Assembly: GCA_003144275.1 (NCBI GenBank)
Contig: NJBF01000021.1
Coordinates: 30,001-62,000, forward strand
DNA: 32,000 nucleotides
Reading direction: 5' to 3'
Origin: Candidatus Heimdallarchaeota archaeon B3_Heim
GTDB taxonomy: Archaea > Asgardarchaeota > Heimdallarchaeia > Hodarchaeales > Hodarchaeaceae
The first letter of the stretch is position 1, and each line of letters opens with the position of its first letter. Under the pieces are notes generated by a model, which was not told the origin of the DNA, did not search any database, and worked only from the letters and a program-made list of their open reading frames with translations. The position numbers were made by a program, and so were the translations under genes. Shown piece by piece: positions 1 to 32,000 of the stretch.

Positions 1-162
1 GTCACTTAAATGGATTAAATGCCAAATTCAATCCACGATAAAATATATCCATAAATGCATTAGGTCTTTTGTTCAGAATTATGAGGATAGGGATTGGCGG
101 GAACTAAAGATTGTTAAAGAACCTAAATTCTAGTTTTCAGAATCTCTTTTCACATCAATATA

Positions 163-1278
163 ATGGTGATTAAACTGGTGAAAGCAATAAAAATTGGTAG
201 CGCTAAGAGTGAACCTGGAAAATTAACCTATGGATTCATTGACGGTATTGAGCTTCCTACAGGAATTATAGAAAAAATTCCCGTCATGATTGCTCAAGGC
301 CTCAAGGATGGGCCAACCTTCTTTTTAACAGCAAATGTCCATGGCTTTGAACTTACTGGAGTGGCTGTCATTCATGAATTGGTTACTGAACAACTAGCTC
401 AAGAATTAAAAGGGACAGTTATCGCAATTCCAACCTTAAATCCTTCAGCTTTTCGTAAGTATCATCACAAGGCTGAATATGACGATAGAGACCCAAATAG
501 ATTATTTCCAGAAGGAAAATTTAAGGAAAAAGATAGCGATAACGGTGATAAAGAATACCCGAAATTATATGAGCATATAACAAACAAAATTTTCTCAATT
601 TTTGAAAAATATGCAGATTATCATATTGATTTCCACAATCATTCACTCTTATCAATTCCGTACGCGATCCTGGATCGATTATTCTATAAAGATGAATCCG
701 AGAAAGAAGCAGCTGAAAAACTCTTTAAACAACAAAAAGAAATGGTTGATTCTTTTGGAATGCTAGTATGTGCCGAATTTCCAGCCAATAAATACTTAAA
801 AATGAAACTTCACCGATCGGTTTCTGGATCCACATTTAATAGTCTAGGAATACCTGCGTTCACTGCAGAGCTAGGGGAAAATCGGTTTTTAGTTCCTGAG
901 GTAATTACTGGATCCGTGAAAGGCACAAGGAATGTCTTAAAATGGGCTGGAATGCTTGATGGCCCTATTGAACAAATAACAGAATTTCCAGTACCAAAAC
1001 CACAAGAGCGAGTTAGAAGGTTTGATCATCCACGGGTTAAGAGGTCAGGTATAGTCAGGTTTATTGTAAAAGCAGGAGATTATGTTACTAAGGGACAACC
1101 GATTGCAAAATTTACAGATATTGTCGGTAGGCCTCTAGATGATGGCTACATACGAACTGAATACGATGGGTATATGGTATCACTCCAGACAAAGATGACT
1201 GTTTATCCAAATGATACGATCGCAGAAATGGGAATCAAGGATGAATTCCCTCTGGTCGTACCACTTCCATCCAAGTAA
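163..1278 (+). CDS. Succinylglutamate desuccinylase/aspartoacylase family (M14-like) metallo-deacylase
   Basis: Zn-binding motifs ANVHGFE (HGxE) and DFHNHS, substrate motif RDPNRLFP, catalytic TAELG, and a C-terminal biotinyl/lipoyl-like segment (GIVRFIVKAGDYVTKGQPIA). Confidence 0.88.
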   Translation: MVIKLVKAIKIGSAKSEPGKLTYGFIDGIELPTGIIEKIPVMIAQGLKDGPTFFLTANVHGFELTGVAVIHELVTEQLAQELKGTVIAIPTLNPSAFRKYHHKAEYDDRDPNRLFPEGKFKEKDSDNGDKEYPKLYEHITNKIFSIFEKYADYHIDFHNHSLLSIPYAILDRLFYKDESEKEAAEKLFKQQKEMVDSFGMLVCAEFPANKYLKMKLHRSVSGSTFNSLGIPAFTAELGENRFLVPEVITGSVKGTRNVLKWAGMLDGPIEQITEFPVPKPQERVRRFDHPRVKRSGIVRFIVKAGDYVTKGQPIAKFTDIVGRPLDDGYIRTEYDGYMVSLQTKMTVYPNDTIAEMGIKDEFPLVVPLPSK

Positions 1279-1334
1279 AAATAGATGAAATAGTCAGATA
1301 CAATAAGTCAACTAGAAGTTTAGGATCAATTTTT

Positions 1335-2483
1335 CTATTCAGAATCATTCGTTCCTATTACTCCTTTTTTCATTAACCGTTCTATGTCTTCGTTCATTCC
1401 AATTTCTTCTAAGATCTCTCTAGTATGTTCCCCTAAGCTAGGAGCAACTTGATAATCGTGTGATATTTTAGGATTAAGATATGGAGAAGAAATTAATTTA
1501 ATTGCTCCCAATTCAGGATGATTTGTCTCTGTCAATCTGGCTTTCTTTTGGAAAATAGAATCTAAAGTAAGAACCTCTCCTCCTGGAATATCAAATCTAA
1601 CAAATAGTTTAGTCCAATCATCTGTTGTACGCAAGGAAAAGATTTTGGGGAGTTCCTCCTCACATAATTCTAAATTATGTTGTTTGTCAATTAGATCAGA
1701 ACGATCTACAGCATTACAAAAATTCTTCCAGAATTTGCTTTCAATTGGAGCAAATGAAATGAATTTCTGATCCTTTGCTTGGTAAACACCATACCAAGGG
1801 ATATAGCCTGAAAGAGCATGCAAAGTTCTCTCTGGTTCTCCTAAACCTGCTATATATTCCGCCGCAACAACTGATAGCCATGGAAGAAGGTGCTCAACCA
1901 TTGAAATGTCATAATATTGAGGTACATCTTTCCGTTGGAGTAAGGCCCCTAAAACTGTGATCACGGTCGGTAAGCTTCCTCCACCTATATCAGCAATGGG
2001 AACACCAGGGACAACAGGATAATTTTTTGGTCCTGTCAGATTTAAAATTCCAGCTTCACCAATATAGTTCAAATCATGGCCTACTCGGTTATCAGTGGAC
2101 CCATATCCAGTTAATTGGCAATAAATTAGTTTTGAATTTATTTTAGAGAGAACAGAATATTCTATTTTTAATTTTCTTACCGTTGAGGGTCTGAATCCGA
2201 CTATTACAATATCACACGTTTCCACTAGCTTATAGAAAATATCTAAACCCTCCTTTTGTTTTAAATTTATGGCTATTGACCGTTTATTTCGATTTAATAA
2301 CAAATTTAATTGGGATTCGTGATCAACAAATGGCGGATAATGTCGAATGGGATCCCCAACTAAGGATTCAACTTTAATGACATCTGCACCAAAATCACCT
2401 AAGATTTGTGAAGCTAGTGGCCCAGGAAGGTTAGTAGTTAAATCTAATATTCTAATTCCGTCGAGTACAGATCGTAGTGGCAT
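1335..2483 (-). CDS. CaiB/BaiF (class III CoA-transferase) family protein, alpha-methylacyl-CoA racemase-like
   Basis: LDLTTNLPGPLASQILGDFGADVIKVE, NRNKRSIAINLK, GHDLNY and ADIGGG match the AMACR-type His/Asp motifs (GHDINY, DFGGG). C-terminal APSLGEHTREIL is typical of the family. Confidence 0.9.
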   Translation of the reverse strand: MPLRSVLDGIRILDLTTNLPGPLASQILGDFGADVIKVESLVGDPIRHYPPFVDHESQLNLLLNRNKRSIAINLKQKEGLDIFYKLVETCDIVIVGFRPSTVRKLKIEYSVLSKINSKLIYCQLTGYGSTDNRVGHDLNYIGEAGILNLTGPKNYPVVPGVPIADIGGGSLPTVITVLGALLQRKDVPQYYDISMVEHLLPWLSVVAAEYIAGLGEPERTLHALSGYIPWYGVYQAKDQKFISFAPIESKFWKNFCNAVDRSDLIDKQHNLELCEEELPKIFSLRTTDDWTKLFVRFDIPGGEVLTLDSIFQKKARLTETNHPELGAIKLISSPYLNPKISHDYQVAPSLGEHTREILEEIGMNEDIERLMKKGVIGTNDSE

Positions 2484-2495
2484 ACCGAATACAAG

Positions 2496-2516
2496 ATAAC
2501 CTTGGTTATATTTTTT
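2496..2516 (-). promoter_or_regulatory. Putative BRE/TATA promoter overlapped by palindrome ATAACC-TT-GGTTAT
   Basis: Minus strand reads AAAAAATATAA about 22 nt before the ATG at 2483. A perfect 6-2-6 inverted repeat lies at 2496-2509. Confidence 0.4.
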
Positions 2517-2582
2517 CCTAATTTTTGAACAATACGCTTTTGATATTGTCTAGAATCTAAAATATCAAACTTGAAGAATTAG

Positions 2583-2620
2583 AAATAAAAAAAGAAAGAT
2601 AGAAAAAAAAAGAAGGAAGG
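2583..2620 (-). terminator. Oligo-U/pyrimidine archaeal terminator of the SBP gene
   Basis: Minus strand just after the stop at 2626 reads CCTTCCTTCTTTTTTTTTCTATCTTTCTTTTTTTATTT. Confidence 0.55.
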
Positions 2621-2625
2621 ATTGT

Positions 2626-4506
2626 TTACTTCCGTTTTCTTCTAATTATGGGGATAGAAATGAATATCGCCAACAAGAAGGTTGCAATTTCAAATCCAGG
2701 GGCTCCATCGTCTTCTGTGGTTGTTGTAGTATCAGGAACTGTGGTGGTAGTAGTTGTTTTGTAGTAACCTGGAACCTCACGAATGCCGTCACCATTGTTG
2801 TCTATATATCCTGCATTTTCTAACATTAGTTTGGCTTTCGCTACATCCAGATCATAATGTTCAATGTTTGGATTGTTATATCCAGCAAAGAATACCGAAG
2901 GAATAACGGAATCAGTGACAGTTGCATAGTCACCAAAAGCAAATTGTGCAATGGCTTGTGGATCTATTGCGTAAGCGATTGCTTTTCGTACGATTGGATC
3001 ATCTAGAGGTTTCACTGCAAAGTTAAACTGCAAATAATAGTCCCATTGAGAAACTGCTTCATTTACACACTTGATATTTGGATAGTCATTACCTGGACCA
3101 ACAGCATCTATTAATTCAGTAGACATGGTTTCATATCTCTCTGAGTCATAGAGACCACTCTGCATACCCAAGATTCGATTCATCTCTGTACCCTCAACTT
3201 GGATTGTGAAGTTCTCAATTTTGGGGTATACTCCGGCAGCTATGGGGTTGCTACTTGAGTATTGTGGCATTCCTGCTCCACCAGTGTACCAATAATCGTC
3301 ATATTGATCGAAAATGTGGAAACCAGATGAACCTCGTAAGCCAGACATATATACGAATGGACCTGTACCGACATGAGCAGCCCAGTCTGAGGGATCTTGC
3401 CATCGAGCGTCTGTAATGTTAGCACCTGCCCAAATGTGCTCAGGTAAAATACTTATGGAACCTATATCATCAACGGCGAAAGCGTAGGGTTCTGTCAAAT
3501 TAATCATGATAGTTTGACCATCAATCGCAACTGTATCAATTTTCTCGACACTTGAATAGGATGGAGTCAGAGTTCCATTTGCTACTGTAAAGTCTAGAGT
3601 AAATTTGACATCATCGGGATTTAAATCTTCACCATCGTGCCATGTAACACCAGTTCGTAATGTGAAATTAAGGTGCATTCCATCAGCTGATTGGCTCCAG
3701 CTCTCTGCTAACCAAGGAACCTTTTGGAGGGACTCATTATAAGCAATGAGGTTATCATAATGCAGATTTGCTGCAAAGCCAGAACGTGCATCTGTGTAAA
3801 GGAAGGGATTCAGATGGGTCACATCACTGGGATAAGCCATGACGAATTCTGTGGCACCACTCATATTCATAATGGTCCATGGGTTGAAACCAGTAAATAT
3901 TCCGCCAGGCATTGGTGAATAGCCAACCCATTCTTGTGTAATGAAGTGAGCATCGTTTGTCAAGAAGAGTGGAATATAAGGTAATAAATCAGCCATTAAG
4001 ACCTGTGCTTCGAATAAAGCTGCTTTCAGCTCGATTGGATTTGTAGCACTTTGACTGGCTTCTAATGCAGCATCAAGAGTATCATTGTACATAAATGCAA
4101 GGTTATCACCCCATGGATAATCTTGGGAAGAATGGCCTCGGAAATAAACATGATTGGGGATGGGTGAATAACCACCTGCCATTTCATACATCTCATAATC
4201 TCGATAATCGTTTACTACTGCACCCGCAGATTCATTTAGACGTCCCCCCTCATAAATTTGGGGGTAGAAGACAGAATCATCTAATTGAGTGACAATTACA
4301 TTCACTCCTATTTCTGCACACGCTTCCTTTATTCCTAAACCAGCATCTACGGAGATCGTATCCCAGTCTAATACTAAGAGCTCGAAAGAAAGCTCTTCTT
4401 TTTGGGGTTGTTGAGAAACTGAACCCATAACTGGAGAGGAGAGACTAGTTAGGAAAAGGATAACGAATGCTAATCCTATTAAAGAGAAAGTTGTATTTTT
4501 TTTCAT
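2626..4506 (-). CDS. Family-5 (Opp/Dpp) ABC solute-binding protein, circularly permuted, with Thr-rich linker and PGF-CTERM anchor
   Basis: Signal peptide; SBP5 motifs HLNP, PWLAESW..S.DG...FTLR.GV.WHDG...DDVKFT, VGTGPF and VRKAIAYAID; C-terminal TTTTTTVPDTTTTT-PGF-hydrophobic helix-RRKRK; SD AGGTGA upstream. Confidence 0.93.
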   Translation of the reverse strand: MKKNTTFSLIGLAFVILFLTSLSSPVMGSVSQQPQKEELSFELLVLDWDTISVDAGLGIKEACAEIGVNVIVTQLDDSVFYPQIYEGGRLNESAGAVVNDYRDYEMYEMAGGYSPIPNHVYFRGHSSQDYPWGDNLAFMYNDTLDAALEASQSATNPIELKAALFEAQVLMADLLPYIPLFLTNDAHFITQEWVGYSPMPGGIFTGFNPWTIMNMSGATEFVMAYPSDVTHLNPFLYTDARSGFAANLHYDNLIAYNESLQKVPWLAESWSQSADGMHLNFTLRTGVTWHDGEDLNPDDVKFTLDFTVANGTLTPSYSSVEKIDTVAIDGQTIMINLTEPYAFAVDDIGSISILPEHIWAGANITDARWQDPSDWAAHVGTGPFVYMSGLRGSSGFHIFDQYDDYWYTGGAGMPQYSSSNPIAAGVYPKIENFTIQVEGTEMNRILGMQSGLYDSERYETMSTELIDAVGPGNDYPNIKCVNEAVSQWDYYLQFNFAVKPLDDPIVRKAIAYAIDPQAIAQFAFGDYATVTDSVIPSVFFAGYNNPNIEHYDLDVAKAKLMLENAGYIDNNGDGIREVPGYYKTTTTTTVPDTTTTTEDDGAPGFEIATFLLAIFISIPIIRRKRK

Positions 4507-4736
4507 TCTTTTTCACCTATTGGTAAAAACTAACACGCGTAATCTGAGAAAAATTCCTTCTAATGTAAAATGTAAGATTTTACTTGGAACTTAGCCAGAT
4601 TTCTAATACCATAATTTTGTTTAATAAGCTTTCTTTCTACGCAAATCTTGGTGAAAAATATTCGTATAGAATAAGTAAATGGTAAAAAAAAAGAATTTTT
4701 TTCATTTAATATATGTCAAAAGGATAAATTTCACGA

Positions 4737-5807
4737 TTAGTCACAGCTAACGTAGCTTGCACCATATCGTGCTTCGAGCTCTGCTGCTTTCTTGGCACGT
4801 CTCACATGCTTTTTCCAGGAATAAATTGTGATAGCTATCGCTAAGATGGTAAAAAAGAGGATGTAAAGCGGCCACGCAAAGAAGACTAGTGGATTGTCAT
4901 ATTTATAAGGATTGTAGAGATCAAACGTTTGGACTTTTACGCTGTACTCCTTTGTGTCAAAAAAGTCTGAACTGATGAACAGATAAACTCGGGAATGATC
5001 CGTGGCTGCAGGTGTAATACACAGAATATTGATTTCGAATAGAATATGACTATTTCCTGGAAAGAGATTCAGAGAGGGGAAAGAGTCTGATGATAATGAA
5101 ACATTTTCTATCATTTTTCCACTAATATTTCCACGTAATACCGTTGAAGTAAGTTCAAGTACATTTTCATCTACCTCTACTCTGAATGTTAAATTCCTTA
5201 AGGCGGCTACTCCCTCGTTAGATATGTTATAAGTTAATTTTTGCTCCTGATTATTGAGAAGTGAAATCCGTGGAACCACAAAGCCTTCAATTTCAAGTGG
5301 GCTGCTATCTACCTTGAGGATTGGAAATTGAACCGTCATCGATCCTATCCCGTATTGTAATGTATATACCTGCCCTTCCACCTGAGTGTCTATATCTAAT
5401 CGGACTCCATCTTTGTGTAAATATACTTTATACAAAACTATTGGGTTGGTTAGAAAAGTCTGAGATCCTGTTATTATGAAACTCGTATTCTTCTCTTCTA
5501 GCTGATTGAAATCTCCAAGATCATGAACAGCTACTTCCTCCTCCGCAAAGAAGAGACCACTTTCTAAGGTTATATTAATAGACAGATTCTGATGATTTAA
5601 ATTTGATATTTCTCTTACCTCAATGGTAATATTAACTTCTTCCCAGTATTCCATTTCGCTTGGCGTTATTATTTGAAGAAAGAAATCTGCCCCAGCCTGT
5701 GAAGATTGGGGGATATTTATCTGACCATCGATGGCATGAAAATTAAGTATCATTCCGAGAAATAAACATACTAGAATAACATGTTTAACCTTCTTATTGA
5801 GTTTCAT
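4737..5807 (-). CDS. Type I membrane protein with two predicted Ig-like beta-sandwich domains (COG1361/CARDB-like)
   Basis: N-terminal signal, beta-rich ectodomain with 8 N-x-S/T sequons, C-terminal TM helix followed by KKHVRRAKK. The ATG at 5807 overlaps the oppF stop (TAATG), so it is preferred over the ORF-track start at 5822. The fold call is from pattern only. Confidence 0.7.
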   Translation of the reverse strand: MKLNKKVKHVILVCLFLGMILNFHAIDGQINIPQSSQAGADFFLQIITPSEMEYWEEVNITIEVREISNLNHQNLSINITLESGLFFAEEEVAVHDLGDFNQLEEKNTSFIITGSQTFLTNPIVLYKVYLHKDGVRLDIDTQVEGQVYTLQYGIGSMTVQFPILKVDSSPLEIEGFVVPRISLLNNQEQKLTYNISNEGVAALRNLTFRVEVDENVLELTSTVLRGNISGKMIENVSLSSDSFPSLNLFPGNSHILFEINILCITPAATDHSRVYLFISSDFFDTKEYSVKVQTFDLYNPYKYDNPLVFFAWPLYILFFTILAIAITIYSWKKHVRRAKKAAELEARYGASYVSCD

Positions 5808-6793
5808 TAATCTAACCAACATGCTGAGTACCTTCCATCTTTCATCATGAGCTCTGGTTCTTCATCAATACATTTTTCAAATTGAAAGGGGCAACGAGGA
5901 GCAAATCTGCATCCTGGCGGTAAATTAATTGCAGTGGGGATTTCCCCCTCAATTTCTATCCTTTCTCGTTTAGCATCAGGATCTGGTACAGGGATGTTTG
6001 AAATCAGAGCTTTTGAATATGGGTGGTGCGGGTTTTGTATAACTTGGTCAATGTTTCCTTTTTCCACAATTTTTCCCAAGTATAAAATTATGATGCGATG
6101 CCCCAAATATCTAGCTTGGGCTAAATCATGCGTAATGAACAAAATACCCATATTGTAGGCTGCTTGTAAATCTTGAAGCAGATTTAGAATTTCTATCCTC
6201 GTATTTGCGTCAAGCATGCTCGCAGGTTCGTCAGCAATAATAAATTCTGGGTCCAATACTAACGCACGAGCAATAGATACCCTTTGTCGCTGACCGCCTG
6301 ATAATTCATGAGGGAACCTTATACTGAATTCTGAGACAGGAATTAATCCCACGTCTTCCAATGCTTTAGCTACTCGTTTATGAGTTTCCGATTTTGGAAA
6401 AACATTTGTAACTTGCAGAGGTTCTGAAATCACATCATAGATGGTCATTCTTGGATCCAAAGATTCATAGGGATTCTGAAAAATCATTTGCATGTGTCTG
6501 CGTAATTTTCGTATTTGCCGTTCTTTTACTTTTGCTATGTCTTTTCCCTTGTAAATGATCTCTCCACCGGTTGGATCTTCCAATCTAAGTAATAATCTCG
6601 CAGCAGTAGTTTTACCTGACCCACTTTCACCGACTAGACAGACTACCTCACCCTGCTTTATCTCAAAAGAAATATCATCGACAGCTCTTACATATTCTTG
6701 TCTTCTACGAATTCCGTCTAGCAAACCAGTTCGAGTCGGAAACCATTTTCTGAGATCCTTGATTGTAAATAGAATTTTTGTAGTAGAACTCAT
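5807..6793 (-). CDS. oppF: Oligopeptide/dipeptide ABC transporter ATP-binding subunit
   Basis: Walker A GESGSGKT, signature LSGGQRQR, Walker B IIADEP, and an oligo_HPY C-terminal domain (HPYSKAL; GCRFAPRCP). Start set at 6793 (MSSTTK), which forms an ATGA overlap with the oppD stop. Confidence 0.93.
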
Positions 6794-7776
6794 AATATCG
6801 TCTCTCCTGCATGAAAACATGCAACGTGATGTCTAGAGGTAGAAAAAGGCTCAAATGGAGGGATATCTTTCCTACATTCTTTTGTTGCCAATGGACACCG
6901 AGGATGAAAACGACAACCTGGTGGTGGATTTGCTAAATCGGGGGGAATTCCAGATATCGGTTCAATGCGTTTGCATTCACCCAATATACTTGGGAATGAT
7001 CTAATTAACATTCTTGTGTAGGGATGAGCACCTTTGTGGAATACCGTAGAAGCATCTCCGACTTCTACCATCTTTCCAGCGTACATGATTGCAACATCAT
7101 CACATGATTCAGCAATTACACTTAAATCATGGGTTATAAACATGATTCCAAGATTATAATTGGATTGAATTTCGTTTAAAAGCTTTAAAATCTTTTTTTC
7201 CACAATTACATCTAATGCAGTAACAGGTTCGTCTGCTATTAGCAGCTTTGGATCACAAGCCATTGCCATAGCTATTATTGCTCTTTGTTTCATCCCACCA
7301 GAAAATTCATGGGGATAGTTTTTAATTCGGTCGGGGTCCAATCCAACGATTTCAAATGATTCTTTGACTTTTTTCCAGGCTTCTTTTTTTCCTGATTTTG
7401 ATTTTGAATTTTCTTTCTCAATAATTACTTCTGCGATTTGTTCTCCCACAGTCATCACAGGATTAAAAGCATTCATTGCATATTGAAAAACATAAGAAAG
7501 TTCTTTCCATTTGGCTTTCCTCATTTCTTCCTTTGACTTCTTTAGAAGATCAACACCATCTAAAAAAATCTCTCCATTTACAATTTTTCCAGCTGGAGGA
7601 AGCATTCGCATAATAGACAAGGCTGTTGTTGTCTTCCCACAACCACTTTCACCAGCCACTCCCAGAGTTTTCCCTTGATCAATAGTAAAACAAACATCAT
7701 CAACTGCCCTCACACGTGATTCTTTCAGGAAAAAATGAGTGCTTAGATTCTTTACTTCAAGTAAAACCATAATCAT
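6790..7776 (-). CDS. oppD: Oligopeptide/dipeptide ABC transporter ATP-binding subunit
   Basis: [40 protein letters not shown] overlap with the permease stop. Confidence 0.93.
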
Positions 7777-8690
7777 TACCTTTCTCTTAATCGGGGGTTT
7801 AGAACTTCATTTAGACTGAAACTGATCAATGAAAAACCAAGCGCTAGAAGCATGATACTTATTCCAGGAGGAATAAAATGCCACCACGCGCCTAGAAGTA
7901 TAGCATTTTCTCTTCCAGCCTCATAGAGAACTCTACCCCATGACCAGGATCCAACAACTCCAAAGCCTAAGAAGCTCAGTCCAGCTTCCGCGATTATTGA
8001 ATTTACAACTCCTAAAATAGCGTTAGCAAATATTAATGGGAACACATTTGGTAAAATGTGGCTTGAAATGATATGTCTATTTCCTGCACCTACAGATTTT
8101 GATGCTTCAACAAATGCTCTCTGTTTGATGGAAAGAGTTTCAGAACGTACGATTCTAGCTGTTCCAGTCCATCCAAGTAGACCAATTATTAATATTAGAT
8201 TTTCCATTCCTCCACCAAAGAGTGAGACAACTACGAGCATCAATGGTAATGTAGGAAGCTGAATGAAAAAGTCTGTGATCCGCATAAGTATTATATCAAT
8301 CCACCCTCCATAATAACCAGAGACTAACCCAAATAGTGTACCAATGACTAATGAGATGAACGCTGCTGATAAGCCTATTAACAAAGATATTTGGGCACCG
8401 TAAATCATTTGACTAAATATATCTCTCCCCAGACGATCAGTTCCAAGAGGATGTGAGGCTGAGGGGTTGTCACTGCGCTCCCCTACCATTGTTTTATTAG
8501 GATCATAAGGAGCCAAAATAGGAGCAAATACCCCCATCGTAACAAACAGAAGAACAAGAAACATACCAATCATTCCAAAAGGACTATCCGTATATAGGTG
8601 CCAAAATCGTGTAAAACGAATTTTATACCTTTTGAAGAGAGAGGGAGTTGAATACTTCCCAGAACCATTGTTTACAGTACTAATTGTCAT
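7776..8690 (-). CDS. oppC: Oligopeptide/dipeptide ABC permease (OppC/DppC type)
   Basis: HPLGTDRLGRDIFS, EAA motif (FVEASKSVGA), HILPN, AEAGLSFLG, EVLNPR. Confidence 0.93.
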   Translation of the reverse strand: MTISTVNNGSGKYSTPSLFKRYKIRFTRFWHLYTDSPFGMIGMFLVLLFVTMGVFAPILAPYDPNKTMVGERSDNPSASHPLGTDRLGRDIFSQMIYGAQISLLIGLSAAFISLVIGTLFGLVSGYYGGWIDIILMRITDFFIQLPTLPLMLVVVSLFGGGMENLILIIGLLGWTGTARIVRSETLSIKQRAFVEASKSVGAGNRHIISSHILPNVFPLIFANAILGVVNSIIAEAGLSFLGFGVVGSWSWGRVLYEAGRENAILLGAWWHFIPPGISIMLLALGFSLISFSLNEVLNPRLRER

Positions 8691-8699
8691 TCTTATACC

Positions 8700-9725
8700 T
8701 CAGTAGCGAATTCGGGGGTCTAAATAAGCATAAATTATATCTGCAATAAAACTTGACACGATTGCGACAGCTGCGACAAGTAAGAATAACCCTTGAAGTA
8801 ATGGGTAGTCTGAATATGTAACTGCGTCAAATGTTAGTAGACCCAATCCATCCCAAGAAAATACAGTTTCAGTTAGGGTTGCACCGGAAACAAGATAGGT
8901 CATTGCCATTGCCAACACAGATATCATGGGTAACATGGCATTTTTTCGGGCGTGGGTAAAGAGAACTCTTCTTTCCTTTAATCCCTTAGCACGCGCAGTA
9001 GTTATGTAATCTTCGAGAAATATCCCAAGCATTTGATCCCGGGCAATTAAGAACCACGCCCCAACAAAACTTATAGTTAACGTAGTTACAGGGCCGATTA
9101 AATGATAACCATAATCTATCGCCCAAGCGAAAATATCGGCGTATTTAGGATCTTCAATACGGGGAGATCCTGATAATGGTATGAGGTGGAATTGACCAAA
9201 GAAATAAAAAATAATTAGCATACCAAGCCAGAAAACGGGGGTTGAATAGCTTGTAAGGGTAACAAAAATTGAAACTAAGTCTGTTTTTGATTTGAACTTT
9301 GACGCAGCGATAGTACCAAAAATTATTGCTAGAACAAATGATAAAAGAATCGATATTCCCATCAGTAGAATGGTATTGAGTAGTCGATGACCGAAAATTA
9401 GTTCAGATACCTCAGTTGGATAGTAGTAGAATGAGACACCTAAATCTCCTTCTAATAAACGCTGTATATATATAATGAATTGGTCAAAGATTGGTAAATT
9501 CGTCCCATAACGTTCTTGTAGCACCTGACGGAATTCCGGTCTAACTTGTCCTGTTCTTCCCAAAACAGCAAGAGCAGGGTTTCCAGGCATGATACGAAAT
9601 AACACGAAATTAAATATTACAGTTATAATTAGTAAAAATCCACTATCAAATGCTCTACGAGAGATATATCCTTTTAAACTCAATTTGTCCAACTTTTTCT
9701 TGCCAATTTTTAGTTTAGAGCGCAA
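8700..9725 (-). CDS. oppB: Oligopeptide/dipeptide ABC permease (OppB/DppB type)
   Basis: RIMPGNP, GDLGVSF, STPVFWLG, EDYITTARAKGL, TETVFSWDGLG, DYPLLQG, YLDPRIR. TTG start. Confidence 0.93.
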   Translation of the reverse strand: MRSKLKIGKKKLDKLSLKGYISRRAFDSGFLLIITVIFNFVLFRIMPGNPALAVLGRTGQVRPEFRQVLQERYGTNLPIFDQFIIYIQRLLEGDLGVSFYYYPTEVSELIFGHRLLNTILLMGISILLSFVLAIIFGTIAASKFKSKTDLVSIFVTLTSYSTPVFWLGMLIIFYFFGQFHLIPLSGSPRIEDPKYADIFAWAIDYGYHLIGPVTTLTISFVGAWFLIARDQMLGIFLEDYITTARAKGLKERRVLFTHARKNAMLPMISVLAMAMTYLVSGATLTETVFSWDGLGLLTFDAVTYSDYPLLQGLFLLVAAVAIVSSFIADIIYAYLDPRIRY

Positions 9726-9773
9726 ATAATTAATCTTTTAAGCGTAAAGATATCGATAAACCCTGAATCGCAA

Positions 9774-9826
9774 TCTTATAAACTGGAGAGTACTTATAAG
9801 ACAGGATAGCAATCCATTGATTGCTA
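9774..9826. promoter_or_regulatory. Two adjacent inverted repeats upstream of the opp operon
   Basis: TCTTATAA-N12-TTATAAGA (9774-9801) and TAGCAATC-CATT-GATTGCTA (9807-9826), both with perfect 8-bp arms. Confidence 0.4.
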
Positions 9827-9885
9827 AATTTTAATATTCAATTGCATTATTAAGACTATAGATAAATGAAATCTGTTAGGCAAAA

Positions 9886-10287
9886 TCATCTCAACTTTTT
9901 CGATAATAAACCTGGTTCTAAAGTACTCCATTGCCACAGAAATTTGCCGAAGTCAGTTTGACTTTCCCTGGAAGAGTGAGAGTAAGATTCATCCAGAGAA
10001 AAAATGCCATTGTCAGTATAACCAAGTTTTTCGATTACAGAAGTGCAATAATTCCTAGTATAAATAGAAGCTCTATCATTAATCTCATCTATACTTGAAA
10101 TTAAAAAGAATAAATCCGTATCTACATTGGGCGCATCCCAAATTTTCGAACCACAGTAATCCGTACATAAAACTGCGTAATCATAACGAGAGCCTTGAGC
10201 AAATGTATGGGGTGACTTACTTTGTGTCACTGGTGCAAAATTTACCCCAATTAGGATTAACAGAAAAGCTAAGTACCATTTGCCCAT
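9886..10287 (-). CDS. Small hypothetical protein with signal peptide (possibly truncated)
   Basis: 133-aa ORF with a hydrophobic N-terminus (WYLAFLLILIGVNFAP) and three Cys. No recognisable family. Confidence 0.4.
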   Translation of the reverse strand: MGKWYLAFLLILIGVNFAPVTQSKSPHTFAQGSRYDYAVLCTDYCGSKIWDAPNVDTDLFFLISSIDEINDRASIYTRNYCTSVIEKLGYTDNGIFSLDESYSHSSRESQTDFGKFLWQWSTLEPGLLSKKLR

Positions 10288-10594
10288 ATTCTACTTCATA
10301 ATGATCACAATTCCCCGAAAATTACATGAATTTGTTTTTTCGAGAATAGAACATTCCACTTTGATTTTTTGGTTAACTTAGATTTTCACATAAGTGAGAA
10401 GCTTAAAAATCACAAATAAATAAGGTTGTTTGGAGTTGTTATACAGGATGGATCGTTTTCCTTACAAATAAAAATTACTTGATCTATATTCTACTCATAC
10501 AGCGACAACTCTATGCTTTCCTTAATTTAAATCTTTTTTATAACTTAGTTTTACCATTAAAATCATTATATCAAGTACTGAATGTTGGTGTCTG

Positions 10595-12133
10595 ATGATG
10601 GCTAAGAAAAAATCAAAGAAAACTACAACAAAACCACAAGTGAAAAAGGCCCCCACAAAAGAGGACGAAAGTTTAGTTACATTCAATATATCAAAACAAA
10701 AGAACTTTTCAGAGTGGTTTACCAAGATTGTCCAAATTGCTGAATTAGCTGATATGCGATATGGTGTAAAAGGGTTCCTAGTATACCAACCATGGTCCAC
10801 TATAGCAATAAAACGAATGTTTGACCTCTATGAACAAGAATTGGAAGAATTTGGACATAATCCAGTTATTTTTCCAAGTGTAATCCCTGAATCAAATTTT
10901 CAGGTCGAAGCTGATCATGTGGAGGGATTTGCTCCTGAAGTGTTTTGGATTTCCTCGGCAGGAAGTACTGGTATGTTAGAGGAACGACTTGCCCTAAGAC
11001 CTACAAGTGAAACAGCAATGTATCCTTTATACTCCTTGTGGATAAGAAGCTGGCGTGATTTACCTCTTAAACTCTATCAATCAGGCAAAGTGTGGCGATA
11101 CGAAGGAAAATCTACACGACCTTTCCTCAGGGGACGTGAATTCATCTGGATAGAATCCCACAACGTATTCACGACTATGGAAGAAGCGGAAGCACAAACC
11201 CGTGAAGATATGCAAATTTCGATAAATGTAATGCATGACCGTTTTGGAATTCCATTCATACAATTTCAGCGTCCAGAGTGGGATAAGTTTGCAGGAGCCG
11301 TTCATACATACGCTGCGGATACATTGATGCCCGATGGACGATTTCTTCAACTACCCTCTACTCATCTGTTAGGAGATAACTTTTCTAAGGCGTTTGGAAT
11401 AAACTATATGGATGATGAAGGTGTATCACATCCTGCATATCAGACTTGTTACGGCCCAGCAATTTCAAGAATTTTTGGTGGAATGATTGCTGTACATGGT
11501 GATGACTCGGGATTGATTTTTCCTTTTGAAGTTGCTCCAGTTCAAGTGGTTATTGTCCCAATTTTGGCCAAAAAACAAGCAACTAAAGTCAAGAACTACG
11601 CTGAAGAACTCCGGATGCTTGTAAAGGCTATGGGCTATCGAGTTCAAATTGATGCTAGTGATAAACGTCCAGGGGATAAGTACTATTACTGGGAGATGAA
11701 AGGAGTTCCTATACGCCTAGAAGTTGGCCGTCGTGAAGCAAAGGAGGATCAGATTACAATTTTTAGACGAGATAATCGAGAAAAAACTATAATATCCAAA
11801 ACTGAATTAGAAGCAACAATAAAGAAGGTAGGTGCCGATCTGAATGAAAGTATTAAAGAACGAGCACAAGAATTTTTCGATTCTCGATTGGCCAGTGCCG
11901 AAACACTGAACGAATTAGTTGAACATATTAAATCACGAAAGATGGTTAAAATTCCATGGTGTAGCATTGATTTAGACGGAGAAAATTGTGCTGAGGAGAT
12001 TAAAGATCAATTAGCTGGTGCAGAAGTCCGGGGAATTGATGTTCAGGAAACAAAAATTCCGTCCAAGGACGAAAAATGCTTTATTTGCGGAAACCAAGCA
12101 AAGTGCTTTGTTTACGTTGGAAAACAATACTGA
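10595..12133 (+). CDS. proS: Proline--tRNA ligase, archaeal/eukaryote type
   Basis: LALRPTSET, motif 2 WRYE..TRPFLRGREF.W.E, QLPSTHLLG.NFSKAF, QTCYG, anticodon-binding domain, C-terminal Zn-binding Cys (WC...C; CFIC) and terminal Tyr. Confidence 0.97.
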   Translation: MMAKKKSKKTTTKPQVKKAPTKEDESLVTFNISKQKNFSEWFTKIVQIAELADMRYGVKGFLVYQPWSTIAIKRMFDLYEQELEEFGHNPVIFPSVIPESNFQVEADHVEGFAPEVFWISSAGSTGMLEERLALRPTSETAMYPLYSLWIRSWRDLPLKLYQSGKVWRYEGKSTRPFLRGREFIWIESHNVFTTMEEAEAQTREDMQISINVMHDRFGIPFIQFQRPEWDKFAGAVHTYAADTLMPDGRFLQLPSTHLLGDNFSKAFGINYMDDEGVSHPAYQTCYGPAISRIFGGMIAVHGDDSGLIFPFEVAPVQVVIVPILAKKQATKVKNYAEELRMLVKAMGYRVQIDASDKRPGDKYYYWEMKGVPIRLEVGRREAKEDQITIFRRDNREKTIISKTELEATIKKVGADLNESIKERAQEFFDSRLASAETLNELVEHIKSRKMVKIPWCSIDLDGENCAEEIKDQLAGAEVRGIDVQETKIPSKDEKCFICGNQAKCFVYVGKQY

Positions 12134-12145
12134 TCTTTATTACCA

Positions 12146-12694
12146 TTGGAAATGAACTTAATGCCCAAGGAAGAAAAGATTAGAACTGTTTCTACCATTC
12201 ACGGCAAATCGTTTTCAGTCAATCTTGATGAAGCAAAATTACCATCAGGAAGAATCACAGAACGGATTAGAGTAATCCATCCCGATGCATCAGCAGTTAT
12301 ACCCATATTAGATGATGGACGAATTATCCTAGTTAAACAATTCAGGTATTCCATCCAAGAAGAAATGTTAGAAATTCCCGCTGGGAAAATAGATAAAGGT
12401 GAAACTGCTGAAGAATGTGCAAGACGCGAGTTCGCGGAAGAAACGGGGTACTCCGTCTCTAATCTTGAATTCCTTCTCACGTATGTCCCTGCTATTGGAT
12501 ATAGTAATGAAAGATTACATATTTTCAAGGGAACAGACCTGAAAAAAATCCCTGAATTTGAATATCCGTCAGATGAAATTTCAAGATTAGAAATACTTTC
12601 CTTAGCAGAAATTCACACAAAAATACATTCAGGTGAAATTCAGGATGGAAAAACAATTGTCGCCATGGCCTTGTTAAGTAAATGCTTCAAATAA
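12146..12694 (+). CDS. Nudix hydrolase, ADP-ribose pyrophosphatase (NudF)-like
   Basis: Complete Nudix box GKIDKGETAEECARREFAEETGY, plus VKQFRY, LEIPAG and IQDGKT. The exact start is uncertain (TTG 12146, or ATG 12152 or 12161). Confidence 0.88.
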   Translation: MEMNLMPKEEKIRTVSTIHGKSFSVNLDEAKLPSGRITERIRVIHPDASAVIPILDDGRIILVKQFRYSIQEEMLEIPAGKIDKGETAEECARREFAEETGYSVSNLEFLLTYVPAIGYSNERLHIFKGTDLKKIPEFEYPSDEISRLEILSLAEIHTKIHSGEIQDGKTIVAMALLSKCFK

Positions 12695-12815
12695 AAATTG
12701 TGGCTGAGAGCAATTTTTGTGATCGATCTATGAAAAAATATTTTCAGATAAGGCTAGTTTTCTTGAGTATTTAAACTATAAAATCTTATATAGGAAAAAG
12801 TACCTAGAAATAAGC

Positions 12816-12899
12816 TGGTATGCTAGGAACTTTTTAAAAAGGTTTTCTTGGTCTTCTCTCAAGTTCTGGATCTTAGGATACAGAAATCCTAGCATACCA
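12816..12899. repeat. 84-bp element bounded by perfect 13-bp inverted repeats (MITE-like or structured ncRNA)
   Basis: TGGTATGCTAGGA (12816-12828) and TCCTAGCATACCA (12887-12899), with three internal hairpins. Confidence 0.6.
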
Positions 12900-12937
12900 C
12901 TCCCTCCCCCCATTATTAGGTATGTTTGTTTCATAAA

Positions 12938-13669
12938 TTACTTCTTTGTAATTTTAAAGCTTTTAGAAATGAATTCAGGTAATGTTTTCTCAACAGGTCC
13001 AAGAATTGTCTTATTCGTCTCCGAAGATAATGGGGTTAACTCCAGATTGAATTCGTACGTTTCTAAATTCATATTCCCCTCTTTAGCAATAAAGGGAAAA
13101 TTATTCACCGGATAAACTATCCCTGATGTTCCAATAATAAGCAACACATCAGTTTCTTTTAATCTGTTATAGGAAAATTGAATAATTTCAGAATTCAATG
13201 TTTCATTAAACCACACTACTTTTGGTCTAAGCATAGAGTTACATTTGATGCATTTGGGAATTTCTGGATTACTAAAAGTTTCTGTAGGTTCCCAGATAGT
13301 AATGTCGTGACATTGAATGCATCTTCGCTGGAAGATTTCTCCGTGGAGATGAATTACTTTACTTGAACCTGCACGCTCATGTAAATTATCAACGTTCTGA
13401 GTAAGCACTACAATATTATATCCAGAGGATTCTAAATTTTCTAGAGCCAAATGGGCCTCATTGGGCTTAGCCTGTGAGACTAATCCTAATCGCCAATAAT
13501 ACCACTCCCAAACTAGCTTGGGATTACGAGCAAAAGCCTGAGGGGTAGCTAAGTCCATAACATTATATTTCTTCCATAGTCCATTAGTACCCCTGAAAGT
13601 AGGAATGCCAGAGGATTGAGATACTCCAGAACCAGTTATTGCAGTTATTTTTGTGTCAAGCGATTTCAT
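12938..13669 (-). CDS. cobB: NAD-dependent protein deacylase (sirtuin, class III/CobB type)
   Basis: GSGVSQSSGIPTFRG, TQNVDNLHERAG, HLHG, Zn sites CIQC and CIKC, RPKVVWF, IGTSGIVYP. WYYWR carries the Y-x-x-R succinyl/malonyl-binding signature. Confidence 0.93.
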   Translation of the reverse strand: MKSLDTKITAITGSGVSQSSGIPTFRGTNGLWKKYNVMDLATPQAFARNPKLVWEWYYWRLGLVSQAKPNEAHLALENLESSGYNIVVLTQNVDNLHERAGSSKVIHLHGEIFQRRCIQCHDITIWEPTETFSNPEIPKCIKCNSMLRPKVVWFNETLNSEIIQFSYNRLKETDVLLIIGTSGIVYPVNNFPFIAKEGNMNLETYEFNLELTPLSSETNKTILGPVEKTLPEFISKSFKITKK

Positions 13670-13714
13670 CCTAATCCACTCTCAAGACGAGTTGTAGTAA
13701 TTATTATAGATAGG

Positions 13715-13772
13715 TTTTGTGATAACTTAGGATATAATACATACATTATTCGGTTCACAATTTATCACAAAA
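13715..13772. promoter_or_regulatory. 11-bp inverted repeat in the divergent sirtuin/CCA-enzyme promoter region
   Basis: TTTTGTGATAA (13715-13725) and TTATCACAAAA (13762-13772), separated by 36 nt. Confidence 0.4.
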
Positions 13773-13874
13773 GAACATTAATTTATCAACACAAATGAAG
13801 GAAGAAGCAAAAAAGTAAAATCCAATATTGCAATCACTCACTTTAGGAAAAAGACTCTATCCTGAGTTGACGCT

Positions 13875-15038
13875 GTGTACGATTTAAAGCAAAAAGGAGA
13901 AGAATTCTCTACATTATTAGTACCTGCGTTAGTAAAGATCATAAGAACACTCCAACTACACGGAAAAGAAGTATTCATTATTGGAGGGGCCGTACGTGAT
14001 TTCTTGTGCGGTCATCAGGTTAAAGATTTTGATGTTGCTACAAATGCTGTTCCTGAGCAAATTATTAAGTGGTTAAGTGAAGTAAATATAAAAACCAAGC
14101 CTATTGGGGGGAAATATGGAACTGTTCTGGCCATCAAAGGCAAAAATGCCTTCGATATAAGTACATATAGAAAAGAAACATTTATTACATATGGACAACC
14201 TCCCAAGATCACATTTGTAGATTCTTTGGATGACGATTTAATTAGACGTGATTTCCGAATCAACTCGATATTATATGATCCTGAGAAAAGTGAAATCATC
14301 GATAAATATGGAGGTTGGGCTGATATTCAGAATCAATCAATCAGTATGATAGGAGACCCAAATATTCGATTAAAAGAGGATGGATTGAGGGTAATTCGTT
14401 TAGCAAGATTCATGTCTAAGTTTAATTTAAACCCAGAACCTGAAATACTGGACGCAGTTCGTTTGGTAGGTGATTCAGTCAAGTTTAGAAGTACCAAGGT
14501 AATTCAAATAGAATTATTCAAATTTCTGCGTGTTAAGGACTTTCAGAAAGGATTGATGTTGTTATTTGAAAATAAAATACTTCATGGTATTTTTCCCCAT
14601 TATCCTTTCCAGTTGGCTTTTGAGGATCACAAGCATTTTTCCTTCTTGATTAATAATTTTTGTTCTCTTCTGATTAGTGATGAATTAGCACGATTGTTCG
14701 GTGCATTATTGCTATTTTCAGATGAAGCTCAACTTAATGAATCCCATTTTGAACGTATAGGTGAAAATTTAGCACTATCAAATCGCCAACAACAGTTACT
14801 ACAACGTTTATATGTATCTTGGAAAAATTTTCCTAGAAATAAAGATAGAAATGAAATTAAAAGATGGGTAAGAGCAACTGGTATAAATACAAGTGAAATA
14901 GTAGCTAAAATCTTTTTTCTGAGTTTACTCAAAGTAGAAGATGCCGTACACGACCAAGAGGAGGAGTATCTGAAAACAATTCAGGAAATGGTGTCTAATC
15001 TTAAAACTGGGAAAAAAATAATTCCAGCTGAGGATTGA
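13875..15038 (+). CDS. cca: Class II tRNA nucleotidyltransferase (CCA-adding type), no HD domain
   Basis: Motif A GGAVRD...DFD, third carboxylate D94, RRDF, YGG..D and the templating EDGLR..R..RF. It lacks the GRRF signature of poly(A) polymerase. GTG start. Confidence 0.85.
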   Translation: MYDLKQKGEEFSTLLVPALVKIIRTLQLHGKEVFIIGGAVRDFLCGHQVKDFDVATNAVPEQIIKWLSEVNIKTKPIGGKYGTVLAIKGKNAFDISTYRKETFITYGQPPKITFVDSLDDDLIRRDFRINSILYDPEKSEIIDKYGGWADIQNQSISMIGDPNIRLKEDGLRVIRLARFMSKFNLNPEPEILDAVRLVGDSVKFRSTKVIQIELFKFLRVKDFQKGLMLLFENKILHGIFPHYPFQLAFEDHKHFSFLINNFCSLLISDELARLFGALLLFSDEAQLNESHFERIGENLALSNRQQQLLQRLYVSWKNFPRNKDRNEIKRWVRATGINTSEIVAKIFFLSLLKVEDAVHDQEEEYLKTIQEMVSNLKTGKKIIPAED

Positions 15039-16306
15039 TTCATATACCAATTCAGTATCAGGAGGTTAAAACTTCTGGAAAAGTCATTAATATATATGAA
15101 AATCCCGATTCTTGGTTTTGGCTGAGCGCATCAATAAATCCTTATAGAGGATGTGAGCATAACTGTTCGTATTGTGATGGTAAGGCGGAATGGTATAGAA
15201 TCGACAGATTTTCTTCTCATATACGAGTAAAGACTGACTCTCATAGAAAATTTGAAAAAGAGCTGCTGACTCTTGGGTATATCCCTAAAGAAAGACCGTC
15301 ACTAGATAAATTTTTCCAACAATCGTCATCCCATATTGTAGCTCCTAAAAAACAACTTTCCTTATTTGCCATCGGTGGAGGGGTCTGTGATGTATATCAA
15401 CAAGCAGAAGAAAAATATAAAATTACTCGAAAACTTCTCCAAGTAGCACACAAATTCATGATTCCTATTTCAATTCTGACTAAGAGTGAAATGGTTGCTC
15501 GCGACCTTAAACTTATTCAAAAAATTAGTACTCAGTCTTACGCAAATGTTTCGTTTTCTATTACTCAGTTTGATGATGAAGTCCGAAAAGTTTTCGAACC
15601 AAACTCTTCCTCTACTGAGAATCGTTTTGATACACTTGAATTAATTAGAAAGAACGATATTCCTGGAGGAATTATGCTTATGCCTATTCTTCCTGGAATT
15701 GGGGATACAGAGGAGAATTTGAGAAATATTATAAAAAAGGGGAAAGATATTGGGGCAAATTTCGTCCTTCCAGCAGGTCTAACCTTAAAACCAGGAAGGA
15801 ATAAAGACGAGCTGCTTACCACAATCCGAAAAAATTATCCAGAATTTTCACCCCATTATGAACACCTATATTCAAATAATAACAAATATGGCATTCCAAT
15901 AAGAAATTCAAAATTTTCCCGTAATGGAGCCAAAATTGTTCATGAATTCTGCCGTAGGTATGACATTCCAGATAGAATTCCGCGATATCTGTCACCGTGG
16001 GCTATTAAGGTTAATTATGTAATTAGCACTATTCTGTTCAACTTGGCGTATTATTTCCAATATGTAAGTGAACAAAAGTGGCGGAAAATAGCTAATTTTT
16101 CAAAAACTGCTCGTGTTATTGAACAATCATCACAATCTGTCGCTTCGTTATCTAAAAAAGAGCTTAGAAATTTAATTTCGGACGAAACAGTTTTGGAAGT
16201 TGTAGAAGAAATATTATACAAAGGTAAATCAACGGTACTCTCTCAATATCAAAATCCTGGGGATGTGTTTGAGGGAAATCAATCCATTGAAGATTTTCTC
16301 TCTTGA
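15035..16306 (+). CDS. Radical SAM protein of the spore-photoproduct-lyase/Rv2578c-like family with C-terminal PolX-N-like helical domain
   Basis: INPYRGCEHNCSYC (CxxxCxxC), DVYQQAE, ILTKS...RD, FSIT, FEP, MPILPGI. The TTG start overlaps the cca stop (TTGA). Confidence 0.88.
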   Translation: MIHIPIQYQEVKTSGKVINIYENPDSWFWLSASINPYRGCEHNCSYCDGKAEWYRIDRFSSHIRVKTDSHRKFEKELLTLGYIPKERPSLDKFFQQSSSHIVAPKKQLSLFAIGGGVCDVYQQAEEKYKITRKLLQVAHKFMIPISILTKSEMVARDLKLIQKISTQSYANVSFSITQFDDEVRKVFEPNSSSTENRFDTLELIRKNDIPGGIMLMPILPGIGDTEENLRNIIKKGKDIGANFVLPAGLTLKPGRNKDELLTTIRKNYPEFSPHYEHLYSNNNKYGIPIRNSKFSRNGAKIVHEFCRRYDIPDRIPRYLSPWAIKVNYVISTILFNLAYYFQYVSEQKWRKIANFSKTARVIEQSSQSVASLSKKELRNLISDETVLEVVEEILYKGKSTVLSQYQNPGDVFEGNQSIEDFLS

Positions 16307-16310
16307 ATTC

Positions 16311-17444
16311 TCAAGAACCAGTATTTAAAATATCATTAAGCCTCGTTCCAATTACTTCTGTTTTAGCTGTCCCTCCTAGATCGAATGGTAAGTATTTTCC
16401 CTCAAGCAGTAGTTCTTGGACAGCTTTTTCAATTTCATACGAAGCTTGGCTAAACTTAGTTAACCCCTTTTTTCGACTTAACCACTCTAACATCATTGAG
16501 GCAGCGAGTATTGCTGCTATTGGATTTGCAAGGTGTTTTCCCGCGATATCTGGACCACTTCCATGAATTGGTTCAAATAATCCTTGTGAATCGGGTGACC
16601 AACCATTAATTTGTCCGGAAGGTGCCATTCCCATTCCACCAGCAAACACACTTGAAAGATCAGTTAATATATCCCCAAACATATTTGTGGTGACACATAC
16701 TGAATATTTTTCTGGGGATCTAAGTATGTCTTGAGCAAAAGCATCGACCAAAATGTCGTTTGATTCAATATTTGAATATTCTGAGGCAATAGAATAAAAT
16801 TCTCGTGTGAAGAGCTGGCATCCTCTGAGGATATTATTTTTATGAATTGCTGTGACTCTTTTTTTTCCATCAATGGGAGCAACTGATTTTTTCTCTTCTG
16901 AATATTGAAAAGCCAGACGAATAATTCTTTGAGAATTTTGTTTAGTAATAGAACGAGCATCGATTACCTCATCATTATTTTCATTTACTGGTTGTTTTCC
17001 GAATGGAGAGGAGTACAATCCTTCAGTATTTTCCCTGAATATTGTAAAGTTTATATTGGATGGTTCCCAACCTTTTGTAAATTTATTAGATACTTTATGC
17101 TTTACACCTGCGTATAATTTTGTAGGTCTGATATTTGCATATAAATCTAGTCCAAGCCGCAGTCCTAAAACTATATTTGCCCCAGCTATATTATTATCAG
17201 GAAGTCGAGCCTTCGGATGACCTATTGCACCCAAGAATATCGCATCAGCTTCATTACATAGCTCATACGACCCATCTGGCCATTCTTGACCATGTTGTAG
17301 ATAGTAACTACCTCCTTCTATTTCAGTTATTTCAAGATTCAAATCGAATAGATCATTGACACGATTTAAGATCTTGATTCCTTCCGAAACCACCTCTGGG
17401 CCAATAAAATCTCCTCCTATTGCGACAATTTTAATATTAGTCAT
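16311..17444 (-). CDS. Isocitrate/isopropylmalate (beta-decarboxylating) dehydrogenase family protein
   Basis: GDFIGPEV, LR..LDLYANIRP, RENTEGLY, HKNN, NMFGDILTD, EPIHGSGPDIAG, ANPIAAIL. Substrate not assignable. Confidence 0.9.
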   Translation of the reverse strand: MTNIKIVAIGGDFIGPEVVSEGIKILNRVNDLFDLNLEITEIEGGSYYLQHGQEWPDGSYELCNEADAIFLGAIGHPKARLPDNNIAGANIVLGLRLGLDLYANIRPTKLYAGVKHKVSNKFTKGWEPSNINFTIFRENTEGLYSSPFGKQPVNENNDEVIDARSITKQNSQRIIRLAFQYSEEKKSVAPIDGKKRVTAIHKNNILRGCQLFTREFYSIASEYSNIESNDILVDAFAQDILRSPEKYSVCVTTNMFGDILTDLSSVFAGGMGMAPSGQINGWSPDSQGLFEPIHGSGPDIAGKHLANPIAAILAASMMLEWLSRKKGLTKFSQASYEIEKAVQELLLEGKYLPFDLGGTAKTEVIGTRLNDILNTGS

Positions 17445-17666
17445 TTTACTATTAAATCTTCCTTATTTCATGGCTGAAACTATTGAATAAGACAATTTTA
17501 TTTAATTCAACATTCAAAAGGGTGTTGGTATCATTTTCTATTGAGTTTTCTTGGAAATATGTTTAACTTTAGGTGTATAGACTAGTTTCTGTGAAACCTA
17601 TATTTATTAAATTTCAGGGTAAGGTTAAAACGTTTGGAAAAATGAGCGATTGAAAAGGAATTTGTC

Positions 17667-18380
17667 ATGAATTACGATATAAAGTTACAGAACGTCTCAA
17701 AATATTATGCAATGGGTAATTCTAAAGTCAAAGCTCTGGAAAATCTTTCCCTCGAGATTGATCACGGAGAAATTGTTGTATTCTTAGGACCATCTGGATC
17801 GGGGAAAACTACACTATTGAATCTTGTAGGCGCTCTCGAAAATGCGACTAATGGTATGATTACAATTGGAAATAAAGAAATAACACAGATAAAAAGACAA
17901 AAACAATTCACCTATAGACGTGAAACAATTGGTTTCATTTTTCAAACCTTCAACCTTTTTCCAACGTTATCAGCTTTAGAAAATGTTCAGTACGTCGCTG
18001 ATCTTGCCAAATTAAAACGAAGTAAACAGAAAGCAATTGAAGCGTTACAAATAGTAGGTTTGGGGGAACGAATTCGTCATTTTCCTCATCAACTTTCTGG
18101 TGGAGAACAACAACGAGTTGCTATTGCTCGTGCATTAGTCAAAGATGCCCCCATTATATTGGCTGATGAACCAACTGGAGAATTAGATTTCAAAACCGGT
18201 AGACAAATTTTGTCACTTCTTGTTGAGCAGAAGCAGACGAAGAAAACAGTTCTTTTAGTAACGCATAATCGTGAGATATCAAGACTAGCTCATCGTGTAA
18301 TTGAACTTCAATCTGGACAAATAGTAGCTGATGGACCCCCAAAAGATGGTACAGTAAGTATTGATAATCTGGAATGGTGA
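17667..18380 (+). CDS. ABC transporter ATP-binding protein, LolD/MacB type
   Basis: GPSGSGKT, LSGGEQQRVAIARAL, ILADEPTGELD, VTHN. Confidence 0.93.
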   Translation: MNYDIKLQNVSKYYAMGNSKVKALENLSLEIDHGEIVVFLGPSGSGKTTLLNLVGALENATNGMITIGNKEITQIKRQKQFTYRRETIGFIFQTFNLFPTLSALENVQYVADLAKLKRSKQKAIEALQIVGLGERIRHFPHQLSGGEQQRVAIARALVKDAPIILADEPTGELDFKTGRQILSLLVEQKQTKKTVLLVTHNREISRLAHRVIELQSGQIVADGPPKDGTVSIDNLEW

Positions 18381-18384
18381 TTAC

Positions 18385-20859
18385 ATGGTACAGCTCAAAT
18401 TTTTGCTCCGTTGGTCGTTCCGAGACTTAAGGGAACGAAAATTCCAGGTACTTGCGCTCTCAATAATCATTGGATTGGGAACGGGCGCCTATGTGGGTTT
18501 AAGCAGTACAACTCCTTGGAGACAGTACGCATTTGACCAAAGTAATGAAAAACTGCATATGTTCGATCTTAAGATGGAGTTAGCATTTGGAAGTTGGGTT
18601 AATCAAACTCGACTTAGATCGGCTTTGAATAGTTTACCTCATGCTAATTGGATAGAGGCCATGGAGCTAAGAGTAGTTTTTCCGATTTCCGTCAATGCTT
18701 CAACTGAGAATAAAACGATTCTAGTGAATGGTAGAATTATTGGAATAAATGTTACTTCAGGGTCAGAAAATTTAGAGGTAAATGGAATAGAAGTAGTTGA
18801 TGGAAGAAATATCAACTCTTCTGAAAATAATGCCTCAGTTTGTATTATTGAATATAACTTTGCTCAATATTATAATCTTCAACCTAAGGACCAAAATATT
18901 GTCATACCGGGTGGAATGAATCTTTCCTTTATCGGTAGTGGTCTCAGCCCCGAATATTTTATGGTAATAGAAGGTAATGCCGTCAAAGCCGAGGCAGTCT
19001 TTTGTGCATTATTCGTACCAATGGAAACAGCTCAAAGAATTTTGTACCAACAGGTTGGGTTACCCTTGGGTCATGTTAATGAAGCTATCTTCCTTATGTC
19101 GTCAGAAGCCGATTTCAATATCATTGAAACAGAAATTTCGGAAGCATTTGAGAATGATTTTCCTACAATTGATGTTAAATTTACTGAAAAAGACGAATAT
19201 CCAGCATATCGTATCCAGAAAGAAGATATCCCTACGGATCAACAAATGTATTTCATAATTTCTTTTCTAATTCTTTTAGCAGCTGCTTTTGGTACATTTA
19301 ATCTTGTTTCAAGAGTTATTAATTCTCATAGGCGTCAAATTGGAATAAATATGGCTCTTGGTGTACCTCCTTCACAATTGGCTATTCGTTATTTGATATT
19401 TTCTCTTGAAATCGCAATTGGGGGGGTATTTTTTGGCTTATTTCTTTCCCAATTTCTGGGTGAAAGACTTGGTTCAGTATTAGCAGAATTAATTCCTTTC
19501 CCTGTGTGGAAGGAATGGTTAGTGGTTGATTTATTTTTGCAGGGAGCGATTCTCGGTATACTAATTCCATTTTCTGCGACAGTTATTCCAATTTGGAGAG
19601 CAACAAGAGTTCGACCTATTCAAGCAATACAAACCAGTTACACACTTTCCACAGGTAAAGGGGCAGCTCCTCTGCTTGAACGAATTCATTTCCCTGGTTC
19701 CATATTTCTACAACTTCCATTCCGAAATTTTGCTAGAAATCCTCGTAGGACATTTTCCACTGTAATGGGAGTTGCCCTTTCACTCTCAGTTCTTATCGCA
19801 ATTCTCTCTCTTCTTGATGGTGGTACTTATCTTCTTGACCGTGAGCAAGCTATTATGGAGGGAAATTCACCAAATAGATTGCATGTTGGTTTAAACGATT
19901 TTTATAATACTTCAACAGAAACCGTTACAAATATGACTCAGAATAAAAAGGTGGAAAAAGCTGTGCCCGCCATTGAAATTCCTGGTACAATCATTGGGCC
20001 TAAGGATTCATTTTCACTGAGTATCCACTTCTTTGACCTTAGAAATGAGATTTGGACTCCAGAATTAAGTGAAGGGACTGTAGAAACAACGTCATCCCAA
20101 CCAGGTATTATATTATCCAAAAAAACTGCAGATGATCTTGATGTTACTGTAGGTGACACTCTCACTCTTGAACATTTATTCCGTGAAACCTCATATCAAT
20201 ACTCAATGATGAATACAACGGTCGAAATAATAGGGGTCTATGGAAGTCAAGTACGATTTTGGGCGTTCATGGATCTAACGGATGATAATATATTGAATTG
20301 TACAGGACTTATCAACTCCCTAATCTTACTCCCTAAACAGGGTGTATCAATTGAATCAATTAAAGTGGACTTGTTCGAAATTCCCGGTTATAGTGGAGTG
20401 CAAACCATAATCAGACTTGTGGAGACTTACGAAGAATTGATTGAATTATTCACATCAATTTTAACTGTAATTCAATATGCAGTCATGGCACTCGCTTTAT
20501 TAATGGCATTTAATACTGCAACTATCAATTTTGATGAACGACTACGCGAATTTGCTACAATGGGTGCTTTTGGAACACCGATTAGGACATCAATCTGGAT
20601 GATGATGGTAGAGAGTATTATTATTGGTGTATTCGGAACGTTATTTGGTTTTTATCCTTTAGGATTGATCGTAATGGAGATTTTCCAAATCCAAATTCGG
20701 ACTTCAATGCCAGAAGTAAATCTTGCTGGATTTCTCTTTCCTGATAGTATCGCGATCATTCTCTTTATCGGGGTAGTACTTGTCGCATTAACACCTCTTC
20801 TTTCTATTCGTAAATTGGCTAAGATGGATCTTCCGTCAGCTCTTAGGGTGATTGAGTAG
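18385..20859 (+). CDS. Large FtsX/MacB-like ABC permease with two FtsX domains
   Basis: Two repeats of TM, extracellular domain and 3 TM, with FtsX motifs RRQIGINMALG and RLREFATMGAFG. The ATG at 18385 (MVQLKF), 4 nt after the ATPase stop, is preferred over TTG 18361. Confidence 0.9.
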   Translation: MVQLKFLLRWSFRDLRERKFQVLALSIIIGLGTGAYVGLSSTTPWRQYAFDQSNEKLHMFDLKMELAFGSWVNQTRLRSALNSLPHANWIEAMELRVVFPISVNASTENKTILVNGRIIGINVTSGSENLEVNGIEVVDGRNINSSENNASVCIIEYNFAQYYNLQPKDQNIVIPGGMNLSFIGSGLSPEYFMVIEGNAVKAEAVFCALFVPMETAQRILYQQVGLPLGHVNEAIFLMSSEADFNIIETEISEAFENDFPTIDVKFTEKDEYPAYRIQKEDIPTDQQMYFIISFLILLAAAFGTFNLVSRVINSHRRQIGINMALGVPPSQLAIRYLIFSLEIAIGGVFFGLFLSQFLGERLGSVLAELIPFPVWKEWLVVDLFLQGAILGILIPFSATVIPIWRATRVRPIQAIQTSYTLSTGKGAAPLLERIHFPGSIFLQLPFRNFARNPRRTFSTVMGVALSLSVLIAILSLLDGGTYLLDREQAIMEGNSPNRLHVGLNDFYNTSTETVTNMTQNKKVEKAVPAIEIPGTIIGPKDSFSLSIHFFDLRNEIWTPELSEGTVETTSSQPGIILSKKTADDLDVTVGDTLTLEHLFRETSYQYSMMNTTVEIIGVYGSQVRFWAFMDLTDDNILNCTGLINSLILLPKQGVSIESIKVDLFEIPGYSGVQTIIRLVETYEELIELFTSILTVIQYAVMALALLMAFNTATINFDERLREFATMGAFGTPIRTSIWMMMVESIIIGVFGTLFGFYPLGLIVMEIFQIQIRTSMPEVNLAGFLFPDSIAIILFIGVVLVALTPLLSIRKLAKMDLPSALRVIE

Positions 20860-21053
20860 TAAATAAATTCTTGAGGCAATTTTTAGTAATATTAGGGAAA
20901 TATCAGGATCCAATTAGTCTCTATATTGGAAAAGAATAACTCTCAAATATCGTTTAACCTGTATGAAAAATCAAAATACTAAAATACTAAAAATTTAGAT
21001 TCACACAGGATTCTCGAATAATAGACGTTTCTGTAAATTCTGGAAGTAAAAAT

Positions 21054-21572
21054 ATGAGTTTTCTTCGTCGACGTAAATCGAAGGTAAAAACCATCCGTAG
21101 TGATTCAAAACTTGATCTTCAAAAAGGAATGGAGGCTAGTAGGGAAGAACGAGGCAAACTTGGAGAAACTCGCCCTCTATCTAGAGAGCGCCCTCAATTA
21201 AGTTTGGAGGAAAAGATCACACGTCTTGAAGAGAGATTAAACACTGCAGAAACTCGAAGTAGTCCCCCTCAACATATTTCTGTCATAAGGAATCTTGCTA
21301 AAGGATACACCAAGCTTGGGAGTAAAGAAGATGCAGCTTATTATGCAAAAGCAGAAAATCTTTACAAACAATTTTCGGTATTGTACCCATTACACATGGA
21401 AAAAATTGATTGGCTTGCGTGGATTGAGGCAAGTGCAAAAGCAAGACTTATTCGAGAAGCAAGAATTCTTTTAGCTGAAGCTCGTCTTCTTTTCCCTGGT
21501 GATGTCCAATTCGATGAGGTCGAAACAAAAGTTCTTCACATTGATCATGGTAAAGCTGACGAAAGTACCTAA
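21054..21572 (+). CDS. Hypothetical protein with basic N-terminus, short coiled coil and TPR-like helical C-terminus
   Basis: Isolated 172-aa ORF. LEEKITRLEERL heptad; A..LY...P and A..LFP patterns resemble TPR helix ends. Confidence 0.6.
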   Translation: MSFLRRRKSKVKTIRSDSKLDLQKGMEASREERGKLGETRPLSRERPQLSLEEKITRLEERLNTAETRSSPPQHISVIRNLAKGYTKLGSKEDAAYYAKAENLYKQFSVLYPLHMEKIDWLAWIEASAKARLIREARILLAEARLLFPGDVQFDEVETKVLHIDHGKADEST

Positions 21573-21603
21573 CTCCCTTTGATTCCTCATATCTACTTCT
21601 TAT

Positions 21604-22809
21604 TTATGCTAATGAGGAATTCTTGGATAAATTTTCTTTGTAGAACAGTATGCCAATTAAGAGCCCGAATAATGAAATACTACCCGCAAGGAGAAAATTA
21701 AATCTAATAATACCAGAAAAATCTGCCATATAAGCCCCAATTAATGTTCCTAATGCCTGGCCACTATATGTAACTGCCGAATATAACCCCATAGCTAATC
21801 CTCTTGTACCTGTATATGTGTTTTCAGATATAGCGACTGGTACAACAACGAAAAATGTACTATAGGCTGGAATGCTATATAAAGCCAACACAATGAAAGG
21901 ATCAGTAGCAAAAATAAATGTTAAGGTAGGCAACACAAAGTAAATAATGAGACCAATTAAAATGACTCGCTTTTTAGCAAAACCGGCAGAAATTAACCTA
22001 CCAACCAGAAAAGAAGCTCCCATCCCGATTATCGTTGCTAGCGAATTCGCTACAGCGGCAAGATTTACAGGCTGATTAAGGTCTGACTCAATGAATATTG
22101 TGAAAAAACTTGTATATAATGCAACCGATGTTTGTGTAAATAGTACTAATAATAGGAGAACAGCAATAGGTTTCAAAGCTTTTATAATAGAAACGGATTC
22201 AACATTAGATAGATCAGTTGTCAATTTATTTGAATAATTCCTCGCTAATATTTTCTTTTCAGAATCTAATAGCAGAACACCACAAAAAGCGATAAGGGAA
22301 AATATTGCTGCGGTTAGGAATAATGGACGAAAGTCATGGGTTTCACTATCTAATAAAATAGATGCTAATAAAGATCCCAAGAAAAATCCTAGGCTTGCCC
22401 ACATTGCAAGACGTCCAAAAACATTGCCTTGCTCAGATTGATTTGATTCTGTTCTGACTGATACATACCTATTATAAGCAGGGGCAAAAGCTGAAATCAG
22501 AACATTAAAACCAATATATGCAAGAAAGAAAATCCATGGAGTTGAAATATTGTAATAGACAATAAAAGAGGATACTTGCATAAGAAGTGCGAAGAAAATC
22601 AAATTTTTTGATCCAATGATATCACTCAAACGGCCAAAAATAGCAGTAGAAAAAATAAAGGCAATATAAGGAATACTAATAATAAAACCTGCTCCAAGAA
22701 AATCCCCTCCCGATATATTATAGAAATACCAGCTAATAAAGGGCGTACTTAAAGCAACAGGAAAATGATAGAGAAGATAAACTGTTTCAGTCTTACTTAT
22801 GAGACCCAT
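21604..22809 (-). CDS. Major facilitator superfamily transporter
   Basis: About 12 hydrophobic helices, motif A FGRLSDIIGSK, second-half repeat VGRLIS and RGLAMG. Confidence 0.92.
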   Translation of the reverse strand: MGLISKTETVYLLYHFPVALSTPFISWYFYNISGGDFLGAGFIISIPYIAFIFSTAIFGRLSDIIGSKNLIFFALLMQVSSFIVYYNISTPWIFFLAYIGFNVLISAFAPAYNRYVSVRTESNQSEQGNVFGRLAMWASLGFFLGSLLASILLDSETHDFRPLFLTAAIFSLIAFCGVLLLDSEKKILARNYSNKLTTDLSNVESVSIIKALKPIAVLLLLVLFTQTSVALYTSFFTIFIESDLNQPVNLAAVANSLATIIGMGASFLVGRLISAGFAKKRVILIGLIIYFVLPTLTFIFATDPFIVLALYSIPAYSTFFVVVPVAISENTYTGTRGLAMGLYSAVTYSGQALGTLIGAYMADFSGIIRFNFLLAGSISLFGLLIGILFYKENLSKNSSLA

Positions 22810-23016
22810 TCTAGAAAAACCAGTTTTGATTGCTTATTTACACTGTATAGAGGGAGGAAAAAAGAGAGTTTTTATGTCCGCTTATTCATTGTAAATATCA
22901 TCATCCCCAATAACAAAAACAATCCCCTCTGATTCTCTAGTTCCCCTTTCAGAGAGCTTATAAAATCGAATTTTACCCTAGTATTCAAACCTCTTGAAAA
23001 ATGAAGGTATATAATA

Positions 23017-23346
23017 ATGACATATTGTGAAACCTGTGGAAAAGAAAATACTGATAACGCTAAATTTTGTAAGAGCTGTGGTGCTACCTTGCAACCCTCT
23101 GGTTCAGGAAGGCAATCCGCACAATATTCACCCAATAAGCAGTCAATAGGCTTTGGAGAGCAGCGTACTGGAGAAAATCTTGTTTTGCGATGCACTCTTT
23201 GTGGTAGTCAAGATTTCGTTAAGTATAAGGGGAGGTTAGATTTTAAATGGGGTTTTACGAGCTTTAAAGTTGTGATGATGAGCTGTCGGCACTGTGGGCA
23301 TATAGAGCTCTTTAACCGCGGAAGAAGTATCTTCGATTTTGATTAG
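23017..23346 (+). CDS. Small protein with two zinc-ribbon domains
   Basis: CETC...CKSCG at the N-terminus (zinc_ribbon_2 type) and CTLCG...SCRHCGHIELF (DUF2082/zinc_ribbon_13-like). Confidence 0.8.
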   Translation: MTYCETCGKENTDNAKFCKSCGATLQPSGSGRQSAQYSPNKQSIGFGEQRTGENLVLRCTLCGSQDFVKYKGRLDFKWGFTSFKVVMMSCRHCGHIELFNRGRSIFDFD

Positions 23347-23382
23347 GTCAATCACTCTGGATTTTTTTATGAGCATCGTACA

Positions 23383-23838
23383 GTGACGAAAACTTCACCT
23401 GTTGGTTCCTTAACTGAGCCTAAACGTTTACCCGAGATTTTTATGAACCACAAAGTGAAATATCTCGCTACCGCAAATATTAGTTACCCCGTGGATTTTA
23501 TGAATAAAATTTTAAGGGCAAAACAGACTAATGGCCCTTCTTATATACAGATTTCAACTCCTTGTGTCCCAGCGTGGGGAATTGAGTCAGCTCAGATGAT
23601 TAGAATTGCTAAAAAAGCTGTAACAACTGGATATGATATTTTATATGAATTTATTGAGGATGAGGTTATTCTATCAAATCTCAGTAGACCTTATCTTGAT
23701 AAATTAAAAAGAGATCCTCTAATTGAATATCTTAAACCCCAAAAGCGATTTTCACAAATAATAGATAACCCTCAAGCACTAACTGAATTAGATGAGAAAA
23801 TCGATAAGCACTGGGAGAGATTAAGTATTATTCGGTAG
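23383..23838 (+). pseudogene. porB: C-terminal half of a pyruvate/2-oxoacid:ferredoxin oxidoreductase beta subunit (5'-truncated)
   Basis: TKTSPVG, YLATANISYPVD..KI..A...GPSYIQI..PC...WG, AV.TG...LYE and EYLKPQKRF match the PorB C-terminus. The N-terminal CxGC and GDG..N TPP motifs are missing. Confidence 0.75.
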
Positions 23839-23857
23839 TGTAAAACTAATGGAAAAT

Positions 23858-24823
23858 TTATTTCCACACTTTTCGGAAGACTCGTTCAAAATTCCCACCC
23901 ATGATTCTTTGAATATCCTTTTTACTAAAGCCTTCTTTTTCAAGTAAAGGTTCTAAATTTTTCATTTTTCTGGCATCCTCCAACCCTAGAGGAGTTGTTG
24001 CAATACCATCAAAATCAGAGCCTAAACCAACATGCTCTGTTCCGATTAGATCTGTTATGTATTTGATATGTTTAATCACATCATCTATCGAAGTTTTTTC
24101 GGGAGTTGGAGATAGAAATTTCGGATAAAAATTCACTCCAACAACTCCATCTGCTGAAGCAATCATTTCTAATTGGTCATCAGTCAAATTTCTGGATATA
24201 GGACATACAGAATGAGCATTAGAGTGAGAATCAATGAAAGGGCCATCTGTAAATTGCATTACATCCATATACCCTTCGTAATTTAAATGTGCTACATCGA
24301 TTAACATCCCCAGATTATTCATATCCTCTAATAGCTGAATCCCATCTTTAGATAATCCCCGACCAGTTTTTTTCTCTGTAAAGCTGACTCCTTCTCCAAA
24401 TAAGTTTTGTCTACTCCATGTAATACCTATATTCCTTACTCCTAATTCATGTATCAACGGTAATATTTTAAGGTTTCTTTCTACTGCTATGGCTCCTTCT
24501 ATGCTTAGAACCATTCCTGTAGTAGAGTTTTTATTCTGAGAAACGTAATCAAGATCTTTAGATGATTTAACTATGATAAAATTCTCATTTAATGCCTTTT
24601 CTTTTGCTATTTGAATCATCTCAAGTGTAACTTCAAGTCCAATTTTCTCAAGCTTCGGAGGAACAAACATTGCAAAAACCTGAACATTAACCTTTCCTTC
24701 TTCTAAAAACGCTTTTGTTATGTGCATTGGATCTTTCTCTTGAGATGAAAATCTCATAAGTGATCCGAAATACAATTTCAGTAGGGTATCAGCATGGGCA
24801 TCAATTACTAAATTCTCTGTCAT
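23858..24823 (-). CDS. Membrane dipeptidase (peptidase M19/renal dipeptidase family)
   Basis: IDAHAD, SIEG, TWSRQN, IDVAH, DSHSN, RNLTD, GLGSDFDG, MGGNF.RV. Confidence 0.93.
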   Translation of the reverse strand: MTENLVIDAHADTLLKLYFGSLMRFSSQEKDPMHITKAFLEEGKVNVQVFAMFVPPKLEKIGLEVTLEMIQIAKEKALNENFIIVKSSKDLDYVSQNKNSTTGMVLSIEGAIAVERNLKILPLIHELGVRNIGITWSRQNLFGEGVSFTEKKTGRGLSKDGIQLLEDMNNLGMLIDVAHLNYEGYMDVMQFTDGPFIDSHSNAHSVCPISRNLTDDQLEMIASADGVVGVNFYPKFLSPTPEKTSIDDVIKHIKYITDLIGTEHVGLGSDFDGIATTPLGLEDARKMKNLEPLLEKEGFSKKDIQRIMGGNFERVFRKVWK

Positions 24824-24827
24824 ATTT

Positions 24828-25607
24828 TCACATCAAAAAATCATCTAACTGTTTTGTTCTTACAACATTTGAAGGACGCTTAACTGTAGGGAAAATGTCT
24901 TGCCAAGGTATACTTACTGACGTTAGATTATGGATTTTTAGGTAAGAAAGAACTTTTTTTGGTATATGATTAGCTACCAGAATACCCCGAACCTTTTCCC
25001 CTTGGTTTAGGAAAAATTCGATATACCGATGTAATTGATACGCATCATTTAATGTAGCGGCTTGTTTCTTCACTTCAATCACTACATAGTTATTATTTGA
25101 ATCTTGGGCGTATAAATCAATAAATCCAAAAGCGATTTCCTTTTCTCGCTCAATAATGGTAAGATCTGGTTCAATGAGGTCAGGATGGAGAATTAACTGA
25201 TTTACAAAAGCTTTCTCATCACCATAAGTATGACCGCCTTTCCGAACTTCATCACTGATCTCAAGAAAGGCAGCGAATAATATAGTGTAAAAAGTGATGA
25301 AAAACGATTCGTCTGTTTTAGGCCGATAAGATTCCATAATTAGGGTCTTTTTCTCACTATTGTGAGTGAAAACAATCTTGCCTGCTTTAGCTTTTTGCCA
25401 CTGAACAGGACGGGTTCCGGTTGCATTATGAAGCAAAATACTTCCATCTTTCTTGATTAGAAGAGTTCGATCTCCTTTTTCAAGTGTGGACTTAATACGA
25501 CCATCAAAAATTGAGTCACAAATCCCCACAAGAATGATAGTATCTTTAGTAAGGTGAGAAGGAAGGATTTCAGCAAGCTTGGATAGTTCTTTTGGAAGTA
25601 TATCCAA
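24828..25607 (-). CDS. nucS: Mismatch-specific endonuclease NucS/EndoMS
   Basis: N-terminal DRTLLIKKDGSILLH..TG..PVQWQ, RecB-like nuclease IDLYAQD..VVIEVK..QLHRY, and C-terminal PIP-like TKQLDDFL. Confidence 0.92.
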   Translation of the reverse strand: MDILPKELSKLAEILPSHLTKDTIILVGICDSIFDGRIKSTLEKGDRTLLIKKDGSILLHNATGTRPVQWQKAKAGKIVFTHNSEKKTLIMESYRPKTDESFFITFYTILFAAFLEISDEVRKGGHTYGDEKAFVNQLILHPDLIEPDLTIIEREKEIAFGFIDLYAQDSNNNYVVIEVKKQAATLNDAYQLHRYIEFFLNQGEKVRGILVANHIPKKVLSYLKIHNLTSVSIPWQDIFPTVKRPSNVVRTKQLDDFLM

Positions 25608-25650
25608 TTATAACCCTCAATGGTTTGTCTTCAGTAAAATTTAGCTAATA

Positions 25651-26100
25651 TTAGTCTAATTCTGCGAGTACGTCTTCAAGTAGACTTTTTGAGATATTTT
25701 CTTCTACTGTTTGAGCAATTCGCAGTAGATTGATCTGATCACTTATTTCTGTGGTATAGCGATTAATTCCCTTTTTCACCTTCTGAACATTGGCATTCTG
25801 GGAAATAACTCCAACTAAAATGCAATCTTCGCTGATCGATTGTAAAATAAGTTTGCCAACACTAAACTCAGAAAAAACAAAGTCCAGAGGTCCTAATTGT
25901 ACTTCATTTCCTTGTTGTCTCATTCCAATGAATAGTGCCATGGATAGAGCACCAATTCCTTCTAATTCTAGTATTGAAGATGATCTCGTTACATTAGCTA
26001 ACGTAAGCCCAGTTGAATCTGTAAGCATCGCATGTTGGAGTCCAGGAGTATTTTTAATGATTTTAACAAGAATATTGTGAATACTAAGTGAGATATCCAT
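25651..26100 (-). CDS. Roadblock/LC7 (MglB-like) domain protein
   Basis: PGLQHAMLTDSTGL..A...E.IGALS.ALF...LGPL...EF..GKL pattern. The ATG at 26100 follows SD AGGTGA, so the ORF-track GTG at 26109 is probably part of the SD. Confidence 0.85.
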   Translation of the reverse strand: MDISLSIHNILVKIIKNTPGLQHAMLTDSTGLTLANVTRSSSILELEGIGALSMALFIGMRQQGNEVQLGPLDFVFSEFSVGKLILQSISEDCILVGVISQNANVQKVKKGINRYTTEISDQINLLRIAQTVEENISKSLLEDVLAELD

Positions 26101-26275
26101 GAATTTCACCTGAAGGGTTTATTAGATGTCAAGAAGTACAATAAAAGATATTAGAAATTTCCTTATTAAATATTTGCCCATTTTTTACTCCCATAGAAGA
26201 AGAAGGAATTACTTCTCATGAAAATTTTCTGTCAAGATTTTACACCATGAAAAATTCTTCCTGTTGAGATAAACT

Positions 26276-26300
26276 AGTATTCCATCAAAGAGGGAATACT
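26276..26300. promoter_or_regulatory. Inverted repeat upstream of AOR
   Basis: AGTATTCC-N9-GGAATACT, 58 nt before the AOR start codon. Confidence 0.35.
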
Positions 26301-26358
26301 GCCATATTTCTGGGTGAGATTTTTATTAATTTCGTAGCAAATCTCTTTTCTGATTAAA

Positions 26359-28203
26359 ATGTCCAATGGGTTTCATAATCGAATGGTTCGGATCAATCTT
26401 TCCACAAATCAAATAAAAACGGAAACTTTGCCAGTAAATGCCGTTAAGAATTTTATGGGTGGGAAAGGGCTAGGTGCATTCATTTTAACAAACGAGCTTG
26501 ATTCAGGAATTGATCCTCTAGGACCTGAAAATAAAATAATCGTTACCACGGGTCCACTCCAAGGATCAGTTGTACCTATTTGTGGACGTTATTGCATAGT
26601 GACAAAATCTCCTCTTACTGGATTATTTTTAGATTCTCATGCTGGAGGATATATTGGTCCTGAGTTAAAATTTGCCGGTTGGGATGCAATTGTCATTGAA
26701 GGAGTAGCAAAGTCACCTTGTTTTCTCTCAATTATCGATGATGATATTCAACTCAAAGATGGGGAACATCTCAAAGGTTTAACAACTCTAGATAAAGAAT
26801 TTGCCCTCAAAGAAGAGCTAGGAGAATCCAGGGCGAGAATAATGTCAATTGGGCCTGCAGGGGAAAATCTCGTTAAGTTTGCATGCGTTACAAGTGATAG
26901 TTTTAGAAATATTGGTCGAGGTGGGGTAGGAGCTGTGTTTGGCAGTAAAAACTTACTTGCTATTGCAATAAAAGGATCCAACAAAAATCTACCAGTTGCT
27001 AACGAAGAAAAATTAAAGCAATTAGCGAAGAATCTTCGTGAAAGAGCAGCAAAAGGAAGAGAGGTCGATCATTGGATTTATCAGGTTGGTACTCCTGCGT
27101 TGGTGAATTTTGCATCTCAAGGTGACCAGATACCCGTCAGAAATTTCCAGTTCGGGACTGTAGAGAATCCTGAAGAATTTGGACGAGAAGCCGTAGAAGC
27201 TCATAAAACTAGAAAAATCCCTTGTTATAAGTGTGTAATACAATGTGCTCATGTATTTAGTGATGATTATTCCTTTAAAGATCATAAATATCATATTGCT
27301 GCAGTTCCTGAGTACGAAACGTTAGGTTTGATTGGTACAAACTGTGATGTAAAATTTGAAACCGTTGTTGAAGCAAACTATCTCCTAAATAAGCTTGGTC
27401 TTGATTCAATAAGTGCAGGGAGTGTTTGTGCTTTTTTCATGGAATGTTCGGAAAAAGGACTAGTACCAACCGAATATACAGAAGAAAAGATCATGTTTGG
27501 TGATGAAAAGGGACTTCTGTCATTAATCCATAAGATTGCGTATCGTGAGGGTGTAGGTGAGCTATTAGCTGAAGGAACCAGGAAAACTGCAGAAGTATTC
27601 GGCCATGATTCCCATAAATTTGCTATAAATGTCAAAGGATTAGATATGGCTGCGTGGGATCCAAGAGGAAAGTTAGCTTTGGGTTTGAGTTACGCTACGG
27701 CAGCTGTAGGTGCTTCCCACCTACGTGGATGGCCTTCAACGTCCAAATTACCCAAAGATGAAGAAGTTTCACCTGAGATAGTCCGAACGCTGATTGAGAG
27801 TACTGACCTAAAGCTAGTTAAGGATTCACTTATTATCTGCCACTTTACTCATTCCATTATACCTGCACTTGATATTAAAGATACTCAAGCACTTTATGAG
27901 GCTGTTACTGGCTCTTCTACTAATGTTGTAGAGATTGCACAAAATATTTGGAGTTTAACGCGGTATTTCAACATGCGTGAGTTTATGATTCATAAAAATC
28001 CCGCAGGTGTTTATGATACACTCCCCCACCGAATTTTAAATGAACCCCTTCCAACAGGAAGTGCTGCAGGATCAAAAGCGTTCATTTCGAAAGAAGATTT
28101 CCAGCAAGGATTAAAATATTTATATGATATGAGACGTTGTAAAGATGATGGGGATCTCACTGATATTGAAGTTACGAGAATCAAGAATCTTGTTGGAATT
28201 TAA
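26359..28203 (+). CDS. aor: Aldehyde:ferredoxin oxidoreductase (W/Mo-bis-pterin, AOR family)
   Basis: FMGGKGLG, DPLGPEN, KSPLTG, IGPAGENLV.FA, GRGGVGAVFGSKNL, [4Fe-4S] CYKCVIQC plus SLIICHF, EYET, GLDSIS, DPRG. Confidence 0.95.
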   Translation: MSNGFHNRMVRINLSTNQIKTETLPVNAVKNFMGGKGLGAFILTNELDSGIDPLGPENKIIVTTGPLQGSVVPICGRYCIVTKSPLTGLFLDSHAGGYIGPELKFAGWDAIVIEGVAKSPCFLSIIDDDIQLKDGEHLKGLTTLDKEFALKEELGESRARIMSIGPAGENLVKFACVTSDSFRNIGRGGVGAVFGSKNLLAIAIKGSNKNLPVANEEKLKQLAKNLRERAAKGREVDHWIYQVGTPALVNFASQGDQIPVRNFQFGTVENPEEFGREAVEAHKTRKIPCYKCVIQCAHVFSDDYSFKDHKYHIAAVPEYETLGLIGTNCDVKFETVVEANYLLNKLGLDSISAGSVCAFFMECSEKGLVPTEYTEEKIMFGDEKGLLSLIHKIAYREGVGELLAEGTRKTAEVFGHDSHKFAINVKGLDMAAWDPRGKLALGLSYATAAVGASHLRGWPSTSKLPKDEEVSPEIVRTLIESTDLKLVKDSLIICHFTHSIIPALDIKDTQALYEAVTGSSTNVVEIAQNIWSLTRYFNMREFMIHKNPAGVYDTLPHRILNEPLPTGSAAGSKAFISKEDFQQGLKYLYDMRRCKDDGDLTDIEVTRIKNLVGI

Positions 28204-28205
28204 TT

Positions 28206-30608
28206 TTGATATTCGAACAATCCAATTTGAGTGATGTAGAAAGAAATTTCCTTGATAATGGTCTAAGCTTGATATCTGATAGTGCTGATCAGGATGAACC
28301 CATATTAGAAAAAATGATTGCATATATTATCTCATTGACCCTTCTTGCAGAAGCGAAATCTTCAGAATCCTCCATTTTTGACAATATTCAAAAATTACCT
28401 TCAGTAATATGCACAGTAGATCTCCTTGATCGAATTTTTGAATTTTCTGAGTTTACTAGGAGACGTGGTGACATAACAAAGAAACTTATGCAGTTTATTA
28501 AAGCAGAGAAACATATCAATGCGATAAAAATCGATAAAGAGAAACTCCTTCATCTCCACAATCTGGTTCCTTTTAGTCGTCATGACTGTTCATTTAATTT
28601 AAATCTCGGATCTCGCTTGTTATCTCTGGTAGTTGAGAATTTATCAGTCTCTTCTTGGATGAAGAAAAAGAGAGGGACATATTACACACTTCCCACTGAT
28701 GCAGATTTAATTTCTCTGTTGTCTAGCTACAGATTTTTACAACAATTAGCTCGAAAAACGACAGATGAAGATCTTTTAAGTTTATTAATATCAAAAACCG
28801 CTAAAAAGTCGAATTTATTCATACATTCAGGTTTTCCTTCTGAAATAACCATTCTTGATCCTACATGTGGTTCAGGAACCTTTTTAGTACAAATTGCACA
28901 ACTTTTGGGGGAATTAGGGATTAAAACTGGTAGAAGTTTGAAAATATCATTGTGGGGAATGGATCTTGATCCAATCGCAATAATGGTTACTCAATTGCGA
29001 TTATTTTTCCTAGAGTTTCTCTTTGACGCGAAACTTGGGTCACATTCAATTCAAATTACTACTTCTTTGTCATGTGGAGATTTTTTAACTGAAAAATTTG
29101 ATCAGAAATTTGACTTGATAGTTGGCAATCCCCCCTATGTACGACATGAGGACATTGGAATAAAAAATTCCCCAGATTATAAAAAATCTCTTCAGCAAAA
29201 GTTTTCAGACTTTTTGGAGCCCAACATCAGACTAGATCGTAAAAGCGATTATCTGATATATTTTTGCTTAAAAAGTATAAGTCTCTTGAGTTCTAAAGGA
29301 GTCTTAGCCTTTTTAACTTCAAATGCTTGGCTTGAAGTGAAGTATGGAAAAACCTTGCAAGATCAATTAATAGCTTTATTGGCGGTAAATAAGTTATCGA
29401 CTTGTGAAATCATACATCAAGCAGGTTCAAGATTTTGGAAACAACTAGGTATAAATTCAGTCATCTTTCTAGCTTCGAAGAAGGTTAAGAAAGGTGTCTT
29501 AAGCAATAGAATATTTTTTACTGAGTCAGTAAAAACATTAAACCAAGTTCCAATAGCTTCTTTAAAGAATGGGGTCATATTTTGTAGGGAATATTCTTCT
29601 GAGAATTATCGAACTGAAGCTATTTCAATAGCAGAATTGAAATCTACACATAAATGGGCAGGTACTTTCTTAAGAGCATCTAAAGAAGAGCGAGGGATTT
29701 TACAAAAAATTGACGCACAAGGATCCCCTCTCTCAAGGCTAGCGAATGTACAATTTGGGATTAAGACAGGTGCAAATGATTTCTTTCATGTATCAGTGGA
29801 AAAATTAAATGAGAAGAAAAGTTCAGTAGAAATAAAAAGTAGATCTAATTTTAGAGGGAGGATAGAGTCTGAATTTCTTTTCCCTTTGGTTAAAAGTCCC
29901 GCTGAATGCAAAGGTTATGTAATTCCACCCAAATTTACCCCTAAAGTCTGGCTATTCAACTGTCAAAAGCCATTGGACCAATTAAAGCGTACAGGTGCTC
30001 TGACGTATATACAATGGGGTGAGAGCAATCAAGTACCAATTAAACAAGGAAGAAGAATGGGTTCAACCGTAAAAGGGTTTCACTTATTGAGAAGTTTAAG
30101 TCAAAGAGATCCGTGGTATGCCTTACCTACCTTTTCGATTCCTGATCTGGTATGGATCAAAAGTTATCATGATAAACCAGGGTGTTTATTAAATCGAGCA
30201 AAATTTTTACCAGATCAGCGGTTTTATGGTATAACTGTAAATGATTCTAAGGATATTCCAGTTATTTTTGCTTATCTCAACAGTAGTTTTGTCTGGGCCC
30301 AGATGGAGCAAGCTGGAAATACAAATATGGGTTTTGGAGTATTAGATACTAATGTATACTGGTTGAAGTCAGTGAGAATTCCAACGAACCTGACATTGAA
30401 ACAAAACCAAGATTTAACATCTCTTTATAACGATTTAATAAATGAAACATCTAGAACATCGATCACCACGGTTTCTTATTTACGTGAGCAGATCGATAAG
30501 TTTTTTGCTATGTTATTAGGTATATCCGATGAAGAACTTAGCATCATATTCCAGTTTATCCAGAGAAGTGTGGATAATCGTCTCAAAGGGAATACGAAAG
30601 ATAATTAA
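28206..30608 (+). CDS. N6-adenine DNA methyltransferase, Eco57I/TaqI-like (gamma class) with target-recognition domain
   Basis: Motif X RGTYYT, motif I ILDPTCGSGTFL, motif II GMDLD, motif IV GNPPYVRHE, FLTSNAWL and FGIKTGANDFF. No nuclease motif recognised. TTG start. Confidence 0.88.
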   Translation: MIFEQSNLSDVERNFLDNGLSLISDSADQDEPILEKMIAYIISLTLLAEAKSSESSIFDNIQKLPSVICTVDLLDRIFEFSEFTRRRGDITKKLMQFIKAEKHINAIKIDKEKLLHLHNLVPFSRHDCSFNLNLGSRLLSLVVENLSVSSWMKKKRGTYYTLPTDADLISLLSSYRFLQQLARKTTDEDLLSLLISKTAKKSNLFIHSGFPSEITILDPTCGSGTFLVQIAQLLGELGIKTGRSLKISLWGMDLDPIAIMVTQLRLFFLEFLFDAKLGSHSIQITTSLSCGDFLTEKFDQKFDLIVGNPPYVRHEDIGIKNSPDYKKSLQQKFSDFLEPNIRLDRKSDYLIYFCLKSISLLSSKGVLAFLTSNAWLEVKYGKTLQDQLIALLAVNKLSTCEIIHQAGSRFWKQLGINSVIFLASKKVKKGVLSNRIFFTESVKTLNQVPIASLKNGVIFCREYSSENYRTEAISIAELKSTHKWAGTFLRASKEERGILQKIDAQGSPLSRLANVQFGIKTGANDFFHVSVEKLNEKKSSVEIKSRSNFRGRIESEFLFPLVKSPAECKGYVIPPKFTPKVWLFNCQKPLDQLKRTGALTYIQWGESNQVPIKQGRRMGSTVKGFHLLRSLSQRDPWYALPTFSIPDLVWIKSYHDKPGCLLNRAKFLPDQRFYGITVNDSKDIPVIFAYLNSSFVWAQMEQAGNTNMGFGVLDTNVYWLKSVRIPTNLTLKQNQDLTSLYNDLINETSRTSITTVSYLREQIDKFFAMLLGISDEELSIIFQFIQRSVDNRLKGNTKDN

Positions 30609-30655
30609 AGATTCATCTCAGGTTGTTTCATGCTAAGTAAGGGTGTACTCTACTC

Positions 30656-31324
30656 GTGACTGTCACTACATTATCCTTTAGAGAAGTTATTGATCAGCTT
30701 GTTCGACAACAGTTCTTTATTGAACCAAATATCATCACTGATCGAACTTATTCACTGCAGTTTGAGGTGGAAGGGTCAGAACAAATACTGAACTATTTTG
30801 CTAATTTTCTGTTTGACCATAGTAAAGATCTTTTCGGTACCGATCCTTCTCAATATTTAGCAGTGTTGAATCGCACCGGTAAGAAATTATCAATAAATCC
30901 CTTGGACAAACTCAAAACACGGTTCAATGAAAAAATTGGCAGTTTCATTGAAGGGGGTCGAGGAACAGAAACAGAATCAGAAACAGAGACAATTCTATTC
31001 ATCGCAACTATCTCTTCAATTCTGGAAGTACTCGATCATTGTCATTATCAAACTTTGCTCAAAGAGTTATCTTCTCTCTATTATCACCAATGCGTTAGTA
31101 ATTCCACCACTCAAGAGTATGACGACCAAGCTAAGAATCTGGATGATGGGATAAAGCGCTTAAGCGAAGCGGCCGAGCCTAAACTCTCACTTATTCAAAA
31201 TGTTATCAAATTAAAGAGCTTAGCGTCAATTTTTGATATCACAGACCTTATCTCCTATGACAAACGTCAACTTATGGATATCCAATCGGATATCATAAGG
31301 AAAGTTATTACCGGAAGTTATTGA
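30656..31324 (+). CDS. Hypothetical helical protein
   Basis: 222-aa ORF with a GTG start preceded by GGGTG. No recognisable motif. Confidence 0.65.
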   Translation: MTVTTLSFREVIDQLVRQQFFIEPNIITDRTYSLQFEVEGSEQILNYFANFLFDHSKDLFGTDPSQYLAVLNRTGKKLSINPLDKLKTRFNEKIGSFIEGGRGTETESETETILFIATISSILEVLDHCHYQTLLKELSSLYYHQCVSNSTTQEYDDQAKNLDDGIKRLSEAAEPKLSLIQNVIKLKSLASIFDITDLISYDKRQLMDIQSDIIRKVITGSY

Positions 31325-31375
31325 CCTCTTACATTTTTCAAAAAAAGTTAAAAACTTGATTATTGTACTTATAGT

Positions 31376-31386
31376 AAGTTTATATA
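31376..31386 (+). promoter_or_regulatory. Archaeal TATA box (probably leaderless transcript)
   Basis: AAG-TTTATATA ending 22 nt before the ATG at 31409. Confidence 0.55.
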
Positions 31387-31408
31387 TAACTATTCAAGGG
31401 TTTTAAAC

Positions 31409-32000
31409 ATGTTTGAAATTGTAGTGGAATTACTAGGGATTATTGTTCTGGTAGCTGGACTAATTGGCGTTGCGTACGGACTCAATAAATTTACGAAGTC
31501 GAAAGGACATGAATCTGGTTTCTTAAAGTTTTTAGCTTTAGCTACTTCGATTGTGATTGGAATTGTAAACATACTAGCTATTTATGAGGGTTTCATTGTT
31601 CACGTTGGTCCAGATGAAATTGTAAATTGGTTAACAGTGGTACTGATTTTCTTAGCAGGAATGTCGATGCTAGCTGACCCTCTAAAAGAAACTCCATTAG
31701 CAGCTATAATCTCTATGATAACTTTAGGCGCATTAGCAGGACTTCTGTTACTGTTTGCCGAAATAGAAGAAGGAGGATCAACTGATATTAACCTTTTTGA
31801 TATAATAACTCTTCCTATGTGGTTGGTTATACTAGGCATTGTTGTGATCGTTGGAATCGTATTCGTTGCGAGTTTCTTCACAGAATTTACAGTAGATAGA
31901 ATTTTACAACTTATTAGTTGGAGTCCTATTATTATTGTATTTAGCGCTCTTCTCCTTATTCAGGGATTATTAATGCTTGTCTTAGAAGAACCTGCAGGTA
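31409..32000 (+). CDS. Multi-pass membrane protein, partial (runs off the window end; absent from the ORF track)
   Basis: Manual translation MFEIVVELLGIIVLVAGLIGVAYG...NWLTVVLIFLAGMSMLADPLKETPLAA...LEEPAG is open to the window end, with about 6 TM helices. Confidence 0.8.
   Translation, partial: MFEIVVELLGIIVLVAGLIGVAYGLNKFTKSKGHESGFLKFLALATSIVIGIVNILAIYEGFIVHVGPDEIVNWLTVVLIFLAGMSMLADPLKETPLAAIISMITLGALAGLLLLFAEIEEGGSTDINLFDIITLPMWLVILGIVVIVGIVFVASFFTEFTVDRILQLISWSPIIIVFSALLLIQGLLMLVLEEPAG

What the first reader, a model, noticed from the sequence alone, without database searches (positions are those of the whole stretch)
2626..4506. Circularly permuted family-5 solute-binding protein
Seen in sequence: residues ~38-215 (LSFELL...IKEACAEIGVNV...GHSSQ...NLAFMYNDTLDAALE...QVLMADLLPYIPL...WVGYSPMPGG) match what is normally the C-terminal third of OppA/DppA-type proteins. 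The normal N-terminus (EFVMAYPSDVTHLNP...PWLAESW..DG..FTLR..WHDG) begins only at about S216 (nt ~3861). The domain ends at AKAKLMLENAGYIDNNGDGIRE, the loop that canonically leads into the LxFxLL strand found here at the N-terminus. This is a clean circular permutation cut at the DxxGDGxRE loop. Inference: the permutation moves the termini so that the protein is tethered by a C-terminal sortase anchor from a different lobe, which could change docking to the permease.
Basis: partly seen in the sequence, partly recalled or inferred. Interest (0 to 1): 0.75.

Follow-up and report, generated by a model that had tools for sequence, protein, structure and literature searches.

The report
Circularly permuted archaeal transporter binding protein
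This Asgard-archaeal gene encodes the nutrient-capturing subunit of a peptide-type ABC importer whose last third has moved to the front of the chain, and close relatives show that this swap has happened repeatedly, once so recently that nearly identical operons carry both orders.

Summary
ORF window:2626-4506 (-) encodes 626 aa. Residues 36-215 correspond to the C-terminal third of family-5 (cluster C) solute-binding proteins. Residues 220-581 correspond to the N-terminal two thirds.

The evidence is sequence matches to canonical-order relatives (E about 1e-45), a profile search of PDB, and two AlphaFold models. The gene is the last of a complete Opp/Dpp-type operon and is under purifying selection.

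The "sortase anchor" is a Heimdall-CTERM signal, and its cognate heimdallarchaeosortase is present in the genome.

The anchor-driven explanation is not supported:
- A canonical paralogue in the same genome carries the same tail.
- Canonical relatives also have C-terminal anchors.
- Bacterial relatives with the same permutation have N-terminal lipoprotein or TAT signals and end exactly at the cut loop.

New here:
- Chain order changed at least three times among close archaeal relatives (AU tests).
- One permuted/canonical pair is 85-89% identical, in syntenic operons about 90% identical in DNA.
- A second cut site and tandem double-core fusions also exist.

This scan has already reported permuted family-5 binding proteins on other DNA. 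I found no paper describing them.

The parts
2626..4506 (-). Whole gene: circularly permuted family-5 (cluster C) solute-binding protein, 626 aa plus stop
   Evidence: ORF list and translation. PF00496 scores 194 bits on residues 263-596 only. dN/dS is 0.086 against the Hodarchaeota homologue L007.
4423..4506 (-). Sec-type signal peptide, residues 1-28 (basic N-end, hydrophobic core, ...PVMG then S)
   Evidence: Read from the sequence. Modelled as a lone helix 3-23 followed by a low-confidence stretch 20-31. The cleavage site is inferred.
3862..4401 (-). Segment B, residues 36-215: equivalent of the canonical C-terminal third (second part of domain III plus the last domain I elements)
   Evidence: BLASTP to residues ~374-555 of canonical relatives, E 1e-45 to 1e-51. 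Profile hits on the C-terminal thirds of PDB chains. The model of this segment alone aligns to AppA 357-508 and DppA 341-480, Z about 10.
3850..3861 (-). Short linker (residues 216-219, S-G-A-T) joining the old C-terminus to the old N-terminus
   Evidence: Alignment with canonical relatives. pLDDT is above 90 across residues 200-230. A contig from an independent sediment run bridges this junction (X1 record 4, 3764-4022).
2764..3849 (-). Segment A, residues 220-581: equivalent of the canonical N-terminal two thirds (domain I, domain II, first part of domain III). It ends at the AGYIDNNGDGIREVPG loop.
   Evidence: PF00496 profile positions 3-300. VIA alignment of residues 214-582 to AppA 18-359, NikZ 2-330 and DppA 1-345, Z 21-24.
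2707..2763 (-). Thr-rich, low-confidence linker, residues 582-600
   Evidence: Sequence. pLDDT is below 50 for residues 583-607.
2629..2706 (-). Heimdall-CTERM sorting signal and membrane anchor, residues 601-626 (GAPGF, hydrophobic helix, RRKRK)
   Evidence: NF045529 scores 25.2 bits (cut-off 24) in the six-frame genome search at this exact place. It scores 19.2 bits in the whole-protein hmmscan. The cognate heimdallarchaeosortase is at L001:1126-1896.
8700..9725 (-). Permease, DppB/OppB type; first gene of the operon
   Evidence: PF00528 plus PF19300
7776..8690 (-). Permease, DppC/OppC type
   Evidence: PF00528 plus PF12911 OppC_N
6790..7776 (-). ATPase, OppD type
   Evidence: PF00005 plus PF08352 oligo_HPY
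5807..6820 (-). ATPase, OppF type
   Evidence: PF00005 plus PF08352 oligo_HPY
4737..5822 (-). 361-aa membrane protein of no known family, between the ATPase gene and the binding-protein gene. It overlaps the ATPase gene by 16 nt.
   Evidence: ORF list. No Pfam family.

Best explanation
The gene encodes the extracellular substrate-binding subunit of an Opp/Dpp-type ABC importer of a Hodarchaeota-like Asgard archaeon.

What it is. The protein is a natural circular permutant of the cluster C (Pfam SBP_bac_5) fold. Its parts, in order, are:
1. Signal peptide.
2. Segment B, the canonical C-terminal third.
3. A four-residue linker.
4. Segment A, the canonical N-terminal two thirds.
5. A Thr-rich linker.
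6. A Heimdall-CTERM anchor.

Both hinge crossings are intact, because the cut lies in a surface loop inside lobe 2 (domain III). The predicted three-domain fold is therefore the ordinary one. The protein most likely works as an ordinary Venus-flytrap receptor that hands its unknown ligand to the permeases encoded upstream. It would do this while tethered to the cell surface after processing by the genome's heimdallarchaeosortase.

What is shown and what is inferred. The permutation, the fold prediction, the operon, the purifying selection and the presence of the sorting system are shown. Ligand binding, docking and processing are inferred.

How it arose. The permutation is old in this lineage. 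It is one of several independent order changes in the family, all at the same loop. These most likely arose by internal tandem duplication of the core followed by loss of the outer pieces, and they appear to be functionally near-neutral rather than adaptations to the anchor.
For: Permutation:
- Split BLASTP against canonical-order relatives.
- Profile search of PDB.
- Complementary structural alignments of the whole model and of segment B alone.
- All top-60 solved chains have the canonical order.

Functionality:
- The whole-protein AlphaFold model has pLDDT 88.9 and pTM 0.83, with high confidence across the new junction.
- dN/dS is 0.05-0.09 in both segments against a 77%-identical homologue.
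- A complete B-C-D-F operon lies on the same strand.
- 67 other 90%-identity clusters share the same order.
- Contigs 95-99% identical to the gene occur in three RNA-seq libraries from sediment, a weak hint of expression.

Anchor: Heimdall-CTERM and heimdallarchaeosortase are both present.

Recurrence:
- Monophyly of the permuted forms is rejected, p-AU 2e-80. It is still rejected at 8.5e-5 after removing the most recent group.
- P0022 (permuted) and P0045 (canonical) are 85-89% identical in signal peptide, both core segments and tail.
- Their close relatives' operons (L004 and L006) are collinear at about 90% DNA identity, apart from the swapped segments.

Duplication model: tandem double-core proteins exist, namely P0143 (26 cluster members, Methanophagales) and P0147.

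Independence from the anchor.
Against: - There is no experimental structure.
- I could not run a permutation-aware aligner on coordinates. The placement of segment B within the whole fold therefore rests on AlphaFold confidence and on two separate alignments.
- The ligand is unknown. NCBIfam equivalog models all score far below their cut-offs.
- Transcription is not shown, because RNA libraries can contain DNA.
- The Heimdall-CTERM score is below cut-off in the whole-protein scan (19.2 against 24), although above it in the genome scan.
- No duplicated intermediate was found among the closest relatives, and a search for longer relatives found none.
- Near-neutrality is an inference from distribution, not a measurement.
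Confidence: 0.88

Rival explanations
1. Adaptive tether geometry. The permutation was selected because it moves the C-terminal anchor to lobe 2, which changes how the tethered receptor docks on the permease.
For: The termini do move from domain I to a loop in domain III (plus domain limits recalled from the DppA and OppA structure papers). All archaeal members of the window's clade are C-terminally anchored. The same idea was raised for the permuted glucose receptor TpMglB-2 (PMC4990184).
Against: - The canonical paralogue in the same genome uses the same Heimdall-CTERM tail.
- All canonical relatives examined are also C-terminally anchored.
- P0022 and P0045 keep the same signal peptide and the same 200-aa tail and anchor despite having opposite orders.
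- Relatives with this permutation that carry TAT or lipoprotein signals, several of them named as bacterial, have no C-terminal anchor at all.
- The linker to the anchor is about 20-25 disordered residues, which should decouple the geometry.
Confidence: 0.1
2. Non-functional product: a fusion of fragments of two binding-protein genes, a decaying pseudogene, or a metagenome mis-assembly.
For: Pfam covers only part of the protein, and the N-terminal segment alone hits no family.
Against: - The frame is intact, with a signal peptide and an anchor.
- dN/dS is 0.05-0.09 in both segments.
- The same order is found in 67 other clusters from many samples and sources.
- An independent run's contig bridges the junction.
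- The model is confident and compact.
Confidence: 0.02
3. A single ancient permutation. The apparent recurrence would then come from segment-wise gene conversion between co-resident canonical and permuted paralogues, not from new rearrangements.
For: - Both orders can occur in one genome. The window genome has 3 canonical genes and 1 permuted gene.
- The cut site is the same in all lineages.
- With the two nested permuted groups removed, monophyly of the remaining permuted forms is not rejected, p-AU 0.30.
Against: - Divergence between P0022 and P0045 is uniform (85-89%) across signal peptide, both segments and tail.
- The flanking operon genes are about 90% identical and syntenic between the permuted P0022 locus (L004) and the canonical P0038 locus (L006). 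This fits orthologous loci with an in-place swap.
- Conversion from a donor sharing only about 40% protein identity with the nearest other permuted genes is mechanistically unlikely.
Confidence: 0.1

Closest known systems
Canonical cluster C / Pfam PF00496 binding proteins (B. subtilis AppA 1xoc, E. coli DppA 1dpp and 8z1z, C. jejuni NikZ 4oet, OppA 1ola)
   Same: The same three-domain fold by prediction (Z 21-24 over ~320-336 residues, plus Z ~10 over ~135-139 residues for the remaining third). The same operon partners, namely two permeases and two ATPases with the oligo_HPY domain.
   Different: The chain order is rotated. What is residue ~346 to the end in DppA comes first here. All top-60 solved relatives have the canonical order. 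The two DppA residues that bind the dipeptide and the DppB scoop loop (R383, D436; PMC12136057) fall in the segment that is N-terminal here (ranges). Whether equivalents exist in this protein was not established.
TpMglB-2 (Tp0684) of Treponema pallidum, 'Cluster Bc' (PMC4990184)
   Same: A natural, conserved circular permutant of an ABC-importer binding protein that still binds its ligand. Its authors also asked whether tethering explains the topology.
   Different: It belongs to a different structural cluster (B, sugar-binding, type I), an unrelated family and a different cut. No recurrence or canonical near-twin was reported there.
Archaeal Opp-class binding proteins with an N-terminal signal peptide, a Ser/Thr-rich linker and a C-terminal membrane anchor (described for Sulfolobus; recalled from the literature, not checked here)
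   Same: The same overall layout of signal peptide, core, hydroxyl-rich linker and C-terminal anchor.
   Different: The core order is permuted. The anchor is a Heimdall-CTERM sorting signal rather than a plain transmembrane helix.
PGF-CTERM / archaeosortase A system (Haloferax, Methanosarcina)
   Same: A tripartite C-terminal signal (PGF-like motif, hydrophobic helix, basic tail) preceded by a Thr-rich region. The processing enzyme belongs to the exosortase/archaeosortase family (TIGR04178 signature 37.4 bits).
   Different: The PGF-CTERM model does not match this tail. ArtA scores 21 bits against a cut-off of 75. The specific models that do match are Heimdall-CTERM and heimdallarchaeosortase.
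Permutation by duplication, as proposed for DNA methyltransferases and saposin/swaposin (recalled, not checked here)
   Same: Canonical, permuted and tandem-duplicated forms of one fold all exist in nature.
   Different: Here the signal peptide and tail stay in place while only the core rotates. The same loop is used repeatedly. One pair is still 85-89% identical.

Membership tests
Pfam PF00496 SBP_bac_5 / cluster C solute-binding proteins | Significant match to the family profile | tested here: met
   194.1 bits against a cut-off of 32.4, on residues 263-596 only.
Pfam PF00496 SBP_bac_5 / cluster C solute-binding proteins | All parts of the three-domain fold are present | tested here: met
   Residues 214-582 align to AppA 18-359 (Z 24.1). 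Residues 36-190 align to AppA 357-508 (Z 10.3). The profile of segment B hits 83 PDB chains. These are predicted structures, not solved ones.
Pfam PF00496 SBP_bac_5 / cluster C solute-binding proteins | Chain order collinear with the family | tested here: not met
   The profile stops at position 300 of 368 at the core's end, and the remainder lies at the N-terminus. This is the finding itself: a homologue with rotated order.
Pfam PF00496 SBP_bac_5 / cluster C solute-binding proteins | Encoded with Opp/Dpp-type permeases and ATPases | tested here: met
   Permeases carrying BPD_transp_1 (one with OppC_N) and two ATPases with ABC_tran plus oligo_HPY lie on the same strand.
Pfam PF00496 SBP_bac_5 / cluster C solute-binding proteins | Binds a ligand and stimulates its translocator | not testable with these tools
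   This needs purified protein (DSF, ITC) and transport assays.
Heimdall-CTERM / heimdallarchaeosortase sorting system | C-terminal signal matches NF045529 | tested here: met
   25.2 bits (cut-off 24) at window 2629-2706 in the genome scan. Caveat: 19.2 bits in the whole-protein scan. The sequence shows PGF, a hydrophobic helix and RRKRK.
Heimdall-CTERM / heimdallarchaeosortase sorting system | Cognate sortase present in the genome, with many substrates | tested here: met
   NF045528 scores 277.9 bits against a cut-off of 130 at L001:1126-1896. There are 25 Heimdall-CTERM matches in the genome, 17 over the cut-off.
Heimdall-CTERM / heimdallarchaeosortase sorting system | The tail is actually cleaved and the protein lipid-anchored | not testable with these tools
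   This needs proteomics of the organism or a heterologous system.
   The tail reads ...EDDGAPGFEIATFLL...RRKRK and contains no LPXTG.
PGF-CTERM / archaeosortase A | Match to TIGR04126 and presence of ArtA (TIGR04125) | tested here: not met
   TIGR04126 has a single sub-threshold hit elsewhere in the genome and none at this tail. ArtA scores 21 bits against a cut-off of 75.
TpMglB-2-like 'Cluster Bc' permuted binding proteins | Cluster B (MglB-like) fold with its specific permutation | tested here: not met
   All sequence and fold matches are to cluster C family-5 proteins. The resemblance is in kind (a natural permutation), not in family.

The most novel reading that the evidence does not exclude
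Family-5 binding proteins toggle between chain orders. The canonical and permuted forms have interconverted many times at the same one or two permissive loops. This may include at least one reversion from permuted back to canonical: the canonical 28-row clade sits inside permuted lineages in the free tree. It also includes one swap recent enough to be studied at the DNA level, between syntenic operons about 90% identical. That would make this the clearest natural system for watching how a circular permutation arises. The open question is whether the route is duplication followed by two deletions, or a one-step rearrangement that leaves the signal peptide and tail in place.
Probability: 0.35. 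Interest if true: 0.8.

Novelty: new variant of a known kind. Interest (0 to 1): 0.62.

Why it matters
Cluster C binding proteins are textbook receptors, and all of the best 60 solved relatives listed (108 chains matched) have one chain order. A large, conserved set of natural permutants shows that the fold tolerates opening at a loop inside lobe 2. The set spans Asgard, Bathyarchaeota and Sulfolobales archaea and, by source names, Clostridia, Proteobacteria and Methylomirabilia. A second cut site lies at the domain II to domain I boundary.

This matters in four ways:
- Annotation. Pfam covers only part of these proteins, and some are named 'hypothetical'.
- Biosensor engineering. These are natural, pre-validated sites for new termini.
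- Folding studies of bilobed receptors.
- Protein evolution. Canonical and permuted near-twins (85-89% identical) in syntenic operons, together with tandem double-core fusions, give matched natural pairs. With them one can test whether permutation changes ligand binding, stability or docking, and how it arises.

The comparison also removes the attractive but unsupported idea that the membrane anchor drives the permutation.

Tried and rejected
- Segment 28-225 alone against Pfam and NCBIfam gave nothing relevant. As a single sequence against PDB it gave only a weak top hit: 2d5w C-terminal part, E 0.16. A profile was needed.
- The genome-contig scan was swamped by canonical bacterial proteins. 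Rows that seemed to cover residues ~40-580 were canonical, with the C part lying before the N part, when checked by tblastn. Only the Hodarchaeota locus L007 was permuted.
- A search for relatives longer than 1096 aa, looking for duplicated intermediates close to the window protein, found none at E 1e-20. The tool itself says this is weak evidence.
- Reversion from permuted to canonical is suggested by the free trees but is not established. With the two nested permuted groups removed, holding the remaining permuted rows together is not rejected (p-AU 0.30).
- The PGF-CTERM and ArtA models and Pfam Exosortase_EpsH did not match. The Heimdall-specific models did.
- Literature searches for a natural permutation in OppA, DppA, cluster C or PF00496 found none. 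The library lacks many subscription papers.
- The DppABCDF paper gave ligand and scoop-loop contacts but no lobe boundaries. I could not place the new termini relative to the permease face.
- RNA libraries: contigs cover parts of the gene but do not prove transcription. The lack of cover over the other operon genes is not evidence.
- The upstream binding-protein gene in L003 is a distant canonical paralogue (26% identity) and is not a partner in the swap.
- The 'A-N-D' residues shared by the P0022 internal linker and the P0038 signal-peptide end may be a relic of duplication. The match is too short to count.
Full report
**The gene**

ORF window:2626-4506 (-) encodes 626 aa. It is the last gene of a same-strand cluster:
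- two permeases, one DppB-like and one with OppC_N;
- two ATPases with the oligo_HPY domain;
- a 361-aa membrane protein of no known family;
- this binding protein.

Its closest named relatives are from Hodarchaeota. L007 (isolate YT1_021) is 77% identical, and P0007-P0009 are 46-48% identical. The genome has 25 Heimdall-CTERM tails and a heimdallarchaeosortase. The host is therefore an Asgard archaeon of the Heimdall/Hodarchaeota group. The assembly is 3.95 Mb, 94% complete.

**Checking the observation**

Pfam PF00496 covers only residues 263-596, on profile positions 3-300 of 368. Full-length NCBIfam models end near residue 580, about two thirds of the way through their length. The N-terminal segment alone hits no family.

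Among 120 relatives, splitting the protein at residue ~216 gives two classes:
- In 67 clusters both pieces match in the same order as the window protein.
- In 48 clusters the window's C part matches residues ~33-375 and its N part matches residues ~375-555, at E 1e-45 to 1e-51.

These 48 are canonical. Pfam reads them straight through: P0018 on profile 1-359 and P0045 on profile 2-352.

A profile of the N-part family hits 83 solved family-5 proteins, all in their C-terminal third. Examples are AppA 359-508 (E 2.8e-25) and DppA 362-497.

The AlphaFold model of the whole protein is confident (pLDDT 88.9, pTM 0.83), including across the new junction. Its residues 214-582 align to AppA 18-359, NikZ 2-330 and DppA 1-345, with Z 21-24. 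The N part modelled alone (pLDDT 72.9) aligns over residues 36-190 to AppA 357-508 and DppA 341-480, with Z about 10. All 50 listed rows are C-terminal thirds of family-5 chains.

The two alignments are exactly complementary, so this is a circular permutation. The cut is in the loop after the '...AGY' helix. Canonical P0018 runs continuously through 'DGDGIREFPG-QPDKE-LRFDMMVLSWD'. The window protein ends its core at 'DGIREVPG' and begins its mature chain at 'KEELSFELLVLDWD'.

By the DppA domain limits as I recall them (domain III = 263-478), the cut at ~345 lies inside lobe 2. Both hinge crossings remain intact.

**Is it a working gene?**

- The frame is intact, with a signal peptide and an anchor.
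- dN/dS against the 77%-identical Hodarchaeota gene is 0.086 overall, 0.051 for segment B and 0.083 for segment A. dS is about 1.5, so it is saturated and the ratios are approximate.
- The order is shared by 67 other 90%-identity clusters from ENA, JGI, NCBI and Logan.
- An independent sediment run has a contig that bridges the junction.
- Three RNA-seq libraries from one sediment study hold contigs 95-99% identical to parts of the gene. This is only a hint of expression.

The ligand is unknown. Every NCBIfam equivalog (Opp4A, NikA, GsiB and others) scores far below its cut-off.

**The anchor**

The tail matches NCBIfam Heimdall-CTERM. It scores 25.2 bits (cut-off 24) in the genome scan and 19.2 bits in the whole-protein scan. 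It does not match PGF-CTERM. The genome encodes a heimdallarchaeosortase scoring 277.9 bits against a cut-off of 130. 'Sortase' should therefore read 'archaeosortase-family enzyme'.

**Does the anchor explain the permutation?**

The comparative data say no.
- The genome has four PF00496 genes. The other three are canonical (profile 1-364, 2-364 and 3-357). The one on contig C47 carries the same Heimdall-CTERM tail.
- All canonical archaeal relatives also have a signal peptide and a C-terminal anchor.
- In the library of 50%-identity representatives, about 20 more distant clusters show the same permutation. Pfam confirms it for P0163, P0176, P0185, P0191 and P0195, where profile positions 1-285 lie at residues ~260-546.
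- These clusters have TAT or lipoprotein N-termini and no C-terminal anchor. They end exactly at the cut loop ('...AGY.WD..G.L.YP'). Source names include Methylomirabilia, Clostridiales/Tissierellia/Sedimentibacter, Delta- and Alphaproteobacteria.

So the tether point does move to lobe 2, but permutation and anchor type vary independently.

**Recurrence**

I rotated the permuted cores back to canonical order and built trees.
- Careful tree, 58 rows, four canonical outgroups: chain order needs 4-6 changes, and no bootstrap tree needs only one.
- Holding all permuted rows together costs 393 log-likelihood units, p-AU 2e-80.
- After removing P0020/P0022/P0023, monophyly is still rejected, p-AU 8.5e-5.
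- After also removing P0016/P0056/P0095, it is not rejected, p-AU 0.30.

At least three independent order changes are therefore supported. A reversion to canonical order is suggested by the free tree but not established.

A quick tree of 156 rows needs 12 changes among three states. It places the 19-row lipoprotein/TAT-type permuted clade apart from the archaeal one, with weak backbone support.

**A recent swap**

P0022 (permuted, 761 aa) and P0045 (canonical, 761 aa) are 85-89% identical in four separate pieces:
- signal peptide, 1-38 to 1-38;
- P0022 36-203 to P0045 389-556;
- P0022 201-568 to P0045 30-399;
- tail, 562-761 to 563-761.

P0022 is only 39% identical to the window protein. P0022 occurs on four contigs from three samples, and P0020, P0023 and P0109 share its order.

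The P0022 operon (L004) and the operon of the canonical P0038 (L006) have identical gene order: binding protein, two permeases, two ATPases, divergent Usp. They are collinear at about 90% DNA identity upstream and for 5.9 kb downstream. Only the two core segments are exchanged.

The cut and the rejoined termini are at the same positions as in the window protein.

A second pair is P0016 (permuted) and P0106 (canonical), at 62-65% identity in both segments.

**Other orders, and a likely route**

A second permutation has its cut at canonical residue ~218-225, the domain II to domain I boundary. It is seen in 13 representatives; P0161's cluster includes Bathyarchaeota entries.

Tandem fusions also exist:
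- P0143 (1016 aa, Methanophagales, 26 cluster members) holds two complete canonical cores.
- P0147 (2427 aa) holds repeated units of the second permuted order.

These fit the classical route of internal duplication of the core followed by loss of the outer pieces. No intermediate was found next to the recent swap.

**What is known already**

All of the best 60 solved relatives are canonical. The only natural permutation of an ABC binding protein that I found in the literature library is TpMglB-2, in cluster B (PMC4990184). Searches aimed at OppA, DppA, cluster C and PF00496 found nothing.

This scan has itself reported permuted family-5 binding proteins in other genomes, from Thorarchaeota, Actinomycetota, Chloroflexota and Acidimicrobiia, with various cut sites. 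Those reports also found no published description. One note says the permuted form is the standard one in Asgard archaea. In this genome it is one gene of four.

**Verdict**

The anchor-based explanation is not supported. The gene is an ordinary-looking, selected member of a large and apparently undescribed permuted branch of a very well known family. The added value lies in the evidence for repeated changes of chain order and in the near-identical natural pair.

Noticed in passing
window:4737-5822 (-): A 361-aa protein with an N-terminal hydrophobic segment, many N-x-S/T sites and a C-terminal membrane helix plus basic tail. It sits between the OppF-type ATPase gene and the binding-protein gene, overlaps the ATPase gene by 16 nt, and hits no Pfam family.
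   Followed up: partly
window:163-1278 (+) and window:1335-2483 (-): An AstE/AspA-type deacylase (PF24827, 77 bits) and a family III CoA-transferase (PF02515, 264 bits) lie next to the transporter operon. Whether they are linked to its substrate is unknown.
   Followed up: partly
G000:C57 (L001:1126-1896) and 25 places in the genome: A heimdallarchaeosortase gene (NF045528, 277.9 bits) and 25 Heimdall-CTERM tails (17 over the cut-off). One of these is an open frame of 3052 aa on contig C87. Two more are on the window's own contig, outside the window.
   Followed up: partly
P0132, P0156, P0161, P0179, P0183, P0184, P0194, P0203, P0211, P0226, P0239, P0246: A second kind of circular permutant of the same fold. 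Its cut is at the domain II to domain I boundary (Pfam profile position ~145). Most form one clade beside the first kind, and the examples inspected have C-terminal membrane anchors.
   Followed up: partly
P0143 (1016 aa) and P0147 (2427 aa): Natural tandem fusions. P0143 (Methanophagales, 26 cluster members) has two complete canonical family-5 cores behind one lipoprotein signal. P0147 has repeated units of the second permuted order plus PKD and Ig-like domains.
   Followed up: partly
L003:502-7334: In the contig carrying the permuted P0022, a second complete Opp-type operon lies directly upstream. Its binding protein is a distant canonical one with PKD domains. The two operons are separated by a divergent Usp gene.
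   Followed up: partly
P0011 (1036 aa, Thorarchaeota): A permuted core of the window's type followed by about 440 extra residues with Y_Y_Y (PF07495) and Big_13 (PF19077) domains before the membrane anchor.
   Followed up: no
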